A stretch of DNA of 64,000 nucleotides from Candidatus Freyarchaeum deiterrae. Lineage in GTDB: Archaea; Asgardarchaeota; Jordiarchaeia; Jordiarchaeales; Jordiarchaeaceae. The stretch is taken from positions 1,952,001 to 2,016,000 of the forward strand of contig CP147778.1 of NCBI GenBank assembly GCA_037305845.1, given 5' to 3'. Below the pieces are notes generated by a model. That model was given only the letters and a program-made list of their open reading frames with translations. It did no database searches and was not told the DNA's origin. Of the stretch, positions 1-64,000 are shown one piece after another (the first letter of the stretch is position 1; every line of letters starts with the position of its first letter). A program made the translations under genes and the position numbers.

Positions 1-436
1 GTTTCATTATTTCTGTTTGGAATAGCAACTCTTCTTTGGTTTTGGCGCCAATAATAACAGTTGCCTCTTTTCTCTCCTCCGCTAGTAGCCTAATTAAGGG
101 CAGAAGGGTGGCCACCGCAACACCGCCTCCAACCACTAGTGTCTTTTGTCCAGTGATCGTAAAACCGTTTCCAAATGGTCCTTTGATTCCTATTTCATCA
201 CCTTTCTTTAGATGGACTAGGGCCTCCGTTGCTCCTCCTACCCGTTTAACCGTTATTCCCGGAGGTTCTGTGCTGGATACACTCATAGGAATTTCATCGA
301 TTCCCGGAATCCAAATCATTAAAAATTGCCCGGGTCTCGCTTTCGAGGATTCATCATCAAGAAAAGACAGGCTCCTAATAGTTGGTGTTTCCCGTTTTGC
401 ATCAATAATTCTCACAATGCGAGACTTGTTAATCAA
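1..436 (-). CDS. pyrK: Dihydroorotate dehydrogenase electron transfer subunit (partial; runs off window start)
   Basis: Not in ORF track. Manual translation from TTG at 436, overlapping the pyrD stop: LINKSRIVRIIDAKRETPTIRSL...PGQFLMIWIPGIDEIPMSVS...GIKGPFGNGF...VVGGGVAVA. FNR-family motifs, adjacent to pyrD. Confidence 0.9.
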   Translation of the reverse strand, partial: MINKSRIVRIIDAKRETPTIRSLSFLDDESSKARPGQFLMIWIPGIDEIPMSVSSTEPPGITVKRVGGATEALVHLKKGDEIGIKGPFGNGFTITGQKTLVVGGGVAVATLLPLIRLLAEERKEATVIIGAKTKEELLFQTEIMK

Positions 437-1347
437 TTTCCACCCTCCTCATGCGCAATACCTACTATCTCCTTTATATTTTGATACCCTTTTTCTTCAA
501 GGTATTTCTCTATTCCCGCGGATATTTCTTGAAAAATTTGAAGCCCATTAACCACCCCGGTTCCTATTTGAACTGCCGTCGCGCCTGCTAATATGTATTC
601 TACAGCATGACTCCAGTGAAAAATTCCCCCCGCCGCAACAATCGGTATCTTTACATTCTGGTAAATCTCGTAAACACAGCGTACCGCGATGGGTCTTAAA
701 GCTTCACCTGATAATCCGCCTATCTTGTTTGACAGTACTGGTTTACATGTATTGATGTCTATCGCCATTGCCCGTACAGTGTTTATTGCCGTAATTCCAT
801 CCGCTCCCACCTTCTCCGCTTCTTCGGCTATTTCCACAATATCAGTGACATTAGGATTTAGCTTTATAAAAACTGGAATCTTCACCGCCTTCTTAACCTC
901 TTTAACTGTTTCACTTACAAGTTCACAACTTTGACCAATGGTGGCAATCTCAGCATGCGGACAAGAAACATTAAGTTCAACAGCATCCGCTCCAGCCTTC
1001 TCCATTTCCGATGCTACATACCCAAACTCTGAGGAAGTGCCTCCGAATACACTCGCAATAACTGGTACACCTCCCCCTTTGGCTATTTTTAATTCTTTTA
1101 CAAAGGACTTCACACCCGGGTTGGGCAATCCCATTGCATTTAAGTACGAGTTTTTAAACACCTCCACTAAACAGGGATTCTCAAAGCCACCTTTAGGTTC
1201 TGGCCCAACAGACTTAGTGACTACTGCTCCAGCTCCCTCTTTTGCGACTCTTAGGAGAAGTTTTCCAGAGATTCCCATTATTCCTGACGCGAGCATGGTT
1301 GGATTGCGTAGTTTTAGCTTTGACAAACTTACGGAAATATCTACCAA
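433..1347 (-). CDS. pyrD: Dihydroorotate dehydrogenase family 1B catalytic subunit
   Basis: LASG, VVTKS, NAMGLPNPG, ELNVSCPH, GGLSG motifs. TTG start after GGGAGG (ORF extends to 1365). Confidence 0.95.
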   Translation of the reverse strand: MVDISVSLSKLKLRNPTMLASGIMGISGKLLLRVAKEGAGAVVTKSVGPEPKGGFENPCLVEVFKNSYLNAMGLPNPGVKSFVKELKIAKGGGVPVIASVFGGTSSEFGYVASEMEKAGADAVELNVSCPHAEIATIGQSCELVSETVKEVKKAVKIPVFIKLNPNVTDIVEIAEEAEKVGADGITAINTVRAMAIDINTCKPVLSNKIGGLSGEALRPIAVRCVYEIYQNVKIPIVAAGGIFHWSHAVEYILAGATAVQIGTGVVNGLQIFQEISAGIEKYLEEKGYQNIKEIVGIAHEEGGN

Positions 1348-1487
1348 TGTTACGCCTCCCTTCATAAATTCAACAACGTTCTTAAGGAAGCAATCTTAAT
1401 TTCTTTTGATACTTGAATTTCCTATACTCAATAAAAAATGGTTGTTATGGGTTAAAAGTTTTTCAATAGGCGTGGAAGGGAATAATA

Positions 1488-2732
1488 ATGAAGGTCTACA
1501 TTACGGAAAGTGCTTTTGGCACATTTGCACTGGATCAGGATGGAAACATACTAACCTTCTCTCTCTTTGCCAAAAATGCTTCAGAAGCAGCAAAAAAAAT
1601 TATACAGTTGCAAGAAGGCGCGGTAATAGAAGAGTTGGAAACTCTCATTATTGCGTTCAAGGGTCAAGACGTAACCTACATTTTAGAGGATGAACTACTT
1701 GCAAGGAATCTAAGAGACAAACTTGACGTGAAAATTGAATTTGAGAAGCCCTCAGGCGTCGCGAAGATGTTTAGAAAAAATCTTTTGGACTATATTAATA
1801 GGACGGGAAGTGAAATATCTGAAAGCGAGTTTAACGAGTTTATCTGGAATGTAAATACCAATCTAACCCGAATGAAGATTAAGGAAGCGGGGGAAAAGCG
1901 TGATAAGATGATAGTGCAAGCGGTATTCTCTCTGGATGATATTGATAATAGTCTTAACCTGTTCTCAACACGGGTTCGGGAATGGTATAGTTTGCATTTT
2001 CCTGAATTCGATAAAATTGTGCCAAGTCATCCCACTTTTGTGCAAATCGTAAGTGAGTTAGGTTTGAGATCAAATTTTACAACTGAAAAATTGGAGAATT
2101 TACCAAAAATTTCAAATGAAATGGCTGAGAAACTGGTAAGGGAAGCGGGTAAATCAATGGGCGCAGAAATTCCAGAGTATGATATTGGAATCGTGAGAGA
2201 ATTCGCTGGAGAAACGTTTAGATTGTTTGAGTTAAGGCGAGAGATTGAAAGATATGTTTCCGAAGTAATGAAAGAAGTCGCACCCAACGTCGACGGTATA
2301 ATCGGGCCTCTTTTGGGGGCTCGTTTAATAAGTTTAGCAGGCGGAATTAACGAATTGGCTCGTCTTCCGTCGAGCATAACACAAATTCTAGGAGCAGAAA
2401 AAGCGCTTTTCCGCAGTAAAAAAACCGGAGCCCCCCCACCAAAACATGGAATAATATTCCGGCACACCGAAATTAATACGGCTCCTTGGTGGCAAAGAGG
2501 CAAAATTTCGAGAGTCTACGCGGGCAAGCTTGCGATTGCTGCGCGGATTGATGCTTTTTCTGGGGAATACGTCGCCGAGCAATTGAAAGGAGACATTAAC
2601 CGAAGAATCGCACAAATAAAATCGAAGTATCCTAATCCTCCAGCCCATAAACCCCAACAATTCGTACCCAGAGGAAGGAGAAAGGGTAGAGTTGGTGGTA
2701 GTAAAATAAAAGGCAAAAAACAAGGTAGGTAA
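1488..2732 (+). CDS. nop5: Box C/D sRNP protein Nop5 (Nop56/58)
   Basis: REWYSLHFPE, QILGAEKALF, PPKHGIIF, basic tail; upstream of fibrillarin. Confidence 0.95.
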   Translation: MKVYITESAFGTFALDQDGNILTFSLFAKNASEAAKKIIQLQEGAVIEELETLIIAFKGQDVTYILEDELLARNLRDKLDVKIEFEKPSGVAKMFRKNLLDYINRTGSEISESEFNEFIWNVNTNLTRMKIKEAGEKRDKMIVQAVFSLDDIDNSLNLFSTRVREWYSLHFPEFDKIVPSHPTFVQIVSELGLRSNFTTEKLENLPKISNEMAEKLVREAGKSMGAEIPEYDIGIVREFAGETFRLFELRREIERYVSEVMKEVAPNVDGIIGPLLGARLISLAGGINELARLPSSITQILGAEKALFRSKKTGAPPPKHGIIFRHTEINTAPWWQRGKISRVYAGKLAIAARIDAFSGEYVAEQLKGDINRRIAQIKSKYPNPPAHKPQQFVPRGRRKGRVGGSKIKGKKQGR

Positions 2733-2736
2733 AAGG

Positions 2737-3432
2737 GTGAAAGAATTGATTGTAGAACCTCACGATAAATTCAAAGGCGTATTTCTAGCCACAGGTGATG
2801 ATGGCGTCAAGCGACTTGCCACACGAAATATTTCACCAGGATTTCAGGTTTACGGAGAGAAACTAGTCACCTATGAGGGAAAGGAGTATCGTTTGTGGGA
2901 ACCTTACAGAAGTAAATTAGCCGCTTCGATACTTAAAAAGATTGAAGAAATGCCCATAGAAGAAGGAGAAAAGATACTATATTTAGGTTCAGCTTCTGGA
3001 ACAACCGCCAGCCATGTGGCAGATATTGTTGGAAAAGACGGAATTGTTTTCTGTGTAGAGTTTTCACCTCGTGTAATGAGAGAACTGGTCAGAGTATGTG
3101 AAATAAAGAAAAATATGATTCCCATACTTGCAGACGCTAGATTTCCGGAGAAGTATAGGATGCTTGTTGAGCAGGTTGATACCGTTTATAGTGATGTAGC
3201 TCAACCTGAGCAAGCCAAACTTCTTGCGGATAATTCTGAAATGTTTTTGAAGAGTGGCGGTTATACTATGCTAGCGATAAAGGCGCAGAGTATAGACGTG
3301 ACGAAGGAACCCAGCGAGGTTTTTAAAGAGGAAACCCAAGTTCTCAGCAAGAGAGGGTTCGAAATAGTACAGGTTATTAACCTAGAACCCTTTGACAAGG
3401 CTCACGCTATGGTTTTAGCAAAGTTCAAATAG
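2737..3432 (+). CDS. flpA: Fibrillarin-like rRNA/tRNA 2'-O-methyltransferase
   Basis: VYGEK, RSKLAA, LYLGSASGTTASHVAD, DVAQPEQA. Confidence 0.96.
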   Translation: MKELIVEPHDKFKGVFLATGDDGVKRLATRNISPGFQVYGEKLVTYEGKEYRLWEPYRSKLAASILKKIEEMPIEEGEKILYLGSASGTTASHVADIVGKDGIVFCVEFSPRVMRELVRVCEIKKNMIPILADARFPEKYRMLVEQVDTVYSDVAQPEQAKLLADNSEMFLKSGGYTMLAIKAQSIDVTKEPSEVFKEETQVLSKRGFEIVQVINLEPFDKAHAMVLAKFK

Positions 3433-3515
3433 ACTTCTCCAATTGTAAGTAAAAAGGACACACTGTCTTCATCATGGAATTTGAGATAGGTTTTAGACTC
3501 GTGGGTTGCGGTCTT

Positions 3516-3989
3516 ATGCGTAGTGACAATTTTACAAAGATATGGGTGAGAGAAATAGAAAAGCTAAATGATCATTTACCGAGGAATTATAAAACTCTGG
3601 AATTCCTTTTAGAGTCTAAGGACCCCTATGTTTTAACAATGGATGGAGACAGAATTGTTTTTAAAAGAGAAGAATTGCAATCTCTGGCCAAGATAGTGCC
3701 TAAGAAGTATCACGGTAAGCTTCAATTACCAATAGTTTTTATCAGAAGAATCGATATGGGTGAAGGTGTTTTCAGTATTAGTGGGGGAAAAATAGAGAAG
3801 GGGATTGTAATGAAATTGCTGGGTTTAATCGACAACCCCTTTTCGGAAGACGAAAGCGCTTTTTTACCATACATCTATCGTTATCAGGTGTTAGAAATAA
3901 GGAGAAAAATCAGGTCGCTGACAACTATAGGATTTGCAACTACTAAACTCAATTTTAAGAATGCGGATTTTGGGGACAAATTGGATTGA
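3516..3989 (+). CDS. DUF61/UPF0216 family protein
   Basis: EIEKLNDHLP...L..LL, LPIV, Y+YR-type tail; usual position after flpA. ORF extends upstream to 3474. Confidence 0.75.
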   Translation: MRSDNFTKIWVREIEKLNDHLPRNYKTLEFLLESKDPYVLTMDGDRIVFKREELQSLAKIVPKKYHGKLQLPIVFIRRIDMGEGVFSISGGKIEKGIVMKLLGLIDNPFSEDESAFLPYIYRYQVLEIRRKIRSLTTIGFATTKLNFKNADFGDKLD

Positions 3990-4185
3990 GTTATCTAGCA
4001 TTCTTTTAATTTTATACTATTTCTTACATCAAGATTGGCTTTTCATTTTTATACCATCCAGTTTTTCACTTTTCGGAACTTTTTTATATACCTTGGCTTT
4101 TTTGTTAAAGCCAATAAAAAGTCCTTAAAAACAATTAAATGTATATAGTGATTAGAATAATTATAACACTCTTATATCTGAGGCA

Positions 4186-5166
4186 TTGAATTTGGTTCCT
4201 GATCGCCGCGATGCAGTTAGAAGAATTACAGATATTTTATTGAAAGCGGATTTTAGCGTGGTCGAAAATAGTGATTTTCGCTCTAGTTGCTTTGACATAG
4301 TGGCGCGGAAGGGATTAAATCTACTTCTTTTAAAAGTACATGAAAACGTTGATGCGGTCAACGAGGAAACCAGTAAAGAGCTCAAAATTCTCTCAAGTAT
4401 GCTTCTCGCATCCCCCATAATTATTGGTAACAGAACAAGAAAAGAAACTGTACAAAACGGTTTAGTATATGAGCGGCAGGGTCTTCCAGCGGTTAGTTCT
4501 GAAACCTTTGAAAGATTTATTAATCAAAGTGTTCTCCCTCTGGTATTTGCCAGAAGAGGAGGACTGTATGTTAAAATAAACGGAGAAATGTTGAGAAAAG
4601 AGAGAGAGAAGAAAGAAATGTCCTTCGGAGATTTAGCAAACAGTGTAGGAGTGTCACGACGAACCATTTATGAGTACGAGAGAGGAAATATGGACTCCAC
4701 ATTGGGAACCGCAATAAAGCTTGAAGAGGTGCTAGACCTTCCAATAGCAGTACCAATAAACATTATTTCATGGATGGTAAAAGAGGAAGAGATTCCAGAG
4801 CAGGAAGCTGAAGACGAATTGCAGGAGGAAATTCGCCAAACTCTTTGTGAGCTAGGGCTAAAGGTGGTTTTTGCAAGAAAAGCCCCATTTGACGCTTTAA
4901 CTGCAGATCAAAATGATCAACAAAAGGTTGTAATTACAGGACTAGGCTATGCTCGAGAGAAGGGAATCGAACAGAGAATAACCTCTGTGGAGAAAGTTTC
5001 TCAGGTAGCCAAAAAATTCGCTATGTTTGTTATTGATAAGGACAAAATTAAAAAAATTTCATCTGAAGTTCCAGTTATAATCAAAGAAGAACTTCAAGCA
5101 ATCGAGGAACCTGAAGAACTGTTTAAACTGATATATGAAAAGTACGGTCTCAGAGATAAAAACTAA
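4186..5166 (+). CDS. Archaeal HTH transcriptional regulator (COG1395 type, central Cro/C1 HTH)
   Basis: CFDIVAR, ARRGGLYVKI, LA..VGVSRRTIYEYERG. Confidence 0.85.
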   Translation: MNLVPDRRDAVRRITDILLKADFSVVENSDFRSSCFDIVARKGLNLLLLKVHENVDAVNEETSKELKILSSMLLASPIIIGNRTRKETVQNGLVYERQGLPAVSSETFERFINQSVLPLVFARRGGLYVKINGEMLRKEREKKEMSFGDLANSVGVSRRTIYEYERGNMDSTLGTAIKLEEVLDLPIAVPINIISWMVKEEEIPEQEAEDELQEEIRQTLCELGLKVVFARKAPFDALTADQNDQQKVVITGLGYAREKGIEQRITSVEKVSQVAKKFAMFVIDKDKIKKISSEVPVIIKEELQAIEEPEELFKLIYEKYGLRDKN

Positions 5167-5167
5167 A

Positions 5168-5848
5168 CTATTTCTTGTTCTTACCGAAGTCGTCTAAAAG
5201 AGCTTGCCTCATCTCATTCAAAATGTTTCTTGCTGTTATCCATGAATGTCTGGCAAAGTTTGGAAGTTCACCATGCTCTCTAACCCACTCCTTCAAGAAA
5301 GAAATGGTTTTAGGATCATGGCAATAGCCTGAACCCACATTTCCAAATCTTTTCAACTCATTTACAAGTCTGTCACGTTCAACCTTTGCTAGAATAGAAG
5401 CTGCACCCACTACAAGGAAGTCGCGGTCAGCTTTGTGCTGAGAAATCAATTCTGTATCTACTACAAGATTATTCTTAATCTTTAGAGAGAATCTTTCTGG
5501 GTTAACATCTGCAGCATCAACATACGTTATGTCGGGGTTAAGCTGGTTTATTATTTCAGCAAAACAACGTACCTCCAGCTGGTTTAAATTTACACCAGAC
5601 GCTTTGGCATCATCGATTTCCCTTGCACTCACCGTCTTTACAGAAACCTTCACCGCCCTTTCCAATATAGCAATCGCAAGTCTTTCTCTGTTAGAGGGTT
5701 GAAGAAGCTTTGAGTCCTTTACTCCTAACTCAGCTAACCCTGGTATATCTTCCTCCTTGATGAGCACACCGGCAGAAACCATAGGGCCTAAAACAGGTCC
5801 CCTGCCTGCTTCGTCTACACCCGCAATAAGCATAGAGAGTTCTCTCAC
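5168..5848 (-). CDS. rnhB: Ribonuclease HII
   Basis: GVDEAGRGPVLGP, DSKLL, AASILAKVERD, GSGY; C-terminal PIP box QALLDDF. Confidence 0.96.
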   Translation of the reverse strand: MRELSMLIAGVDEAGRGPVLGPMVSAGVLIKEEDIPGLAELGVKDSKLLQPSNRERLAIAILERAVKVSVKTVSAREIDDAKASGVNLNQLEVRCFAEIINQLNPDITYVDAADVNPERFSLKIKNNLVVDTELISQHKADRDFLVVGAASILAKVERDRLVNELKRFGNVGSGYCHDPKTISFLKEWVREHGELPNFARHSWITARNILNEMRQALLDDFGKNKK

Positions 5849-5932
5849 TTTTTTTAATTAAACAATCTTTATGAGAAAGTTCATTACCTCCCATTTAAAC
5901 TATGTGGTTTGATTAGGTGGTGTTCATTCAAC

Positions 5933-7129
5933 TTGAGTAATTACAAGATACGTATCTATAATGAGGGCGGGGTCGAATTCTACGGGTACGGACCAGATCC
6001 CGAGGTGTACGCTGAAATTCCTAAGGCGTATAATCCCTCTAAGGCAGAGCCGGTTTTTTACAATCCTGTAATGAAATTAAATAGGGACATAGCGATATAT
6101 GCGGTACAGACTTACCAGCAGAAGACAAAAAGAAGCTTGAGAATCTGTGAACCTTTGGCTGGAAGTGGGGTACGCGGAATTCGTCTCGTAAAAGAAGTTG
6201 ACGGGATAGATAGTGTGATAATTAATGATGTTAACCCTAAGGCTTACGAGATTGAAAAAATGAACGTGGAACTACACAATTTACAGGAGAAGATTCAGGT
6301 TTTTAATGAGGACGCAAATCTTTTGCTTACTAAAAATGCTTCTTCTGGGAAAAGATTCGATGTTGTGGACGTAGACCCTTTCGGTTCTCCAACCTCTTTT
6401 CTCGACTCTGCCGTGAGAGCAGTACGCAGGGACAATGGTTTACTCTGCTTGACCGCTACGGATATGGCTCCACTTTGTGGGGTGCATGTAAAAGCTTGTA
6501 TTAGAAAGTATGGCGGAGTTCCCTTAAGAACCATGTACTGCCACGAGATCGCAGTAAGATTACTTATATCCAGCTCAGTTTTAACTGCGGCAAAGAGAGC
6601 GATAGCATTGACACCACTTCTCTCTTATTCCACCGATCATTATACCCGCGTCTATCTTAGAACCAGTCTCGGTGCAAAGAACACCGATGAATCTGTTAAA
6701 CAAGTGGGTTACATTATTCACTGTCCAAATTGTGAGAGCCGCCAACTAAAACCGGGAATAGCCACTCCCTTAACTGATATCTGTGGCACCTGTGGGGGTG
6801 ATATCAAGATTGCGGGTCCCTTGTGGTGTGGTAAAATTCAGTCTGGGGAGTTTGTTGCGCAAACACTGGAAAATGCTAAAGGAAAGGGCGATAACCGAAC
6901 CATAAAACTTCTTAGCACAATACTTGAGGAAGCGGATGCGCCAGCTACATACTATGATATACATCGCCTATGCGACCAGCATAACTTACCATGCCCCTCA
7001 ATGGACAGAGTTATCCGAATGCTGAGAGAGAAAGGTTATTTAGTAACACGTACACACTTCAACAATAATTCGATAAAAACAAATGCATCCATTTCAGAAA
7101 TATCCGGTATAATAAAACAAGCCCAGTAA
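5933..7129 (+). CDS. trm1: tRNA (guanine-26-N2)-dimethyltransferase
   Basis: VFYNPVM..NRD, AGSGVRGIR, DVDPFGSP, TATD, CxxC...CxxC, GPLW. Confidence 0.95.
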   Translation: MSNYKIRIYNEGGVEFYGYGPDPEVYAEIPKAYNPSKAEPVFYNPVMKLNRDIAIYAVQTYQQKTKRSLRICEPLAGSGVRGIRLVKEVDGIDSVIINDVNPKAYEIEKMNVELHNLQEKIQVFNEDANLLLTKNASSGKRFDVVDVDPFGSPTSFLDSAVRAVRRDNGLLCLTATDMAPLCGVHVKACIRKYGGVPLRTMYCHEIAVRLLISSSVLTAAKRAIALTPLLSYSTDHYTRVYLRTSLGAKNTDESVKQVGYIIHCPNCESRQLKPGIATPLTDICGTCGGDIKIAGPLWCGKIQSGEFVAQTLENAKGKGDNRTIKLLSTILEEADAPATYYDIHRLCDQHNLPCPSMDRVIRMLREKGYLVTRTHFNNNSIKTNASISEISGIIKQAQ

Positions 7130-7268
7130 TCCTGCATTATATCGGCAGCTCATTAGTAAAGATATGCTCATCAAAATATTAGGATAATAATTGAATACGC
7201 TTTTAAAAATTAAACACTCAAAGCAATAAGTAAAAATTCCAATAAATCAAATTTTGTGAGGAATCAAA

Positions 7269-7544
7269 TTGAAACACGAAAACAGTCGTCATAAAAAAAT
7301 AGAGAATCATAATCATGAACATGAGCACGAAAATAATAGCGGTCTATTTGGAACTGAACGACTGAAGGCTCTAATTTCCCACTGGATAGAACATAATACT
7401 GGCCATTTAGAGAAGATACGAGAGAATGCCGAACTCGCTGAAGAGGAGGGCGCAAGCGAAGTCGCCAAGCATCTAAATGATGCCGTAACTCATATGCAGA
7501 AAGCTATAGACTCTCTAGAATTAGCCCTGAAAACTATAACCTAA
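7269..7544 (+). CDS. Small His-rich helical putative metal-binding protein
   Basis: N-terminal HKKIENHNHEHEHEN followed by HWIEHNTGH helical hairpin. Confidence 0.65.
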   Translation: MKHENSRHKKIENHNHEHEHENNSGLFGTERLKALISHWIEHNTGHLEKIRENAELAEEEGASEVAKHLNDAVTHMQKAIDSLELALKTIT

Positions 7545-7629
7545 AAAAAGCCTTGTATAATTGCTGTATTTTAGAATAAAAATTGAGTTAGGCCCAATGA
7601 TATTTTTTATGGTCGCCTTTTAGGCGCTT

Positions 7630-8577
7630 TCAGATTTGCATGTCTATTTCTAGCCCTAATTTTTCTATAAGTTCTTTGTACCGGTTTCTGATGGTTACCT
7701 CAGTTACCCTTGCGGTTTCTGATATTTCTCTTTGAGTTCGCCTTTCATTCATCAAGATACTAGAAATGTATACTACAGCTGCCGCTATGCTGATGGGTCC
7801 TCTTCCCGATGTGAGTCCTTTCTCGTATGCTTTTTGCATTAATTCCATCGCTTTTTTCTGCGTGGATCCTGTTAGGTTTAGAGCGTTTGATAACTTTGGT
7901 ATATACTCCATTGGATTAACTGGCGGTATTTCGATTTTGAGTTCTCTGGCTATGAACCTATAGCTTCTTCCTATCTCCTTTTTTCCAACTCTGGAAATTT
8001 CGGCTATGTCATCCAGAGTTATAGGTATTTTGCATTTTCTACAAGCAGCATAAAGTGTCGCTGCTGTCACTCCCTCTATGGATCTCCCTCGTATTAATCT
8101 GCGTTCCATAGCCTTTCTGTACATTATTGCGGTTTCTTCCCGCGCATTTTGAGATAGTCCCAAGTGAGATGACATACGGTTTATTTCAGATAGAGCAAGG
8201 GCGAGGTTTCTTTCGTTGGATTCGGATACTCTTATTCTTCTCTGCCACTTTCTCAAGCGATAAATCTGCGCCCTTTTGGGTGGGGCGAGTTCCCTTCCGT
8301 AAATATCTTTGTTACGCCAATCAATCAATGTCGATAATCCCTTATCATGAATTGTAGAGGTAATCGGTCCTCCCACCCTCACTCTCTTCTTCCTTTCGTC
8401 TTGGTTAAAACTCCTCCACTCGGGTCCCGCGTCTATCAGGTGATCCTTAATGACAAGGCCACAATTTTTACAAATTAGTTCAGCCCTTTCATAGTCTCTT
8501 ATCAAAATACCGTTATTACATTCAGAACAATAAACTTTATTTTCTTCTCTCTCCTCGTGTTTTTCCAATTCCGCCAT
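7630..8577 (-). CDS. tfb: Transcription initiation factor IIB
   Basis: CxxC...CxxCG Zn ribbon, GPEWRSF, HDKGLST, two cyclin repeats, [13 protein letters not shown]. Confidence 0.97.
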
Positions 8578-8603
8578 CACAACCACCAAGTTCTGATGAA
8601 GGT

Positions 8604-8870
8604 TTATTTCCTTCTTTTGGAAAATTTCCGTTTTTTATCGTCTACTAGTTCATATAGAACCTCGCCTACCAGTTTTTCGGCAATACCGCGCTCTACCTGA
8701 GGCTTGACAGATACATAAGGGGCTTTCACGGGTCCCAAAATGTCAAAAATCTCACCCACCTCTTTCATATCTTTGGTTACCACTATTGAGCCAATTTTCG
8801 GGGCGAAGTCTGCATGAATTATCAGGTCGCCATGTGCAGCCAGATGTAAGGGTTTGCCAAGCCTCCTCAA
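8604..8870 (-). CDS. gar1: H/ACA RNP component Gar1
   Basis: [20 protein letters not shown]; conserved synteny with tfb. Confidence 0.9.
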
Positions 8871-9066
8871 CTATTCTCCTCCAAGTCAAGAATTCGATAT
8901 TTTGGTCTTGGATTAGTGTGTTATAAACTTTATGCTTTGGTCATGTTCTAAATTATATATGCCTAATATATTTTAGGCCAAGCGAATAGAAAAGGTAAGT
9001 GTCAGTATGCCCGTGTCTATGCAAATAGAAACTGGGAAATCTTTAGCCAAAAAACAGAAAATAATT

Positions 9067-9381
9067 TTATTTTTTAAGTTCTCTTTCTTTTTTCCTTTCC
9101 CTCGCCTTGCTCAGTATTTTGGCTATATTCTTAACCACTTCATTTTTATTCAAATCTTCCTTAGTTAGGAGCAATCGGCCTTGTTTATTCCACCAGTTGC
9201 TCGGGTAAGCTGATTCAGGATCCATTTCGAAATTATACCCCAATCTTTTAGAAACCAAAGCAAGTTCCTCTACGGTAGGTGATGGAACAGAAAGTTTGAG
9301 AGGAACTCTACGCCCCTTTTCTCGAGTTAGTTTCGAGTCAAAGTATTCTGGATATAGTATTATCTTGTTTTTTTGCTTCAT
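9067..9381 (-). CDS. srp19: Signal recognition particle subunit SRP19
   Basis: ILYPEYFDSKLTREKGRRVP, AYP..W. Confidence 0.93.
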   Translation of the reverse strand: MKQKNKIILYPEYFDSKLTREKGRRVPLKLSVPSPTVEELALVSKRLGYNFEMDPESAYPSNWWNKQGRLLLTKEDLNKNEVVKNIAKILSKARERKKERELKK

Positions 9382-9506
9382 TTAGATCACCAGCGAAATC
9401 AGCCGGCAAGAATAACTTCTTAATCATGAACCATGAAGTTTATAGCGTATACTTCTCTGAGAATGTTTTTAAGTTTGCTGATTTTCAAGTTTTGTGGTGT
9501 TTATTA

Positions 9507-9908
9507 TTGCACGAATTATCCACTGCTGTTTCTATTGTTGAGACTGTAACAAAGGTTGCAGAAGCAAATAAAGTAAAAAAAGTCTTGGAGATTAACGTTG
9601 AGATTGGTCAGTTTACTTTCATAAATCCAGAAACGCTGAAATTTCTATTCAAAATTGCTTCAGATAACACCCCTCTAAAGAAGTCTAAACTAAACATTCA
9701 ACTTGTTCCAGGAAAACTCCACTGCAATGATTGCGGATATTCCGGCGACGCGGTTTCTGAGGAGGACCAAAAGAAAGCACATCTCCTCCCCCTTGTAGGA
9801 TTCACCGCCAAATGTCAAAAATGCAATAGCAGTAATACAGAAATAATTGGCGGCAGAGAACTAAACATAAAAAATATCAAAGCCGAGGTCGAGGAAGAAA
9901 GTCAGTAA
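9507..9908 (+). CDS. hypA: Hydrogenase maturation nickel metallochaperone HypA
   Basis: TTG start gives the Ni-binding MHELS N-terminus; two CxxC motifs; GRELNIKNI. Confidence 0.92.
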   Translation: MHELSTAVSIVETVTKVAEANKVKKVLEINVEIGQFTFINPETLKFLFKIASDNTPLKKSKLNIQLVPGKLHCNDCGYSGDAVSEEDQKKAHLLPLVGFTAKCQKCNSSNTEIIGGRELNIKNIKAEVEEESQ

Positions 9909-9969
9909 ATAACCATCTTAATCGAAAATGAATGTAATTTTAAAATTTTTACGTTACACTATTAAAATA

Positions 9970-10359
9970 CTATTCTTTGGATTCAATTAGAACTGCATTG
10001 ACCATTCCTGCCTGGCCTGGTCTACTTGTAACTCTCGCTTTTCCTGCTTCGGTGTCGATTATAGCTCCACGGGTTATTATTCCTCTTCTCGAGTAATCTA
10101 TGTTGGCTGGGTTTTTCTCTACATCAAGTATTTTCGTTTTTTGGGTTTTTCCAGATTTTGGATCAGTTACATTCGCGGATTCACAGACCATCATTCTTAT
10201 TTTTTGCGTATGCCCTCTGGTTCTAATAATCTTCTTATTCTCAGTGCCAAGTTGGGGTTTCGATTCTTCTCTTCCGAGTTCTCTTTTACGTTTTCTAGCA
10301 AATTGTTTCAGTCTCGCTCCAGTGGGTTTACGTTTGGATCTTGCTCGCCAATTAACCAT
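9970..10359 (-). CDS. rps8e: 30S ribosomal protein S8e
   Basis: RSKRKPTG, RKRELGR, RVTSRPGQ.G.VNAVL. Confidence 0.96.
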   Translation of the reverse strand: MVNWRARSKRKPTGARLKQFARKRKRELGREESKPQLGTENKKIIRTRGHTQKIRMMVCESANVTDPKSGKTQKTKILDVEKNPANIDYSRRGIITRGAIIDTEAGKARVTSRPGQAGMVNAVLIESKE

Positions 10360-10487
10360 ATCTAAATCACCAGAACTTTAAGCTAAACCATTGAACTACG
10401 CTTTTCTTATTAACTTTTTCTATCCAAGAGTTTTATGAGAAATAATATAAGCTTTTCCGAGTTAATGGGCATCTGGAGGAGTTTTTT

Positions 10488-11507
10488 GTGAGTCGCATAG
10501 AACTGGCTATGGGCGCTGGCGGCATAGCTATGAATCGCCTAATAAAAGATACCATACTGTCATCGCTGAAGAAACATAATGTCCAAGGCGGTGTTGGTTT
10601 GGATGAACTGGACGACGGGGCAAGTATCCCTCTCGGAGAAACTGATATCGTAATTTCTACTGATGGTCACACTGTGGATCCGATTTTCTTTCCCGGAGGT
10701 GATATAGGTAGACTCGCGATATCCGGAACAGTCAATGATATTGCTGTTATGGGCGCTAAACCATTGGCTATTGCTAGCGCGCTGATAATTGAAGAGGGAT
10801 TTCTCATAGATGATTTGAACCGTATCCTAAAATCAATGAACGATACCTGCGAAGAAGCAGGAACGCCGATAATTACTGGTGACACTAAAGTTATGCCCCA
10901 CGGTCACCTTGACAAGATTGTTGCAGCCAGCACAGGAGTTGGAATAGTCGAACACGGCAAGATAATTCTTGACGCCGGGGTTAAACCTGGAAACAAAATT
11001 ATAATAACAGGAACAATCGGCGACCACGGTGTCTCACTTCTAGCCGCTAGGGAGGGAATAAGCTTTGAGACGGAACTCAAATCTGATGTGGCGCCTATCT
11101 GGAATATTGTTGAGAAGGTTCTTAAAGTGGGAGGAGTAACAGCGATGAAGGACCCCACTAGGGGAGGTTTAGCCTCTGCTTTAAACGATTTCGCCAGCAA
11201 ATCCAAAACTACAATTTACGTCAATGAGGAGAATATACCCATACGTAATGAAGTTGTTGCAGCCTCAGAGATGTTGGGAATCGATCCGTTGGAAGTGACT
11301 TGTGAGGGTAAGGCTATTATAGCCATAGATAGCAGTCTGGCTGAGGAAGCCCTTGAGGCGATAAGAAAAGCAAAATATGGTGAGAACGCGAGTATAATAG
11401 GAGAAGTCAGGGATGATAAACCTGGGCTTGTGATAATGAATACTTCAGTGGGAGGTAAACGTATAATAGAAACTCCCTACGGCGAACCGATACCTCGTGT
11501 CTGCTGA
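10488..11507 (+). CDS. hypE: Hydrogenase maturation carbamoyl dehydratase HypE
   Basis: FFPGGDIGRLA, GTVND, GDTKV, DPTRGG, terminal PRVC. Confidence 0.96.
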   Translation: MSRIELAMGAGGIAMNRLIKDTILSSLKKHNVQGGVGLDELDDGASIPLGETDIVISTDGHTVDPIFFPGGDIGRLAISGTVNDIAVMGAKPLAIASALIIEEGFLIDDLNRILKSMNDTCEEAGTPIITGDTKVMPHGHLDKIVAASTGVGIVEHGKIILDAGVKPGNKIIITGTIGDHGVSLLAAREGISFETELKSDVAPIWNIVEKVLKVGGVTAMKDPTRGGLASALNDFASKSKTTIYVNEENIPIRNEVVAASEMLGIDPLEVTCEGKAIIAIDSSLAEEALEAIRKAKYGENASIIGEVRDDKPGLVIMNTSVGGKRIIETPYGEPIPRVC

Positions 11508-11525
11508 TAATCTGCTAAATATAAT

Positions 11526-12104
11526 TCACAAACCGTCAGACTCTTCCCCATCAAAAGGTTCGGGTGACGGAGCGTCTAATCGGGTTTGAACGCCCTCCTT
11601 TCTGATCCTCCATCTCAGTTGCTGTTTCAGTCTCCTTGTTTCATGTTCGAATCCAAAGTAGTCTGCGAACATCTCTGTGGTTTGTAAAGTTTTGGTTCTG
11701 CTTGTTCGTTCAAATTTTAAAAATCCTAGTTCTTCTAGTCTTTTTATGTGTTTATAACTATGCGAGCCTCTCATTCTTGCTACTTTTGCCTGCTCTACCG
11801 GTTGCTTGAGTGCAATATATGCCAGAGTTTTTAATTCACCCAAAGACAAGAGTCCATGTGAAGCTACATTCGCGATTTTGCCAGAGTAGTTGGCTTTTAA
11901 TTGCAATGCGTACTTGCTCCCGGGTAGAGCTACAATCTCTAGTGAGCTTCCTCTTTCCCCATATTCGCGAATAAGTTGCTTCACCAATTCATCAACATGG
12001 TCTAAATTGTCAATTTTCACAAGCTCAGCAATTTGCTCAATAGAAAGCGGCCTACCCGCAGCATACAATGCGGCTTCAATAATCTTCATCGCATCCTCTC
12101 CCAT
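11526..12104 (-). CDS. scpB: SMC-Scp complex subunit ScpB
   Basis: IIEAALYAAGRPL, LKTLAYIA..QPV, RG, TT..F..YFG. Confidence 0.93.
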   Translation of the reverse strand: MGEDAMKIIEAALYAAGRPLSIEQIAELVKIDNLDHVDELVKQLIREYGERGSSLEIVALPGSKYALQLKANYSGKIANVASHGLLSLGELKTLAYIALKQPVEQAKVARMRGSHSYKHIKRLEELGFLKFERTSRTKTLQTTEMFADYFGFEHETRRLKQQLRWRIRKEGVQTRLDAPSPEPFDGEESDGL

Positions 12105-12766
12105 CTTTCCGCCTCCATTAGGTATATCTCTCCAAAATGTTTTTCCTGCCAGACATGTATCTTATTTCTTAGAACAAGAATCAGAATGCCTAAAAGATTT
12201 CTAACAATGTTGAGAGGATTTTTTTTATCCACCAAATCTGAGAATCGGGTTATCCCCCCTTCCTGGGAAAGGATTTTCTGGTAAATGTACTCGATAATTT
12301 GTTCAATATTTATTTTAGAAGTTTCCAAAACAAATGGTTCGGGTTTAACCTCTTCTTTCAATGGTTTCTTAATAATTTTCCTTGTTTCTTCGCCGAGCAA
12401 AACCTTCTCCAGAGCAAGCAAGAGTTCTTCAAGGGTGGCTTTTCTGTTTATTAGCCTGTAGGGCATTGGGATTGGAGGTAGATTTAGGTCAATATCCTCC
12501 TTTTCCTTTTTCTCCTCCTGCTTTTGTCCGAGTTTCAGTAGAAGTTCGGATTTTATTCTGTGGATTATTGAGGCTGATAAAAGGGCTTTGCCTGATACCT
12601 TGTAGTCGACCGATTCTCTTTCTCTCATTTTTTCTAAAAATCCCACTAGAATTCTGCTGATATCAATTTCCCAAGGATTTTCAGCCTTCTGGGTCATGTC
12701 TACTAGAAGTGACCAAGGGGGGTGAATCCAAAAGGGGTCTTCCTTAGATTCAGTCGTTGTCCTCAT
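12086..12766 (-). CDS. scpA: SMC-Scp complex kleisin ScpA
   Basis: NPWEIDI, SGKALLSAS, C-terminal QEKHFGEIY winged helix; lies between smc and scpB. Confidence 0.9.
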   Translation of the reverse strand: MRTTTESKEDPFWIHPPWSLLVDMTQKAENPWEIDISRILVGFLEKMRERESVDYKVSGKALLSASIIHRIKSELLLKLGQKQEEKKEKEDIDLNLPPIPMPYRLINRKATLEELLLALEKVLLGEETRKIIKKPLKEEVKPEPFVLETSKINIEQIIEYIYQKILSQEGGITRFSDLVDKKNPLNIVRNLLGILILVLRNKIHVWQEKHFGEIYLMEAERWERMR

Positions 12767-15700
12767 CTCCTTCTTCCATTCTTAGAGAAATGACATCTGA
12801 AACCCCGTCACTGCTGATCACACCAAACACTCTATCTGCTCTGGTGATTGTGATATCACGAAGCGATATAACCATGAACTGTGACTCTTTTGAAAAGTCC
12901 TTAATCAAATCCGCAACTCTATTCGCGTTATCATCATCAAGAAAGGCGTCTATTTCATCCATTAAATAAAAGGGCGCTGGTTGATACTGTTGTATAGCTA
13001 GTATAAGTGCTATAGCTGTTAGAGATTTTTCTCCCCCGGACATAGATTCTATTCTTTTTACATCCTTTCCCGCTGGGCGGGCTTCGATGTCCACTCCACC
13101 CAGAAATGGGTCTGTCTGGTTTTCAAGGACGAATTTTCCTTCCCCTCCTGGGGAAAGCTTTGCAAATATTCTCTTAAAATTACGTTCAATACTGTAAAAG
13201 GTTGCTAAGAAGCTTCTCCTTTTATCCCTCTCCACTTCTCGTATAAACTCCATGATACTTTCTCTTTCTTTTATTAGCTCCTCTCTCTTTTTCAATATAT
13301 CTTCGTATCTAGCTCTTTCATCTTCGTAGAGTTGGATGGATAACATGTTAACTGGTTCCATACCCTTTTTCTCTACTTCCTTCTTTCGTATTAGCTCTCT
13401 TAGTTCCTGAACGTTTACTTTTAAAACATCTTTAGGCTTGAATTCTGGAAACTCTTTTGCTTCCTCTCTAAGTTCTTGAACGTTTTTTTCCAAATGTTCC
13501 TTCTCCACCATCTGTCTGCTTAATTCAAGTTCGATGGAGTTAATCCTTCGAGTGGTAACCTCCAGTTCGTTCCTTAGAACCGCTACCTCTTGTTTGAGTT
13601 TCATGTCTTCTTCTCTTAGCCCCGAAACCTGTTCTTCCAGACTCCCCTTTTCCTCTTCCCGCTCTGTTATCTGCTCTAGTAAGGGTTTGGTTACTTTTTG
13701 GAGTTCGTCTCTCTCTTTGGATACGCTTTCAATCTCTTTTTCCAATTCTTTTGCTAACTTCTTTCTCTCCTCCATTCTTGGAATTAGGTGTTCGGCTGTC
13801 TTTGTTTTTGACTGAGCAATCTGCACTCTGATGCCACTTAACTTTTCTTTAAGTTTGGTAGTTTCCGTTTCCATAGTTCGAGTTTGTGTGTAAAGACCAG
13901 AGGCTCCCGATTCTTCTATGATCCGGTTGAGTGATTGTTCTTCTTCAGATAAGACTCTTATTCTTTCCTCTACTTTTTCTATTTCTTGGGACACTTTCTT
14001 GTACTGTTTCTCCCCTTCTTCCCTCTGTTTTTGCAGGTTCTTTATCTCGGATTCTATTTTTGTTATTTCCGAGTTGTCTTTCTCTATCCTCTCTAGAAGG
14101 TTCTCTAGATTAGCAGAGTGTTTTCCACGGGAATGTTCTTTCTCTTCTTTTCCACCCCTAATTTCAAGATAAGACTTTCTTATTCCCTCAAGTTTTCCCG
14201 TAAGTTCTAGCCTGATTGCATTAAGCCCGCTAAGCTGCTCTTCTAGTTGGGGTAGTTTTTCGGTTTCCAAGAAGGCTAGGGTAGGTCTCCCAACGTAGTG
14301 TCCGCCAACCATTAGGCCTCTTGGCTCGATTATGTCTCCTTCAACAGTAACTTTTCTAATCTGTGGAAGATCCAACTCTTTGGCTATATCTAAATTCTTT
14401 ACTATAGCCACATTACCGAAAACGTACTCGAATGCGGGTCTGAACTTTTCATCAAAAACCATGAGATCAATTGCAGAACCTATAACCCCATGGTCTTTAG
14501 ATATTTCTAAATTGTTTTGTTTAATTTTGTTAAGCGGTAAGAAGGATGCTCTACCTATTCTACCGTTTTTTAGAAAGTTAATACATTTAGTAGCTACTTC
14601 ATCATCATCAACAACAATGTAATTAGCTCGATTTCCTGCGGAGACCTCAAGCGCCAGGGCGTATTTCATATCTGTTTTTCCTAGTTCAGAAATTGTTCCA
14701 TAAACTCCTTTAATTTTTTTATCATCACGAAGCTTCAGAATTTCACGTACCGCTGATTGCCCCCTTAGGAGCCTTTTCCTCTCCTCATTTATAGCCTTTA
14801 TTGTTACCACTTCATCCCTAACGTTTAAAATTAGCTTTTCAGTTTCTTCAATCTCTCGGCGAGTAATATCTTGCTGCTTCTGAATCTCCTCAGACTGACT
14901 GGTAAATTCCTCAATTTCTTTTCTAGACTGTTCTTCCAGTTCTTCCAAACGATTCCTTTCCGCTTCCTCCTCTTGCAAAGTTTTTTTAATTTCTTCTATT
15001 ACAGCAATTTTCGAGTTAATTGATGATGAAACATATTCAACGTCCTTTCTAAAAGCCTCTTGAGTGGTTTTAAGAGAAACCCTCTTCGGAGTATGCGCAC
15101 CTATTTCTTCATGTATTTCCCTTATTCTAGCTCTCAATTTTGAGAACTTTGCATCACTGGTTGTTATCTGGTTGCTGATTTCATCAAGAATATCCTGCTT
15201 TGTCTTAATCTCCCCCTTTACCTCTACCTCTCGCCTCTCCAACTCAACAATACTTCTTTCCTCTTCCTTAACACTACTTTCTAGATTTATTATTTCCTGT
15301 TTTAAGTTCTTCAGCCTTTCAGAATTTTTTTTCAATTCATCCTCTTTATACCTCAAAACTACCTCTTTCTCTGAGTAAACTCCTTTCTTTTCCGTTAACT
15401 CATATTGCAAGTCCCCAATCCTAGTTCCCAAGTCTTCAATGATACTTTTTCCAATTTCCTCTATTCTACCAGTTGAATTTCCCAAATTTTCCCTAAACTC
15501 TTTTTCCTTTTCTTTCAAACTGTTTAGCTGCGCATTGTTATTATCTATTTTCTTCAGGATTTCTGATAACTCCGCTTCTGAGGTTTTCAATTGATGAAAA
15601 ACCAGCTTTGCACGGGCGCTCTTAATATCCTCATTTAGTTGGTCGTATTTACGCGCTACTTCTCTTTCTCTTCCCAATCTTTCAACTACATTCCTTACCT

Positions 15701-16301
15701 CACTCACCTGCGCGAAGTTCTCTCGAAGATTCTGTTCCGCTAATTCTAATTCTTTCTCCGCCTTCTCTTTCTTCTCATCATAAGACGCTATTCCCGCTAT
15801 GTTCTCTAAGAGTTTTCTTCGCTCAAGAGCACCCATCAGAATGAGCTCAAATATTTCTCCTTGAGGGACTACATTATATCCCATCGGACTTATTCCAGCA
15901 ATTTCCAACATGTCAATTATGTCTGTTCTCGAAACCGTCTTACCATTAAGCTTGTAAACACCCTTCCCTGTACGGTCGACTTGTCTGTCAGTTATCACGA
16001 TATCCGCATCTGCCGGGAGTCTTCTATCCGTATTGTCAAAATATAAACTAACACTAGCATAATTTGCGGGAGTCATTTTGGCTCCTTTGCTAGGAGTAAA
16101 AACGAGGTCTGAAAAAGTGCTAACCCTCAACGATTTAGAACTCATAACTCCCAATCCAAAACGAACGGCGTCCAATAAATTACTCTTACCACTTCCGTTC
16201 GGTCCAACTATAGCAGAGAACCCTTTAGATAGGCGGAGTGTCACCTTCTTCTTTCCAAAGGATTTGAAGCCTCTGACAATAACCTTTTTAATGTACACCA
16301 A
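12750..16301 (-). CDS. smc: Chromosome partition protein Smc
   Basis: GFKSF, Walker A GPNGSGKSN, hinge GVYGTISELG / GRASFLPL, signature MSGGEK, DEIDAFLD, long coiled coils. Confidence 0.97.
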   Translation of the reverse strand: MVYIKKVIVRGFKSFGKKKVTLRLSKGFSAIVGPNGSGKSNLLDAVRFGLGVMSSKSLRVSTFSDLVFTPSKGAKMTPANYASVSLYFDNTDRRLPADADIVITDRQVDRTGKGVYKLNGKTVSRTDIIDMLEIAGISPMGYNVVPQGEIFELILMGALERRKLLENIAGIASYDEKKEKAEKELELAEQNLRENFAQVSEVRNVVERLGREREVARKYDQLNEDIKSARAKLVFHQLKTSEAELSEILKKIDNNNAQLNSLKEKEKEFRENLGNSTGRIEEIGKSIIEDLGTRIGDLQYELTEKKGVYSEKEVVLRYKEDELKKNSERLKNLKQEIINLESSVKEEERSIVELERREVEVKGEIKTKQDILDEISNQITTSDAKFSKLRARIREIHEEIGAHTPKRVSLKTTQEAFRKDVEYVSSSINSKIAVIEEIKKTLQEEEAERNRLEELEEQSRKEIEEFTSQSEEIQKQQDITRREIEETEKLILNVRDEVVTIKAINEERKRLLRGQSAVREILKLRDDKKIKGVYGTISELGKTDMKYALALEVSAGNRANYIVVDDDEVATKCINFLKNGRIGRASFLPLNKIKQNNLEISKDHGVIGSAIDLMVFDEKFRPAFEYVFGNVAIVKNLDIAKELDLPQIRKVTVEGDIIEPRGLMVGGHYVGRPTLAFLETEKLPQLEEQLSGLNAIRLELTGKLEGIRKSYLEIRGGKEEKEHSRGKHSANLENLLERIEKDNSEITKIESEIKNLQKQREEGEKQYKKVSQEIEKVEERIRVLSEEEQSLNRIIEESGASGLYTQTRTMETETTKLKEKLSGIRVQIAQSKTKTAEHLIPRMEERKKLAKELEKEIESVSKERDELQKVTKPLLEQITEREEEKGSLEEQVSGLREEDMKLKQEVAVLRNELEVTTRRINSIELELSRQMVEKEHLEKNVQELREEAKEFPEFKPKDVLKVNVQELRELIRKKEVEKKGMEPVNMLSIQLYEDERARYEDILKKREELIKERESIMEFIREVERDKRRSFLATFYSIERNFKRIFAKLSPGGEGKFVLENQTDPFLGGVDIEARPAGKDVKRIESMSGGEKSLTAIALILAIQQYQPAPFYLMDEIDAFLDDDNANRVADLIKDFSKESQFMVISLRDITITRADRVFGVISSDGVSDVISLRMEEGDEDND

Positions 16302-16679
16302 GTGATCACTCTCGCCATCAAAGAGTATCCTCATCTAAAAATTAATGTAAACATACCTCGTAATCATAGAAAACCACATTTTCGAGATAATACGCTTGCT
16401 AATCAAGTTCAATTCTCATTTTTTCTTTCCCAAGTGTTTTGTTAATTGCCAATTACAAGTTTTCCCAAGGAAACTAATATTATTTATGTTTATTATTGCC
16501 AATATATTTTTGCCGCCGAAAAATAAGGATTCGTCCAGCGACCGCACACACCTGCTTTTGTAAGGATTCCCTCTGTAAAATTTTGGCCTATGAAAAAACA
16601 GTCATCAGCAAACCATTTACTACCTCGGTAATCAGAAAAGTAGAAAAGGAAACTTTAAAAAATTATTAACCCTTTTCAC

Positions 16680-17036
16680 TTAAAATTGTGACAGAGTCAT
16701 CTTAAGATCCCTTATTATTAGTCCCAGTGATGCAGAAGCGTCCTTACTTATTATCGCCAGTAGTATAGACTTATCAGAGTTCGCCATAACAGCATAGCCA
16801 TTATCTCCCTCAATATATGTCGCATTTACGTTTCCCTTGTCTATTGATTTACTAAGCTCCCTTGCAGAAGCGATCATTACCGCGGCGCTCTTAGCGATTG
16901 CCGAACGATTCATCTGCGTTATTGTTTGCCCAGCAGACATGTTTCCATTCTTGTCCAAAAGTATTATTCCCTCAATTTCAGGAACTTTGTCCATCAGATC
17001 AGCTAAAATTTTCTCAGTTTTCGATTGACTCATCAA
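16680..17036 (-). CDS. Roadblock/LC7 domain protein
   Basis: VPEIEGIILLDKNG...A.ELS..IDKG...YIEGDNG...SLGLI pattern. Confidence 0.85.
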   Translation of the reverse strand: MMSQSKTEKILADLMDKVPEIEGIILLDKNGNMSAGQTITQMNRSAIAKSAAVMIASARELSKSIDKGNVNATYIEGDNGYAVMANSDKSILLAIISKDASASLGLIIRDLKMTLSQF

Positions 17037-17382
17037 ACCACCACGCTTTGATAATAAATATTAGCGCAATTAATGCCTATAATTGTTAGCCTACAATTCC
17101 ATCGATAATTAAATAGATTTAAGTTTTCTATTTTCTTTCCCTAAATTTAAGCTTTTTTAAAGGGCATTTTAGTAAACGATAACCCTAATTGATTTACCTC
17201 CAAATTAACAAAAATTGATACATTCATGTTGAAAAAAATACTAGTCTACATATCTCTGTCTCAAGATATAATTACATTCGAAAAACTATGATACCTTGCA
17301 GAAAAACGCTTCTTTTCTTTTCACTGAAAGGTTTTTAAAAGCCAGATGCATATTCTATTATATCTGATGAGGTGTACACACG

Positions 17383-17700
17383 ATGATAACCTCCAAATAC
17401 TTCCAGAAAACATTACAACAGCTACAAAAACACCCAGGCGTTAAGGGCGTAATAGTCACGAACACAGAGGGCCTTCCCATTAGTTCGACTCTTTCGACTG
17501 AGAAGACTGAAACAATTTCCGCCCTGGTAACGTCACTGGTCGGGAAAGCTTCTAAAGTAATAACAGAACTTGGTGTAGGTACACTGAACTTTCTTACACT
17601 AGATGCGGGAGAAAGCGAACTGCACATAGCTCCAGAAGAGGAATATGTTCTAATAGTGCTAAGATCCAAAAACGCTGAACCTCTTCCTCAAAACAAGTAA
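17383..17700 (+). CDS. Roadblock protein, dynein light chain roadblock (DYNLRB)-like
   Basis: LQKHPGVKGVIVTNTEGLPISST...LNFLTL...ELHIAPEEEYVLIVL. Confidence 0.88.
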   Translation: MITSKYFQKTLQQLQKHPGVKGVIVTNTEGLPISSTLSTEKTETISALVTSLVGKASKVITELGVGTLNFLTLDAGESELHIAPEEEYVLIVLRSKNAEPLPQNK

Positions 17701-17865
17701 CTGGAATCAAAAAATGTTAATACACAGCCAAAGATTGCTCTCAAAAGAGTTTTTAGCAAACGTTTTGCGCTATCGGATAGCTTGCAAAGACCGAAAACCA
17801 AATATAATACCGTAAAAAGAGTTAATATTAATAAAACAGAAGAAATTAACGGGGACTGTTGAAAA

Positions 17866-18333
17866 TTGATGGATGTAAAAGCCTTTGATAAAATCTTAAG
17901 TGATGTCATAAAAGCGGAAAGCGGGATAAAAAAAGTCATCCTCGTTGACAGAACGGGATTAACTATAGCTCACGTCTCAAAATTCTCTTACTATCCTGTC
18001 GATATTGACGGTATAGGTGCGATTGCCAGCGCGGTCTACAGCGCCAGTGAAGAACAAGGTAAAAATCTGGATATAGGCGAACTGAATATCGTAACTTCCG
18101 AGTTTGATAATGGAAAAATTTTTGCCGCTAGCTGCGGTAAAGGCGTTCTTTGTGTTATTACCGATGCTGATGTCAACATTGGTATGATTCGTTTGGTTAT
18201 GAAGAAGGCTTCGAATCAGCTCAAAGGTGTTCTTGACGAATTCCTTGCCGAGAAACCAGTTATGCCTGTATCCTCCGGACAAGCTAGTGACGAGGATCTT
18301 AAGGCTGCCCTTAGCGAGCTTGAAAAAGTGTAG
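17866..18333 (+). CDS. MglB-like roadblock protein with C-terminal helix
   Basis: VILVDRTGL, IGAIASAVYSA, NIGMIRL; acidic C-terminal helix; immediately upstream of MglA-like GTPase. Confidence 0.85.
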   Translation: MMDVKAFDKILSDVIKAESGIKKVILVDRTGLTIAHVSKFSYYPVDIDGIGAIASAVYSASEEQGKNLDIGELNIVTSEFDNGKIFAASCGKGVLCVITDADVNIGMIRLVMKKASNQLKGVLDEFLAEKPVMPVSSGQASDEDLKAALSELEKV

Positions 18334-18409
18334 CTTGAACCTGCCTTACCCTACCATACTTTACCGCAATCCAACTATACTCCTCCTTAAATAAAACTAA
18401 ATAGGATGT

Positions 18410-19003
18410 GTGCAGCCTTTGAATAAAGATGCTCAAGGTAGAATACATTTTAAAATAGTTTTTTGGGGACCATCCCTATCCGGGAAAACGACATGCCTTA
18501 GATGGATTTACGATGAGGTAACCGGCCTTGACAAAGGCGGTTTCACATCTGTAGAGGATCCAACCGGCAGAACATTATTCTTCGACTATACACCGATATC
18601 TGCGACTGGCAAGGTTATTTTTGATGTTTTCACCGTTGCTGGTCAGAAGCGTCACAGACACCAGAGGCGGATTGTGCTGCAAGGAGTGGACGGGCTCATT
18701 TTTGTAGCGGACTCCGCGAGAGATCAATTGCAGACGAATCTAGAAAGTCTGGCGGAACTAAAGGGCCACTTAGGAACGAAACTCGGTGAAGAGATTCCCA
18801 TATTGATTCTTCTTAATAAGCGTGATTTGCCTGACGCATTGGAGAAAAACGCCATAGTTCGAGCCCTTCAAGCTGACTCGTTGCCCGTCTATGAATCAAT
18901 TGCAATAAAGGGGCTTGGAGTGAAGCGGGCTTTTCAATCTCTTTCCCGTGAAGTCCTCCTGAAAAGACTTTATAAGCAAGAGATGATTCCTAAATCCTCT
19001 TAA
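18410..19003 (+). CDS. MglA-family small GTPase
   Basis: KIVFWGPSLSGKTT, RTLFFD, TVAGQ, GVDGLIFVADS, NKRDL, AIKGLGV. Confidence 0.92.
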   Translation: MQPLNKDAQGRIHFKIVFWGPSLSGKTTCLRWIYDEVTGLDKGGFTSVEDPTGRTLFFDYTPISATGKVIFDVFTVAGQKRHRHQRRIVLQGVDGLIFVADSARDQLQTNLESLAELKGHLGTKLGEEIPILILLNKRDLPDALEKNAIVRALQADSLPVYESIAIKGLGVKRAFQSLSREVLLKRLYKQEMIPKSS

Positions 19004-19117
19004 AAGCAATCCCCTAATCCTTTTTATCCCTACGAAAATTTCAGAGGAAAGAATATAAGGATAATCCTTCTCTTAAAAAGTTATAAATTTGAAATAATGC
19101 ATTGGTGGCGCGCGTAA

Positions 19118-19483
19118 ATGTCTAAAAGTGAAAACCTAGAAGAAATCCTGAAAGACTTGGAATCTTCGGTTCCTGAAATTCAGGCAGCAGCAATCGTATC
19201 CGTGGAGGGTTTGCCAATTGCCGCACAACTGCCTTCCGATGTTGACGAAACGCGTGTGGCAGCTATGACTGCTGCTATGTTGAGTCTGGGTGAACGCGCG
19301 GCTCAGGAGCTTGGGAAGGGAGAGCTAGAGCAAGTTTTCATAAGTGGCAAAGATGGGTATATTTTAGTTACCTCTGCGGGTCCTAATGCAGTTTTAACTG
19401 TTTCGACTACGAAGAATGTTAAATTAGGTTTGATTTTTTTGGATATGCGTAGATCTGCCCAGAAAATAGCTGAGCTCATATAA
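19118..19483 (+). CDS. Roadblock/LC7 domain protein
   Basis: AAIVSVEGLPIA, RVAAMTAAMLSLGERAAQELGKGELEQV, KLGLIFLD. Confidence 0.93.
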   Translation: MSKSENLEEILKDLESSVPEIQAAAIVSVEGLPIAAQLPSDVDETRVAAMTAAMLSLGERAAQELGKGELEQVFISGKDGYILVTSAGPNAVLTVSTTKNVKLGLIFLDMRRSAQKIAELI

Positions 19484-19577
19484 TGCTCCCTAATGATTTT
19501 AATTACGGACATAGTGTGAAATCTTTTTAGACTTTAAATTTTTTCAAACTGAAATTGTTACCTAATTTTTAGAATAA

Positions 19578-20129
19578 TTATGGTCCATTTGAATATAGTT
19601 GACTGTTTATTCTGGGTAGCATAGCCATAAGGACTGAGAACTCTGTGAGTTTAGTTCTATCCATCAACCCGTGGGAGAGAAAGCCTATTGCTCCCATTTT
19701 TTCACCTAAATTTTTTAGGCCCGTTATTTGTTCCATAACATCTCCCACCTCAAGATTTTCTTTTATGACCCTTTGTGTCACGATTGGTGGGTATTCGAAT
19801 CCCGGCCCTGCCCCGAAAGTTTTTCTTCCTTCCTTGTCAACTATTACACAGTATTGAAAGTCAAGGTAACGCTTCTCGCCACTTAAGGCTACGTCTATAA
19901 TTCCCGCTTCTATGCCTACACCAAGATCTGCATTGTTTACTCTCAGTAACGCTTCTTCGGCTCTATTTAGAGCTCCTTCCAGAGTTTGGCTTAGTCCTAT
20001 AGGCTGTGGTGGCGCGCCGCTTGGAACCTTTACTCCGTAAATTTTTACATCTCCGAATAGTTTCTGCATAACGTTTTTCACTGCGGAAATTTTAACTGGA
20101 TTTTCTGAACCCACTGTAATAATCTTCAT
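19578..20129 (-). CDS. yjjX: Inosine/xanthosine triphosphatase (non-canonical purine NTPase)
   Basis: VGSENPVKI, QP, GALNRA, GIEAG, GAIGFLS. Confidence 0.92.
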   Translation of the reverse strand: MKIITVGSENPVKISAVKNVMQKLFGDVKIYGVKVPSGAPPQPIGLSQTLEGALNRAEEALLRVNNADLGVGIEAGIIDVALSGEKRYLDFQYCVIVDKEGRKTFGAGPGFEYPPIVTQRVIKENLEVGDVMEQITGLKNLGEKMGAIGFLSHGLMDRTKLTEFSVLMAMLPRINSQLYSNGP

Positions 20130-20229
20130 TAAATTCAACCTCTAATTTAGAAATAGAGATAATAGTAATAAGTGCTGATACAATTTTTATACTATCTGTT
20201 TGGTTTAGATATGAGTTGGAGGATTACTC

Positions 20230-21288
20230 ATGAAGCTAAAGGAATTACAGGATATGCTTGGAGATGTTGAAGCTTTGATTTTATTTAAGCCAGAAAACAT
20301 CTTCTATATCTCAAGCTTCTTTTCAACTTCGTTCATGTATTTATTTATACCTCGAGAGGATTCGCCCACTGCTGTTGTCTCACAGTTAGAATTTGAGGCG
20401 GCGAAAAATGCAATAAAAGATTTTTCTATCCTCGAAGCGAAAAAGCAAGAAGATTTTGAAAAGACTCTATTGAATCTTCAAAAAGATTTGAAATTAAAAA
20501 AGTTGGGCTTTGAAGAGGATTTTCTGACAGTGAATGTTAAAGAGAAACTAGAGAAAAGCAGCAAAGGCGTCGATTTCATGCCCGCATCAGACATCATAAA
20601 AAAACTTAGATCCATTAAATCTAGGAGCGAGATAGAAGTGATTCGAAAAGCGGCGGAAATAGCCGATGAGGGCATCAAAAGAGCTATAGACGCGATAACT
20701 CCGGGCATTAAGGAGTATGAGGTTGCTGCAGAGGCAGAGTACGCAATGAGGAAGATGGGTTCTAGCGGGACATCGTTTGACACCATTATAGCATCTGGTT
20801 ACAGATCTGCTTTTCCACATGGTTCTTGCAGTGATCGAAAATTGGAAAACGGAGATTTAGTAGTTATCGATTTAGGTGCTCGTTACAAAAATTATTGTTC
20901 AGATTTAACCCGAACACGCATGGTCGGTTCTCCGAGTTCGAAGCAGGAAAAGCTTTTTCAAACAGTTTTAAACGCCCAGCAGAAGGCTATGGAAATCATT
21001 TGCCCTGGTGTTAAGGCTAGTGTAATCGATGAGACGGCTCGAGAGCTGATAAAAAAGGAGGGGTACGGAGATTTTTTTGTTCATAGTTTCGGGCATGGAG
21101 TAGGGATTGAGGTGCATGAATATCCGTCGATTAGCCTGAATAGCAAAGATATTATAGAAACGGGTATGGTGTTCACAGCTGAACCAGGAGTTTACGTTCC
21201 CGATTTTGGGGGATGTAGAATCGAAGACATGGTACTAGTTCGTAAGAATGGATATGAACTACTTTCCAAAAGTCCTCAGCTTTTATAA
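20230..21288 (+). CDS. pepQ: M24B Xaa-Pro peptidase/prolidase
   Basis: PHG, IDLG, YCSDLTRT, HSFGHGVGIEVHE, EPGVY, RIED. Confidence 0.9.
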   Translation: MKLKELQDMLGDVEALILFKPENIFYISSFFSTSFMYLFIPREDSPTAVVSQLEFEAAKNAIKDFSILEAKKQEDFEKTLLNLQKDLKLKKLGFEEDFLTVNVKEKLEKSSKGVDFMPASDIIKKLRSIKSRSEIEVIRKAAEIADEGIKRAIDAITPGIKEYEVAAEAEYAMRKMGSSGTSFDTIIASGYRSAFPHGSCSDRKLENGDLVVIDLGARYKNYCSDLTRTRMVGSPSSKQEKLFQTVLNAQQKAMEIICPGVKASVIDETARELIKKEGYGDFFVHSFGHGVGIEVHEYPSISLNSKDIIETGMVFTAEPGVYVPDFGGCRIEDMVLVRKNGYELLSKSPQLL

Positions 21289-21595
21289 TAATTCCTTTTT
21301 TGGAAAATCTAATTTCTTGAAATGTTAAGTAATCTAGTCGTGTTCTAACTTGTTTCAAACGCCATAAGGACTTTATATGCATTCAATACTGAAGGGCTAA
21401 GTTAAGCTTCTATCATTATGTTTATACCAAGATTCACGGGCAACTCAATAACAGGGGAAAATGTGAGTAGGGTGATACTGCTTGTTAACTTCTTTACCTA
21501 ATCAAAAAGATTTATTATCCTCTCCAAAATATATTCTCACGTTCTGAAGTGGTTCGCCGTGGATTCGGAAGAATTAGTTCTTAGGATGATTTTGG

Positions 21596-22423
21596 GTGGT
21601 TCTTATGCAGCGTCTCATTAAACACATTCCAGCGTCTCTCTTGCCTTTATCAATTATTAACCGGCTTCAGAACATACTTACCGGTGTGTACGAATGGGTT
21701 TTGTGGCGCCAAATCAAGGACGGAAGTATGCCGGAGCATTTAGCAGTTATTCTTGATGGTAACAGGCGGTTTGCAAGACAAATTGGTCTAGATTTGTGGA
21801 TTGGGCACAAATATGGCGCAGAAAAAGTGAAGGCTTTTTTAGATTGGGCGTGGGAGGCTGGTGTTAAGATTGTTACTCTGTATGTTTTTTCCACGGAGAA
21901 TTTTGGGCGTTCCCGTAAGGAAGTAGAGGAAATTATGAGGCTTGCTGAGGAAAAGTTCGAAGAAATTCTAAATGAATCGAAAATACACAAGTACAAAGTA
22001 AAGGTTAAAGCAATAGGTAGAATAAATATTCTACCAGAACGGGTGCAAGCAGCGATTAGAAGAGCCGAAGAAAAAACAAAGGATTACGATAGGCATCTGC
22101 TGAACATTGCCATAGGATATGGTGGAAGAGCGGAAATAGTTGACGCATTCAAAGAAATCGCTGAGGAAGTGAAATCTGGAAAAATCGATGTCAATGATAT
22201 TGATGAGCAATTAATCGAAAATCACCTTTACACTTCCGGAGTTCCCGATCCTGCTTTAATTATTCGTACTAGCGGCGAGGAAAGACTTTCCGGATTTCTT
22301 TTATGGCAATCTGCTTACTCCGAATTGTATTTCTGTGATGTTTACTGGCCAGCGATGAGAAAAATAGACTTTTGGAGAGCTCTTAGAACCTACCAGATGA
22401 GAGGAAGAAGATTCGGAAAATAA
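21596..22423 (+). CDS. uppS: cis-prenyltransferase (UppS family)
   Basis: HLAVILDGNRR, FSTENF.R, YGGR, IIRTSGEERLSGFLLWQ, RRFGK. Confidence 0.95.
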   Translation: MVLMQRLIKHIPASLLPLSIINRLQNILTGVYEWVLWRQIKDGSMPEHLAVILDGNRRFARQIGLDLWIGHKYGAEKVKAFLDWAWEAGVKIVTLYVFSTENFGRSRKEVEEIMRLAEEKFEEILNESKIHKYKVKVKAIGRINILPERVQAAIRRAEEKTKDYDRHLLNIAIGYGGRAEIVDAFKEIAEEVKSGKIDVNDIDEQLIENHLYTSGVPDPALIIRTSGEERLSGFLLWQSAYSELYFCDVYWPAMRKIDFWRALRTYQMRGRRFGK

Positions 22424-22676
22424 ACTTTGTTACCCAAACAAAAAGCTTCTTTTGCAAATCATATTCGGTTAATTACACAGATACATTAATCAAATAAAAC
22501 TTAAAGTGTAATTATGTAATCGTAAACAATAATTCCAAACTCGAAATAAAAATAAAAAGGGCAAATTCTTAGCGTTTACTGAGAGAGTATTAACCACTTT
22601 ATTTTAGTCTAAGTTGAGCTTTCAAGATAAGCAACTAAAAAACATTCGAATAGAATATAAAAAAGGGTTGAAGCGC

Positions 22677-24104
22677 TTGTTAAAGGTATATAACACTCTG
22701 ACTGGAGAAAAGGAAGATTTTGTTCCCATTAGCGGAAATAGGGTAGGGATGTACGTCTGCGGCCCAACCGTTTATGATTACAGTCACATAGGGCACGCCC
22801 GATCATATGTGGCTTTTGATGTTATACGAAGATACCTAGAATATAAGGGATACACTGTTATTTATATTCAAAACATTACAGACGTTGATGACAAAATTAT
22901 AAAAAGGGCAGAAGAATTGTCGGAAGCTCCCTTGTCCCTTTCAAGGAGATTCGCCGAAGCTTACTTTGAAGACATGGACAGACTTGGTGTGAGAAGAGCT
23001 AACATACACCCCAAAGTAAGTGACCATATACCGGAAATAATCGAGTTCATTGAAGGATTAATAAGTGGGGGTTATGCTTACGAGGTCGATGGAAGCATTT
23101 ATTTTCGTGTATCAAAGGACAAGGACTACGGCAAACTGTCGCATCAATCAATGGAGAACATCTTAGCGGGGGCAAGGGTGGAAGTGGATGAAAATAAGGA
23201 CGACCCTCGGGATTTTGCTCTTTGGAAAAAGGCCAAGGAGGGGGAAATTTTTTGGAGTAGCCCGTGGGGAAATGGGAGACCGGGATGGCACATGGAATGC
23301 TCCACTATGTCGATAAAATATCTAGGCCCTAGAATAGATATTCATGGAGGAGGTATGGATTTAATTTTCCCTCACCACGAATGTGAAATAGCTCAATCAG
23401 AATCATACACGGGTAAACCTTTTGTGAAGTACTGGGTACATAATGGATTCGTTACCATAAACCAGGAAAAAATGTCGAAATCTTTGGGAAACTTTTTCAC
23501 AATTAGAGAAGTCTTGGAAAAATACGATGGCGAAACTATAAGATTTTTCCTATTAGGTACACATTACCGGAGTCAAATTGATTACAGCGAGCAACACCTA
23601 CAAGAAGCCAAACAAAACCTTCAAAAAATTTACAACGCTATTAACAAACTAAAAACTCTTATCAAGGGGCAGGACCAGACAGAAATAAACGAGCCCGGCG
23701 CAGAAGAGAAAGAGTTGCTAAAACAGGTTGAAAAATCCAAACAAGAATTTATAGACGCTTTGGACGATGATTTCAACACAAGGGAAGCGATGCCCACTAT
23801 CTTCGAACTGACCAAAGCAATAAATTCACTGCATAGCAATAGCAAGATAAGTAAAAATGCTCTTGAAACAGCCTTACAAACGTATGAGGAATTCGGACAA
23901 ATTTTAGGATTATTCCAAGAAAAACAATTAGAGACCGATTTGGAGACAGTAGGTAAACTGGTAGAACTTTTAATCGAACTAAGAAACCGGTCTCGAGAAA
24001 AGAAAGACTGGAAAACCGCCGATTACATACGAGACAAATTGAAAGAAGCGGGAATCCTCATTGAAGATTCCAAAGAGGGAACAACCTGGAAAACCACCGA
24101 ATAA
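22677..24104 (+). CDS. cysS: Cysteine-tRNA ligase
   Basis: YVCGPTVY, HIGH, DFALWK, GRPGWH.EC, KMSKS. Confidence 0.97.
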   Translation: MLKVYNTLTGEKEDFVPISGNRVGMYVCGPTVYDYSHIGHARSYVAFDVIRRYLEYKGYTVIYIQNITDVDDKIIKRAEELSEAPLSLSRRFAEAYFEDMDRLGVRRANIHPKVSDHIPEIIEFIEGLISGGYAYEVDGSIYFRVSKDKDYGKLSHQSMENILAGARVEVDENKDDPRDFALWKKAKEGEIFWSSPWGNGRPGWHMECSTMSIKYLGPRIDIHGGGMDLIFPHHECEIAQSESYTGKPFVKYWVHNGFVTINQEKMSKSLGNFFTIREVLEKYDGETIRFFLLGTHYRSQIDYSEQHLQEAKQNLQKIYNAINKLKTLIKGQDQTEINEPGAEEKELLKQVEKSKQEFIDALDDDFNTREAMPTIFELTKAINSLHSNSKISKNALETALQTYEEFGQILGLFQEKQLETDLETVGKLVELLIELRNRSREKKDWKTADYIRDKLKEAGILIEDSKEGTTWKTTE

Positions 24105-24118
24105 TAAATGAAAAAAGG

Positions 24119-25729
24119 TTACTTCACTCGGTCTCTTTTCTCCAATCCTATCTTACTTATGTACATTCCATCAATTTTTAGAATAGACGAAACGAATTCT
24201 GTGGCGCTTTTCAGAGACTTAATCTTCATATAACTAGGCTCCAAAACGCCAATTTTAGTCATGTCTTCCAACTTTTTATTTTCAATATCAACGCCTATCC
24301 AGTTCTGATTATTAATGTGTTTTGAACGTAATTCTAGGATGGCGTCAATCTCGTTCAATCCCGCATTTGATGCTAAAATACGCGGGATCGATTCAAGAGC
24401 TGAAGCGAATTCAACCATTGCTAACTGTTTTTTTCCCTCCACTAAATATGCCGTCTTCCTGATATGCTTTGCCAGTTCGAGTTCAATAGCTCCCCCGCCA
24501 CCTACAACTTTTTTATGCACCATAGCCACAGAGACAGCCATCATGGAGTTCCTCAAAAGTCTTTCTACCTCCTCACAGACATACCAAGACCCACCTCTAA
24601 CCAACACGGCAACCGCTTTAGCATCCTTACAACCCGAAAACTCTACGTATTTGTCCTGCCCCAATCTTCTCTCTTCGACAAGCTCTGCATAACCGAGATC
24701 ATCTCCCCCGAGATCCTCAATCTTGGAACAAATATTTGCCCCACACGCTTTACTAAGCAGCTTGAACTCCTCTGGCTTAGCCCGCCTTATTCCAAGAATT
24801 TTGTTCTTGGATAAACTCTGTTCAATCACCCTATCTATTCCCTTCTCCGTCACAACTACATTCGCACCGCTCTTCTTAATAAAGGAAAATTTCCTCTCGC
24901 CAAATTTTCTCTTTTCCTCAATGTAACCATCCAAATCCTCAGGAGTATTTATCCGCAACTCAACCTTCCTATCTGTTGGCTTCTCTAAGTAGAGTTTTTC
25001 ATCCAAGAGAGCAATTCTAGCGTCCACAACTCTCCTCGGCATTTTCGGACTCAAAATATCCTTAGATATAATAATACCGTGAATCAACTCGGTATCCCTT
25101 ATTCCTCCACCTTCCTTCTTAACAAACTGTACTCTATCCTTGACATCTATTAAACTCTCTTCTTTTGCTGCAATGGTGGAAACCGCCTCGACAGCAATAT
25201 CCGAAAGATAGTTCTCCACTCTTTTGGAAAATTTTCCAGATAGAGCAGTATTCGCCACGGATTTAAGTAAAGCCTTTTCCCCATTCGTATGAATACTCAA
25301 CTCTTCTATGCAGTTTATTGCCTTTTCGCAAGCGGCATAATACCCCGAAATGATGACTGAGGGATGTAGTCCCTCGTTGACAAGCTTCAAACCCCGCTTA
25401 GCTAATTCGGCAGCCAGAAAAACAATAATTTTGCCCCCATCGCCCTGCGTCCGAACATGGGTTTTACACAAATTAACAAGCATTTCGCCAATCGGATGCT
25501 GAATGTCCAGGTCCCGCAAAATTGTTACTGCATCATTAGAAATCACAAAATTATCGTATCTGTCTATAACGAGTTTGCTCATCCCCTTAGGTCCTAAAGA
25601 GGTTTTCAAAATATCTGCAATCGCAACAACGGCATAAACACAATTTTTGACCGCGTCAACACCCTTCAGATGCTCGGCCATTTTTGCTAGCTTTTCCTGT
25701 ACTTTATCCCTACTGCCAGAATTACCCAA
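24119..25729 (-). CDS. Divergent group II chaperonin (thermosome/CCT-like) subunit
   Basis: Full-length Cpn60 architecture (TSLGPKG, GGGA.E, AL..IP..LA.NAG, GVLEP) with degenerate ATPase motifs. Confidence 0.88.
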   Translation of the reverse strand: MGNSGSRDKVQEKLAKMAEHLKGVDAVKNCVYAVVAIADILKTSLGPKGMSKLVIDRYDNFVISNDAVTILRDLDIQHPIGEMLVNLCKTHVRTQGDGGKIIVFLAAELAKRGLKLVNEGLHPSVIISGYYAACEKAINCIEELSIHTNGEKALLKSVANTALSGKFSKRVENYLSDIAVEAVSTIAAKEESLIDVKDRVQFVKKEGGGIRDTELIHGIIISKDILSPKMPRRVVDARIALLDEKLYLEKPTDRKVELRINTPEDLDGYIEEKRKFGERKFSFIKKSGANVVVTEKGIDRVIEQSLSKNKILGIRRAKPEEFKLLSKACGANICSKIEDLGGDDLGYAELVEERRLGQDKYVEFSGCKDAKAVAVLVRGGSWYVCEEVERLLRNSMMAVSVAMVHKKVVGGGGAIELELAKHIRKTAYLVEGKKQLAMVEFASALESIPRILASNAGLNEIDAILELRSKHINNQNWIGVDIENKKLEDMTKIGVLEPSYMKIKSLKSATEFVSSILKIDGMYISKIGLEKRDRVK

Positions 25730-25956
25730 TATAAATCACTTCTCTCGAAAAAGGAACGTTTCCACAAATAATTTGCATATAAACCAAATTTAATTTTTTA
25801 TAATATATTACTTGGAACTGAACCGTTCTAAAATTGGACAGAATATCCGACTCGTAATTAATATTTCAGTTTAAAAAAGCGGCAACTCCAAAAAATAGTA
25901 ACCTACCCGATGAATTAAAAGACAATTAGGAACTTGACTATTTCCGTTTAGACTTA

Positions 25957-26187
25957 TTAAGAGGGGTCCGTGGGTTTACGGATGAGTACAATGTCTCCTA
26001 TCGCTTTTATCCATGAAAAAGGAATAGAAATGATGCTCCTATTTTCCACCGGTTTTTTGAGTTTAACATGCAACCCTGAGGCTACACTGGTTAAAGTGTC
26101 GAACTCTAGATCCTCCACGGTTCCCACAAATTTTCCTATTGCCGTGTACACCTGTTTACCGCGGATCTCAGTGGCTTTAATACTTAT
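25957..26187 (-). CDS. PRC-barrel domain protein (CdpB-like)
   Basis: GKQVYT..GKFVGTVEDL...IPFSWIKAIGDIVLI. Frame is open upstream of the GTG at 26151, so start is probably ATA 26187 or ATT 26193. Confidence 0.82.
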   Translation of the reverse strand: MSIKATEIRGKQVYTAIGKFVGTVEDLEFDTLTSVASGLHVKLKKPVENRSIISIPFSWIKAIGDIVLIRKPTDPS

Positions 26188-26198
26188 TTTAATCCCCC

Positions 26199-26903
26199 CT
26201 ATTCCTTGGAGAGAATTATGCGAGCGTCAACAGTTTTAGCACCATCAGGATACGTAATTACCGGATTGAGGTCCATCTCATTTATTTCAGGATGATCCAT
26301 AACAAGCTTAGAAACGTTCAGAAGTATGTTAATAATCGCCTCAAAGTCCACTGGTTTCTGGCCTCTAACGCCCTTCAATATAGGATAACCCTTAATCTCT
26401 TGTATCATTTCCTCAGCATCATACTTGGTAATCGGAGCCACCCTAAAGGAAACATCCTTTAAAACCTCAACAAAGATGCCTCCCAGACCAAAGGCCAAGG
26501 CTGGTCCGAATTGTGGGTCCTTTGTCATTCCAACGATTACTTCTCTCCCTTCGGGTGCAAATTCTTCGATGATTATACCTTCAAATTTGTAATTAGGCAC
26601 TGCCTTTCTGACGTTTTGTTGTATTTCTTGGTAGGCTTTCTTCGCTTCTTCTGCGTTTTTGATATTGATTTTTACCCCGCCCGAGTCACTCTTGTGAACT
26701 ACATCCCTTGAAACGATCTTCATAACCACGGGGTATCCTATCTCTTGTGCGAATTTTGCTGCTTCTTCTGGTGTTTTTGATACTTTATGCTTGGTTACTG
26801 GTATTCCGTATGCTTTAATTACATCTTTTGCTTCGGGTTCTAGAAGAAGAGTGCGGTTTTCGCTTAACGCTTTCTTGAATATTTGATTTATATTATTGGA
26901 CAT
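26199..26903 (-). CDS. acdB: Acyl-CoA synthetase (ADP-forming) beta subunit, ATP-grasp
   Basis: IGYPVVMKIVS..HKSD.GGV, DPQFGP, GLGGIFVE, EMDLNP, VDAR. Confidence 0.9.
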   Translation of the reverse strand: MSNNINQIFKKALSENRTLLLEPEAKDVIKAYGIPVTKHKVSKTPEEAAKFAQEIGYPVVMKIVSRDVVHKSDSGGVKINIKNAEEAKKAYQEIQQNVRKAVPNYKFEGIIIEEFAPEGREVIVGMTKDPQFGPALAFGLGGIFVEVLKDVSFRVAPITKYDAEEMIQEIKGYPILKGVRGQKPVDFEAIINILLNVSKLVMDHPEINEMDLNPVITYPDGAKTVDARIILSKE

Positions 26904-27141
26904 TTACTTCACCTCTAATTATTATTAAACCCCTATTTTCATACTAACCCCTATTATTATACTAAATGTGGAACTCTTTCTGAGGTTACCTTTATTGTTT
27001 TGGTAAATTAGAATTTTAAATCCTTTATATAAATTTCTTTCGTGTACTCGTCTTATTTCTTTGGTAACTGTTTTTCAACTTTTGAAATCATTTTAAGTAT
27101 ATTAAAACTTTCCCAAGTATTACCGGAAAAAGGGTAAAGCT

Positions 27142-27900
27142 TCAAATTAGTCCTTCTCTGTCAGTAAAAATTCTTTCCAATACGGCGTATAGGTTGTCCA
27201 TTCCATCAAAAGTTAGTGAAGAAACTGGTAATATTTCATTGAATAAACCCATACTGGTTAAAACTTCTCCTAGGTTTATGCTTATCTCTCTGCGAAGACC
27301 AGCCTCCTCTTGATTTATAGCGTTTATCAACTTTTGTGGGTCGCTTATCCATTCTGTGATTTTGTCTATTTCTTCTTCATTAAGAGTGTCTGCTTTGGAT
27401 AGAACATTGATTTGAGGTAAATTAAAGCGGTACTGTACTGAGGCGCTTAGAAGTAAAACACTCACAAAACTGGATGGAGTGCGGCTTAGTAAGGGATCCA
27501 TGAGGTAAACTAAACAACTTTCTTCGCTACCTATCGCTGTTGTAACCAGAGGGCCAGTGCTTCGGAAAGCAAAAAGTTCTAGTTGGCCGGGGGTATCCAC
27601 CAATACATATGTGGGTTTCAATTCCTCGATTTCCTCTTTGAAATCATCGATAAAATTAGCCATCATATCGATACTGGCGATTAGTCCACCGTTGGGTCCT
27701 AGATCATATTTGTCCATAACCTCCTCTAAGTTTACGTAATCTCTAATATCTACGTCAGGTGTGTACGGTAAACGGCGAACACCAGGATCTAGGTTAACGA
27801 GAACTGCGTTAAACTCATTACGAACAAGCCACTCGGAGTAAGCTTTTGTAAGAGTGGACTTTCCGCTTCCCGCTGTTCCAATAAAGAAACTTGTGAACAC
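27142..27900 (-). CDS. GPN-loop GTPase
   Basis: GTAGSGKST, VNLDPG, LGPNGG, DTPGQ.E, SKAD. Confidence 0.93.
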   Translation of the reverse strand: MFTSFFIGTAGSGKSTLTKAYSEWLVRNEFNAVLVNLDPGVRRLPYTPDVDIRDYVNLEEVMDKYDLGPNGGLIASIDMMANFIDDFKEEIEELKPTYVLVDTPGQLELFAFRSTGPLVTTAIGSEESCLVYLMDPLLSRTPSSFVSVLLLSASVQYRFNLPQINVLSKADTLNEEEIDKITEWISDPQKLINAINQEEAGLRREISINLGEVLTSMGLFNEILPVSSLTFDGMDNLYAVLERIFTDREGLI

Positions 27901-28279
27901 CTTTTAAACCTCCAAAATTCACAGATAAAACATAATGCTGTTTGAAGAAATTAGAATATTCATTACGCCTTTTTTTAGACTTTTTTTATTATATACACTT
28001 ATTTTTAAAACAATTTATTACTCATTAATTTTTTCGAAGCCTGATTAGACTTGAACTAATTACTTTTAAAATATTTCCAAATCACACTTGGGAACATGCT
28101 TGTAAAACGATAAAAAATTTTAAAATAAAAACAAAAATCTTGGGATGGTTAATTAGAGGCTAAATATAAAAGAGAAATCGTCTAATCTTTCTCCATCAAC
28201 TAAGGAGCATTATAATAAATCTGGATGATTATCGTGTAGGAGAATTAACTTTCTAAATCATAAAGAGGAGGCCTTTTTT

Positions 28280-29608
28280 TTGAATCCCGAAGAATCTTTT
28301 AAAGCAGTAAGAAAGGCTATGAAGGCTCATCATGAATTGTTCAAAAGAAGTTTACCCCTAATTGCGAGTGAGAATGTGGTTAGCCCCGCTGTTAGAGAGG
28401 CAATAATTAGTGATTTCGGCCATCGATATGCAGAAGGATGGCCAGGTGAACGGGTATATGCAGGTTGCAAGTATATAGACGAAGTCGAATTAATATGCAT
28501 AGACTTGGCAAAAGATCTTTTTAAAGCGGATTTCGCAGACGTAAGGGCAACTTCTGGTGTTGTCGCTAACCTCATAGTTTACACAGCATTAACCCGACCC
28601 GGAGATACCATGATGGCTATGCCCATACCGTCGGGGGGACACATCAGTCATGGTCCACTATGCACAAAATCTGGCAATTTCATAGGCGGCACAGCAGGAG
28701 CAGTTCACGGTTTGAATGTTGAATATTTGGCCTTTGATCGAAAAGAACTAAATCTAGATGTAGATAAGTCAGCTAAGAGAATACGCGAATTAGAACCAAA
28801 ACTTTTACTCTTCGGTGCATCGGTTTTCCTATTTCCCCACCCTGTTAAAGAGCTGAGCGAGGTTGCAAGGGAGGTAGGGGCAAAGGTGGCTTACGATGCA
28901 GCTCACGTTGCAGGATTAATAGCAGCCGGATATTTCCAAGATCCCCTAAGAGAAGGCGCTGATACGATACAGATGAGTACACACAAAACTCTACCAGGTC
29001 CACAACACGGTATGGTTCTAGCTAAAGAAGAGTTAGGCGAATTGATAAAACAAGCAACGTTCCCCGGGTTGACTAGCAACCATCATTTACACAATGTTGC
29101 AGGATTAGCTATAGCCCTAGCGGAATTTAAAAAGTTTGGTAAAGAATACGCTGGACAAATAATCAAAAATTCCAAATCTCTTGGACAAGCTCTGTATGAA
29201 AGCGGATTTAATGTACTTGGCGAACAAAAGGGGTTTACGGAATCTCACACATTACTCGTGGACATTACCAACTTTCAGGACAAAATTGGACTTGGACGCG
29301 ACATAGAGGGAAGACTGGAAAAAGCAGGTATCATACTAAATAGAAACCTATTACCATGGGATGTTAGTGAAGGAAGAAACTACCTTAATCCAGGTGGTAT
29401 TCGTCTAGGCACAAGTGAGCTCACAAGGCTGGGCATGAAAGAAAGTGAAATGCAAGCAGTAGCGGATTATATCAAGCGAGTTATAGTAGATGAAGAGGGT
29501 ACTAAAAAAATCAGCTCCGAAGTCGAGGAGTTTAGAAAAGATTTCCAGAAAGTACACTACTGTTTTGAATCAGAGCTAGGGGCATACGAATACGTAGAAC
29601 TGCACTAA
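28280..29608 (+). CDS. glyA: Serine hydroxymethyltransferase
   Basis: LIASEN, RYAEG, GGHISHG, YDAAH, STHKTL, GIRLGT. Confidence 0.96.
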   Translation: MNPEESFKAVRKAMKAHHELFKRSLPLIASENVVSPAVREAIISDFGHRYAEGWPGERVYAGCKYIDEVELICIDLAKDLFKADFADVRATSGVVANLIVYTALTRPGDTMMAMPIPSGGHISHGPLCTKSGNFIGGTAGAVHGLNVEYLAFDRKELNLDVDKSAKRIRELEPKLLLFGASVFLFPHPVKELSEVAREVGAKVAYDAAHVAGLIAAGYFQDPLREGADTIQMSTHKTLPGPQHGMVLAKEELGELIKQATFPGLTSNHHLHNVAGLAIALAEFKKFGKEYAGQIIKNSKSLGQALYESGFNVLGEQKGFTESHTLLVDITNFQDKIGLGRDIEGRLEKAGIILNRNLLPWDVSEGRNYLNPGGIRLGTSELTRLGMKESEMQAVADYIKRVIVDEEGTKKISSEVEEFRKDFQKVHYCFESELGAYEYVELH

Positions 29609-29613
29609 TGTCT

Positions 29614-30741
29614 TCATCTTTCTTTCTCGTACAGGTCTACACATGAGGATTCGTAAAAGGCAGCAGACGCCATTATTAAAGCATTTAGGATGGGAAGGGA
29701 TGACTCGCTAGGCTGATTCCAGCACAAGGGGTCTTCTGATAAAATGTCGCCGGTTAGTCCGTAAGCATCAGCCCGGCACCCTCCTCCGCATATTTTAATG
29801 TAGGGGCAATTGCCGCATTTTCCCGTTATCTTTCTTTCACGAATCATATTACATAACTTTGAATTTTTTATCCTGTCCCATACTTCGTTTACGCTATTTT
29901 CTCGTATGTTTCCCATAACATGGGGTAGACTGGGGCACAGAACAATGTTTCCGTCGGATTCAATGCTCATTCTACTGCCTATGTAACACCATCCGCCCAC
30001 CAGTTCCAAGTAATTTATCATTTCTCTTATCAAATCTTCACCATAGTAGGATCCGATAATTGAGGTGGCAGCTTTCAACTCTTCCGGGAGAGGCATTAGG
30101 TGTATGTTTCTGAGCCCTCTGCCTACCGGATGGAATCTTCTGAAATAAGCTGGAACACAGTTTTTCTCCGCTAGTTGAATAATCTCTCTAATCTCCGAAA
30201 AGTTGTTTTTCATAATTACACTTACAATAATCACCATTAATTCCGTTTCGCGGCAAAGCCTAACTGCATTTACTGCTCTGGAAAATGATCCATCAGCAAC
30301 TCGAATTTTATCATGAGTGTTTGGAACTCCACCATCGATACTAATTCTTACTCCACTTACACTAAACTTGCTTAGTCTCTCTACAAAGCGTCGATCAAGA
30401 AAAGAACCGTTGGTAAACAAGCTTACTTGAATATCTGCGTCATACAAGTGCTGTAAAATGTCCCAGAAGTCCTTTCTAATTGTCGGCTCTCCTCCTGATA
30501 GAGTTACTCTTTTGACGCCGGCTCGCTTCAAGTCGTCGATTAAATTTTGGATTTCTTTTAGGGTCAACTCGTTTCGGAGTGGAAGTCCGGAATCTGAGCT
30601 GCAATGTAAGCATCTAAGATTGCACTCATTGGTAATTTTTAAACTGACGACAGGTGGTGTGTGGTTGTTGCTAGACGACTTAAGTTTGTTTATCTTGTTA
30701 CGGAGCCCCGTAATCAAAATATCTTCTAGTGCTTTATCCAC
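29614..30741 (-). CDS. Radical SAM/SPASM domain protein
   Basis: CNLRCLHC, SGGEP, SPASM C...C...CxxC-x5-C-x3-C...DPLC; GTG start after GGTGA. Confidence 0.9.
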   Translation of the reverse strand: MDKALEDILITGLRNKINKLKSSSNNHTPPVVSLKITNECNLRCLHCSSDSGLPLRNELTLKEIQNLIDDLKRAGVKRVTLSGGEPTIRKDFWDILQHLYDADIQVSLFTNGSFLDRRFVERLSKFSVSGVRISIDGGVPNTHDKIRVADGSFSRAVNAVRLCRETELMVIIVSVIMKNNFSEIREIIQLAEKNCVPAYFRRFHPVGRGLRNIHLMPLPEELKAATSIIGSYYGEDLIREMINYLELVGGWCYIGSRMSIESDGNIVLCPSLPHVMGNIRENSVNEVWDRIKNSKLCNMIRERKITGKCGNCPYIKICGGGCRADAYGLTGDILSEDPLCWNQPSESSLPILNALIMASAAFYESSCVDLYEKER

Positions 30742-30892
30742 TCCGATCACCAAGTATGCAAACTTTGACAACAACAACAAAAAAGGTTTTCTAAAAAGAA
30801 CGAGTAAAAATTATATCTTAATCTCACATATTCTCTACTTTTAAAAGGTTTAATATACAGTTTTGGTAATTAGATTTTGTTTTCAGTCAGCA

Positions 30893-32545
30893 CTATTTTT
30901 TTGATTTTTGATATTTTAATGCCTCTTTTATGAAAGCGAGATACACGGGGCTTGGAAGGTTCGGTCTACTTTTGAATTCGGGGTGGAATTGAACTCCCAC
31001 CATAAAGCTGGTTTTATTTAGCTCAATTGCATTAATTATTTTTCCAGTCTTATCTCTAGCCGATACTTTCAGCCCGGCGTCCTCAGCCATCTCCGCGTAT
31101 TGCGGCATTATATGGTATCGGTGCCTGAATCTTTCAACAATCTCACTCTTGCCATAGGCTTCTTTCAGTATAGTATTCTCCACCAATATGACTTTATGGC
31201 CACCCAATCTCATAGTGCCGCCCTTAGATTTGATTTCTTTTTGTTCCGGGAGTAAATCCACAACTGGGTAAGGCGTGTTCGGATCCATTTCGGTGCTATT
31301 AGCTCCCGTTAGTCCTAACACGCTTCTACAAAAGGCTATGAAAAAGATTTGGCAACCAAAACAAATTCCCAAATATGGTATTCCTTCTTTAATAGCATAT
31401 TCGGCTGTTTGAATCATGCCTTCGGTTCCTCGAGCGCCAAAACCAGGCGTGAGAAGAATTCCATCAAATTTTTTTAGAACCTCGATTGCCTTCGGTTCAT
31501 TTTCCAATGGTTCTGTGTCAATCCATTGGAGTTCTAGTTTAGCTCCACTGCAAGCAGAAGCGTGCCTGAGGGCTTCCTGAATACTGATATAACTGTCAAC
31601 TATCTGGGTGTATTTTCCAGGAACCGCGATATGAACAACTTCTTTGGCGTCTTTGTAAAGGTTTACGATGTTACGCCATTCCTCTAATTTGGGTTCCTTA
31701 ATTGGTAAATTAGAAATCTTACACAGGTAATCGCCAAGCTTTTGTTTTTCAAAAAGCAGTGGTAGTTCGTAAACAACTTCTATGTCTGGATTTGAAATCA
31801 CTGCTTCAGGAGGCAGGTTCGAAAATAAGCTAAGCTTCTGTAAAACGTCCTTTGCGAGCGGTTTTTTCGCTCTTCCGACTACTATATCAGGCTGCAATCC
31901 CATTCCTTGAAGTGCTCTAACACTATGTTGCGAGGGTTTTGATTTTTGTTGCTGAACAGTGTCCAAAAACGGAACATAAGTAACATGAATAAGAATAGTA
32001 TCCTCTTTCTTTTCCTCTAACCTGAATTGGCGTATCGCCTCAAGAAAAGGCATCGCTTCAATATCACCAACAGTTCCCCCCACTTCCGTAATCAGTATAT
32101 CCGGTTTCTTTTTCACAGCTACGTGTCTTATTCTCCTCTTTATTTCGTCAGTGATGTGAGGTATGATCTGGGTGGTGCGTCCCAGAAACTCTCCCTCTCT
32201 CTCCTTGAGAATAACTCTAAGATAGACCTGCCCCGAAGTTATGTTCTGCTCAGGAGACATATTCTCTCCTAGAAAGCGCTCGTAACTTCCAAAATCCTGA
32301 TCTATCTCCGATATTTTGAGACTAAAACCCTCTACGGGTTTAAACTCCCAAACTTCCTCAGTTATGTAAACTTCACCATGTTCAATTGGATTAAGAGTAC
32401 CCGGGTCAACATTTAGATACGGGTCAATCTTAATCGCCTCTACACTATAACCCCGAAACTGAAACAGTTTACCTACGGAGGCGGTGGTAACGCCCTTTCC
32501 AACTCCACTCATCACGCCGCCAGTTACGAAGATGTATTTTACCAT
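30893..32545 (-). CDS. pyrG: CTP synthase
   Basis: KYIFVTGGV.SG.GKG, KIDPYLNVDPGT, GGTVGDIE, PGFG.RG, GICFG, QFHPE. Confidence 0.96.
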   Translation of the reverse strand: MVKYIFVTGGVMSGVGKGVTTASVGKLFQFRGYSVEAIKIDPYLNVDPGTLNPIEHGEVYITEEVWEFKPVEGFSLKISEIDQDFGSYERFLGENMSPEQNITSGQVYLRVILKEREGEFLGRTTQIIPHITDEIKRRIRHVAVKKKPDILITEVGGTVGDIEAMPFLEAIRQFRLEEKKEDTILIHVTYVPFLDTVQQQKSKPSQHSVRALQGMGLQPDIVVGRAKKPLAKDVLQKLSLFSNLPPEAVISNPDIEVVYELPLLFEKQKLGDYLCKISNLPIKEPKLEEWRNIVNLYKDAKEVVHIAVPGKYTQIVDSYISIQEALRHASACSGAKLELQWIDTEPLENEPKAIEVLKKFDGILLTPGFGARGTEGMIQTAEYAIKEGIPYLGICFGCQIFFIAFCRSVLGLTGANSTEMDPNTPYPVVDLLPEQKEIKSKGGTMRLGGHKVILVENTILKEAYGKSEIVERFRHRYHIMPQYAEMAEDAGLKVSARDKTGKIINAIELNKTSFMVGVQFHPEFKSRPNLPSPVYLAFIKEALKYQKSKK

Positions 32546-32797
32546 GTTATCTTCTCCAACCAAATTTACTATTCTGAATAGTGTTAATAAGTATACCTAC
32601 ATCCATATTATGAAAAGTAATTTGTCACGAAAAGAGTTTTAAAACTAGTCTTACAAAAATTTCTATGTCTGTGTTTACGGATGTTACGCAAATTTTTTAA
32701 GACTCTTAGTCTCAAGGAGTTAACTGTATTTAGTCTGTATTACCAATTCTTATATACTTGCTATTGGTGGTTTCGGAGTAACTTCGGAGGTTAAACC

Positions 32798-32959
32798 TTG
32801 CCTTACAGATTAAAGACAGTAAAATGTCCAGAGTGCGGTTACACGTATCAACTGGTTCTTTCTGAAGATGATAACAACTGCGAACATTTATGTGTACGGT
32901 GCTTCCAGAAAAAGGAAAAGGCTAAGGAAACGAGGGAAGCTCATATTAAAATACGATAA
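32798..32959 (+). CDS. 53-aa Zn-ribbon microprotein (CxxC-x18-CxxC)
   Basis: Below ORF-track cutoff. GGAGGT RBS, then TTG; MPYRLKTVKCPECGYTYQLVLSEDDNNCEHLCVRCFQKKEKAKETREAHIKIR*; T-rich tract downstream. Confidence 0.75.
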   Translation: MPYRLKTVKCPECGYTYQLVLSEDDNNCEHLCVRCFQKKEKAKETREAHIKIR

Positions 32960-33075
32960 AAAGCTATATTATAACTTCTCTCTTTTTTATTTGATGCGTT
33001 TTATATTCGAAAAGGGTTGTTTACCTTTTTAATTCCACCAAATTTTATGGTTGTAAGTTTTTAGCTCGTTTGAAA

Positions 33076-34080
33076 TTAAGACATTTTAGTTCTTAGTTTA
33101 AGTGGTTTTCCAAGGGATTTGTCGTATACGAAGAGCACTTCCTCGGAATCGAGTCCTATCTCTCCAATTATCGTGTTGTCCTCAATGAACTTGCTTTTGT
33201 AAATCACCCTTATGGGTTCACTTAACCCCAAAGTTACTATAAGGCGGTCTTTGAGTTCCCGTATGGTTTCTTGTTTATCGATCGCGTATTCGATACCTTC
33301 TAGTTTGTATTTGTCGCTACAGATTATGCATTTAGGATTTCTTTCTAGTTTAATTGTTGTAAAGCTTTGGCTCATTCCATCATAAAACAAGTAATTATCA
33401 ATGAGCGGAGATAAGCCAAGTAGTATTTTGATAGTATCTTGTGCTTGGATGCCGCTAAGAACTGCTGTAATAGTTGAGACCGAGGGAAACTTAGACTGTT
33501 CAACTTCAACTTCTAACTTTTCTCTCTTCTTACCTGGTGGTGTGCATGATTTTTGGAATCTCTCACGAGGGAGAAGTGGCTGGCACTCCAGACATGGTGT
33601 TAAATAAGGTATTATGACCTGAATATTACCATACCATCCATACATCCCGCCGTGGACTAAGGGTTTGTTAAGGCTAACACATAAAGAGTTCAGCCAACGT
33701 CTTGCCTCAAAGGTATCAAGTCCGTCAACAATCACATCGCTTTCCTCGTAGTATTTGCGAGGCACGTTAATAATACTCTCATTTCGGTCTATAACTTCAA
33801 CGTTTGGATTAATTTCTTTAAGTTTTTCCGCTGCTACCTTCGCTTTAAATTTGTCAATATCGCTTTCAGTAAATAAAAGCTGACGATTAAGATTAGATAA
33901 TTCAATAGTATCCATGTCTACAAGTATTAGCTTTCCTACTCCAGCTAAAGCCAATAAAGCCGCAACCATTGACCCCAATGCACCGACGCCAGATATGAGG
34001 ACAGTTGATTTCTTAAGTTTGTCCTGATTCCACCCCTCAAGCAGTTCCTGTCGATGATATCTACTGTCAACTTTTTTCAA
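33076..34080 (-). CDS. Ubiquitin-activating enzyme E1-like
   Basis: GVGALGS, D.IELSNLNRQ, CLEC and CIIC Zn sites, candidate catalytic Cys in KSCT, C-terminal ubiquitin-fold-like extension. Confidence 0.9.
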   Translation of the reverse strand: MKKVDSRYHRQELLEGWNQDKLKKSTVLISGVGALGSMVAALLALAGVGKLILVDMDTIELSNLNRQLLFTESDIDKFKAKVAAEKLKEINPNVEVIDRNESIINVPRKYYEESDVIVDGLDTFEARRWLNSLCVSLNKPLVHGGMYGWYGNIQVIIPYLTPCLECQPLLPRERFQKSCTPPGKKREKLEVEVEQSKFPSVSTITAVLSGIQAQDTIKILLGLSPLIDNYLFYDGMSQSFTTIKLERNPKCIICSDKYKLEGIEYAIDKQETIRELKDRLIVTLGLSEPIRVIYKSKFIEDNTIIGEIGLDSEEVLFVYDKSLGKPLKLRTKMS

Positions 34081-34126
34081 GGCTAAACCCTCTTAAAAGG
34101 TATATAGTATGTAGTGGTTAAAAAAA

Positions 34127-34585
34127 TTACTTTCCAAGATTGTTCCAGGTAGCATATTTTTTGACGTGCTCCTTTGCAGTTTTAGAGAAATCATCCAAAT
34201 TTTTGGTCATTTCTTTAGCTGCTAGTGTGTTTAAGGGGGAATGAGGATTTGGATAATTAAGGAGATTTCTTAGGGTTTCTATTACACCCGTTATGCTCAT
34301 GCTAGGTAGCCAATCCTTGCCCAAAATATTTACACACACGTTTTTTTGAAATATGTTGGGATGCCAGATATCAGTATTCCAAACCACTTTTGGGGGCTCA
34401 TAAGGAAATTTTCTTGGGAGGATTATCTCTATTTCAAATACGCCTGACTCGTATATTCCCGTCCCTATAATAAACCCCGTCCACCTTCTCAAGTCTCCAT
34501 CAACTGGGTGAAAAGACGGTTCTTCTTCTTCCATTTGTTTAGCTTCGTATACAAGTCTTGCTTCGTATTCTTCGTCTGATAGAAT
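34127..34585 (-). CDS. Ubiquitin-conjugating enzyme E2
   Basis: FPYEPPKV, WHPNI, catalytic C in NVCVNIL, W.P, PNPHSPLN. Helix 1 lies upstream of the ATG at 34534, implying an ATT start at 34585. Confidence 0.92.
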   Translation of the reverse strand: MLSDEEYEARLVYEAKQMEEEEPSFHPVDGDLRRWTGFIIGTGIYESGVFEIEIILPRKFPYEPPKVVWNTDIWHPNIFQKNVCVNILGKDWLPSMSITGVIETLRNLLNYPNPHSPLNTLAAKEMTKNLDDFSKTAKEHVKKYATWNNLGK

Positions 34586-35063
34586 CTTGATCCCACCGGG
34601 TGCGCATTATTTAATAACTTCCTGAAAGTGGATACTGTCTCGTATCTATAAATTTTTAATGATTCTTAATTAAGAGAGGGAAGAAAGACTTTATAAACTC
34701 GTAGCCAAAAGGCGGAGTATTTTCTCCTTTTTAAATTGAATAATTTCATATAGCCTTTACTAGTACAGAGAGATTTTGGTTGTTTGAACTACGCGTTTTA
34801 GGAGGCGTCTTTCAGACCCCGGGTTAGTTCTTTCTTCGCTTTTCTCAGCGTAGCCAAAGGCTTATTAAAATATTTTAAGCGCCATGCTTTCAATCTTTTT
34901 TAATTTCTATGCCTTTAGGCAACTTTCTCTCTTATCTTTGAGAGTATCTTACCTGATATTTATATTAATTAGAAATTTAAAAACATATTCGGGAGTCGCA
35001 AACTATAAATAGTTTAAAAAAATGATGGTTTTCTTTGCGTTTCAATGAAAAAAGGTAGCGTTT

Positions 35064-35303
35064 TTAGTAGGGTCCTCCCTCAGTTCGGGTAACAAGGTAT
35101 AATTTGTCGTAGGGCTGAACGCCAGCTTTTTCTAGTGTTGTATCGTTTTCGAGTTGCTGGCCTCTGTACACCAGAATTAGAGTTGAGGCAGGTACTCTTT
35201 TTTTCTTAGCTACCTGAGATTTTATGTTCTCTATTCCCGACTCAGGATCAACATCGAACTCCAAAACCTCTCCGCCAATTGCTGAAACTATTTTTACTAT
35301 CAT
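35064..35303 (-). CDS. Eukaryote-like ubiquitin precursor (GG-PY)
   Basis: VDPESGIENIK, LVYRGQQLENDTTL, LYLVTRTEGG then PY; ATG after GGTGA. Confidence 0.9.
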   Translation of the reverse strand: MIVKIVSAIGGEVLEFDVDPESGIENIKSQVAKKKRVPASTLILVYRGQQLENDTTLEKAGVQPYDKLYLVTRTEGGPY

Positions 35304-35308
35304 TTTAC

Positions 35309-35560
35309 TCACCATTTCCTAACTTCTTTAATATCAAGTGGTTTTGAGCAGTTAGGGCAGAAGCCCTTAATCTTTAACCACTCCAATAGATGGTCGCGAT
35401 GTGCCGGGAGTCCACAGAATGGGCAGTAAACTCGTTTCTCATCTTCCCTGATTTTTAGATTACATACTATGCACCTTGCAGGCTTTGAAAAGTCCCATGT
35501 GCCTATAACTTTGACATCGGATACTGTGAATCTTTCAGAGTGGGCTTCCTGCACCTGCAT
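35309..35560 (-). CDS. Small RING-finger protein (putative E3)
   Basis: CIVC-x12-CPFC-x4-H-x2-H..EWL-x5-CPNC; stop lies 5 bp before the ubiquitin start. Confidence 0.87.
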   Translation of the reverse strand: MQVQEAHSERFTVSDVKVIGTWDFSKPARCIVCNLKIREDEKRVYCPFCGLPAHRDHLLEWLKIKGFCPNCSKPLDIKEVRKW

Positions 35561-35844
35561 AACCTCCAATTAGGTGGTATTTAAGTTATACTTAGCATTC
35601 TGTTATTATAATTTTTTTGATTGTGACATTTTTCTACTTTTAAATTCTTTGAGCTTAATTTTTAAAGCAATTTGTGAAATCCTTTTATATTGTAGATTAA
35701 TTTTATTAGAGACATAAGCCTAAATAAAACCAAGAATTACTACTAATCCTCCCATTCGGGAACTTTATTTGGGCAAGTTAAGCTTGTTTGCAAGGCTTAG
35801 ACTGCTTAAACCCTAAAAAAACTTAAGAACCGGTTTCAGGGGCG

Positions 35845-36306
35845 ATGAGTTTGCCAGAACAGAAAGAGAAAGTAAAAATTCAGATAGATGCTATTAAGAC
35901 GCCCGCGGGTGATGTTCCTACTGTGGACTCCTTAAAAAGGGTTGTAGACGGTTTAAACGTCATGAACTCCGATATGGCTAACCTTGGTACGGACGTATCA
36001 AAAAATATGTCCTCTATGGATAAAGAACTCAGAAACATTCGCAAGTTAATCGCTGAAGAAACGGTTTCCTTCGAAGTGATGTCACAGAAACTGGAGAAAG
36101 TTGGTAACCAGTTAGAAGTGTTGGCCAAGAGTGAAAAAGAAAAGTGGGAAGCTCTTCAAGGAATCATGATGGATGTAGGAGAAATTTTAAAAGGCTTTCA
36201 AGCAACTCTCGAGGAGTATGTCTCAAGGGTTGACCGCAGAATAAATGAAACGCTTAAGGCATTAGCGGAAATAATTGCAGTCACCGCTAAAGAAGAGCAA
36301 AAATAA
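35845..36306 (+). CDS. Coiled-coil protein of unknown function
   Basis: Continuous heptad pattern, no TM segment. Confidence 0.7.
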   Translation: MSLPEQKEKVKIQIDAIKTPAGDVPTVDSLKRVVDGLNVMNSDMANLGTDVSKNMSSMDKELRNIRKLIAEETVSFEVMSQKLEKVGNQLEVLAKSEKEKWEALQGIMMDVGEILKGFQATLEEYVSRVDRRINETLKALAEIIAVTAKEEQK

Positions 36307-36434
36307 TATCCTAAAACTTAATTTTTGAATAAGATCAGAAAATAGAACTACCTAGAAGTTTTTATTCTAACAATGGTTTTTCAGATGAGTTCCTTTAAAA
36401 AGGTGATATGAGATAAAAAAAGGAGGAGGGTATT

Positions 36435-38231
36435 TTAACCTATTACTAGTTGGGGTTCCTTTCTAACATATTTTCCTTCGCCTTCAATAGTGTAGGACAA
36501 CGAAATTTCCTGTCCCGGCTCTATTCTCTGGAAGTTCCATGTGAGTATCAACTCGTTAATGTTCTCTGTTACCTTGGGTTGTACTTCTTCTGGTTTCCAC
36601 TCAACCAAATTAAAACCTTGTGGGATAAAGTCTTTTACGGTAACGTTTGTCATGCTTACTTCTCCGGTGTTCACAATAACTAGTGGGACTACGTGTTGCC
36701 CTGCTTTCGCTCCTGGAGATACAGCTTCTTTGTATATCTTAACTGCACGACGAGTGTACTTAATTCCAATTTTTGGAGGTTTGCTTTCCAGCTCCGAGTA
36801 CTCCACGTCAGGACCAGGTTGTGTTGTGTTGCCAGTTGCTCTCAATGGAGTTGGATAACTCTTTTCAGGTTTTGGCTCCCAAGCCATCATTGGGTAAACG
36901 CATTTAACGGTTTGCCCCGGGTTTATCCCTCTCACGAGGCTTTTCATATTCTTGACGAAAACTGTTAATCCATGTCTTACTGTGGAGTTGTCGTCGTTAG
37001 GATTTGTTATAATCTCTATACCTTGAGATAATTCTTTTTCATTCACATAAATTTTTACACGTTCGTGTGCGGGGGGTTTAAAGTCCTCTGGGATAGTATC
37101 GTATATTGTCACCTGATCTAGTGCGGCGCTTCCTATATTTGATATTAAAACCGTTACAGTCATCGGTGTTTTATCATAGGCGTCTACTTGGGCTGGTGTG
37201 AAAGTTTTTTCCGCTAGAATTCTCTCCACTGGAAGCATAGTATCCTCCTTGGTAATCTTAGAATACACGTGGCGGGTTACCTCTTTAACTGCTTTGTAAT
37301 CGATGTTTGTTTCGAAGACGGGCATTGTGGGGCTTTTGACGTTAAACTTGTACTCCCACGATTGTTTTGGAGGAACATCCTTGTTAGGTTCCAAAGAAAG
37401 AAGCTGTTCTTTCTTCTCTCCCTTGATTTGGAAGATTTCCACCTTTAGGAGTCTTTGTAGAAATTCACTCGTGTTCAAAAACTCGATTGTACAATCCCAT
37501 GTTGATGGGTGTGAAGGCGACTCTGATGGTTCTATTGCAAATCTACTATCTGAAATTGCTGTGATGTCCGGGTTTAGCAGTGACCTAGTTCTATCTTTAA
37601 TGTGGTATTCTGCTATAACTTTGCCTGCACCAATTGGTTCTATGGATTCGGCAGTGATTCTTAATTTAACAACCAGAGTGGCGTCGCTTCCTGCTGACAG
37701 TTCAAAATTCTTCCATACGACCTCTCTTGATTCCGATTCAAACTCAGCGGCTCCTGTATTCGGCGGCTCTATTTCTGGATCTCCAAAACCCTTTGGTATA
37801 ACTTTTCGTATTTTTATACTGTCAATATATGTATCAGTTGGGTTGCTGACTGTGATAGTGCAACTTACAGGCATCGGTCTCTTGTACACTAAGGCCCAGT
37901 TAATTTGCTCATCTTCATCACAAGTGTCCACTGTTTCCTTCAATTTGAGAACTGTTTCCTCAACAGGCACATTATACTCTTTCGCCCAATTGTTACCTGC
38001 TAAGACTGCACCAACTGGTATAACGCTCTCTTTCAATGATGTGGTTTCTATGCCTCCGACTCGAATTTCACCGTTCCATATCCTGTTTTTTGAACTCTGG
38101 TTATTAACGGAGATAACTCCTCTTACTTTTAGGCTTTTAATCTCATGTTTCTCGGTTAAAACGCAGTCTTCGTTCTCAGTCACATCCAAGTTTAATTTTA
38201 AACCTTCTGAGCTCACAATTGTTTCCCTCAC
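36435..38231 (-). CDS. Cytoplasmic multi-beta-sandwich protein with N-terminal mu-homology-domain (adaptor mu/delta-COP)-like region
   Basis: LNLDVTE...IKSLKVRGVISV and KIRKVIP...GAAEFESESREVVWK resemble the mu2 C-terminal domain; further DUF11-like repeats; no signal peptide. Confidence 0.6.
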   Translation of the reverse strand: MRETIVSSEGLKLNLDVTENEDCVLTEKHEIKSLKVRGVISVNNQSSKNRIWNGEIRVGGIETTSLKESVIPVGAVLAGNNWAKEYNVPVEETVLKLKETVDTCDEDEQINWALVYKRPMPVSCTITVSNPTDTYIDSIKIRKVIPKGFGDPEIEPPNTGAAEFESESREVVWKNFELSAGSDATLVVKLRITAESIEPIGAGKVIAEYHIKDRTRSLLNPDITAISDSRFAIEPSESPSHPSTWDCTIEFLNTSEFLQRLLKVEIFQIKGEKKEQLLSLEPNKDVPPKQSWEYKFNVKSPTMPVFETNIDYKAVKEVTRHVYSKITKEDTMLPVERILAEKTFTPAQVDAYDKTPMTVTVLISNIGSAALDQVTIYDTIPEDFKPPAHERVKIYVNEKELSQGIEIITNPNDDNSTVRHGLTVFVKNMKSLVRGINPGQTVKCVYPMMAWEPKPEKSYPTPLRATGNTTQPGPDVEYSELESKPPKIGIKYTRRAVKIYKEAVSPGAKAGQHVVPLVIVNTGEVSMTNVTVKDFIPQGFNLVEWKPEEVQPKVTENINELILTWNFQRIEPGQEISLSYTIEGEGKYVRKEPQLVIG

Positions 38232-38377
38232 TAATTCTTAGACTGAATCAATTTTACTCTTAATTTTTGCTTGTATAAATTATTACACTTCAAGATTCTT
38301 TAACCTTTTTACCCAAATATATGGTAGTAATCTTCTATGATTACAAGTTGGCGCTCAAATTTTACTTATTGAGTTGT

Positions 38378-39067
38378 CTAATCTATCCTAAACTCCGTTC
38401 CCGCTGACCATTTAACACTTATTTCATCACCGGGTTTCATTTTCCTAAACTTGGTGCTTGGTGCTACAGTTTCCGCATGGGTAAAGAAGTATTCTATTTC
38501 AGGGTCTGTTCTAATATGCATAGGTATGGCAAGTTGAGGCTTAATGTCCGCAATAGCAGATAAAGATTGATTACTGTTGAAGGCTTCCGTTTCATCGACT
38601 CCGATTAGTACGACATCGATTGGATACTTTTCTAAAAATCCCTTAGTCATGGCGTCGCCGAGGTGTGCTACGCGTACACCTTCTATCTCCACTATGAAAC
38701 TCAGATTTGGTACTTCAACAGGTGCTACAGAGGGACCGTGTTTAAGATCCAGAGCTGTAATTTTTACATTCGGTCTATCAAAACGTTCTCCGCTTTTCAT
38801 TTTTCTTACGAGCCATTCTGGGGTGCCTTCTTTTAGCGCTATGTTTATGACGTATTCATTTCCGAGTACAAACGCCTTCTGATTTGAAGAAAGCTTGGCT
38901 GTGTTCCCTAAATGATCCTTATGTTCATGTGATACGCAGATAATGTTTGTTTTTTCAGATTCTGGCACACATGCTTTATCACCTAGTATTCCCGGGTCGA
39001 ATACTACGCTGACCTTCGGTGAATAAAATTTGAAGGCTGCGTGTCCAAAGTATTTTAACATCGGCAT
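38378..39067 (-). CDS. MBL-fold metallo-hydrolase (UPF0173-like)
   Basis: YFGHAAF, DP, SHEHKDH, HLGD, AIPMH. Confidence 0.88.
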   Translation of the reverse strand: MPMLKYFGHAAFKFYSPKVSVVFDPGILGDKACVPESEKTNIICVSHEHKDHLGNTAKLSSNQKAFVLGNEYVINIALKEGTPEWLVRKMKSGERFDRPNVKITALDLKHGPSVAPVEVPNLSFIVEIEGVRVAHLGDAMTKGFLEKYPIDVVLIGVDETEAFNSNQSLSAIADIKPQLAIPMHIRTDPEIEYFFTHAETVAPSTKFRKMKPGDEISVKWSAGTEFRID

Positions 39068-39388
39068 GTCTAATCCACCATTTCATTATTAGTCATAATA
39101 CAGAATTAGATTACTCATGAAAATCGGTCAAGTAGTGTTTAGTATCTAAGACAATGATTGAGAGTCTCAATAGTTAAAATAGAAGTTTGGTTGTATTTTT
39201 AGTTTTTGGTACTTTATAACAGGATTGTTTAGAAATTTTCTTTTTTTGGAGGAAATAACCCGATTCGCTGTTAACAAATACGAATTAATATGTTTCTTGT
39301 TTCTAGTTTTCTGAGAAAAGATAAATAGCTTTAGGATAACTAATATCACATAGACGAATTATTGAATTACTTTTTGTGGTGAACTGAC

Positions 39389-39964
39389 TTGGAAGAAAAA
39401 TCAAATAAAGACAGCTCCTCGCATCGAGAGCCTGTTGATGACGCGTCTCTGGATAAGCAGTTTGACAAAGTTGAAGAAATAACTGTGATTGAACTAGAAG
39501 AACTAGCCGACGCACTAGAGTTCATTTTGGATTTGCAGCCACATGTTTGTGTAATCCGTGGTATCGACTATCCCTGTATACTATGCGAATTAAAATGTGA
39601 CGTCGGGAAATGTCAAGAGATAAAAATAATGCGGGGAAAAGGATTAAAAACGATTAACAGTTCCACACTCTCCCTAAATTTCGAAAAGAGGGACTCGTTT
39701 GAAGAATACTTGATCAGTAAATTAGTTCGAGAGCTAACTCGGGAGAAGCTTAACATTATTGACCCAGAAGAGGGTTACGATATAACATTCTTTTTCAAGC
39801 ATGAAGACCGATGGAGAAAAAATGAAATTATAGTTTTCATACTCGGGCTATTTGACAGAGTAAAAATACTTATGCCTGAAGCTAAGGCGTTAGTAAATAC
39901 CTGGATAAGAAATAAAGTGAAGGGTTTTGAGAGAGAAGAGACTCTTAAAAAAATGAAAGAGTAA
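39389..39964 (+). CDS. ARPC4 (Arp2/3 complex 20 kDa subunit)-like protein
   Basis: INS..S....D..E..L..K..R, P.EGYDI.F, K..I..F, E.K..VN...R match the ARPC4 pattern. Confidence 0.72.
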   Translation: MEEKSNKDSSSHREPVDDASLDKQFDKVEEITVIELEELADALEFILDLQPHVCVIRGIDYPCILCELKCDVGKCQEIKIMRGKGLKTINSSTLSLNFEKRDSFEEYLISKLVRELTREKLNIIDPEEGYDITFFFKHEDRWRKNEIIVFILGLFDRVKILMPEAKALVNTWIRNKVKGFEREETLKKMKE

Positions 39965-40075
39965 AACGCAAAGGATTATTTATTAACGAATTAATGCATT
40001 CACGTATTTAGAACTTAGATGCGTTTGAAACTTCTTTAAATATCTGAAAAAATAAGGGTAAAGAGAGCTTGGTCT

Positions 40076-41347
40076 TTACTCTTCGGGTAGTTTATTCTCA
40101 GAAGCCGAGGCTCCCTCTGTTGCTTTCCCAGTTAGTGCGTTTATTTGCTGCTGTATGGTTCTCATTTCTCCACGAATTCTTGCTCTCTGCGCAGCATACT
40201 CAGCTTTCTGTAAAGCTCCAGCCTGGTACCTTTTAGTAATATAGTCTAACTGGCTCCCAAGAGAGCGCGACCTCGACTCTAAGCTCTCTAACTCTTCGCG
40301 TTTGGCTGCATCAGTCAGTAGAGGTGAGGTTGCTGGTATCGAACGTGTGCTCGTACGAATTGTTTCAGAAATCTTTCCTTGAGAAAGCACCCTCGCTGCA
40401 AAGTCTCTAAATTCATCGAGAAACACATCAAATCTCTTTCTCAGAGTAACAACTTCACTCATTAACTTGTCAATTTCAGGCGTGTAGGCAGCAGCTATTG
40501 ATTGCGTTGTTTTTGCCCTGCCTTGCAAAGGTCTTGTAGCCAGAACTGGTTTAACTCTTTCCTCAACCAACTCCTCCTCTTCCTCCTCCTGTGGAGCACT
40601 TGATTCTGTTACCTCTTCTTCCACTACTTTTTTAGAGGCTGGTTTGGTGGGGGCGACTTTGGGTTTCGAAGGTATAACCACCCATTTAAATATATTTTTT
40701 AACAGAACCATATTTTGTGAAGTATTAAGTCCACCCATTATTCGATCCCTGAACATTTCATACGATCCTAGGGCAACAACTTTTCCGTTCCCATAATTAG
40801 AAACAGCCAAAACAGGGGCATCGGGCGGCTGTGCAGTTCTGCTTGTGATAGCTAATGCTTCTGCTTCTCCCACGAGTTTTATGCTGCAGCCCGCGGAATA
40901 AGCTAATTCTGATAGTCCTTCGGTTACAGGGTGATCCTTAAATTTCGTAATTTTGGGAAGGTTTTCCATACCTAGATTTTGTCTCTCATCAAATAACTGA
41001 TTATTCTGAAATGATACTCCAAAATTCTCGGCTAACTCGTTAAGATTGGTTCTCAGTCCGGGATCACCGCCCGCATGGCTTAATAAAACAACTCCACCAC
41101 CTCTGGAAACAAAATCTAAAACAGTTCTGATTTCTGCGGGTTGTATCTTAGACTGATCTGGACAAGGAAAAACTAACGCATTGAAATCCTTCAATTTATC
41201 CAGGGTGATTGGAAAATCAACAAATCTTATGCTCTGAATACCCTCAGTTTCCAATACTCCTTTGACAGCTGAATAACTAGTAGTGATACGTCCGCGTTCC
41301 TTTTGCGTTTCATCAAAAAGGACACGCCACTTAATTTCAGCCAACAA
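40076..41347 (-). CDS. GIFT (GldG/IFT52)-domain protein with low-complexity linker and C-terminal helical hairpin
   Basis: VLFDE..KE, ITLDKL, FVSRGGGV.LL..GG....TNLN.LAENFGV; TTG start after GGAGGT; no signal peptide. Confidence 0.72.
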   Translation of the reverse strand: MLAEIKWRVLFDETQKERGRITTSYSAVKGVLETEGIQSIRFVDFPITLDKLKDFNALVFPCPDQSKIQPAEIRTVLDFVSRGGGVVLLSHAGGDPGLRTNLNELAENFGVSFQNNQLFDERQNLGMENLPKITKFKDHPVTEGLSELAYSAGCSIKLVGEAEALAITSRTAQPPDAPVLAVSNYGNGKVVALGSYEMFRDRIMGGLNTSQNMVLLKNIFKWVVIPSKPKVAPTKPASKKVVEEEVTESSAPQEEEEEELVEERVKPVLATRPLQGRAKTTQSIAAAYTPEIDKLMSEVVTLRKRFDVFLDEFRDFAARVLSQGKISETIRTSTRSIPATSPLLTDAAKREELESLESRSRSLGSQLDYITKRYQAGALQKAEYAAQRARIRGEMRTIQQQINALTGKATEGASASENKLPEE

Positions 41348-41538
41348 TAAACCTCCTATCATCGGATGAGTAAACACTTTCAACCTATTTTTCAAAAGGC
41401 TCTAAAAAAATATTTTAGAACTAACCTTTTAACCTTTTTTTCTATTCAGGTATTTAAGAACCTCAAATAATATTTTGTCGCTCATAATTAATAAAATTTT
41501 ACTATTTTTACGCAATATATTTCCATGGTGAATCCCAA

Positions 41539-41961
41539 TCAAAGGTCTATAAGGAAAAGACCTGTAGCTTCATCCTCGCTACGATTAATTTTTCTACTGA
41601 TTTCCATCAAAAATATTTCACAAGTAATAGACACAATACACCCATTTAAAACATGCCCACCTAATGCTCTTCCCTCCCTATCACCAACCACTATGTGGGC
41701 GTGAACTGTGGCTTTCCCCTCGCGATAGGAGATGTTCCCAATACAAGAAACCACTTCCAAATCAGATTTCAATTTTATGGATTTATATTTGTCTTTATCG
41801 AAAAAGCCTATATTAGCTTCGGATAAGGCTCCAATAGCGCTGAAAAATCCGGAAATCAAATCATATTTTTTGGCCAGCGTCTCAAGAGAATCCAGTAAAT
41901 CCTCTCCCTTTTCCAGTTTCGCTACAATAATTCTTTTACTGGAAGATTCTATTGATTTCAT
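41539..41961 (-). CDS. PPC/DUF296 domain protein
   Basis: LEKGEDL, AIGAL, EVVS..GNI, HAH, GGHV. Confidence 0.9.
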   Translation of the reverse strand: MKSIESSSKRIIVAKLEKGEDLLDSLETLAKKYDLISGFFSAIGALSEANIGFFDKDKYKSIKLKSDLEVVSCIGNISYREGKATVHAHIVVGDREGRALGGHVLNGCIVSITCEIFLMEISRKINRSEDEATGLFLIDL

Positions 41962-42172
41962 CTCCTTCACCTTTCGCGACGTAGAGTGCAACTTATTAAT
42001 TTTTAGGCATTTCTTATTTTTTAATTGAATAATTTCTTTACCATTCGGTAGACTTATTTATGTTTTTACACTTGAATAATTTGATTTTATAATTCTGTTT
42101 AAATGGCGCCCTCAAATTAAAACGAATCCTAATAAATAGCACCCGTCAAGAGGTAAAAGCTGGGAGAAAAAC

Positions 42173-44875
42173 ATGTCTGAAAGGGTAGGTCTGCTAAAAT
42201 ATATACCATCTACTCCTGCCCAGAAAACCGAAGACCCCCTAAAAAAAGCAGAAGAAGCAGAGACGGGTCTCGTAGAGACTAACGAAGAAGAAGAGGGCAG
42301 TGAAGAAGAAGAGGAAGAAGCAGAAGAAGTAGAGTTCAAGGGTCTGCCTTACTTCTGCCCAGAAAATTATGAACCTGGATCACTGCTATCAGTAGAATAT
42401 GATGGAAAAAATAACCTTGCCTTCGCACGTTTATACGATTCTAAAAACAAGAGACTCTTTTGTTGGTATGATAACACCAACCATCATCCCTATTGTTATT
42501 CTGATCTCGACGAAGAAAAATTAAGAGCATTCAGAAACGGTCAAGTGGTAAAACACAAAGGTTTTCTAGGCTTAGAAGAAGTTGAGAAAATCGACCTCTT
42601 ATTAGATAAGCCTAAGAAAATGACAAAAATTTTGGCAACAGATCCACTTGCGATAGGTGGCACCAGTAGTTCCATAAGAGAAATCCTGCCCAAAGCCTGG
42701 GAAGCAAAAATCAGATACCATGATAACTTTATATTCGATAAAGACCTGATTCCCGGACTCTTCTACAGAATAGAAAAAGGGAATATAACTCCAGCCCCAT
42801 ATGAAATCCCTACTTCATTAAAAAAAGAATTAGAACTGGCTCTCGGAAACGAAGAAGCACCAGAATTCGAGGATGTGCTAAACGAATTCCTACCCCTGTT
42901 TCTAACACCAGTGCCCGATATTAAAAGAGCCGCCCTAGACATCGAAGTTTACGCACCCATAAGAGACAGGATACCCGACTCAACAGCGGCGGAAAATCAA
43001 GTAATATGCGTGTCTCTAGTTTCCAGCGAAAACGCGAACATAATTTTTCTTCTAAAGAGAAAAGAAGTTGAAACTGGAGATAAACCAAAAGACTTCCCCA
43101 AAGATGCTAGGATAGAGTACTTCGAAAATGAAGCTCAAATGTTAACAAGAGTTTTCAGAGCAATGAGCGATTATCCCATAATCCTCACCTTCAACGGAGA
43201 TAACTTCGACCTGAGATACCTCTACAATAGAGCTCTTAGACTCGGCATCAAGAACGAAGAGATACCCATAGTTCTAACCAAAGAATTCGCCTACATCTCA
43301 ACCTCCATCCACATTGATTTATACCGGTTTTTCCACAACCGTTCCATCCAAGTTTACGCCTTTTCAGACCGCTACAAAGAAGAAACACTGGACGCCATCG
43401 CCAAAGCCCTCTTAAACATCGGAAAAATCAGCCTCGACAAATCAATCCACGAGCTGTCACTACTCGATCTAGCTTACTACTGCTGGGGAGACTCATACAT
43501 TACACTGAAATTAACCCAATTCGACGATAATCTGGTCATGAAACTAATAATCCTACTCATGCGCATCTCCCGCCTCTCAATGGAGGACCTAACAAGACAA
43601 GGCGTCTCCTCATGGATAAAAAACCTCTTCTACTACGAACACCGCAGAAGAAACTACCTCATACCCCTCCCAGAGGAGATAAACCGCATAAAAGGAATAG
43701 GCCAAACAAAAGCAATCATCAAAGACAAAAAATTCAGAGGAGCCATCGTAGTCGAACCAGAAGCCGGAGTCCACTTCGACGTAGCCGTACTCGACTTCGC
43801 CTCCCTATACCCCAGCATCATAAAAGAATACAACTTGAGCTACGAAACCGTAAGATGCCCACACAACGAATGCAGAACAAACATAGTCCCAGAAACAAAC
43901 CACTGGGTATGCACAAAACGAAAAGGGATAACATCCATAATAATCGGCTTCCTAAGAGACATACGCATAAAATGGTTCAAACCAAGATCCAAATCCAGCT
44001 CACTGAAAGAAGAAGAGAGAAAATGGAACGCCATAATCGAAAGAGCCCTAAAAGTCTACCTAAACGCCAGCTACGGCGTCTTCGGCAATGAGCCATTTCC
44101 CTTTTACTGCTTACCAGTAGCCGAAAGCACCGCAGCCATCGGAAGATACGCCATCCAGCAAGCAATAACCAAAGCAAAAAACCTAGGACTACACGTAATC
44201 TACGGCGACACGGACAGCGTCTTCATAAAAAACCCCTCAGAAAAAAATATCACAGAACTAAGAAACTGGACCAAACAAGAACTCAGAGTAGACCTCGACG
44301 TCGATTCACGATATCGCTACCTATGTCTTAGCGAGAGAAAAAAGAACTATCTTGGGGTTTACATGGACGGGTCTGTGAATATTAAGGGTCTCACCGGGAA
44401 AAAGAGGAACACTCCACAATTCGCTCAACAAGCCTTCCTCAAAATGGTGGAAACTCTAAGCCATGTTCAGTCTGTAAACGACTTTGATAAAGCCAAGAAA
44501 GAAATCCAAGAAATTGCAAAAACCTGCTATAACAAAATAAAAAACAGGGAATTCAGCTTAGAAGATTTCGCATTCCACGTTATGCTGAGCAAAAATCTTT
44601 CTTCCTATACCAAGACCACACCGCAGCATGTTAAAGCTGCTAGGCAACTGAGTAAAAACGGGAAAGAGCTCAAACCCGGCGATATAATTTCTTTCGTAAA
44701 AGTCAGGGGTAAGGACGGAGTGCGACCGGTTGAACTTGCCGTTAAGGAGGAGATTGATACCGATAAATATAAAGAATATCTAAAAACTACATTCGACCAA
44801 ATATTAGATAGTCTCGGAATCAGCTTTGATAGAATTGTAGGAATAACAAAACTCGAAAGCTGGATGTCGGGTTAA
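42173..44875 (+). CDS. polB1: Family B DNA polymerase, PolB1 type
   Basis: DIEV, FNGDNFD, DFASLYPSII, KxxxNASYG, YGDTDS, KKNY; RCPH..C insert typical of B1. Confidence 0.93.
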   Translation: MSERVGLLKYIPSTPAQKTEDPLKKAEEAETGLVETNEEEEGSEEEEEEAEEVEFKGLPYFCPENYEPGSLLSVEYDGKNNLAFARLYDSKNKRLFCWYDNTNHHPYCYSDLDEEKLRAFRNGQVVKHKGFLGLEEVEKIDLLLDKPKKMTKILATDPLAIGGTSSSIREILPKAWEAKIRYHDNFIFDKDLIPGLFYRIEKGNITPAPYEIPTSLKKELELALGNEEAPEFEDVLNEFLPLFLTPVPDIKRAALDIEVYAPIRDRIPDSTAAENQVICVSLVSSENANIIFLLKRKEVETGDKPKDFPKDARIEYFENEAQMLTRVFRAMSDYPIILTFNGDNFDLRYLYNRALRLGIKNEEIPIVLTKEFAYISTSIHIDLYRFFHNRSIQVYAFSDRYKEETLDAIAKALLNIGKISLDKSIHELSLLDLAYYCWGDSYITLKLTQFDDNLVMKLIILLMRISRLSMEDLTRQGVSSWIKNLFYYEHRRRNYLIPLPEEINRIKGIGQTKAIIKDKKFRGAIVVEPEAGVHFDVAVLDFASLYPSIIKEYNLSYETVRCPHNECRTNIVPETNHWVCTKRKGITSIIIGFLRDIRIKWFKPRSKSSSLKEEERKWNAIIERALKVYLNASYGVFGNEPFPFYCLPVAESTAAIGRYAIQQAITKAKNLGLHVIYGDTDSVFIKNPSEKNITELRNWTKQELRVDLDVDSRYRYLCLSERKKNYLGVYMDGSVNIKGLTGKKRNTPQFAQQAFLKMVETLSHVQSVNDFDKAKKEIQEIAKTCYNKIKNREFSLEDFAFHVMLSKNLSSYTKTTPQHVKAARQLSKNGKELKPGDIISFVKVRGKDGVRPVELAVKEEIDTDKYKEYLKTTFDQILDSLGISFDRIVGITKLESWMSG

Positions 44876-44995
44876 AAATGGATAAAACCCGGATAAAGTT
44901 TGTGTTGTTGAGTATACGCAGTCACTAGAAGAGAGGAAATTTTAATCGAGTTATGGATTTGCATATCACTGTTATGAAACATGTGAGATAGTCGG

Positions 44996-45805
44996 GTGAT
45001 CAAAATTAGCGACAATAGGAACCTGTCTGGGGCAAACAAAATCGTGATTAAGATCGGGACGAGTAGCCTGACAGATGAAACGTTTAGGCTTGACCCACGT
45101 ATGGTCAAAAAGTTCACCAAAGAAATAATGGAGTTGAAAAGGCAAAACAAGAAAGTTATTCTAGTAACGTCTGGCGCTATCGGTGCTGGTATCGGGAGAC
45201 TCAATCTAAAGTCTAGGCCCAAAGATATGCAGTTGTTGCAGGCTGCGGCGGCAGTTGGACAGAACATTTTGATGAATACATATGATAGGTATTTCAGCAA
45301 ATACAATCAGACAATTGCTCAGGTACTGTTGACGTACGAAGACTTCTCAAACGGACATAGATATCTAAATCTTCGAAATACATTGATTACCTTGCTTAAC
45401 TCAGGAGTGATACCAATTATTAATGAGAATGACACCACAGCGGTGGACGAGATTAAAGTGGGTGACAACGACATGCTGTCCGCTCTGGTAGCAAGCAATC
45501 TTGGCGCAGATTTGTTGATTATTCTATCTGACATAGATGGTTTTTATACGTGTGATCCTAAGACAAGTAGGGAAGCCAAGCTGATCTCGACAATTGAGGA
45601 GATAACACCAGAACTTGAGCGAATCTGTGGAAATGAATCGTCGAGAGGAACGGGTGGGATGATGACTAAGATTCAGGCAGCCAAGATAACTATGAAGTCT
45701 GGCATTCCAATGATTATTGCGAATGGTGGGGAAAAAGCTGTCATAAGGAGAGTTATGAGCGGCGAATCGATTGGGACGATATTTCTGCCAAAGAAAGAAA
45801 AATGA
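44996..45805 (+). CDS. proB: Glutamate 5-kinase (no PUA domain)
   Basis: VIKIGTSSL, VTSGAI, AAVGQ, INEND, GDND, GTGGM.TK. Confidence 0.95.
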   Translation: MIKISDNRNLSGANKIVIKIGTSSLTDETFRLDPRMVKKFTKEIMELKRQNKKVILVTSGAIGAGIGRLNLKSRPKDMQLLQAAAAVGQNILMNTYDRYFSKYNQTIAQVLLTYEDFSNGHRYLNLRNTLITLLNSGVIPIINENDTTAVDEIKVGDNDMLSALVASNLGADLLIILSDIDGFYTCDPKTSREAKLISTIEEITPELERICGNESSRGTGGMMTKIQAAKITMKSGIPMIIANGGEKAVIRRVMSGESIGTIFLPKKEK

Positions 45806-45845
45806 AGCCAGAATCAGACCCAGAAATGATTCGGTGGTTATAGAA

Positions 45846-47153
45846 ATGGAACCCCAAAAAATAATGGAAAAAGCTCAAGCAGCGAGAAACGCTGCAATTA
45901 AGCTAGCCAACACTCCAACTAAGGACAAGGATAAAGCTTTACTTAGAATGGCTGAATCGATTAAACAGAACAAGAACAGAATACTTGAAGCCAACAGAAA
46001 GGATGTAGAGAACGCAAATAGAGAGAAGCTGCCAAAAGCACTGGTCGACAGGCTAAAGTTGGATGACTCAAAAATCGATGATATCACAAAAAGCCTAGAA
46101 AGTGTTGCAGGATTAGAAGACCCTGTTGGAAAAACGCTATCCGCCATTGAACTAGACAAAGGATTAGAACTTTTCAAAGTTTCTTGTCCCATCGGTGTGA
46201 TCGGCGCGATATTCGAATCAAGACCAGATGCCTTAGTTCAGATAGCCTCCCTTTGCCTGAAATCGGGCAACGCAGTAATCTTGAAGGGAGGCTCCGAAGC
46301 AAGGAACTCCAACGCAGTTCTGTTTGACATACTCCAATCATCAAGTCAGGGCATTCCAGAAGGCTGGATGCAATTGGCTGAGACAAGGGAAGACGTTAAG
46401 CAGATGCTGGAATTGGACAACTACTTAGACTTACTGGTTCCCAGGGGAAGTAACAAATTCGTGAAGTACATCCAAGAGAATACAAGCATCCCCGTCTTGG
46501 GCCATTCAGAAGGGATATGCCATGTTTACGTTGACAGAGATGCCGACCTAGACATGGCCGTAAACATATGCTATGATGCTAAAGTTCAGTATCCTGCAGC
46601 GTGTAATGCTGTAGAAACTATACTTGTTGATAAACCGATTGCAGGAGTGTTTCTGCCCGAGATTGCTGGTAGACTCACGAAGGCAGGGGTTAAAATCAAA
46701 GGATGCGGAGAGACGATAAAACTGTTGAAAAACTTCAAAATCGATGCAGTGGAAGATTGGCATGTAGAGTATAGCGACCTAATAGTATCAGTGAGAATAG
46801 TTGACGGTGTGGACGAAGCAATCAATCACATCAACAAGTATGGTTCTAAGCATACAGATGCCATAGTCACTGAGAATAGTGGAACAGCCCGTAGATTCTT
46901 GAACTTCGTTGATTCGTCCAGTGTAATGCATAATGCATCAACCCGTTTCAGCGATGGTTTCAGATACGGTAAGGGGGCAGAGGTCGGCATCAGCACAAAC
47001 AAAATACATGCGCGTGGGCCAGTCGGATTGGAAGGTTTAGTCATCTACAAATATCTGCTAGTTGGTAAAGGTAACACAGTAGCTGAATATATCGGACCAA
47101 ACGCCAAGAGATTCACACATAAAACACTGAACATTAAAAAATGGATGAGCTAA
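45846..47153 (+). CDS. proA: Gamma-glutamyl phosphate reductase
   Basis: FESRP, LKGGSEA, GICHVY, ACNAVET, NASTRFSDG, HARGPVGL. Confidence 0.96.
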   Translation: MEPQKIMEKAQAARNAAIKLANTPTKDKDKALLRMAESIKQNKNRILEANRKDVENANREKLPKALVDRLKLDDSKIDDITKSLESVAGLEDPVGKTLSAIELDKGLELFKVSCPIGVIGAIFESRPDALVQIASLCLKSGNAVILKGGSEARNSNAVLFDILQSSSQGIPEGWMQLAETREDVKQMLELDNYLDLLVPRGSNKFVKYIQENTSIPVLGHSEGICHVYVDRDADLDMAVNICYDAKVQYPAACNAVETILVDKPIAGVFLPEIAGRLTKAGVKIKGCGETIKLLKNFKIDAVEDWHVEYSDLIVSVRIVDGVDEAINHINKYGSKHTDAIVTENSGTARRFLNFVDSSSVMHNASTRFSDGFRYGKGAEVGISTNKIHARGPVGLEGLVIYKYLLVGKGNTVAEYIGPNAKRFTHKTLNIKKWMS

Positions 47154-47383
47154 TCTTAAACATCCCCTCGTGTTTTAGTCAAAATAACTTTAAATCTCCT
47201 AAAATATACTAAATTTTCCGCATATTATTTAAACCAAACCTATCACCAGAACTCCTTCGTTAGTTGTCTGCTATAAATACTCGTGGATTCTTGTTCCACC
47301 ACAACATTTTGTTTAACGCAAACTATTTATCAAATACTTGTGCTTTAATATAGTAACTATAAAAAATTTTATGAGGCTTAATA

Positions 47384-48388
47384 ATGGAAGTTCGAAACTT
47401 ATTGATTCGAAACGTTCTACCTATATTAGACCCAGTGAGTATTGGACAGTCCGCCGACTCGTTTCTAGCTGATTACGGGGGATACATGAAGCAAATAGCC
47501 GCCGTTGCTAAGCATGACTCTGGATTTGCTTTATACGAAAGTAATGTGGCGCCCATTCATGAAAAGTATGGCGACTTTTTTTCCACGATTGCAAACATCT
47601 CGGAAGCTGCGGGAATCAAGCTTTATGCCGTTCTTTACACGTTTATAGACAGCTACTATGGTGTGGACCCTGCCTATAAGACTTTTAATGCTAATGATGT
47701 CGCTAATGAAAACTTTGTTTGCCCTGCTCGGGAACCATTCTGGTCATACCTTCAAAGCGTTGCCGAAGAAGTGATTAAATATCCTATAGCTGGTGTTATA
47801 CTTTTAGGAAACACTTTTGTGAGGCAGGAATTTTGCTTCTGCGAGAAATGCAAAAAAGAATTCTCAGAAGCTGCACAAATAGATGCTTCGTTCACTTGGG
47901 ATGGACTGAGGGACAACGATCAACTTTTCTCCAAGTGGTTAGATTGGAGAGCTGAAAAAATGTACAACGCTATATCTGGAATCTACAATGTGGTTAAGAA
48001 GAAAGAAGGATTAGACTTCTTAGTCGGCGTTGACATAGACCCCGAGGCAAACTATGAGAAGGGAGCATTCAGGCACTTCGGACAAGACGTAGAGAAACTA
48101 TCCGGAATATCAGGGCACTTATTAATGAGTGTTAACCCATGGTCTCCAATTCTGCCTAGCGCCGGTTCTCAGGAATATAACACCAACCTCGAAAAAATGA
48201 GATTCATCGACAATATAACCGCTCGTAGAAGAAAAGTCTCCTTCAAATACTGGACTCTAGCCGATGAAAACGACTACGACACAATTAAGAGTATAGCTTC
48301 AAGATTCAAAGCCACAAAAATAGTTGCAGACCTGGCCTTTCCAGAAAAATTCAGAATATGGAGAGAAGCACATCTAAGCATGGCCTAA
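47384..48388 (+). CDS. Glycoside hydrolase-like TIM-barrel protein (GHL10/DUF187-like) with CxCxxC
   Basis: AGIKLYA, VCP, CFCEKCKKEF, WLDWR, FGQD. Confidence 0.55.
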   Translation: MEVRNLLIRNVLPILDPVSIGQSADSFLADYGGYMKQIAAVAKHDSGFALYESNVAPIHEKYGDFFSTIANISEAAGIKLYAVLYTFIDSYYGVDPAYKTFNANDVANENFVCPAREPFWSYLQSVAEEVIKYPIAGVILLGNTFVRQEFCFCEKCKKEFSEAAQIDASFTWDGLRDNDQLFSKWLDWRAEKMYNAISGIYNVVKKKEGLDFLVGVDIDPEANYEKGAFRHFGQDVEKLSGISGHLLMSVNPWSPILPSAGSQEYNTNLEKMRFIDNITARRRKVSFKYWTLADENDYDTIKSIASRFKATKIVADLAFPEKFRIWREAHLSMA

Positions 48389-48515
48389 ACCCTCCCCTCT
48401 TTTTATTAACCTAAGCCCTTTCAACTCACTGTTTTTTATAACTTCCCATAAAAAAGCCTAAATAAATTAATAAAAAGAACTTGAATTATAAACTTTTTTT
48501 GGAAAAGATTTCATT

Positions 48516-49178
48516 TCATCCACCCTTCTCTTCCCTATATTTTGTCAAATACCTTTTTACATCCTCGTCTGTCAAATCAAACCAGTTTTCATAGTAGTCT
48601 GCAACAGCGAACACATGAGCATCACTAACAACGAGGCACACTAGTTCGTCTGAAAATTTTTCCACTATTTTCAAAGAGCTTCTGGGAGAAACCGGAACAG
48701 CCACCACAACCCTTTCAGGTTTCTCCTTCCGTATGGATTTAACTGCTGCGACCATGGTATACCCTGAAGCCAAACCATCATCTACAACTATAACAGTCCG
48801 ATCTCTTATCCTCGGCTGTGGAGCATTTCCCCTAAATTCTCTCGTTCTCCTTTTCATCTCCTCAATAACCCCTTCTGCCAGTTCTTTAATCTCGCCCCTT
48901 TTCAAACCTAGCTGAGCTACTAGGGGTTCGTTTAACACTATTGTGCCGTCAACGGTTACTGCACCAAATCCAGCCTCAGGGTTCCAAGGAATCTGAATCT
49001 TACGGGTAATAATCATATCTAACTCCGAATTAAGCTCTAATGCTGCATAGACGCCAACGGGTACCCCTCCGCGAGGAATGGCGAGGATTATTACGTCTTT
49101 ATCCTTATATTTCTCCGCTAATCGTTTTCCGAGTTCCCTACCGGCGTGTTCCCGGTCTTTGAAAGTTGAGTAAGTCAT
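48516..49178 (-). CDS. Type I phosphoribosyltransferase family protein (COG1926)
   Basis: FKDREHAG..L, AIPRGGVP, VVDDGLASG, AVPV. Confidence 0.9.
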   Translation of the reverse strand: MTYSTFKDREHAGRELGKRLAEKYKDKDVIILAIPRGGVPVGVYAALELNSELDMIITRKIQIPWNPEAGFGAVTVDGTIVLNEPLVAQLGLKRGEIKELAEGVIEEMKRRTREFRGNAPQPRIRDRTVIVVDDGLASGYTMVAAVKSIRKEKPERVVVAVPVSPRSSLKIVEKFSDELVCLVVSDAHVFAVADYYENWFDLTDEDVKRYLTKYREEKGG

Positions 49179-49380
49179 CTAAAATCCCATGGTTTAAATT
49201 AATTCACGTTTTTCGGGAAATATTTATAAGGATTTAGTTATTTCAAAATTAGTAGATTAGTTAACAATTGTTAATATAAGTATAGATATAAAAAGCTTTA
49301 TGCTTTTCATTAATATCTGTAGAAAGAGGAAGAGAAATAAAAAATTAAAAACTGATTGAGTATCAGGAGGTATGTTTAAT

Positions 49381-49647
49381 ATGCCGAGTTCTAAAAAGAA
49401 GGAAAGTGGAATGGATGTTAAACCTGACCGTACATTAGATGCTATTGGACTTTACTGTCCAGAACCAATATTCAGAACAAAAGAGGAGATTGAAAAAGTA
49501 GAAGTAGGCCAAGTCTTGGAGATTCTAGCCGATGATCCGGCTGCAGAGGAAGACATTACCCGATGGGCCAAAAGAACCGGAAATCAGGTTTTAAAATATG
49601 AAAAGGATGGACGAACACTTCGATTTTTGGTGAAAAGATTAAAATAA
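49381..49647 (+). CDS. tusA: TusA/SirA sulfur carrier
   Basis: LDAIGLYCPEP, LEILADDP...DI..W. Confidence 0.9.
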   Translation: MPSSKKKESGMDVKPDRTLDAIGLYCPEPIFRTKEEIEKVEVGQVLEILADDPAAEEDITRWAKRTGNQVLKYEKDGRTLRFLVKRLK

Positions 49648-50034
49648 ATTGAATACCTGAAAAACAAATAAAAAAGATCTGACTAGCAAGAAACATTATA
49701 CAGATAAGGCTAAGCTTTCTCTCTAAAATACTATTACACTCTTTACTCAAATATTAGTGAGCTGCATGGACATAACTTTCTATATACATAATCCTTATTT
49801 CAGAGAGCGATAACAGTAAAAGTCAATCGGAAAAGATAATAATTGGAATATAACCATCTCTTGGAAATAATAAATTAAATATTATAGACTTACGCAAGCT
49901 TCTAGGCCGTTTAAAACTTCTGAAACCTGTACACTAGGAAAAACTCGACATGAAATAATTAGTGTGAAGGTACAAGCCACATAATACTAGAAGCAATAAC
50001 AATACTATAAAAAAATTTTTGTGAGGGATAAGCG

Positions 50035-51273
50035 TTGGAGGAAAAAGATGATTCTTGTGAAGTTCCAAATTTGGAATCAATTAAAGAGGAGGAGAAGCCA
50101 ACCCGAACAGTCTTCATAGATTACGTGTCAGGCAAGCCAGTAGACGAGCGAGTATTGGAAGCCATGCAACCGTACCACAGGGAAATTTTTGGTAATCCTT
50201 CTTCTTTACATATTTTTGGTGACCCACCAGTTGAGGCAATGGAGGATGCTAGAAAAAAGGTTGCCGACCTAATAGGCGCCAAAGATCCCAAAGAAATCGT
50301 ATTCACCTCTGGGGCAACAGAGTCCAACAATCTAGCACTAAAAGGAGTAGCCTTCAGAAACCAGAAAAAGGGAACCCACATTATAATATCCGCTCTAGAA
50401 CACATCTCAATCATAAACATAGCCAAAGACCTCGAAAAATTTGGCTTCAAGACCACACAAGTTGGAGTAGACAAATACGGAATCGTGGAATTCGACAAAT
50501 TAGAGAAACAAATCAAACCCGAAACACTCCTCATATCCATAAACTATGCCAACAACGAAATAGGAACCATAGAACCCGTAAAAGAAATCTCGAAAATGGC
50601 CCACGACCATAACGTATACCTGCACATGGACGCCGTAGCAGCCGAAGGACAGATACCCATTGATGTTCAAAAAGACGGAGTAGACCTACTAACACTATCC
50701 TCAAACGACATCTACGGACCACGCGGAATGGGAGCACTCTATATTAAAAACGGTGTCATGATAGAGCCCATAATACAGGGAGGCGGACAAGAAAGAGGGC
50801 TAAGATCAGGAACAGAAGACATACCCAGCATAGTAGGCATGGGGAAAGCCGCAGAAATCGCCAAAAAAGAAATGAAGAAAGACAGCACCAGAATACAAAA
50901 AATGAGAGACAGAATAATAAGCACCGTACTGGACACAATAGACAAATCATACCTTGACGGACACCCCACTCAGAGACTGCCCAACAACGCGCACTTCAGA
51001 TTCGACTACGTAGAAGGGGAAGCGATACTCCTAAGCCTAAACATGAGAGGAATAGCGGTATCAACCGGTTCGGCCTGCGCAGCAAAAAGACTAGAAGCCT
51101 CACACGTACTCTTATCTCTAGGGCTTCTAAAAGAAGAAACACATGGATCCCTAGAGTTAACACTAGGAAAGTACAACACAGAAGAAGACGTGGACTACGT
51201 ATTGGAGGCTCTACCACCAGTGATAGAGCGGCTCAGGAAACTATCCCCACTAACCCCAAAAAACGAAAAATAA
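50035..51273 (+). CDS. iscS: IscS/NifS-family protein with PLP Lys replaced by Asp
   Basis: GNPSSLH, FTSGATESNN, SALEH, GGGQE.GLRSGT, STGSAC; SSNDIYGP instead of SxHKxxGP. Confidence 0.88.
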   Translation: MEEKDDSCEVPNLESIKEEEKPTRTVFIDYVSGKPVDERVLEAMQPYHREIFGNPSSLHIFGDPPVEAMEDARKKVADLIGAKDPKEIVFTSGATESNNLALKGVAFRNQKKGTHIIISALEHISIINIAKDLEKFGFKTTQVGVDKYGIVEFDKLEKQIKPETLLISINYANNEIGTIEPVKEISKMAHDHNVYLHMDAVAAEGQIPIDVQKDGVDLLTLSSNDIYGPRGMGALYIKNGVMIEPIIQGGGQERGLRSGTEDIPSIVGMGKAAEIAKKEMKKDSTRIQKMRDRIISTVLDTIDKSYLDGHPTQRLPNNAHFRFDYVEGEAILLSLNMRGIAVSTGSACAAKRLEASHVLLSLGLLKEETHGSLELTLGKYNTEEDVDYVLEALPPVIERLRKLSPLTPKNEK

Positions 51274-51362
51274 AGCCCAACACAGTGTTCTACTTTCCTC
51301 TTACTTTTTAATCTCATCCTTGCCCCTAACATTTAATAAATTTAATCTTATCTAAATATCGC

Positions 51363-51773
51363 ATGGCAGCAGGCTATTCAATTAAATCATTAATAGAAAA
51401 ACTTGGAATTAGAGAAAGTTACAAAATTATCATTCTTAACCCTCCTAAGAATTACGGCGACACATTAGGAGAATTGCCAAAAAATGTCACTGTAACGAAT
51501 AAGCTAAAAGGGCCATTAAATTTTATTCATTTCTTCACCAAAAAAAGAGAAGAATTAGAAACCAAATTTCCAATCCTAAAACACGAACTTTCACGAACAG
51601 GAGTACTTTGGATTTCCTGGCCAAAGGTCTCATCAAAAATAGAAACTGATCTCAATGAAAATATAGTCAGAGAAATTGGACTGAAAAATGGCTTGGTAGA
51701 TGTAAAAATTATCGCTATAGATGGAGTCTGGTCGGGCCTGAAGTTCGTCTATAGATTGAAAGATAGAAAATAA
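51363..51773 (+). CDS. DUF3052-like protein
   Basis: AGYS..L..KLGI, LWISWPK, GLVDVK..AID..WSGLK. Confidence 0.75.
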   Translation: MAAGYSIKSLIEKLGIRESYKIIILNPPKNYGDTLGELPKNVTVTNKLKGPLNFIHFFTKKREELETKFPILKHELSRTGVLWISWPKVSSKIETDLNENIVREIGLKNGLVDVKIIAIDGVWSGLKFVYRLKDRK

Positions 51774-52008
51774 ATTTTTTGGGGTATAACTGGGAGAATA
51801 CGGAAATGAAACGTTTTTTTGAAATTGGCACGATAATGTTTATAAGGAACCTTCTGGTGTTTTAAATTGTGAGTTAACAATTGTAAAGAAAATCAACCAA
51901 AAACGAAAAGAAAAAAAGAAACCAAAAACACATAGAAAGTGGGAGAGGGAAAAAAACAAATTAAGGTAATCACACATAAAAATTGAATAATTATGGGAGG
52001 AATAAAAA

Positions 52009-53355
52009 TTGAAACCGACACAATATACTGAAAAAGTAAAAGAGCACTTTAAAAACCCGAAAAATGTAGGAGAAATACCAGACGCTGACGGCGTGGGAAT
52101 GGTAGGAAACCCCCTGTGCGGCGATATGATGCAGATGAACATAAAAGTCTCAAAAGACGGACGATTGGAAGATATAAAGTTCAAAACGTACGGGTGTGGA
52201 AGTGCAATAGCTACCAGTAGTATGATTACTGAGATGGCTATGGGTATGACTTTGGAGGAAGCTTTGAAGATTACCCGTAAGGATGTTGCGGATGAGTTAG
52301 AAGGTTTGCCTCCGATTAAAATGCATTGCAGTAATCTTGCTGCTGATGCTTTACATGCTGCTATCGAAGATTACATGCAGCGTAAAGAGCGAGGAGAGAC
52401 TGGTCCAAGAGTGAAGGCTGAGGGCACTTTCGATTATGATGTGATTGTCATTGGGGGTGGCCCTGCGGGTCTTACTGCCGCTATTCAGGCTGCTAGCAGG
52501 GGCCTAAGTGTAGTGGTTTTTGAGGGCAAGTCTTTGGGCGGCGTTTTGTCAACTCTGTATCCCAATAAGAAGATTATGAATTTCCCAGGGTTGCCTGAGA
52601 ATACTTTGGGCCGAGACTTTGTGACCTCCATGTTGAAGCAGGCACGCGATTTGGGAGTCGAGTTGAAGAACGAGTTTGTGAGCGATGTTTCTCCAGATAA
52701 GGTTGTTAAGACTACAATGGGCGAGTATCGCGCTATGGCTGTGATTATCGCTACTGGTACTCTTCCTCTGGCATGCGGTATTCCTGGGGAAAACGAGTTC
52801 AGTGATGGTGATAAGGGCATTTATTATTATGTGACTTATCCTGAGAAGTTCATGGGTAAGCGAGTGGTGGTTTATGGTAACGGAGATCAGGCTTTGGAGT
52901 CCGCTCTAGCTCTGGAACATATTGCTGATAAACTCACCTTCATTTACAAAGAGAAGGACCTTGTGGGCTTGGACCAAGATATTAAGACGGTCAAACGGTC
53001 TGATAGGATTAAGCTTTTATCGAATACAGAACTTGTGAAGATTGAGGGCACAGACACCGTGGAGAAAGTGACTCTGCACGATTTGGGTGAAGACGAGGAC
53101 TTCGACCTAGTGGTTGACAAAGTGGTTCTCGCGGTTGGAATGAAACCCAATACCGAAATTTACAGTAAACTGGGCGTTGAACTCGATGATAGAGGCTTCG
53201 TAAAGGTGGATAAGGATCAGAAAACCAACATCGAAGGAATTTATGCCGCCGGTGACTTAACAACCGACTTGCAGCTCTTGGTTGTGGCAATCTCTCAGGG
53301 TGCTGCTGCAGCCCATCGAGTTTCAGAGTACGTAAGGAAGCAAAAGGGTTTATAA
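52009..53355 (+). CDS. Fusion of IscU/NifU-N Fe-S scaffold and TrxB-fold ferredoxin/flavodoxin-NAD(P) reductase-like domain
   Basis: N-terminal GNPLCGD, GCGSAIA, KMHCSNL. C-terminal IGGGPAG, LYP.K.I, GNGDQA, GIYAAGD, no CxxC. Confidence 0.85.
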   Translation: MKPTQYTEKVKEHFKNPKNVGEIPDADGVGMVGNPLCGDMMQMNIKVSKDGRLEDIKFKTYGCGSAIATSSMITEMAMGMTLEEALKITRKDVADELEGLPPIKMHCSNLAADALHAAIEDYMQRKERGETGPRVKAEGTFDYDVIVIGGGPAGLTAAIQAASRGLSVVVFEGKSLGGVLSTLYPNKKIMNFPGLPENTLGRDFVTSMLKQARDLGVELKNEFVSDVSPDKVVKTTMGEYRAMAVIIATGTLPLACGIPGENEFSDGDKGIYYYVTYPEKFMGKRVVVYGNGDQALESALALEHIADKLTFIYKEKDLVGLDQDIKTVKRSDRIKLLSNTELVKIEGTDTVEKVTLHDLGEDEDFDLVVDKVVLAVGMKPNTEIYSKLGVELDDRGFVKVDKDQKTNIEGIYAAGDLTTDLQLLVVAISQGAAAAHRVSEYVRKQKGL

Positions 53356-53563
53356 ACTGGACACACAAATTCTCTAAGGGCACGCCTCCTTTATCTACCT
53401 CCTTCCTTTGGAATCCTCAATTAGTAACACCGCATTTTGAATTGCTGGCGTCTGTGTTATTAATGTTGAGGATTTGTATTGGAGGCGTGTTTCCTTTACC
53501 ATCATATCAGTTTGATGATTTCTAGATTTATTTTTTAGGCGTGACTTTTTTGGGGTTCTTATT

Positions 53564-54160
53564 ATGGTTGATTTCTGGAGTTTGGTTGAGGAAGCCGTGA
53601 ATTTTCATGGGCATATTTGTCCTGGCTTGTTGATTGGTGTTAGAATGGGTGTTGCTGCTATGAATCTCCTAGGCGTAGATCGAGCTTCTGATGAGGAAAT
53701 TTATGCGGTCGTTGAAAATGACAGCTGTGCACTAGACGGATTACAGGTTACTACTGGGGTTACATTTGGGAAAGGTAATTTGTCTTTTAGAGACTATGGC
53801 AAGATGGCTGCTACTTTTTACCTTCGAACAGAGAAGAAAGCAGTTAGGCTCCTTTTTAAACCTGATAGTTTCGGAAAGATTGGGAATGGAGATTTAGGTG
53901 AAGCTATTCATGAAGAGAACAAAGAAATAAAAATGTCAAAGTTTGCTAAGATTGCTAAGCGGTTCGGAGATTTGCCTGACGACGAGGTTTTTGAAATTAG
54001 CAATGTTGACATAGAAGAACCGAAGATGGCAGAAATTAGAAAATCAGTAAAATGCGAGAAGTGCGGAGAGGCGACCATGGAAACAAAGACGGTAATTAAG
54101 AATGGGAAGCGTTTATGTACTCCTTGTGCGGCTGGCAGGAACTATTATCGCGTTAAGTAG
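53564..54160 (+). CDS. FmdE-family protein with C-terminal Zn finger
   Basis: FHGHICPG, ENDSCALD, T.GKG, CEKCGE...LCTPC. Confidence 0.9.
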   Translation: MVDFWSLVEEAVNFHGHICPGLLIGVRMGVAAMNLLGVDRASDEEIYAVVENDSCALDGLQVTTGVTFGKGNLSFRDYGKMAATFYLRTEKKAVRLLFKPDSFGKIGNGDLGEAIHEENKEIKMSKFAKIAKRFGDLPDDEVFEISNVDIEEPKMAEIRKSVKCEKCGEATMETKTVIKNGKRLCTPCAAGRNYYRVK

Positions 54161-54621
54161 TAATTCCGCTCTTTTTTAACAAACGCTGGAGCCTCAGATT
54201 CAGGAATGCAGTCTGAAATCTTGATATAGGGTTTGAGATCTAGAACTGGTGTTCCGTTAAACGCGTCCAAACCTCTAACTTTCAGAACATTGTTTTTTCG
54301 ATTTTCCAGTTTCACTACTGTTAGGCCTATACAGTTTGGACGAATGGGGGATCTAGTGCTAAAAACTCCTCTGATAGTGATGTTCGGGTCGTTCCTAGGA
54401 TGCACTTTTAGTGGGAATGGTATGCCTGAGAGTTTATGTGTCCAGTAAATTACTATTATATGTGTGAAGTCTTCGATTCCTTCGAGTGCTTCTTCGAGTT
54501 CATTTTTGATAATAATTTTTGCCATGACTTCTCTCGGGTTGTAGTTGTGTTCAGGGTCAATGTCTGACTCGACATATCCTATGGGTTCGAAAACCACTTT
54601 TTCATATTTTTCGTCAGCCAT
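54145..54621 (-). CDS. tsaA: tRNA (t6A37-N6)-methyltransferase TrmO/TsaA
   Basis: PIGYV, GVFSTRSP.RPN.IG, GLDA..GTPVLDLKPY. Confidence 0.9.
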   Translation of the reverse strand: MADEKYEKVVFEPIGYVESDIDPEHNYNPREVMAKIIIKNELEEALEGIEDFTHIIVIYWTHKLSGIPFPLKVHPRNDPNITIRGVFSTRSPIRPNCIGLTVVKLENRKNNVLKVRGLDAFNGTPVLDLKPYIKISDCIPESEAPAFVKKERNYYLTR

Positions 54622-54774
54622 GATTTTCTCTTTCCGGTCTGACCTTTTTTTATTTGGGGTAGAATACAGAAAAGCCGCCCTTTTTGTTTTTGTAGATTAT
54701 ATTTAGGCAAAGTTATTTATACTAAGCCATACTAAAGTCACTATCTGTTTTAAAACATCATTGGGGTTCTTGAT

Positions 54775-56361
54775 TTGCTGAAGAAGACCTGGTTGATGCT
54801 GATTGGCGTTATTATCTTAATCTTAGGAATGGTTATTGCTGTGGGTGTTTCTTTTACTCCCTATTTCAGGGAGGCGCCAATTAAGGCCCCTATAGTAAAC
54901 GTTGGTACTCCGCCGAATGGGGCTGCATTGGCGTTTCCAGGGGCTTCAATCGGAGATGGATACGGTATTTTCTCTTCGCCTGGCACTTCGCAGGTGCAGC
55001 TTCCCAACTATCCGTACACTATTTCTCCATTTGGGGGTCCTGCTGGAAGCAGTATTTTTATTGGAGGATACTTTTTTGCGAGTAGCCCTATTAACTTCAC
55101 CATAACCTCTCTTCTCCCAGGCAGCCCCGTAATTTTTAGTGCACAAAATGTTCAAGCTATGGGGTTCCTTACGCCTAACGCGTACTTTCCTTGGTTCTTC
55201 CAAATAAAGTGGGAAAATAGTAATAATGAGCCACTTATTGTTGTCGGAGAGAATTTGGCAGTTGATCCAATTTCACCTCTTTTAACATCCTTAAATCCCA
55301 GTTTCATTTTTAGCCTCGGACTAATTGCTGTAGGACTACTGCTCCTTGGTGGCGGCTTTTTTGAACCAAAAACAGAAACTGAGAAGCCCAAATTTCCGGA
55401 ATCTTTTGGCAGCTTCTCCGAGATACTCGGTTCTTCATGGCGAACTTGGAAAGCAGTTTTTTCTAGAGTCACCTTACCCTTCGCTATTCTTACAGCTCTT
55501 CAGATGTTCATTATTTCAATCGCCAGAACCCTTAACCAGCTTGTAACTTTTGACATAAATTCAATAATTAATCCCTTTTACTCATCGGTCCATAGAAACA
55601 ATTTGCTCCTACAGATTACCAGCTTTAGCACACCTATCATTTATTATGTAGTGGTTCTTTTCAGTTTCCTATTACTTCTAATGGCGGAAGGAATGGTAAT
55701 AAAATACGCCCATGATAGCATGACCGAAAGCGGAGCGTCTCTTAAGGGAAGCCTGAAAACTGGGGTCAGATCTTCTGGAAAATTGTTAGGCGCCTCTCTA
55801 CTACTAACGATGCTTCTAGTTGTGGGGTTAGTGGTTTTTGTGGTTCCGGTTGTAGAGTTCGTGCTTTTTGTAGTTCCGGGAATCTACTTAGCGGTAATTC
55901 TGTCTCTAATTCTTCAGGTAATAATAATTGAGAGAATAGACATAACCCGATCGATTTCTAGAAGTATAGAGTTAACCCGTGGAAAAAGGCTAGACACCTT
56001 TAAACTGGTGGTCTTCTGCGGTATAGTAATAATTTCGGTTCTCTTACTCTGTTATCTCATAGCATCTTACATAGCACCAACAGTACCCACAGTAATTAAT
56101 CCAGGAGATTACTTCAACACATCATCCGTAACCCTGTTTGTTAGCTTTTTACCTTCCATAATTGGATTTGGACTAATAGTAGGAGCAATAACCGCTATCA
56201 CTATTCCCTTCGTCAATATAGTGATGACCGTCTGGTACCTCCACCTAAACAAGCAAAAATCACAACAACCACAAATCCCAAAAGAAGAATCAAAAAAATT
56301 AAAAAGAACAAAACAGCGAGAACAACCAAAACAAAATGCAAATCAATTAAAGAATCCTTAA
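54775..56361 (+). CDS. Multi-pass membrane protein with N-terminal extracytoplasmic domain
   Basis: N-terminal TM/signal segment, Pro/Gly-rich beta domain, several hydrophobic helices, VPGIY..V..S and S+.RS..LT.G motifs. Confidence 0.7.
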   Translation: MLKKTWLMLIGVIILILGMVIAVGVSFTPYFREAPIKAPIVNVGTPPNGAALAFPGASIGDGYGIFSSPGTSQVQLPNYPYTISPFGGPAGSSIFIGGYFFASSPINFTITSLLPGSPVIFSAQNVQAMGFLTPNAYFPWFFQIKWENSNNEPLIVVGENLAVDPISPLLTSLNPSFIFSLGLIAVGLLLLGGGFFEPKTETEKPKFPESFGSFSEILGSSWRTWKAVFSRVTLPFAILTALQMFIISIARTLNQLVTFDINSIINPFYSSVHRNNLLLQITSFSTPIIYYVVVLFSFLLLLMAEGMVIKYAHDSMTESGASLKGSLKTGVRSSGKLLGASLLLTMLLVVGLVVFVVPVVEFVLFVVPGIYLAVILSLILQVIIIERIDITRSISRSIELTRGKRLDTFKLVVFCGIVIISVLLLCYLIASYIAPTVPTVINPGDYFNTSSVTLFVSFLPSIIGFGLIVGAITAITIPFVNIVMTVWYLHLNKQKSQQPQIPKEESKKLKRTKQREQPKQNANQLKNP

Positions 56362-56614
56362 AACCCAATTAACGCAAAAATGTTGATTACTTTTCTCTTC
56401 ATCTACAAAAATAAGGGTGATAAAGAAAAGCTAGATCTAGTCTAAATCCGTCTTCATTATTTTTTTTAAAAGAATCAGGAATTTGTGTTATACTGCTTCC
56501 TGGCCGGGGGTCTAGGTCTTTCTAAAGTCAAGAATGAAATTACCTCTCTCAGAGAATACATTCCTTAGCGTCTGACATTGGAAAAACGTTTCGACTGAAT
56601 TGTATTTGATTATT

Positions 56615-56629
56615 AGAAATATTTATATA
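56615..56629 (+). promoter_or_regulatory. Putative BRE/TATA promoter of hsp20-thermosome unit
   Basis: AGAAATATTTATATA upstream of the hsp20 ATG at 56697. Confidence 0.4.
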
Positions 56630-56696
56630 GAAGTGCTGGTACAAGCCGACTAGAATTGAAAGGTGTTCTCCGTAGAAAAATTTGAGAGGGAAAAAA

Positions 56697-57262
56697 ATGA
56701 GTTTCTGGGACAGCCGGAGAAAACGCTATAGAGACATCTTCGATGAAATACGGGATATGTTTGAAGACATGGAAAGAAAATTTTTATCAGATTTCGCATT
56801 CCCTGAAATAGACTTGAGAGAACTGGAAAAACTCCCCAAAAGAAAACTTTCAGACGGAACAGAAATAACCGGGCCATTTGTGTGGGGATGGAGCATGAAT
56901 ATAGGACCCGACGGAAAACCTGAAATCAGGGAATTCGGCAACCTACCGAAAGAAGCTGATCAACGCGAACAAGGCTCCCTACTTGAAGGACTATCAGAGA
57001 CTAGAGAACCTCTCACAGATTTAGTAGAAACGGAGAACGAGGTAATAATTGTAGCTGAAACATCTGGAATAGAAAAGAATGAAATCAAAATAGATAGCAC
57101 AGAAAACGAATTGATATTAAAGCTGGTGATAAATTCTACAAGAACATCAAACTTCCCAGCCTAACTATCCCAGAAGAAGCTAAAGCCAGCTACAAAAATG
57201 GTATACTGGAAATAAAAATCCCTAAGAAAGAGAAAAAAGGAACTGGGATAAATATAGAATAA
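56697..57262 (+). pseudogene. hsp20: Archaeal Hsp20 small heat shock protein with a -1 frameshift near 57116
   Basis: GPFVWG.S..IGPDGKP.IREFGN and REPL.D in frame 0. KAGDKFYKNIKLP...AKASYKNGILEIKIPK...GINIE* continues in the -1 frame to 57262. Confidence 0.85.
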
Positions 57263-57318
57263 AAATCAAATCTAAAAGATAAACTGGAAAAATAAATTAA
57301 TAATTTGGAGGAATAAAA

Positions 57319-58983
57319 ATGGCTCAACTCGGAGGAGTCCCCGTATTAATTCTTAAAGAAGGCGCAGAAAGAACTCGCGGAAGAGACGCACAAAGATCAA
57401 ACATTATGGCGGCTCGAGTGATAGCTGAAGCAGTAAGAAGCACCTTGGGACCAAGAGGTATGGACAAAATGCTAGTAGATAGCTTGGGAGATGTAACCAT
57501 CACAAATGATGGTGCAGCAATTCTAAATGAAATAGATGTTCAGCACCCCGCAGCGAAGATGCTGGTCGGAGTAGCTAAAACGCAGGATGACGAAGTTGGA
57601 GACGGAACGACTACCGCTGTGGTTATAGCTGGAGAGCTGCTGAAGCGGGCTGAGGAACTCCTTGATCAAAAAATACATCCAACTCTTATAGTAAGCGGAT
57701 ACAAAAAGGCAGCCGATAAGGCGAAGGAAATCTTGGACGAGATAGCGATTAGTGTTGATCCTAGTGATGAAGAAACTCTTAGAAAGATCGCGGTTACTTC
57801 CATGAATAGCAAATCTGTGCTCGGGGCGAAAGAACATTTTGCCCAAATTTCGGTGGACGCCATGAGACAGATTACCGAAGAAAAGGAAGGTAAACTTGTA
57901 GCTAACAGAGACATGGTTAACGTAATCAAAAAACAGGGAAAAAGCATTCTAGAGACAGAACTGGTACAGGGCATGGTAGTAGATAAAGAATTGGTACACC
58001 CCGCTATGTCCAAAACAATCAAAAACGCAAAAATAGCGCTCTTGGATGCAGCAGTAGAAATTGAAAAAACAGAATTCGACGCAGAAATCCGAATAAGCGA
58101 CCCAAGCCAGATGCAGGCTTTCCTTGATGAAGAACAAAGCTTACTTAAACAAATGGTTGAAAGCATCAAGGAAAGTGGGGCGAACGTCTTATTCTGCCAG
58201 AAGGGTATAGACGACACTGCGCAGAGTTACTTGGCGAAGGCCGGCATAGCCGCAGTTCGCAGAGTTAAGAAGTCTGACATGGAGAAGTTAGCTAAGGCTA
58301 CTGGTGCCACTGTTGTTACAAACTTGAAGGAGCTCAAACCTGAAGACTTGGGTGAAGCTGGTATTGTTGAGGAAGTTAAGCTTGCGAATGATAAAGTGGT
58401 TTATGTTCGTGACTGTAAAAATCCTAAAGCAGTGACCATTGTGGTTCGTGGCGGTACTGAACATGTTGTGGCCGAAGGTGAGCGTGCTCTGAACGATGCC
58501 CTTAGTGTGGTTAGGGATGCAATTGAAGACCAAAAGATGGTTGCCGGAGGCGGCGCACCTGAGGTCGAGCTTGCGAAGCGTTTAAGAGATTACGCTGAGT
58601 CCATCGGTGGTCGTGAGCAACTCGCTATTGAAGCTTTTGCTGAGTCTCTTGAGATCATTCCCAGGACCCTTGCTGAGAACGCTGGTCACGATCAGCTAAA
58701 CCTCCTTATGAAGCTTCGTGCAGCTCATGAGAAAGACGGCCTTTGGATGGGCGTTAACATTATTACTGGTGATGCCTCTGATATGTTAGAGGCGGGTGTT
58801 GTTGAACCGCTGCGTGTTAAGAAGCAGGCTATCGTTTCAGCTAGTGAGGCTGCTGAGATGATTCTCAGGATTGATGATGTCATAGCTTCGAAGTCTCATC
58901 CTGCACCCGAGGCTGGCCCGGGAGGTATGCCCGGTAGGGGCGGTATGCCACCAGGAATGCCACCCGGAATGGGCATGATGTAA
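57319..58983 (+). CDS. ths: Thermosome subunit (canonical group II chaperonin)
   Basis: [33 protein letters not shown] tail. Confidence 0.97.
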
Positions 58984-59119
58984 TTAAGTCTCTTTTTCTC
59001 CTTTTTTTATCTATTTTTTGACTTGTTTTCGATGTTTTTGGATTTTCGGTCCTGTTTTTCGAAAAGTTTTTAGAGGTAATTTACATATCGGAGTACAATT
59101 TCCGAGTTCGGTGGTCTTG

Positions 59120-59512
59120 ATGGACGCGTTTACTGTTTTATTTGATCCGCTTCTGTTTTACTTGAGTTTGTCTTTGATTATAGCGTATGCTGTTCTTAGT
59201 GGCTTGTCGGTAGCGGTTTTTGTTAAGAGGAGAAAAAGAATGCTTATTGCCCTCGCGGCTTCATTTTTGATTTTGATGGTGATTGGACTTGGATCTTTCT
59301 ATTTTGAACCTCCCACACTAAATTGGTCTTATTATTATCTTGTTGAAAATTTTGATTGGTTAAAACTTGGTTTGGATTACACGAATTTCGCTCAGCAAGA
59401 GCTCTGGCTAATATTTCAATCATTCAATTTTCTTGCTATAATCACTTTTGGTGTGGCCATGATTCTTGCGGGTAGGAGTAGAAGTGAGCTGGGTAAGGCG
59501 GAGAAAAAATGA
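59120..59512 (+). CDS. Small ~3-TM membrane protein
   Basis: Three hydrophobic segments; ATG after GGTGG. Confidence 0.65.
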   Translation: MDAFTVLFDPLLFYLSLSLIIAYAVLSGLSVAVFVKRRKRMLIALAASFLILMVIGLGSFYFEPPTLNWSYYYLVENFDWLKLGLDYTNFAQQELWLIFQSFNFLAIITFGVAMILAGRSRSELGKAEKK

Positions 59513-59868
59513 GTTTCACGTTTGATGTCGCCTCTGTTTTGGCGATTGCTATAGGATGTGGCTACATACTTCTGGCTGGTGTAGCTTATTTCTCGTATGA
59601 GAAATCCGGCTCCAAGACTCTTCTGATATTTATTGGCGCTTTTGTTATGCTATTCTTTATGAATTTATATGGAGGTGTAGCTGGGGCTTATCACCCCTTT
59701 GATAGTACTTTTTCAAGCCTCTTACTTGGTGGGTTTACTTTCAATGGGTTCTCGACTAGTACAATGGTAGAAATATTGTCGGATATCACAATTAAAAACA
59801 CATTTGCGTTTGACATTATGGGTGTATCTGCGATTATTCTGTTTGTAATCGCTCTATTCAAGGCATAA
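59509..59868 (+). CDS. Small ~3-TM membrane protein, coupled to previous gene
   Basis: ATGA overlap; hydrophobic layout similar to upstream gene. Confidence 0.65.
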   Translation: MSFTFDVASVLAIAIGCGYILLAGVAYFSYEKSGSKTLLIFIGAFVMLFFMNLYGGVAGAYHPFDSTFSSLLLGGFTFNGFSTSTMVEILSDITIKNTFAFDIMGVSAIILFVIALFKA

Positions 59869-59972
59869 CCCTTTAAAATAAGTATTCAACAATTTTTAAT
59901 TAACACACTGATAACCAATGGATATGAAATGAAATCAGAGCACTATTGATAAAGAAATGGAGTGTTGTGTAT

Positions 59973-60476
59973 TTGATAAAGAAGTTTCGCTCCTACATTA
60001 GCGTTCCCAGCAAGGCCAATTATGCCAGAGGTAAAGAAAGGCCTAATGTGACTTGCATTCTTTGTTCCGTCGCAGCAGGTGATCCAAAGGTTAAACAAAA
60101 AATTGTTTACAGGAATAATGAAAATATGGTGGCTCTGAATATTTACCCATACAATCCCGGTCACCTATTGATATTCCCAATTAAGCATGTTGAAAAATTC
60201 GAGAAACTAAGTGAAGAATCGCTATACAGCTTGTTTCTATTGACACAAAAGTCAGTAAGGTTGCTTGAGGAAGTTTACCATCCTCAAGGTTTTAATATAG
60301 GCGTTAACCAAGGTGAGACTGCTGGTGCTAGTATAAAGCATTTCCACATTCAGGTTGTACCTCGATATAATAGTGAAATCGGCTTCATGGAGACAATCAA
60401 CAGTACTAGGATAATAGTGGAGACCCTAGACGAGACTCTTTTAAAGCTTAAGAGTAAAGCAAGTATCCTTGATTAA
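59973..60476 (+). CDS. HIT-superfamily nucleotide hydrolase/phosphorylase
   Basis: CILC, NIYPYNPGH, GFNIG.NQG..AGASI.HFHIQVVPR. Confidence 0.88.
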   Translation: MIKKFRSYISVPSKANYARGKERPNVTCILCSVAAGDPKVKQKIVYRNNENMVALNIYPYNPGHLLIFPIKHVEKFEKLSEESLYSLFLLTQKSVRLLEEVYHPQGFNIGVNQGETAGASIKHFHIQVVPRYNSEIGFMETINSTRIIVETLDETLLKLKSKASILD

Positions 60477-60599
60477 TTCTTATTATTCCATAATCTTTAA
60501 TTTTAAAGGTCATTGCTAAAAAATAATAACAGTATAATGTCTTTATTTAATTCTATGAAAAAAATTGAAGATTTGTTAACTTGCTTGGAGTGATGAGAG

Positions 60600-61142
60600 A
60601 TGGTTAAATATTTTGATGACATAAAAGAGGAAGGAGTGTTGAGCGTTGCGCTCCAAATGATGATTAGCGCAAAAACTGCACCCAAAGGTTTGGGTCAGGA
60701 TTCAGTTATTATAGCGCTTGTTTCTGAAGAGGAAAAGGAAAAAATGGTTCAACAAATGCATCAACTTGCAGATGTTGCCGGAGTGAACTTTCATAGAGAT
60801 GCTAAGGGTGTAGAGCAAGCTTCTACTGTTCTACTATTCGGCATTAAAAACACCGATACACCCCGAATTAATTGTGGTGCTTGCGGTTTTGCAACCTGTG
60901 AGGATTTTCTAAAACAAGAAAAAAAGGGTACGCCTTTTCCGGGACCTTTTTGCAACCTTAAACTTGTTGACCTCGGAATAGCAATGGGATCCGCGGTCAA
61001 AACAGCAGCTCTAATAAGTGTGGATAATCGTATAATGTATCGAATCGGTGTGGTTGCTAAGCTTCTGAATCTAATTGAAGCTGACTATATTCTGGGTATT
61101 CCACTCTCGGCTACTTCTAAGAATATCTTTTTTGACCGTTAA
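60600..61142 (+). CDS. DUF2148 ferredoxin-like domain protein
   Basis: AKTAPKG.G.D, NCGACGFATC, DLGIA.GSA, VDNRIMY, KNIFFDR. Confidence 0.85.
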   Translation: MVKYFDDIKEEGVLSVALQMMISAKTAPKGLGQDSVIIALVSEEEKEKMVQQMHQLADVAGVNFHRDAKGVEQASTVLLFGIKNTDTPRINCGACGFATCEDFLKQEKKGTPFPGPFCNLKLVDLGIAMGSAVKTAALISVDNRIMYRIGVVAKLLNLIEADYILGIPLSATSKNIFFDR

Positions 61143-61224
61143 TCTCTTTATTTGACATATGCATCGATAGAACAGTATTCCAAAAATAGTGTTCCATTTA
61201 CTTCACAAGCTTTAAATATTTTAA

Positions 61225-62400
61225 ATGGTGAGTTTGCCGAGGGTTGCAGTGTCTAAGAATGAATCATTGGAAACGGAAAGAAAGGCGGTACTGGTACTTG
61301 AAGACGGTTCCTATTTCGTAGGCACCGGTTTCGGTGCTACGGGAAAGGTACACGGCGAAGTAGTATTCAACACTGGTATGGTCGGGTATCCTGAAGTTCT
61401 CAGCGACCCATCGTACCACGGTCAAATTCTTACTCTCACATACCCTCTAGTAGGAAATTATGGAGTTCCTTCCTGTGATGCTTTTGATCGCTGGAATATT
61501 CCCAACTTTTTCGAGTCTGATGGCGTTAAGGTAAATGGATTTGTTGTTCATGAGTGTTGTGATAAACCGCATCACTGGGAATCAAAGCAGAATCTAAGTG
61601 AATGGCTCGAAAATGAGAATATTCCCGGCCTGCAGGGAATAGACACCCGTATGCTAACAAAAAAGCTTCGAGTACATGGTGTCATGTTGGGACTTTTAGA
61701 GGTTTTTGATGAAGGTGTAGAACCTAATCTGGATAATTTGATTAAAGCAGCTCGACATGTTCCTGACCCTAATAATTCAGACCTTGTAGCTGAAGTTACC
61801 TGCAAGGAGCCAATCGTTTACGATAATAAAGCGAAGAAAAGAGTCGTAGTTATAGACTGCGGTGTTAAAAATAACATTCTACGTGAACTCTTATCTTATG
61901 GATCCGATGTGATAAGAGTTCCTTATAATTTCTCTGCGGACGAGCTTATGGAGTATAAGCCTTCTGGAGTAGTAATTACGAATGGTCCTGGAGACCCGAA
62001 AAAAGTTCAAGACACAATTGCAACCGTACAAACTTTGATAGAAAGTAATATTCCCATGATGGGTATATGTTTTGGTAACCAGATAATAGCTCTAGCTTGC
62101 GGTGGGGATACCTACAAATTAAAATACGGACACCGCTCACAGAATCAGCCCTGCATTGACTTGAAAACTGGGAGATGTTATATCACAACCCAAAATCATG
62201 GCTACGCGGTTAGTCTGGAGTCACTCAAACACACGAATCTTGAAGAGTGGTTCCTAAATGTAAATGATAAAACCGTTGAAGGCCTCAAGCACAAGAGAAA
62301 CAACGTTTTCTCTGTGCAGTTTCATCCAGAGCATACAGCTGGACCAGTAGATACTAGATATCTTTTTGAAATTTTCTTCAAAATGCTGGAGAGTGCCTAA
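61225..62400 (+). CDS. carA: Carbamoyl-phosphate synthase small subunit
   Basis: GEVVFNTGMVGY, NGPGDP, GICFGNQ, QNHGY, QFHPE. Confidence 0.97.
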   Translation: MVSLPRVAVSKNESLETERKAVLVLEDGSYFVGTGFGATGKVHGEVVFNTGMVGYPEVLSDPSYHGQILTLTYPLVGNYGVPSCDAFDRWNIPNFFESDGVKVNGFVVHECCDKPHHWESKQNLSEWLENENIPGLQGIDTRMLTKKLRVHGVMLGLLEVFDEGVEPNLDNLIKAARHVPDPNNSDLVAEVTCKEPIVYDNKAKKRVVVIDCGVKNNILRELLSYGSDVIRVPYNFSADELMEYKPSGVVITNGPGDPKKVQDTIATVQTLIESNIPMMGICFGNQIIALACGGDTYKLKYGHRSQNQPCIDLKTGRCYITTQNHGYAVSLESLKHTNLEEWFLNVNDKTVEGLKHKRNNVFSVQFHPEHTAGPVDTRYLFEIFFKMLESA

Positions 62401-64000
62401 ATGCCTAAACTTGACTGGATAAAAAAAGTCTTAATTCTCGGTAGCGGGGCAGTGAGAATCGGACAAGCTGGAGAATTTGATTATTCTGGAAGTCAAGCTT
62501 TGAAGGCTCTGAAAGAAGAAGGGATTGAAACCGTTCTAATAAATCCTAACATAGCAACCATTCAGACAGATCCCGGATTCGCCGAAAAAGTGTATCTGCT
62601 GCCCATTACCCCCTACTTTGTGGAGGAAGTTATCAAAAAGGAGAAACCGGACGGAATCCTACTAAGTTTCGGGGGCCAGACGGCTCTTAACTGTGGTGTG
62701 GAACTAGCTAAAAGCGGAGTTCTAGAGAAACACAATGTTCAGGTATTGGGAACTCCAATTAAAGCCATCGAGGCTACTGAGGATAGAGAACTTTTCAGAA
62801 GAGCGATGGGAGAGGCAGGAGTTAAAGTCCTTAAGAGCGCCGCTGCCTGCTCAATAGACGAAGCCTTTAAAATAGCTGAAGAAATAGGCTATCCGGTCAT
62901 GGTTAGAGTAGGATACACTCTAGGGGGTCAAGGATCCGGAGTTGCTTATAATAAAGATGATCTGGAAGAGATTGTTAGTAGAGGATTAGCTCAAAGTATG
63001 ATCTCTCAGGTTTTGGTAGAAAGGTATGTGGGTAAATGGAAGGAAATTGAGTATGAGGTTGTCCGTGACTATGAGGATAACTGTATAACTGTTTGTAATA
63101 TGGAGAACTTTGACCCCATGGGAATACACACAGGAGAGTCAATCGTAGTTGCTCCCAGTCAAACTCTTACAAACAAGGAATACCATACTCTGAGAGAGGC
63201 TTCCATTCGTGTCATACGCTACCTAGGAATCGTAGGGGAGTGCAACATTCAGTATGCACTGCATCCAACTTCGTTGGATTTCTATGCCGTTGAGGTTAAC
63301 GCGCGATTATCCCGCTCCTCCGCACTTGCATCAAAGGCCACAGGTTATCCTCTGGCATACATAGCCGCCAAACTGGCTTTAGGGTATACTCTACCAGAAT
63401 TAACCAACAAAGTAACTGGAGTAACCACGGCGTGCTTCGAGCCAGCCTTGGACTATTTGGTGGTTAAGATACCCCGATGGGATCTTCAAAAGTTTATCAA
63501 TGTTAATAGACATATTGGAACTCAGATGAAGAGCGTGGGAGAGGTCATGGCTATTGGTCGTTGCTTTGAAGAAGCGATTCAAAAGGCCATTAGAATGTTG
63601 GATATTGGTGCTGTGGGATTGGTAGGGAATGTAGATGAAATTAAACCAGAACCAGTAGACCACATAAAGTATCTCCTATCCCATCCTACAGATGAGAGAG
63701 TCTTTAAAATAGTTAAGGCTCTAAAAAGAGGAGTATCAATTGATGAGATTTACTCGCTAAGCGGCGTCGATAAGTGGTTTTTGTACAAGATTCAGAATAT
63801 AATTAAAACGGAAGAACATTTGAAAAATGTAAACATTGAGGATTCTGATGAATTTAAAAGGGCTTTAAAAAAGGCTAAGAGACTGGGCTTCTCTGACGAG
63901 CAAATCGCAGATTACTTGAACAAGAGTGAGAATGAGATAAGAACGTTAAGGAAGAAATTTAATGTAATGCCTGTTATAAGTCAGATAGATACTCTAGCGG
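62401..64000 (+). CDS. carB: Carbamoyl-phosphate synthase large subunit (partial; runs off window end)
   Basis: Manual translation: [61 protein letters not shown]. Confidence 0.96.

Follow-up and report, generated by a model that had tools for sequence, protein, structure and literature searches.

A ubiquitin-cascade gene block of Candidatus Freyarchaeum deiterrae that probably brings together parts of a loose ancestral Asgard neighbourhood

In the genome of Candidatus Freyarchaeum deiterrae, the genes of a ubiquitin (Ub) cascade lie next to those of a coiled-coil (CC), a mu-homology (MHD), a metallo-beta-lactamase-fold (MBL), an ARPC4-like and a GIFT protein. This block is best explained as a genus-specific rearrangement that joined pieces of a loose ancestral Asgard neighbourhood, and not as one functional unit, a reading to which a probability of about 0.75 is assigned. 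The pieces would be co-located because all of them derive from, or were inserted into, a region comprising polB, a GHL10-like gene and the Ub-ESCRT genes, which appears to have been reshuffled between classes. The MHD, MBL, ARPC4 and GIFT genes would in this case come from the loose, rearranged neighbourhood around polB.

Gene layout and the ubiquitin cascade

All genes named in the preliminary description are present where it placed them in the window, i.e., the whole stretch of 64,000 nt that was analysed. The features, with three recurrent neighbours of the block, are as follows:

33076..34080 (-) E1 ubiquitin-activating enzyme; Pfam ThiF, E 1.8e-66
34127..34585 (-) E2 conjugating enzyme, about 152 aa; Pfam UQ_con, E 3e-31; HPN..C motif
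35064..35303 (-) ubiquitin precursor, ending TEGG-PY by comparison of C-termini; Pfam ubiquitin, E 2.5e-14
35309..35554 (-) stand-alone RING-type E3; Pfam Prok-RING_1, E 5.6e-6 (below cut-off), and zf-RING_2, E 5.6e-5
35845..36306 (+) CC protein; conserved N-terminal TPxGxVPT motif
36435..38216 (-) soluble MHD protein, 593 aa; AlphaFold mean pLDDT 90.7
38378..39067 (-) MBL protein, HEHKDH; Pfam E 5e-23
39389..39964 (+) ARPC4-like protein; Pfam above cut-off; family profile E 6e-11 to ARPC4 chains
40076..41344 (-) GIFT protein, about 422 aa; Pfam above cut-off; first in-frame start at 41395
41539..41961 (-) PCC/PPC-domain protein; Pfam E 3e-32; recurrent polB neighbour in gene maps
42173..44875 (+) family B DNA polymerase (polB); hub of the loose neighbourhood and control gene
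47384..48388 (+) GHL10-like glycoside-hydrolase-fold protein; recurrent neighbour of polB, MHD and Ub

The gene order is E1< E2< Ub< RING<, CC>, MHD< MBL<, ARPC4>, GIFT<. This mixed orientation implies at least five transcription units, in agreement with the earlier caveat that the block is not one operon. A sigma-70 promoter scan, a method ill-suited to archaea, stays at chance level, and an Rfam search gives no match. Two RNA-library contigs of 159 and 206 nt lie on Ub/RING and E2, and are too short to indicate expression or co-transcription.

The cascade is complete as had been claimed, with E1, E2, Ub and RING all present, the last with a Pfam score below cut-off. The E1 contains two CxxC motifs (residues 163 and 251) and a C-terminal ubiquitin-fold domain, with a ubiquitin-like Pfam match at 263-318; from its motif position, Cys179 is the probable catalytic residue. 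Translation of the E2 probably starts at a non-AUG ATT codon, 5' of the first ATG, with GGTGGG 6 nt upstream in the window; the corresponding column in orthologues holds ATG/TTG (n=6) or ATT/ATA (n=7). The RING gene is located 5 nt upstream of Ub, displays the Cys/His pattern and belongs to the family that adjoins Ub in relatives. Although the Ub precursor needs trimming, no JAB protease is encoded near the cascade; a JAB gene is located 77 kb off.

The CC gene is the first of the Vps23-Vps28-Vps22 string in other families, and matches the uncharacterised asCOG005522 by position and by homology to the same-position gene in the Odin-like genome G011, not by accession. Searches with its family profile and in the Atlas reveal only generic coiled-coil matches. 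A complex prediction of CC with two Vps23 stalk/hairpin chains and Vps28, which asked whether CC is a fourth, Mvb12-like ESCRT-I subunit, gave a score of 0.02, a value that counts neither for nor against.

Folds of the MHD, ARPC4-like and GIFT proteins

All three fold guesses of the preliminary description (MHD, ARPC4 and GIFT) are recovered by profile or structure comparison. The MHD comprises residues 9-330 of the predicted model, among them a beta-domain insertion of about 85 aa, and is accompanied by two C-terminal Ig-like domains of the DUF11 type. The 9-330 segment superimposes on mu2, delta-COP and mu3A with Z scores of 17.0, 16.3 and 16.2, respectively (rmsd 3.1-3.4 for 216-223 residues), and shows the two-subdomain beta-sandwich fold (9fiw_M: Z 17.0, rmsd 3.3, 223 aligned residues); the top six matches are all MHDs. 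The protein, described before as signal-less with mu2/delta-COP-like motifs, thus has the MHD fold and contains neither a signal nor a membrane segment. With the whole model as query, Foldseek matches are dominated by multi-Ig proteins with poor superposition, and MHD chains have the best TM by target. The C-terminal domains resemble the Ig folds of pilin, cohesin and CLIPPER.

No longin domain precedes the MHD, which begins at model residue 9. Likewise, a Pfam search of the N-terminal extensions of its homologues yields no longin match, one group of them carrying HEAT repeats, and the longin matches to small-chain models elsewhere in the genome are unlinked to the block. In mu2, residues D176, W421 and R423 belong to the YxxPhi cargo pocket; in a tentative register with mu2, Asp is common on the first strand of the MHD family and Arg/Lys on the last, where Trp is not conserved. 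Members labelled Thermoplasmatota occur in Atlas clusters of the family, an observation that serves as a lead only.

The MBL gene is co-oriented with the MHD gene and directly upstream of it. It had been regarded as an intruder between the block genes; its presence there is confirmed, but of all genes it stays with MHD most faithfully, the two being neighbours in all 12 other genomes of families f1, f2 and f7 that have it. The steadier neighbours of the MHD gene are this hydrolase and the GHL10-like gene. From the observed pairing, MBL and MHD probably form a separate two-gene unit. The likely role of the MHD protein is that of a soluble scaffold, binding peptides or surfaces on behalf of partner hydrolases, and not that of an AP/COPI subunit.

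The model of the ARPC4-like protein superimposes on ARPC4 with a Z score of 15.6 and an rmsd of 2.4 over 148 residues, the runner-up having a Z score of 4.8. Some orthologues are fused to other domains. The genome contains only one gene of the actin family. A search for P34-Arc (ARPC2) gives no match anywhere, and none in the controls, and is hence uninformative. Probably the ARPC4-like protein associates with actin filaments in the absence of a complete Arp2/3 complex.

The GIFT protein consists of an IFT52-like GIFT domain, an acidic linker, a short coiled coil and a steadiness-box-like hairpin. Its profile matches IFT52 chains in the PDB in two stretches (E 6e-27), with the GIFT fold extending over about 220 residues. 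The match stops near profile position 239, and the tail resembles ESCRT-I hairpins instead. Bacterial homologues exist at 24-28% identity, so that orthology to IFT52 is not established. The steadiness-box-like tail, also proposed before, is recovered: for tails pre-selected by motif, HHalign gives a probability of 89.7% (score 33.9) against the Asgard Vps23 steadiness box, with shuffled, reversed and coiled-coil controls all lower (18.1 for the best column-shuffled control), and 85.5% against the Vps28 N-terminal hairpin. Among unselected GIFT homologues, the two hairpin HMMs also give matches, with E values as low as 5e-7 and 3e-6. The combination of GIFT domain and hairpin is present in Freya/Jord-, Thor- and Loki-named proteins. 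An Asgard IFT52-like GIFT protein with a steadiness box is absent from the literature searched, of which the supplementary ESP tables might list one. The protein probably oligomerises through its hairpin.

Gene neighbourhoods across Asgard families

Genes within 16 kb were counted as linked, and counts are given per family as linked/decidable; they derive from families that are not independent and from many fragmented genomes. Linkage to Ub is observed for CC (9/10), Vps22 (8/11), the control gene polB (6/12), GHL10-like (5/12), MHD (2/7), ARPC4 (1/7) and GIFT (1/5). The MHD gene is linked to MBL (3/3), GHL10-like (6/11), GIFT (2/5) and ARPC4 (1/6), and other linked pairs are CC-Vps22 (7/9), polB-GHL10-like (11/14) and ARPC4-GIFT (2/4). 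The two genes of the last pair are convergent single genes and occur as a pair only in this taxonomic order. With the genus excluded, Ub is near ARPC4 in 0/6, GIFT in 0/4 and polB in 5/11 decidable families. The full block is intact only in this genus, where its order is kept at about 80% protein identity. In the sister family f2 it is broken into three loci, and in the closed genomes G011, G021, G031 and G034 each MHD, ARPC4 and GIFT orthologue found is at least 59 kb from Ub. The wider neighbourhood includes polB, a class I tRNA synthetase, HDAC, MinD, HerA and Rad50, and is thus common to housekeeping genes too.

The preliminary description had proposed a proto-trafficking module. Spelled out, cargo would be tagged with Ub and recognised by the MHD protein, while the GIFT-hairpin protein would provide the link to ESCRT-I and the ARPC4-like protein the coupling to actin. 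Every fold is confirmed, gene order is conserved across the genus and the eukaryotic counterparts of the block proteins act in related processes. Nevertheless, such a dedicated module is very improbable. Non-conservation in related genomes, designated beforehand as decisive against it, is what the synteny comparison reveals, and more families link polB to Ub than link MHD, ARPC4 or GIFT to Ub. The module is further at odds with the number of transcription units, with an MHD that lacks a longin domain, and with the unlinked positions of the small-chain-like longin, actin and ESCRT genes. Phyletic patterns also differ: Ub, ARPC4 and GIFT are present in f3 and f20, where no MHD was found with the window query, and MHD and GIFT in f7, where neither Ub nor ARPC4 was found. 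At the other extreme, adjacency by pure chance, in a genome that is rich in ESPs and without any ancestral linkage, would suit the ARPC4 gene, which is near the other genes only in this taxonomic order. For all other genes chance is contradicted by repeated links in several families, compared with about 1.3% expected for a given pair, and as a general account it can hardly be credited. The pairs above chance are MHD-MBL, GIFT-polB, MHD-GHL10-like and CC-MHD; in addition, MHD and Ub are 12-15 kb apart in f12, CC is near MHD in f1, f2 and f12, and GIFT is near ESCRT-II genes in f2 and f7. These recurrent links indicate that the region is not random. They also weigh against the preferred rearrangement, in that some selection for co-location may have acted.

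Two further readings concern parts of the block. The MHD protein could act together with the GHL10-like and MBL proteins in a unit that concerns glycans or the envelope and is independent of ubiquitin, a possibility that we consider doubtful. The GHL10-like gene is co-oriented and directly downstream of MHD in f8, f13 and f15, GHL10/DUF4015 genes, which the family HMM matches, flank distant MHD homologues too, and the pilin- and cohesin-like domains would fit such a role; however, the GHL10-like gene is tied more often to polB and may be a hitch-hiker, and the MHD protein lacks a signal peptide. The GIFT protein, in turn, mirrors the layout of UEV-Vps23 (ligand domain, linker, coiled coil, hairpin), and the hairpin matches, its retention across Freya/Jord-, Thor- and Loki-named proteins and a position within 16 kb of Vps22 in f2 and f7 are consistent with an alternative ESCRT-I head subunit that replaces one Vps23 copy in a 2:1 Vps23-Vps28 complex. 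This would account for its recurring place near ESCRT genes, but is rather unlikely: the hairpin is promiscuous, at least five other proteins of this genome carrying one, orthologues of f3, f5 and f20 lack it, the Vps23 HMM gives the window protein by itself a weak score, and GIFT is apart from Vps22 in five families. It is more speculative still, and distinctly improbable, that GIFT is a widespread, apparently undescribed Asgard ESP docking on ESCRT-I in this manner and, at the same time, that the polB/Ub-ESCRT neighbourhood with MHD, GIFT and CC is an eroded remnant of an ancestral island of trafficking genes. If true, the GIFT protein would tie an ancestor of the IFT-B scaffold to ubiquitin-ESCRT sorting.

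Under the preferred rearrangement, the Ub-ESCRT cluster has come apart in this genus, and its neighbours are swapped from one Asgard class to another. Finding eukaryote-like genes side by side in a single genome therefore says little in favour of a module, unless housekeeping genes are examined as controls. For three ESPs of a closed genome the folds are now firmly assigned, and leads are provided by the IFT52-like GIFT protein with its ESCRT-I-type hairpin, by the MBL-MHD pair and by the uncharacterised CC gene, which in most families stands first in the ESCRT-I string.

Comparison with known systems

Asgard mu-domain proteins and ARPC4 homologues are already published: a near-identical Jordarchaeia orthologue of the window MHD protein is listed as a PF00928 ESP (Eme et al. 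2023, Table S3; PMC10307638), and Asgard ARPC4 homologues have been noted (PMC7444086; 10.64898/2026.10.28.762692). Medium subunits of AP/COPI have a longin domain fused to the MHD, which the window protein lacks, whereas the inserted domain of about 85 aa and the two C-terminal Ig-like domains are extra with respect to the PF00928 domain of AP medium subunits, delta-COP and muniscins. The ARPC4-like protein shares with ARPC4 (p20-Arc) of Arp2/3 the whole alpha/beta fold, including the long C-terminal helix, but its family, unlike ARPC4, has four conserved cysteines. The N-terminal domain of the GIFT protein obtains its highest score with IFT52 (PF23355; 51 bits in Pfam, as against 33 for DUF4350), and a C-terminal half of coiled coil and hairpin distinguishes the protein from IFT52 and from bacterial GIFT domains of the GldG/DUF4350 type.

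The closest known system is the Asgard Ub-ESCRT cluster (Ub-RING-asCOG005522-Vps23; Hatano et al. 2022, PMC9192718; Lu et al. 2023, 10.1101/2023.07.25.550441), for which ubiquitin transfer and UEV binding have been demonstrated in other Asgards (PMC9192718; 10.1101/2023.07.25.550441). The window shares with it adjacent E1, E2, Ub and RING genes, the catalytic motifs and the di-glycine, as well as an asCOG005522-type CC gene divergent from RING/Ub, an arrangement also present in G011 and eight other families. In the cluster, UEV-Vps23, Vps28 and Vps22 follow CC, whereas here they are about 90 kb away (1,893,497-1,895,754 of this genome, and so not within about 10 kb of the Ub block), and MHD, MBL, ARPC4 and GIFT stand in their place. 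ESCRT-III and the sole actin gene are at 2,271-2,277 kb and 1,781.9 kb, respectively, and the block, unlike the cluster, has no JAB gene. E1-E2-Ub-RING with CC is one half of the published cluster and, judged from the published Asgard biochemistry, most likely operates in the way known from other Asgards. The Ub precursor would be cut after GG by a JAB protease encoded elsewhere, and the E1 would activate the trimmed Ub and hand it on to the E2. RING would aid attachment of Ub to substrates, to be read by UEV-Vps23/ESCRT-I, the ESCRT-I/II half of the system having presumably been displaced by about 90 kb in this genome.

Composition of the ubiquitin genes

The block at window positions 33076-41395 of the closed source genome (G000; 3,576,204 bp) contains all nine genes assigned to it in the preliminary description: E1, E2, ubiquitin (Ub), RING, a coiled-coil gene (CC), a mu-homology gene (MHD), MBL, an ARPC4-like gene and GIFT. 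By motif inspection E1 carries nucleotide-binding motifs, two CxxC pairs and a ubiquitin-fold tail, with Cys179 as the likely catalytic residue, and E2 contains an HPN..C motif. The Ub gene begins 5 nt after the end of the RING gene; its product ends in GG-PY, and the precursor thus requires trimming. The start codon of E2 is probably ATT at window 34585 (-), as judged from the start column of 13 orthologues, which holds ATG or TTG in six and ATT or ATA in seven, the latter spanning five families. Apparent ATT/ATA-start E2 genes are found at window 34585 (-) and in mapped regions L121, L123, L124, L137, L138 and L139; gene callers cut off the first helix of E2. The gap between Ub and E2 (window 34586-35063, 478 nt), which is wider still in the same-genus genome G003 and about 100-300 nt in most families, contains no noteworthy ORF and no Rfam match. 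The gene orientations, together with gaps of 111-478 nt, point to at least five transcription units in the block.

A second ubiquitin system (G000:1,908,209-1,916,072; L165:3209-11072) comprises a JAB protease, whose gene lies at G000:1,908,209, a Ub ending in GG-F, E2, E1 and three RING proteins. It is followed by an AAA ATPase gene divergent from a RING gene, and then by an SMC-like gene. The N-terminus of the ATPase shares a TPxxxVPT motif with the CC protein (E 4e-8), with the same match in all five same-genus genomes, so that the RING/CC arrangement is echoed at this locus. For the CC protein itself, the N-terminal motif may point to a trimer.

Folds of the MHD, ARPC4-like and GIFT proteins

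Structure and profile comparisons recover the MHD, ARPC4 and GIFT folds and the steadiness-box-like tail that had been proposed from the sequence. The AlphaFold model of the 593-residue MHD protein (pLDDT 90.7) aligns over residues 9-330 with mu2, delta-COP, mu3A, SGIP1 and mu4 at Z 15-17, and two Ig-like domains follow C-terminally. Relative to mu, some 85 residues appear to be inserted before the last MHD strand, judging from the listed strands and the register of the HMM. Neither a longin domain nor a signal peptide is found in this protein. Some MHD-family proteins (P0095 and relatives; L169:5654) carry N-terminal HEAT repeats, combining adaptin-trunk-like and mu-like parts in one chain, and one member in family f16 has 1,337 residues.

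For the model of the ARPC4-like protein, which has four conserved cysteines, ARPC4 is the sole structural match (Z 15.6 versus 4.8 for the next), and the family profile matches ARPC4 with E 6e-11. Fusions of this domain are seen in L010-L015, L025, L027 and L029: in families f3 and f20 it is preceded by an additional region and followed by a domain that contains cysteines, and in f13 it has a C-terminal extension.

The GIFT profile matches IFT52 with E 6e-27. Its tail, at about residues 290-425 of the 439-residue ORF, matches the steadiness box of Asgard Vps23 (HHalign 89.7%, score 33.9; controls: shuffled maximum 18.1, reversed 12.9, coiled-coil about 21), and hairpin HMMs of both Vps23 and Vps28 also hit unselected GIFT homologues. 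Such a hairpin is not confined to GIFT: at least five other proteins of G000 carry one.

Gene order across Asgard families

The position of every gene was determined in 60 relatives, and gene maps were made for 60 regions, none longer than 20 kb. The full order E1-E2-Ub-RING/CC/MHD-MBL/ARPC4/GIFT-PCC/polB, where PCC is a PCC/PPC-domain gene and polB encodes a family B DNA polymerase, recurs only within the genus, and is complete on one contig in G003. The sister family f2 divides the block over three loci: the Ub cluster; CC...MBL-MHD; and ARPC4-GIFT-polB-GHL10-like-Zn ribbon-Vps23-Vps28-Vps22.

Linkage within 16 kb (linked/decidable families, host family f1 included; representative genomes; families are not independent)
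Ub-CC: 9/10
Ub-Vps22: 8/11
CC-Vps22: 7/9
Ub-polB: 6/12
Ub-MHD: 2/7
Ub-ARPC4: 1/7
Ub-GIFT: 1/5
MHD-ARPC4: 1/6
MHD-GIFT: 2/5
ARPC4-GIFT: 2/4
GIFT-polB: 3/7
MHD-MBL: 3/3
MHD-GHL10-like: 6/11
polB-GHL10-like: 11/14

From these counts, polB neighbours ubiquitin more often than MHD, ARPC4 or GIFT does. The suggestion that the ubiquitin cascade, MHD, ARPC4-like and GIFT genes form a previously undescribed proto-trafficking module stands as regards folds and gene identities, but not as regards conservation of the neighbourhood. No ubiquitin was found in the Thor-like family f7.

MBL-MHD is a separate unit, co-oriented in every one of the 12 other genomes of f1, f2 and f7 that carry this MBL. The f7 MBL has lost its HxHxDH metal motif, yet still adjoins MHD (L141:4912, L142:5589, L143:13574), a hint that the two are structural partners and that catalysis is not what joins them.

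The genes replacing ESCRT-I/II beside CC derive from a loose neighbourhood centred on polB and a glycoside-hydrolase-fold (GHL10-like) gene, in which two features of the window lie:

44996-47153, +: proB/proA-like pair (AA_kinase, Aldedh), between polB and the GHL10-like gene
47384-48388, +: GHL10-like protein, unannotated, with conserved cysteines, in 48/61 genomes

This neighbourhood, which also contains a class I tRNA synthetase, HDAC, MinD, HerA and Rad50, recurs, rearranged, in f1, f2, f7, f12, f13, f15 and others; ARPC4 joins it only in the host's order. The GHL10-like gene is linked to polB in 11 families, lies near Ub in five and immediately follows MHD in three; genes of this type also flank distant MHD homologues. 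As the observed links far exceed the chance expectation of about 1.3% per pair, the region probably has a common origin, but the mixture of genes in it does not speak for a single pathway. The proB/proA-like pair is missing at this place in G003 (L139) and thus looks like a recent insertion.

Proposed roles and relation to known systems

By analogy with other Asgards in the literature, the ubiquitin cascade probably feeds a dispersed ESCRT system, and would be served by the JAB protease of the second system. Binding of actin outside a complete Arp2/3 complex is the probable role of the ARPC4-like protein. GIFT probably forms oligomers via its hairpin, possibly together with ESCRT-I. An alternative ESCRT-I subunit linked to IFT52 is the best remaining lead for the GIFT-hairpin protein; the full case for it we consider improbable.

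Several components have been described before. Asgard mu-domain proteins are published, including a near-identical Jordarchaeia orthologue of the MHD protein (Eme et al. 2023, PMC10307638, Table S3), as are Asgard ARPC4 homologues (PMC7444086; 10.64898/2026.10.28.762692). Liu et al. noted adaptin-domain/Vps23-Vps28 fusions and the absence of conserved neighbourhoods for most ESP genes. The literature searched yielded no description of an IFT52-like protein from Asgards; the L. ossiferum orthologue is labelled GIFT-domain-containing in UniRef, and bacterial homologues exist.

The Asgard Ub-ESCRT cluster is likewise published (Hatano et al. 2022, PMC9192718; Lu et al. 2023, 10.1101/2023.07.25.550441), the gene at the position of CC being the uncharacterised asCOG005522 in the latter study. 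In most families CC opens the string CC-UEV-Vps23-Vps28-Vps22, divergent from RING-Ub-E2-E1; Vps23 and Vps28 are fused in the Heimdall-like family f5. In G000 the displaced Vps23-Vps28-Vps22 genes, of which Vps23 and Vps28 occupy G000:1,894,254-1,895,754, adjoin an AN1 zinc-finger gene and a conserved Zn-ribbon gene (G000:1,895,9xx-1,897,455; L164:6040-7455). The distance from the block is about 210 kb for actin, at G000:1,781,854, and about 280 kb for ESCRT-III. The block is best explained as a reshuffling of the Ub-ESCRT/polB neighbourhood that is specific to the genus: it shares with the published cluster the RING-Ub-E2-E1 genes divergent from CC, whereas its ESCRT-I/II genes sit about 90 kb off, with other genes in their place.

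Follow-up and report, generated by a model that had tools for sequence, protein, structure and literature searches.

The N-terminal module of a protein encoded by Candidatus Freyarchaeum deiterrae is very probably homologous to the mu-homology domain (MHD) of eukaryotic adaptor proteins, and its residues ~8–330 are confidently predicted to fold into the two lobes of an MHD, with one extra beta layer. The gene locates in the window, the whole stretch of 64,000 nucleotides analysed here, which covers positions 1,952,001–2,016,000 of a 3.58-Mb genome assembled as one contig and reported as complete (3.58 Mbp; PMC11291895). On balance, we lean towards reading the product as a soluble acidic scaffold protein, composed of the MHD module and two DUF11/CLIPPER Ig domains, that is a true distant homolog of the MHDs of AP mu, delta-COP and the muniscins and that most likely forms a two-protein unit with the upstream hydrolase in this lineage. 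Asgard homologs of vesicle-coat components are relevant to the origin of eukaryotic membrane trafficking, and a candidate published from sequence only is now backed by structure prediction as a complete mu-homology fold.

Gene, predicted fold and domain layout

The gene is an uninterrupted ORF on the minus strand of the window (36435..38231; stop codon at 36435–36437), with 598 codons counted from the first GTG. Database orthologs, the closest of which are labelled Jordarchaeum, Jordarchaeaceae and Freyarchaeota, start 5 codons downstream of this GTG. A GAGGG Shine-Dalgarno-like motif is found 8 nt upstream of the GTG at 38216, and a putative TTTATA box-like element, read from the sequence, lies ~58 nt before it (38274..38279, minus strand). 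Because both elements precede GTG 38216 and the orthologs have 593 aa, this codon is likely the true start, giving a product of 593 aa. The protein is acidic, with a pI of 5.3 for the whole chain and 5.1 for the module alone. No signal peptide or TM segment was found in it (maximum 19-residue Kyte-Doolittle mean 1.27), in agreement with the soluble protein described in an earlier note made from the sequence.

We modeled residues 1–335 with AF2 on a 108-sequence alignment. The model, with a mean pLDDT of 96.7 and a pTM of 0.89, is a single rigid body of 22 strands. It displays the elongated two-subdomain all-beta fold of MHDs, the chain passing from subdomain A into subdomain B and then back into A. 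In the Foldseek search against the PDB, the top matches were nearly all MHDs, at E ~1e-11 and probability 1.00, including those of AP-3 mu3A, AP-2 mu2, AP-1 mu1, delta-COP and AP-4 mu4. The comparison by VIA agreed with this result: among 48,161 chains, the ten best were all MHDs, from seven different eukaryotic families, scoring ~6 Z units over generic Ig folds, and 85–90% of each MHD was covered as one rigid body. The structure-match scores of the module were 18.2 for both AP-4 mu4 (4mdr_A) and AP-2 mu2 (9fiw_M), 17.8 for AP-3 mu3A (4ikn_A), 17.6 for an AP-2 mu2-FCHO2 chimera (7ohz_B), 17.3 for bovine delta-COP (4o8q_B), 16.8 for SGIP1 (5awr_A), 16.5 for both AP-1 mu1 (1w63_M) and mu2 of the AP-2 complex core (2xa7_M), 15.2 for yeast delta-COP (5fjw_A) and 15.1 for Syp1 (3g9h_A).

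The earlier note had proposed an MHD-like N-terminus at residues 1–240 and had set the two-subdomain MHD topology against independent tandem Ig domains as the possible outcomes of a fold prediction. AF2 and Foldseek found the MHD topology, and VIA also supports the fold; the span, however, is ~8–330. A full-length AF2 model on a 14-sequence alignment gave a pLDDT of 60.8, below 50 at the N-terminus, and was superseded by the deep-alignment model; Foldseek matched it to generic Ig arrays only, such as integrin legs and adhesins.

The MHD module as a whole corresponds to residues 8–332 (37236..38210, minus strand, as are all segments below), as delimited by AF2, Foldseek and VIA, and is conserved as one unit in ~250 representative proteins. 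Its first segment, d1 (residues 8–112; 37896..38210), forms the N-terminal half of MHD subdomain A and contains the LNLDVTE strand and the conserved residues E19, G38, N44, W52, Y86 and E99; here the alignment of relatives to Pfam PF00928 begins at profile position 12. The second segment, d2 (residues 116–200; 37632..37886), is the counterpart of MHD subdomain B. It corresponds to PF00928 positions 126–204 and is at the same time a DUF11/CLIPPER-type sandwich, with K143, P146, G160 and W173; Pfam matches to DUF11 cover the d2 region in relatives. Residues 201–332 (37236..37631) contain the return strands of the MHD and a family-specific extra beta layer, on the basis of VIA ranges and conservation, and the split between the two is putative. 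The signature P242-x-W-D-C-x3-F-x-N-x-S-E-F is found in this segment, and in the 108-member alignment the most conserved motif of the family, PxWDCxxxFxNxSEF, would sit in the extra layer. The residues conserved in the family are mostly of the core type (E19, G38, N44, W52, Y86, E99, K143, G160, W173, G203, W245 and P304).

The VIA alignments extend to model residues 329–332 and to the C-terminus of the MHD chains, and the last strands of the module (~316–330) align to those at the C-terminus of eukaryotic MHDs. Since ~95 model residues stay unaligned and yet the alignments end at 329–332, residues ~230–315 would make up an additional beta layer that is inserted ahead of the last strands of the MHD.

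Downstream of the module, the chain continues with two Ig domains, d4 (residues 336–472; 36816..37226), a DUF11/CnaA-like Ig domain, and d5 (residues 495–598; 36438..36749), a DUF11/CLIPPER Ig domain. The C-terminal half of the protein matches DUF11 (PF01345) at 51.3 bits against a Pfam cut-off of 24.6 bits, which bears out the earlier description of this part as Ig/DUF11-like. DUF11 is the sole Pfam family over its cut-off in the protein, and the profile match together with an Ig-like CnaA-type sandwich assigns the protein to the DUF11/CLIPPER group. We also notice a weak sequence match between d5 (family profile positions 538–607) and the gamma-adaptin ear (GAE; PDB 1GYV, E 0.006), and one family member matches Pfam Alpha_adaptinC2 at 7e-6. 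An identity of the last Ig domain as a gamma-adaptin ear was set aside, as these matches probably reflect generic Ig similarity.

Sequence evidence, the tyrosine pocket and the DUF11 relation

At the sequence level, residues 121–198 match positions 126–204 of Pfam Adap_comp_sub (PF00928) with an E of 3.2e-5 and 23.8 bits, under the curated cut-off of 31.6 and within subdomain B only. Among the close orthologs, 13 of 14 match PF00928 (best E 5.9e-7), as do 26 of 70 family members at E<=1e-3. The relative P0041 exceeds the cut-off with 40.9 bits over profile positions 12–236 of 259, and P0044, P0047 and P0055 give similar near-full-profile matches. When the module-only family profile was searched against all PDB sequences, 21 matches were obtained at E<=10, 20 of which are AP-2 mu2 or AP-3 mu3; earlier PDB searches, by phmmer with the protein and by a 4-sequence profile, gave nothing useful. 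The HMMER alignments to PDB mu2 chains are collinear. They reproduce, in the same register, both motif parallels to mu2 that the earlier note had proposed, including the IEVRIPTP...GKAKYKASENAIVWK block, and the mu2 strings given there are genuine.

The earlier note had further singled out the Asp with which mu2 binds the tyrosine of YxxPhi signals. The YxxPhi tyrosine pocket of mu2 consists of F174, D176, K203, W421 and R423, of which the first three were mapped here: by the HMMER alignment, D176 corresponds to D16, F174 to N14 and K203 to N43. D16 is therefore present, and it is retained in Freyarchaeia/Jordarchaeia orthologs, but this column holds D in 19, E in 13, N in 11 and K in 10 of the 108 family members, and the N43 column is variable. 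Nothing in these sequences points to YxxPhi binding, and the tyrosine-binding role proposed for the Asp is not supported.

As the earlier note had stated, an N-terminal longin domain is missing: no match to Clat_adaptor_s (PF01217) was found in the protein, and the MHD begins at residue ~8. The window protein is not a mu subunit. In Loki/Hel relatives, an N-terminal extension was considered as a longin and rejected; it matched nothing in Pfam up to E 10 and looks helical and acidic.

In the genome, sigma-like longin domains are encoded 1.3 Mb from the MHD gene, fused to Arf-type GTPases. Outside the window, at G000:C1:3325034-3328035 (L012:1034-4035, minus strand), three tandem paralogous genes encode proteins of 315, 312 and 329 aa, each with an Arf/Ras-type GTPase after an N-terminal region of ~145 residues. 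Clat_adaptor_s, the sigma-adaptin-like longin family, is matched in two of the three paralogs, and these are the only two above-threshold PF01217 matches of the genome. Meanwhile, a 2861-aa ORF with many HEAT/Adaptin_N-like repeat matches is found ~6 kb before the window start (G000:C1:1937745-1945808).

In order to relate the domains of the protein to each other, we compared slices of the alignment by hhalign. The d2 profile matches that of the C-terminal d5 with a probability of 97.9% (E 3.8e-13) and that of d4 with 95.1% (E 3e-8), whereas d1 and d3 showed no relation to the DUF11 domains d4 and d5. By this profile-profile comparison, subdomain B of the MHD module is homologous to the protein's own DUF11 domains. 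DUF11/CLIPPER domains (PF01345; PDB 9IFR) usually form the repeats in the stalks of secreted adhesins, in contrast to the window protein, which is signal-less and has one copy built into the MHD. This relation to DUF11 suggests an origin of the MHD that can be tested.

Compared with the MHDs of AP mu subunits (AP-2 mu2, 9FIW and 1BW8; AP-4 mu4, 4MDR; AP-3 mu3A, 4IKN; AP-1 mu1, 1W63), the window module shows an identity of 10–16%. Unlike AP mu, the window protein has neither an N-terminal longin nor a linker and carries two appended DUF11 Ig domains; its surface is acidic, the mapped Tyr-pocket positions are not conserved, and the module would hold ~95 extra residues as an added beta layer. In delta-COP (4O8Q, 5FJW) the MHD follows a longin at the C-terminus, and in the muniscins (SGIP1, 5AWR; Syp1, 3G9H) it follows an F-BAR or disordered region, whereas the MHD of the window protein is N-terminal and is followed by Ig domains.

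Distribution in archaea and relation to earlier work

A family profile of residues 1–335, built from four ~50%-identical orthologs, was searched against 1.84 billion representative proteins. At E<=1e-3 it retrieved 250 proteins, of which 171 also reached E<=1e-10, and in nearly all of them the match runs over the whole 328-position module in one stretch. The named members come from Helarchaeota, Lokiarchaeota, Ranarchaeia, Heimdallarchaeota and Borrarchaeum; a cluster of 42 members comes from marine group II Euryarchaeota (Thalassarchaeaceae), and one member from a Korarchaeota MAG lies on a short contig. Matches to the module profile occur in 340 of the 400 genomes of the Asgard phylum, in 77 of 90 high-quality genomes and in 79 of 85 genera, with one copy in the window genome and up to seven in one family. 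As judged by these profile matches, the family is near-universal and mostly single-copy in Asgard archaea, not patchy. Outside this phylum, 92 of 101 sampled Poseidoniales (MGII) genomes contain the module, full-length and at E 1e-18 to 1e-30, as do 24 of 101 genomes sampled across the phylum containing Poseidoniales. Its presence in marine group II archaea therefore weakens the status of the family as an Asgard-specific eukaryotic signature.

The family has been described before. According to Eme et al., each of the five AP domains has homologs in Asgard archaea that are not fused to one another, and the C-terminal mu domain is among these (Eme et al., 2023; Nature 618:992; PMC10307638). Of the 44 Adap_comp_sub candidates in their Supplementary Table 3 (with Supplementary text 4.3.1), Jordarchaeia_GBS07_35160 comes first; as the paper also notes, Adap_comp_sub does not occur in fusion with the longin Clat_adaptor_s (Eme et al., 2023; PMC10307638). 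Jordarchaeia_GBS07_35160 has the same printed sequence start as P0005, a protein that shares 84% identity with the window protein over 99% of the latter, making the window protein an ortholog of this Asgard ESP candidate. The window family thus is that of the Asgard Adap_comp_sub candidates; the idea of the earlier note is confirmed, yet it is not new, because Eme et al. already list the family.

The published analysis relied on Pfam matches and called the distribution sparse (Eme et al., 2023; PMC10307638), as Asgard AP homologs are described as sparse or patchy in published work. Our analysis differs from it in the predicted fold, the presence in 340 of 400 genomes, the extension to Poseidoniales, the DUF11 relation of subdomain B and the pairing with a metallo-beta-lactamase-fold (MBL) hydrolase. 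The published sparse or patchy distribution most likely reflects Pfam thresholds. In a limited literature search, we found no published structural confirmation, Poseidoniales distribution, DUF11 relation or hydrolase pairing.

Like the window protein, 140 of 149 family representatives lack a hydrophobic segment. On the other hand, three distant members from metagenomes (P0103, P0157 and P0160) carry an N-terminal hydrophobic segment, resembling a signal peptide or membrane anchor, before the MHD-like module, so that some versions of the module may be extracellular or membrane-tethered. We also notice an MHD-like module joined to a C-terminal NACHT NTPase domain in P0128 / P0189 (Candidatus Borrarchaeum, 1322 aa). 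Among the long fused variants of the family, no trafficking domains were found; one variant has NACHT and one has a coiled coil.

Hydrolase partner and possible roles

Directly upstream of the MHD gene and on the same strand lies a gene for a UPF0173-type MBL hydrolase of 229 aa (38378..39067, minus strand), with an intact HxHxDH motif and matches to PDB 3X2Z (2e-12) and also 6HRG. The gap to the MHD gene is 146 nt with a TATA-like box inside, so co-transcription is not assured. The MBL gene occupies this position, on the same strand, in all ten genomes of the class in which both genes are present. The pair is also found, in the same arrangement, in 20 of 20 sampled genomes of two Asgard families (f30 and f31), with gaps of ~30–80 nt and one degenerate MBL copy. 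It is absent from 13 other sampled Asgard loci and from a marine group II locus, and hence it does not represent the general function of the family. In a quick IQ-TREE analysis, the MBL-linked MHD genes form two clades with 100% support, whose sisterhood the tree does not settle; a single origin of the linkage is possible. Besides MBL, no conserved neighbour of the MHD gene was found in the sampled loci. The chances that the hydrolase is indeed linked with the MHD protein appear to us about even, and the conserved neighbour provides a concrete two-protein hypothesis.

A coat or cargo function, such as the cargo-adaptor function proposed in the earlier note, is conjectural. In such a reading, which we regard as unlikely, the protein would recognise cargo as a subunit of an Asgard AP- or COPI-like coat, its stand-alone MHD binding sorting motifs in the tails of membrane proteins together with separate adaptin-like HEAT and sigma-like longin-Arf GTPase proteins. 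The predicted MHD fold suits this role, but the mapped Tyr-pocket residues are not conserved, and the pI of 5.1 of the module would be at odds with the basic PIP2-type membrane patches of mu2. Sigma-like longin-Arf fusions and many Adaptin_N-like HEAT proteins are indeed encoded in the genome, consistent with the unfused AP domains of Asgard archaea (Eme et al., 2023; PMC10307638); however, the longin-Arf genes are 1.3 Mb off, neither they nor the HEAT genes show synteny with the MHD gene, and Adaptin_N matches turn up in control genomes too. The MHD gene shares its stretch with genes for an E1-like ThiF-ubiquitin fusion, E2, ARPC4-like and GIFT-domain proteins and a family-B DNA polymerase, in addition to MBL. 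The ubiquitin-cascade, ARPC4-like and GIFT genes might suggest a functional island, which we rejected, as these neighbours are not kept beside the MHD gene in relatives. The near-universal presence of the family in Poseidoniales also speaks against a coat subunit.

The other alternatives start from DUF11. In one, which the earlier note had raised as plain DUF11-type repeats, the protein is a tandem array of DUF11/Ig repeats whose likeness to MHDs arose by convergent arrangement of beta-sandwiches without common ancestry. The homology of d2 to d4 and d5 is the part of this idea that stands, and DUF11 alone passing its Pfam cut-off, the DUF11 label of ESM Atlas neighbours and the resemblance of the full-length model to generic Ig arrays only agree with it. 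The module does not, however, consist of independent Ig domains in a row: neither d1 nor d3 resembles DUF11, P0041 clears the PF00928 cut-off over positions 12–236, the sequence matches are collinear and almost all to mu chains, and MHDs of seven families take all top ten VIA ranks, ~6 Z over generic Ig. We consider convergence very improbable. Equally remote in our estimation is the possibility that the protein leaves the cell by a non-classical route and associates with the envelope or surface. The usual role of DUF11/CLIPPER in the stalks of surface adhesins (bioRxiv 10.1101/2025.04.25.650565) and the N-terminal signal- or anchor-like segments of P0103, P0157 and P0160 would accord with it, whereas the window protein has no signal peptide, hydrophobic segments are lacking in it and in 140 of 149 representatives, and the conserved partner hydrolase gives no signal-peptide family match.

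The reading as a soluble scaffold protein paired with the hydrolase is the one that we favour. By analogy with eukaryotes, the MHD would serve as a docking platform for proteins or peptides. This docking would proceed without the YxxPhi tyrosine pocket and outside any longin-containing mu subunit. We speculate that the protein most likely forms a two-protein unit with the upstream UPF0173 MBL hydrolase, for example to position or regulate the enzyme, and that the Ig tail may act as a spacer or as a second docking surface.

A broader scenario, which we offer only tentatively and hold to be rather doubtful, concerns the origin of the fold. The MHD might be an archaeal invention, older or wider than the Asgard-eukaryote link, that arose when a DUF11/CLIPPER Ig domain was inserted in another beta-sandwich. 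It might have become an obligate unit with the UPF0173 hydrolase in at least two Asgard clades, and the eukaryotic MHDs of mu, delta-COP and the muniscins might descend from it after fusion to a longin.

We also notice some further neighbours of MHD-family genes. In the window, an IFT52-GIFT-domain gene (40076-41395, minus strand) and the MHD gene are 1.8 kb apart, and another such gene (L006:16243-17481) lies ~6 kb from an MHD-family gene on an unrelated Asgard contig; the proximity at both loci may be a coincidence. At a Poseidoniales locus, a gene for an EMC3/TMCO1-type (Oxa1/YidC-like) membrane insertase (L009:8102-9004) follows the MHD-family gene (L009:6001-8064) after 38 nt on the same strand. 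A GPN-loop ATPase gene precedes the same MHD-family gene on the opposite strand, and this order is also seen on a second contig (L010).

Follow-up and report, generated by a model that had tools for sequence, protein, structure and literature searches.

The gene at positions 40076..41344 on the minus strand of the window (the whole stretch of DNA analysed, 64,000 nucleotides) encodes a member of the GIFT domain superfamily (IFT52_GIFT / DUF4350 / GldG) with a C-terminal helical hairpin. It represents a well-defined, testable family, and our best guess is that this family is a modular scaffold. The probability that the gene product is a cytosolic modular scaffold in a near-universal Asgard family is put at roughly 0.5.

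Gene and domain layout

ORF 40076..41344 (minus strand), in a closed genome of Freyarchaeia/Jordarchaeia, is confirmed as a real gene. The longest ORF spans 40076..41395 on the same strand. Translation most likely begins with the TTG at 41344, or 41347 according to the sequence-only reading, because a GGAGGT motif lies six bases before the TTG, the database gene call comprises 422 aa, and the homologues all start right at strand 1. The following features were assigned to the gene:

40076..41344, minus strand: complete gene, 422 codons and a stop, for the soluble GIFT-linker-helix-hairpin protein (the database gene call, also 422 aa, is 100% identical)
41351..41356, minus strand: GGAGGT ribosome-binding site, six bases 5' of the TTG start (read from sequence)
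40670..41344, minus strand: GIFT domain with flavodoxin-like fold, residues 1-225 (Pfam IFT52_GIFT, 51 bits; AlphaFold2 pLDDT >90; Foldseek match to the IFT52 N-domain)
40499..40669, minus strand: disordered linker, Pro/Lys-rich and then poly-Glu, residues 226-282 (pLDDT 39-52)
40382..40498, minus strand: single long helix, moderately conserved, residues 283-321 (AlphaFold2 pLDDT about 90; family alignment)
40313..40381, minus strand: second, short disordered spacer, residues 322-344 (AlphaFold2)
40130..40312, minus strand: C-terminal antiparallel helical hairpin, residues 345-405 (AlphaFold2 pLDDT 94-96; family conservation; hhalign)
40079..40129, minus strand: acidic, disordered C-terminal extension, among the aligned sequences present in Jord/Frey only (alignment; AlphaFold2)

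The succession of GIFT domain, linker, helix and hairpin, first described from the DNA letters, was confirmed by the gene call, by Pfam and by an AlphaFold2 model of the whole protein (pLDDT 82.7). The Pro/Lys and poly-Glu linker of that description coincides with the disorder modelled at residues 226-282, and aligned family members differ in the length and sequence of this segment. In the model the hairpin consists of helices 345-374 and 380-405; its family signature is LExKLxS..L..FI.KK..sG.i....Y.Kq..kL..D. Neither a signal peptide nor a transmembrane segment is present, as read from the sequence and the family N-termini, which agrees with the proposed lack of a GldG-type secretion signal.

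The GIFT head and its distribution

Pfam IFT52_GIFT (PF23355) matched the protein with 51.3 bits (E 1.1e-13, cut-off 27.2) and recognised 78 of 78 family members, and DUF4350 (PF14258) scored 32.8 bits against a cut-off of 30.4. When PDB sequences were searched with phmmer, IFT52 alone matched (5fms at 7e-9, 5fmr, 8bd7), and the alignment reproduced the IFT52 motif matches described in the sequence-only reading. IFT52 was also the best fold match of the head (Foldseek, 5fmr/5fms, E 1.7e-18 to 1e-15, TM 0.79-0.88); OST48/Wbp1 and ThuA-like folds were found at about 1e-9. Superposition on the solved GIFT domain by Foldseek confirmed the flavodoxin-like, GATase1-like fold of the head.

The same domain occurs in prokaryotic GIFT proteins (GldG / ABC_transp_aux PF09822, DUF4350, archaeal arCOG01314), which have many architectures and include the nearest library neighbours of the Asgard protein. 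GldG and arCOG01314 proteins are secreted or membrane-anchored (PMC5898192), whereas the Asgard family is soluble and cytosolic and carries a linker-helix-hairpin tail. This family was found in 350 of 400 Asgard genomes searched, in 84 of the 90 high-quality genomes and in 76 of 85 genera; L. ossiferum and P. syntrophicum are among the organisms with an orthologue. In a tree computed without IFT52, the cytosolic Asgard proteins formed a separate group with 99% support. Of 104 relatives that bear the tail, 103 have the hairpin at most 40 residues from the C-terminus, and its spread over several deep clades of the cytosolic group suggests that the tail is old within this group. Other relatives carry a Ras-like GTPase, TPR repeats, zinc ribbons or membrane anchors instead of the tail. 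A head that serves as a portable binding module would be expected to show such swaps. The literature search revealed no paper pairing Asgard archaea with IFT52, GIFT domains or GldG, papers on intraflagellar transport and Asgard archaea being judged by title only.

How such a scaffold might work can be sketched from its two ends. The GIFT domain of IFT52 touches the TPRs of IFT88 and the coiled coil of IFT57/38 (PMC9753473). By parallel with IFT52, which docks TPR and coiled-coil partners, the head of the Asgard protein may act as a binding platform. The terminal hairpin would associate with other hairpins of its class into a small bundle of helices, which could be a homo-oligomer or could bring in a different hairpin protein as a hetero-assembly. 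The protein would in this way link anything bound by its head to an oligomeric or partner-bound core.

Gene neighbourhood and a possible link to sugar metabolism

The neighbourhood of the gene in the window contains the following features:

39389..39964, plus strand: ARPC4-like protein, convergent neighbour (Pfam ARPC4; synteny)
41539..41991, minus strand: PCC (DUF296) domain protein, upstream co-oriented neighbour (synteny in Frey loci)
33076-35569, minus strand: ubiquitin operon with E1, E2, a ubiquitin-like gene ending GGPY and a RING gene
27145..27903, minus strand: GPN-loop GTPase orthologue, here 12 kb from the GIFT gene

The ubiquitin operon, estimated earlier to be about 5 kb away, was measured at 4.5 kb from the GIFT gene, with four genes of mixed orientation between them. 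Ubiquitin linkage as a family-wide feature was rejected, genes of ubiquitin, E2 and E1 size being near the GIFT gene only in Jord/Frey loci. The pairing of ARPC4-like and GIFT genes was found only in the eight Jord/Frey loci. In most of the remaining Asgard lineages the GPN-loop GTPase gene is the second one upstream from the GIFT gene. Three conserved neighbours (about 326, 127 and 125 aa) had no match in Pfam/NCBIfam and no BLAST match in this genome. Since the context differs between lineages, it gives no consistent functional clue.

Outside Jord/Frey, a GDP-mannose-pyrophosphorylase-like NTP-transferase gene is located directly upstream and co-oriented in 67 of 79 loci, and 59 of the 79 have the GPN-loop GTPase upstream in the same orientation. 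It is conceivable, though unlikely, that a sugar or sugar nucleotide is the ligand or substrate of the GIFT head and that the protein acts together with the metabolism of nucleotide sugars or with glycosylation. The class-I glutamine-amidotransferase-like fold, common to OST48 and to ThuA- and glycosidase-associated domains, and a strongly conserved polar patch are in keeping with this. Judged from the alignment, the near-invariant polar residues of the family (CPD, GGD, ND-Q, GCS, GSYEMFRD) could equally line a pocket for ligand binding or catalysis instead of a pure protein-docking surface, a point against the scaffold reading. However, the gap of about 110-155 nt between the GIFT gene and its upstream gene means that the former may have its own promoter, this genome and its relatives have lost the NTP-transferase linkage, and no catalytic triad was mapped on the head.

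The hairpin tail and ESCRT-I

In hhalign comparisons the tail profile aligned in full register with 16 Asgard Vps23-like steadiness boxes (91.9%, E 6.8e-7, score 36.0; 100 column shuffles gave a score of 10.0±2.2 with a maximum of 22). Vps28 N-hairpins reached a score of 37.1 (about 92%). A comparable score, 38.9 (94%), was obtained with a CdvA-like/SHOCT-like hairpin, namely the terminal hairpin of the family of a 263-aa zinc-ribbon protein (C1:1098813-1099601), while an ordinary coiled-coil protein gave 0.3%. On the strength of these profiles the tail is judged to be more than a generic coiled coil, and the similarity to steadiness-box or SHOCT hairpins that had been suspected beforehand is borne out at the level of profiles. 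The hairpin falls into a broader class together with the Vps23 steadiness box, the Vps28 N-terminus and CdvA-like/SHOCT-like hairpins, and is assignable to no single one of them.

Structural comparison gave a similar picture. The hairpins of the Vps23/TSG101 steadiness box (PF09454) and of the Vps28 N-terminus have the same length and geometry as the tail and share the signature L..L..K(F/Y)..G.(I/L)....Y.K with it. Vps23-C and Vps28-N hairpins were the top PDB fold matches, in statistically tied rows. A VIA search was led by the Vps23 core (Z 9.8, rmsd 2.4 Å over 65 residues), the CdvA filament (Z 9.6) and the cytoplasmic domain of Asgard OST1 (range Z 9.6-9.8). In the wide VIA search 77 chains had a Z of at least 8, so that Vps23, OST1 and CdvA have to be regarded as tied; these tied fold matches are a counterpoint to the scaffold reading. 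Foldseek with the tail alone returned no match at E <=0.001, the ESCRT-I rows coming first at E 0.3 or worse.

Among PDB sequences the tail profile found no ESCRT, SHOCT or CdvA entry; its sole matches, influenza HA2 and the Rpt1 coiled coil, were judged to be chance. Pfam Vps23_core was found neither on the protein, nor among the genome-wide matches here, nor among the top 25 families across the 78 members. SHOCT (PF09851) did not match this protein and matched 8 of 78 relatives weakly (best E 0.007), and Pfam CdvA gave no match reaching the cut-off on this protein. BLASTP of the tail against the Vps23-like protein of this genome yielded nothing (E 8.7).

The sequence-only reading had proposed a TSG101-like architecture in which GIFT takes the place of UEV. 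Of this proposal, the order of head, flexible linker, helix and terminal hairpin stood, since it parallels TSG101/Vps23 and the tail aligns in register; the specific assignment did not, the tail being equally near to Vps28-N and CdvA-like hairpins. The UEV-steadiness-box protein of this genome is encoded by a separate 265-aa gene, the GIFT protein has no UEV, and the UEV-steadiness-box and Vps28 genes, at C1:1894254-1895754, are located 98 kb from the GIFT gene.

We regard it as quite unlikely that the GIFT protein is an alternative ESCRT-I subunit, that is, a protein with a true steadiness box which assembles with Vps28 (either alongside Vps23, taking the Vps37 position, or as a substitute for Vps23) and recruits a GIFT instead of a ubiquitin-binding UEV head. 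Beyond the profile alignments and the leading Vps23-C fold match, tail-profile rankings in individual genomes point in this direction: the best non-self match was a Pfam-verified Vps28/Vps23_core hairpin in one genome (G308) and the ORF holding the Vps28 match in another (G005), and a Vps23-like gene ranked third in a further one (G114). As Vps37 (Mod_r) was not found in this closed genome, the third headpiece position could be vacant. In Jordarchaeales the GIFT gene lies about 5.5 kb from a Vps23-like/Vps28 pair; however, PolB intervenes. In this genome the non-self ranking of the tail profile was headed by the CdvA-like/SHOCT-like protein (E 0.0024); Vps28 came sixth (E 0.08), and the Vps23-like protein only about 25th (E 6). 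Steadiness boxes and Vps28-N score 46.6 against each other, whereas the tail reaches 36-37 with either. Moreover, in one Asgard family (f31) a VPS28 match (1e-4) was present in 0 of 35 good genomes and a steadiness-box match in 0 of 5 tested genomes, yet GIFT proteins with the tail are retained. CdvA-like (PF18822) and SHOCT-like proteins, which supply the best non-self tail match here, differ in having tandem hairpins behind a zinc ribbon versus a single hairpin behind a GIFT head. The family provides no evidence for a new ESCRT-I.

Relationship to IFT52

IFT52 (OSM-6/BLD1; PDB 5FMR, 5FMS, 8BD7 chain B) and the GIFT protein belong to the same domain family and fold, with about 22% identity, and have the motifs GG(D/E)...N...FG and GS..F.D in common. 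Both are cytosolic, and in both the head leads into an extended linker of low complexity and then into a helical C-terminus. Closeness to IFT52 was gauged by profile bit scores against the PDB IFT52 chains. IFT52 scored 84.5 bits against the family profile, whereas the 150th best prokaryotic representative still scored 119.6, so that at least 150 of them outscore it. These best 150 matches, from an exhaustive search of a 1.84-billion-protein library, all look prokaryotic by sequence and by the few available names. A profile built from 30 further prokaryotic GIFT proteins, the few named sources of which are Bathyarchaeota, Methanofastidiosia and Helarchaeales, matched IFT52 better than the family profile did (112.8 bits). 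IFT52_GIFT also matches many bacterial clusters, and a word-indexed search with the GIFT protein retrieved Asgard proteins only. By bit scores, the head is therefore no nearer to IFT52 than to the remaining GIFT proteins, which is essentially the grouping with prokaryotic DUF4350/GldG proteins that the sequence-only reading had set against its own proposal.

IFT52_central (PF23352) did not match the protein at E up to 1; its best match in the closed genome (E 0.24) is located elsewhere and was not counted as a domain. Itf52_C (PF21178) matched nowhere in this genome at E up to 1. Given the higher prokaryotic scores, the better fit of the other-GIFT profile and the absence of the central and C-terminal domains, no special link to IFT52 is established, and the family provides no evidence for archaeal intraflagellar transport. 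An archaeal forerunner of IFT52, a proto-IFT scaffold whose head, proline-rich middle and helical C-terminus would already be IFT-B1-like, is thus highly improbable in spite of the sole PDB sequence match, the by far best fold match, the similar layout, one relative with a fused Ras-like GTPase and the Asgard host, not least because the tail is a hairpin and not an IFT46-binding domain.

Implications

Eukaryotic GIFT domains are part of two machines of ancient origin: the oligosaccharyltransferase (OST48) and, through IFT52, the IFT-B core. Prokaryotic relatives have hitherto been known as secreted or membrane-anchored proteins; the Asgard family adds a soluble form with a conserved hairpin of the ESCRT-I/CdvA class. 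There is a slim chance that this hairpin is a genuine ESCRT-I headpiece member which docks on Vps28 or on a CdvA-like hairpin protein, giving an Asgard ESCRT-I-type assembly with a cargo-facing GIFT head. If true, the head of such an assembly would be the same as that later used by eukaryotes in IFT52 and OST48, and a previously unrecognised adaptor class would stand at the root of eukaryotic trafficking scaffolds. The partners of the tail, if found, would show whether the hairpin is a general assembly device predating ESCRT-I, and would also reveal what the cytosolic GIFT head binds. Both questions bear on how eukaryotic scaffolds were built from archaeal parts.

Gene start and domain layout

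The window (C1:1952001-2016000) belongs to a closed, 3.58-Mb genome, and the nearest protein relatives of the GIFT protein carry the names Freyarchaeota or Jordarchaeia. As a GGAGGT motif precedes a TTG start, the gene call in the database comprises 422 aa and all homologues begin right at the first strand, the gene was taken as 40076-41344 (-); residue numbers refer to the 422-aa protein.

40076..41395 (-), longest ORF (ORF reading)
41351-41356 (-), GGAGGT, followed by the TTG start at 41344 (read from the sequence)
residues 1-225, GIFT head (AlphaFold2 with 78 homologues, pLDDT >90)
residues 226-282, disordered Pro/Lys and poly-Glu linker (AlphaFold2)
residues 283-321, helix, then a short spacer (AlphaFold2)
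residues 345-374 and 380-405, C-terminal hairpin (AlphaFold2, pLDDT ~96)

The GIFT protein is soluble and joins a GIFT head via a flexible linker and a helix to a conserved terminal hairpin. Signal peptide and membrane segment are both absent, as the sequence-only reading had claimed of the secretion signal, and the linker and helical part that it described were recovered in the model. Archaeal DUF4350 proteins, in contrast, have been described as membrane-anchored (PMC5898192).

Pfam matched the protein to IFT52_GIFT with an E value of 1.1e-13 (51 bits; cut-off 27.2) and to DUF4350 with 32.8 bits (cut-off 30.4), while ABC_transp_aux and ThuA both stayed under their cut-offs. IFT52 was the sole phmmer match among all PDB sequences (5fms 7e-9, 5fmr, 8bd7), and the motif correspondences given in the sequence-only reading are present in this alignment. 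When the head was searched with Foldseek, IFT52 N-domains ranked first (E 1.7e-18, TM 0.79-0.88, 22% identity), and STM3548, OST48/Wbp1 and ThuA-like proteins trailed by nine orders of magnitude. Given the Pfam, phmmer, AlphaFold2 and Foldseek results and the lack of a signal or membrane segment, the description of the head as IFT52-like was correct. The same genome encodes a weaker paralogue of 263 aa (G000:C1:1716607-1717398 (-), locus L002:1051-1842), which consists of a GIFT-like domain (IFT52_GIFT 21.6 bits, under cut-off) and, C-terminal to it, a CxxC...CxxC zinc ribbon.

Class of the tail hairpin

The hairpin is kept across the family with the signature LExKLxS..L..FI.KK..sG.i....Y.Kq..kL..D. 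In Pfam searches the tail had no match to Vps23_core and only weak matches to SHOCT (8 of 78 members).

Table. hhalign comparisons of hairpin profiles
Tail, 16 Asgard Vps23-like steadiness boxes: 91.9%, score 36.0 (57 columns, in register, E 6.8e-7)
Tail, 100 column shuffles of the steadiness-box alignment: score 10.0±2.2 (max 22)
Tail, reversed steadiness-box alignment: 0.23%, score 10.0
Tail, ordinary coiled-coil protein of the window: 0.3%, score 11.5
Tail, Asgard Vps28 N-terminal hairpins: 91.6%, score 37.1
Tail, terminal hairpin of the CdvA-like/SHOCT-like zinc-ribbon family: 94.2%, score 38.9
Steadiness boxes, Vps28-N: 95.6%, score 46.6
Steadiness boxes, CdvA-like hairpin: 30%, score 22.8

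The tail is a member of a hairpin class to which ESCRT-I headpiece hairpins and CdvA-like/SHOCT-like hairpins also belong, and within which assignment to Vps23 is not possible. With matches of 91.6-94.2% to three hairpin families versus 0.3% for the coiled-coil protein, the tail differs from a generic coiled coil. The steadiness-box or SHOCT likeness proposed earlier thus held at profile level but not as a specific identity, given the Pfam results and the three-way comparison, which places the tail at equal distance from steadiness boxes and SHOCT-like hairpins.

In a search of its own genome with the tail profile, the best match apart from the GIFT protein itself was the CdvA-like protein (E 0.0024); Vps28 came at rank 6 (E 0.08) and the Vps23-like protein at about rank 25 (E 6). 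In other Asgard genomes the top match was a Pfam-verified Vps28/Vps23_core hairpin (G308), the ORF containing the Vps28 match (G005) or a 509-aa protein that matches Vps23_core weakly (G307); in G114 the Vps23-like gene ranked third. Vps23-C and Vps28-N led the Foldseek list, but at E 0.3 or worse, and the leaders of an exhaustive VIA fold search (Vps23, Z 9.8; MK-D1 OST1 cytoplasmic domain and CdvA filament, both Z 9.6) are tied, as 77 chains reach a Z of at least 8. The OST1 structure (PDB 8WHN; the ribosome-binding domain of OST1/ribophorin I) shares 20% identity with the tail over 66 residues and was not among the best 60 of 67 matches of the tail profile to PDB sequences (E up to 10). Besides IFT52, OST48 carries the GIFT domain in eukaryotes, and it is part of the same complex as OST1.

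The CdvA-like protein (263 aa; G000:C1:1098813-1099601 (+), locus L009:1039-1827) has a zinc ribbon at its N-terminus, carries three Y..GE(I/V)....Y hairpins in tandem and passes the Pfam CdvA-like coiled-coil model (36 bits; cut-off 30); of five other Asgard genomes examined, three (G114, G307, G308) have orthologues of ~258-277 aa. A steadiness-box-like C-terminal hairpin was also seen in L150:130-1656 (G307:C4) and in 580-724-aa frames of loci L137, L145, L146, L149 and L151. Because the N-terminal parts preceding it are unrelated (one weak GRAM match), this hairpin seems to serve Asgard archaea as a portable module at the C-terminus.

Gene context

In the window's genome and other Jordarchaeia/Freyarchaeia loci, with GIFT set as (+), the gene order is PolB (-), PCC protein (+), GIFT (+), ARPC4-like (-), metallo-beta-lactamase fold (+), mu-homology protein (+), coiled-coil protein and RING/Ub/E2/E1 operon. 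The ubiquitin operon, reported earlier at about 5 kb, indeed lies 4.5 kb from the GIFT gene, but this nearness was seen only in Jordarchaeia/Freyarchaeia loci. Two of the neighbours listed above are of eukaryotic-signature type and cluster with GIFT only in these loci:

36435-38231 (-), weak adaptor mu-homology match plus DUF11
39389-39964 (+), ARPC4-like

Among 79 other-Asgard loci, a co-oriented GDP-mannose-pyrophosphorylase (GMPP)-like NTP-transferase is found directly upstream of GIFT in 67 and a GPN-loop GTPase just upstream of the transferase in 59, the gap ahead of GIFT being ~110-155 nt. In the genome under study, 12 kb separate the GPN GTPase from the GIFT gene, and even the closest NTP-transferase homologue is distant. 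Conserved in the 79 loci (L045-L124, Thor-, Hod-, Hermod-named and others; e.g. L085:4953-11410) is a string of a 125-aa protein, a DNA methylase on the opposite strand, a 127-aa protein, a 326-aa protein, the GTPase, the transferase with LbH, and the GIFT protein; its 125-, 127- and 326-aa proteins matched no Pfam or NCBIfam model, and BLAST found no counterpart of them in the genome under study. Since the linkages differ between the two sets of loci, gene context points in two lineage-specific directions and does not fix a function. That the GIFT protein acts on sugars or nucleotide sugars is unlikely; a conserved polar patch in the head (CPD, GGD, ND-Q, GCS and GSYEMFRD in the family alignment) would be compatible with ligand binding or catalysis, which the head may perform.

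Relation to ESCRT-I

That the GIFT protein is an ESCRT-I subunit appears quite improbable. Mod_r/Vps37 was not detectable in its genome, so the third headpiece slot could be vacant, but the 265-aa UEV-steadiness-box protein and the adjoining Vps28 (~C1:1894254-1895754) are 98 kb from the GIFT gene. Three Jordarchaeales genomes have the pair ~5.5 kb from the GIFT locus, with PolB in between. Also against a subunit role, VPS28 matches at 1e-4 were found in none of 35 high-quality genomes of one Asgard family (f31), and the five f31 genomes tested had no steadiness-box match at 0.1 and sub-threshold VPS28 N-terminal matches only, yet all five encode GIFT-plus-tail proteins (open frames of ~394 aa in four; 465 aa in one, with a homologous part of ~390 aa). 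As f31 keeps these proteins with no detectable Vps28, an obligate partnership with Vps28 is unlikely, although divergent partners of the tail may exist there. In four f31 genomes, sub-threshold matches to the VPS28 N-terminal hairpin only (G335:C1:436969-437178, G389:C26:178804-178974, G314:C21:164748-164936 and G312:C1:362297-362467) lie in ORFs of 250-280 aa, each 12-17 kb from the GIFT gene.

Relation to IFT52

The family profile scored 84.5 bits against Chlamydomonas IFT52 and 64.9 bits against mouse IFT52. With the same profile, an exhaustive search of 1.84 billion representatives recovered 3285 proteins with E up to 0.001, of which the 150th still scored 119.6 bits; the best 150 look prokaryotic (membrane-anchored, zinc-ribbon, TPR and giant multidomain forms), and the few named sources among them are Helarchaeales, Thermoprotei, Bathyarchaeota and Methanofastidiosia. 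Neighbours with IFT52_GIFT in the ESM Atlas include bacterial clusters (a lead only). These profile scores argue against a special kinship of the head to IFT52, and nothing in them favours descent of IFT52 from the GIFT family. An IFT52 forerunner is highly improbable, as a profile of 30 non-family prokaryotic-looking GIFT proteins matches IFT52 at 112.8 bits, better than the family profile, and neither IFT52_central nor Itf52_C was found anywhere in the closed genome.

The literature searched, with papers pairing intraflagellar transport and Asgard archaea left unexamined, contained none joining Asgard archaea with IFT52, the GIFT domain or GldG. The accessible part of the GIFT-domain literature appears to be wholly on eukaryotic IFT, OST or site-1 protease. 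Databases already auto-label family members 'IFT52 GIFT domain-containing'.

Family distribution and proposed function

With a threshold of E 1e-10, the family profile finds a member in 350 of 400 genomes of the phylum. Of the high-quality genomes 84 of 90 are among these, as are 76 of 85 genera, and many genomes have two to five matches; P. syntrophicum MK-D1 and L. ossiferum, which are in culture, each encode a member. A tree of 196 GIFT domains splits with 99% support into 45 'other' GIFT proteins and a 151-row group that includes all 92 tail-bearing proteins; the GIFT gene falls into a Jordarchaeia/Freyarchaeia clade with 100% support. The spread of tails over several deep branches of the 151-row group makes it probable that the tail is old there and was repeatedly lost or replaced. 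In the relative P0087 (471 aa), whose GIFT head covers residues 6-116 and beyond, the hairpin is replaced by a C-terminal small GTPase of Ras/Arf/Roc type (295-454).

We favour a scaffold function for the GIFT protein, with a probability of about 0.5. In IFT52 the GIFT domain is a docking site for the TPRs of IFT88 and for the coiled coil of IFT57/38 (PMC9753473); by analogy, the head would serve as a binding platform. The hairpin would form bundles with hairpins of its kind, whether in a homo-oligomer or together with a partner protein.
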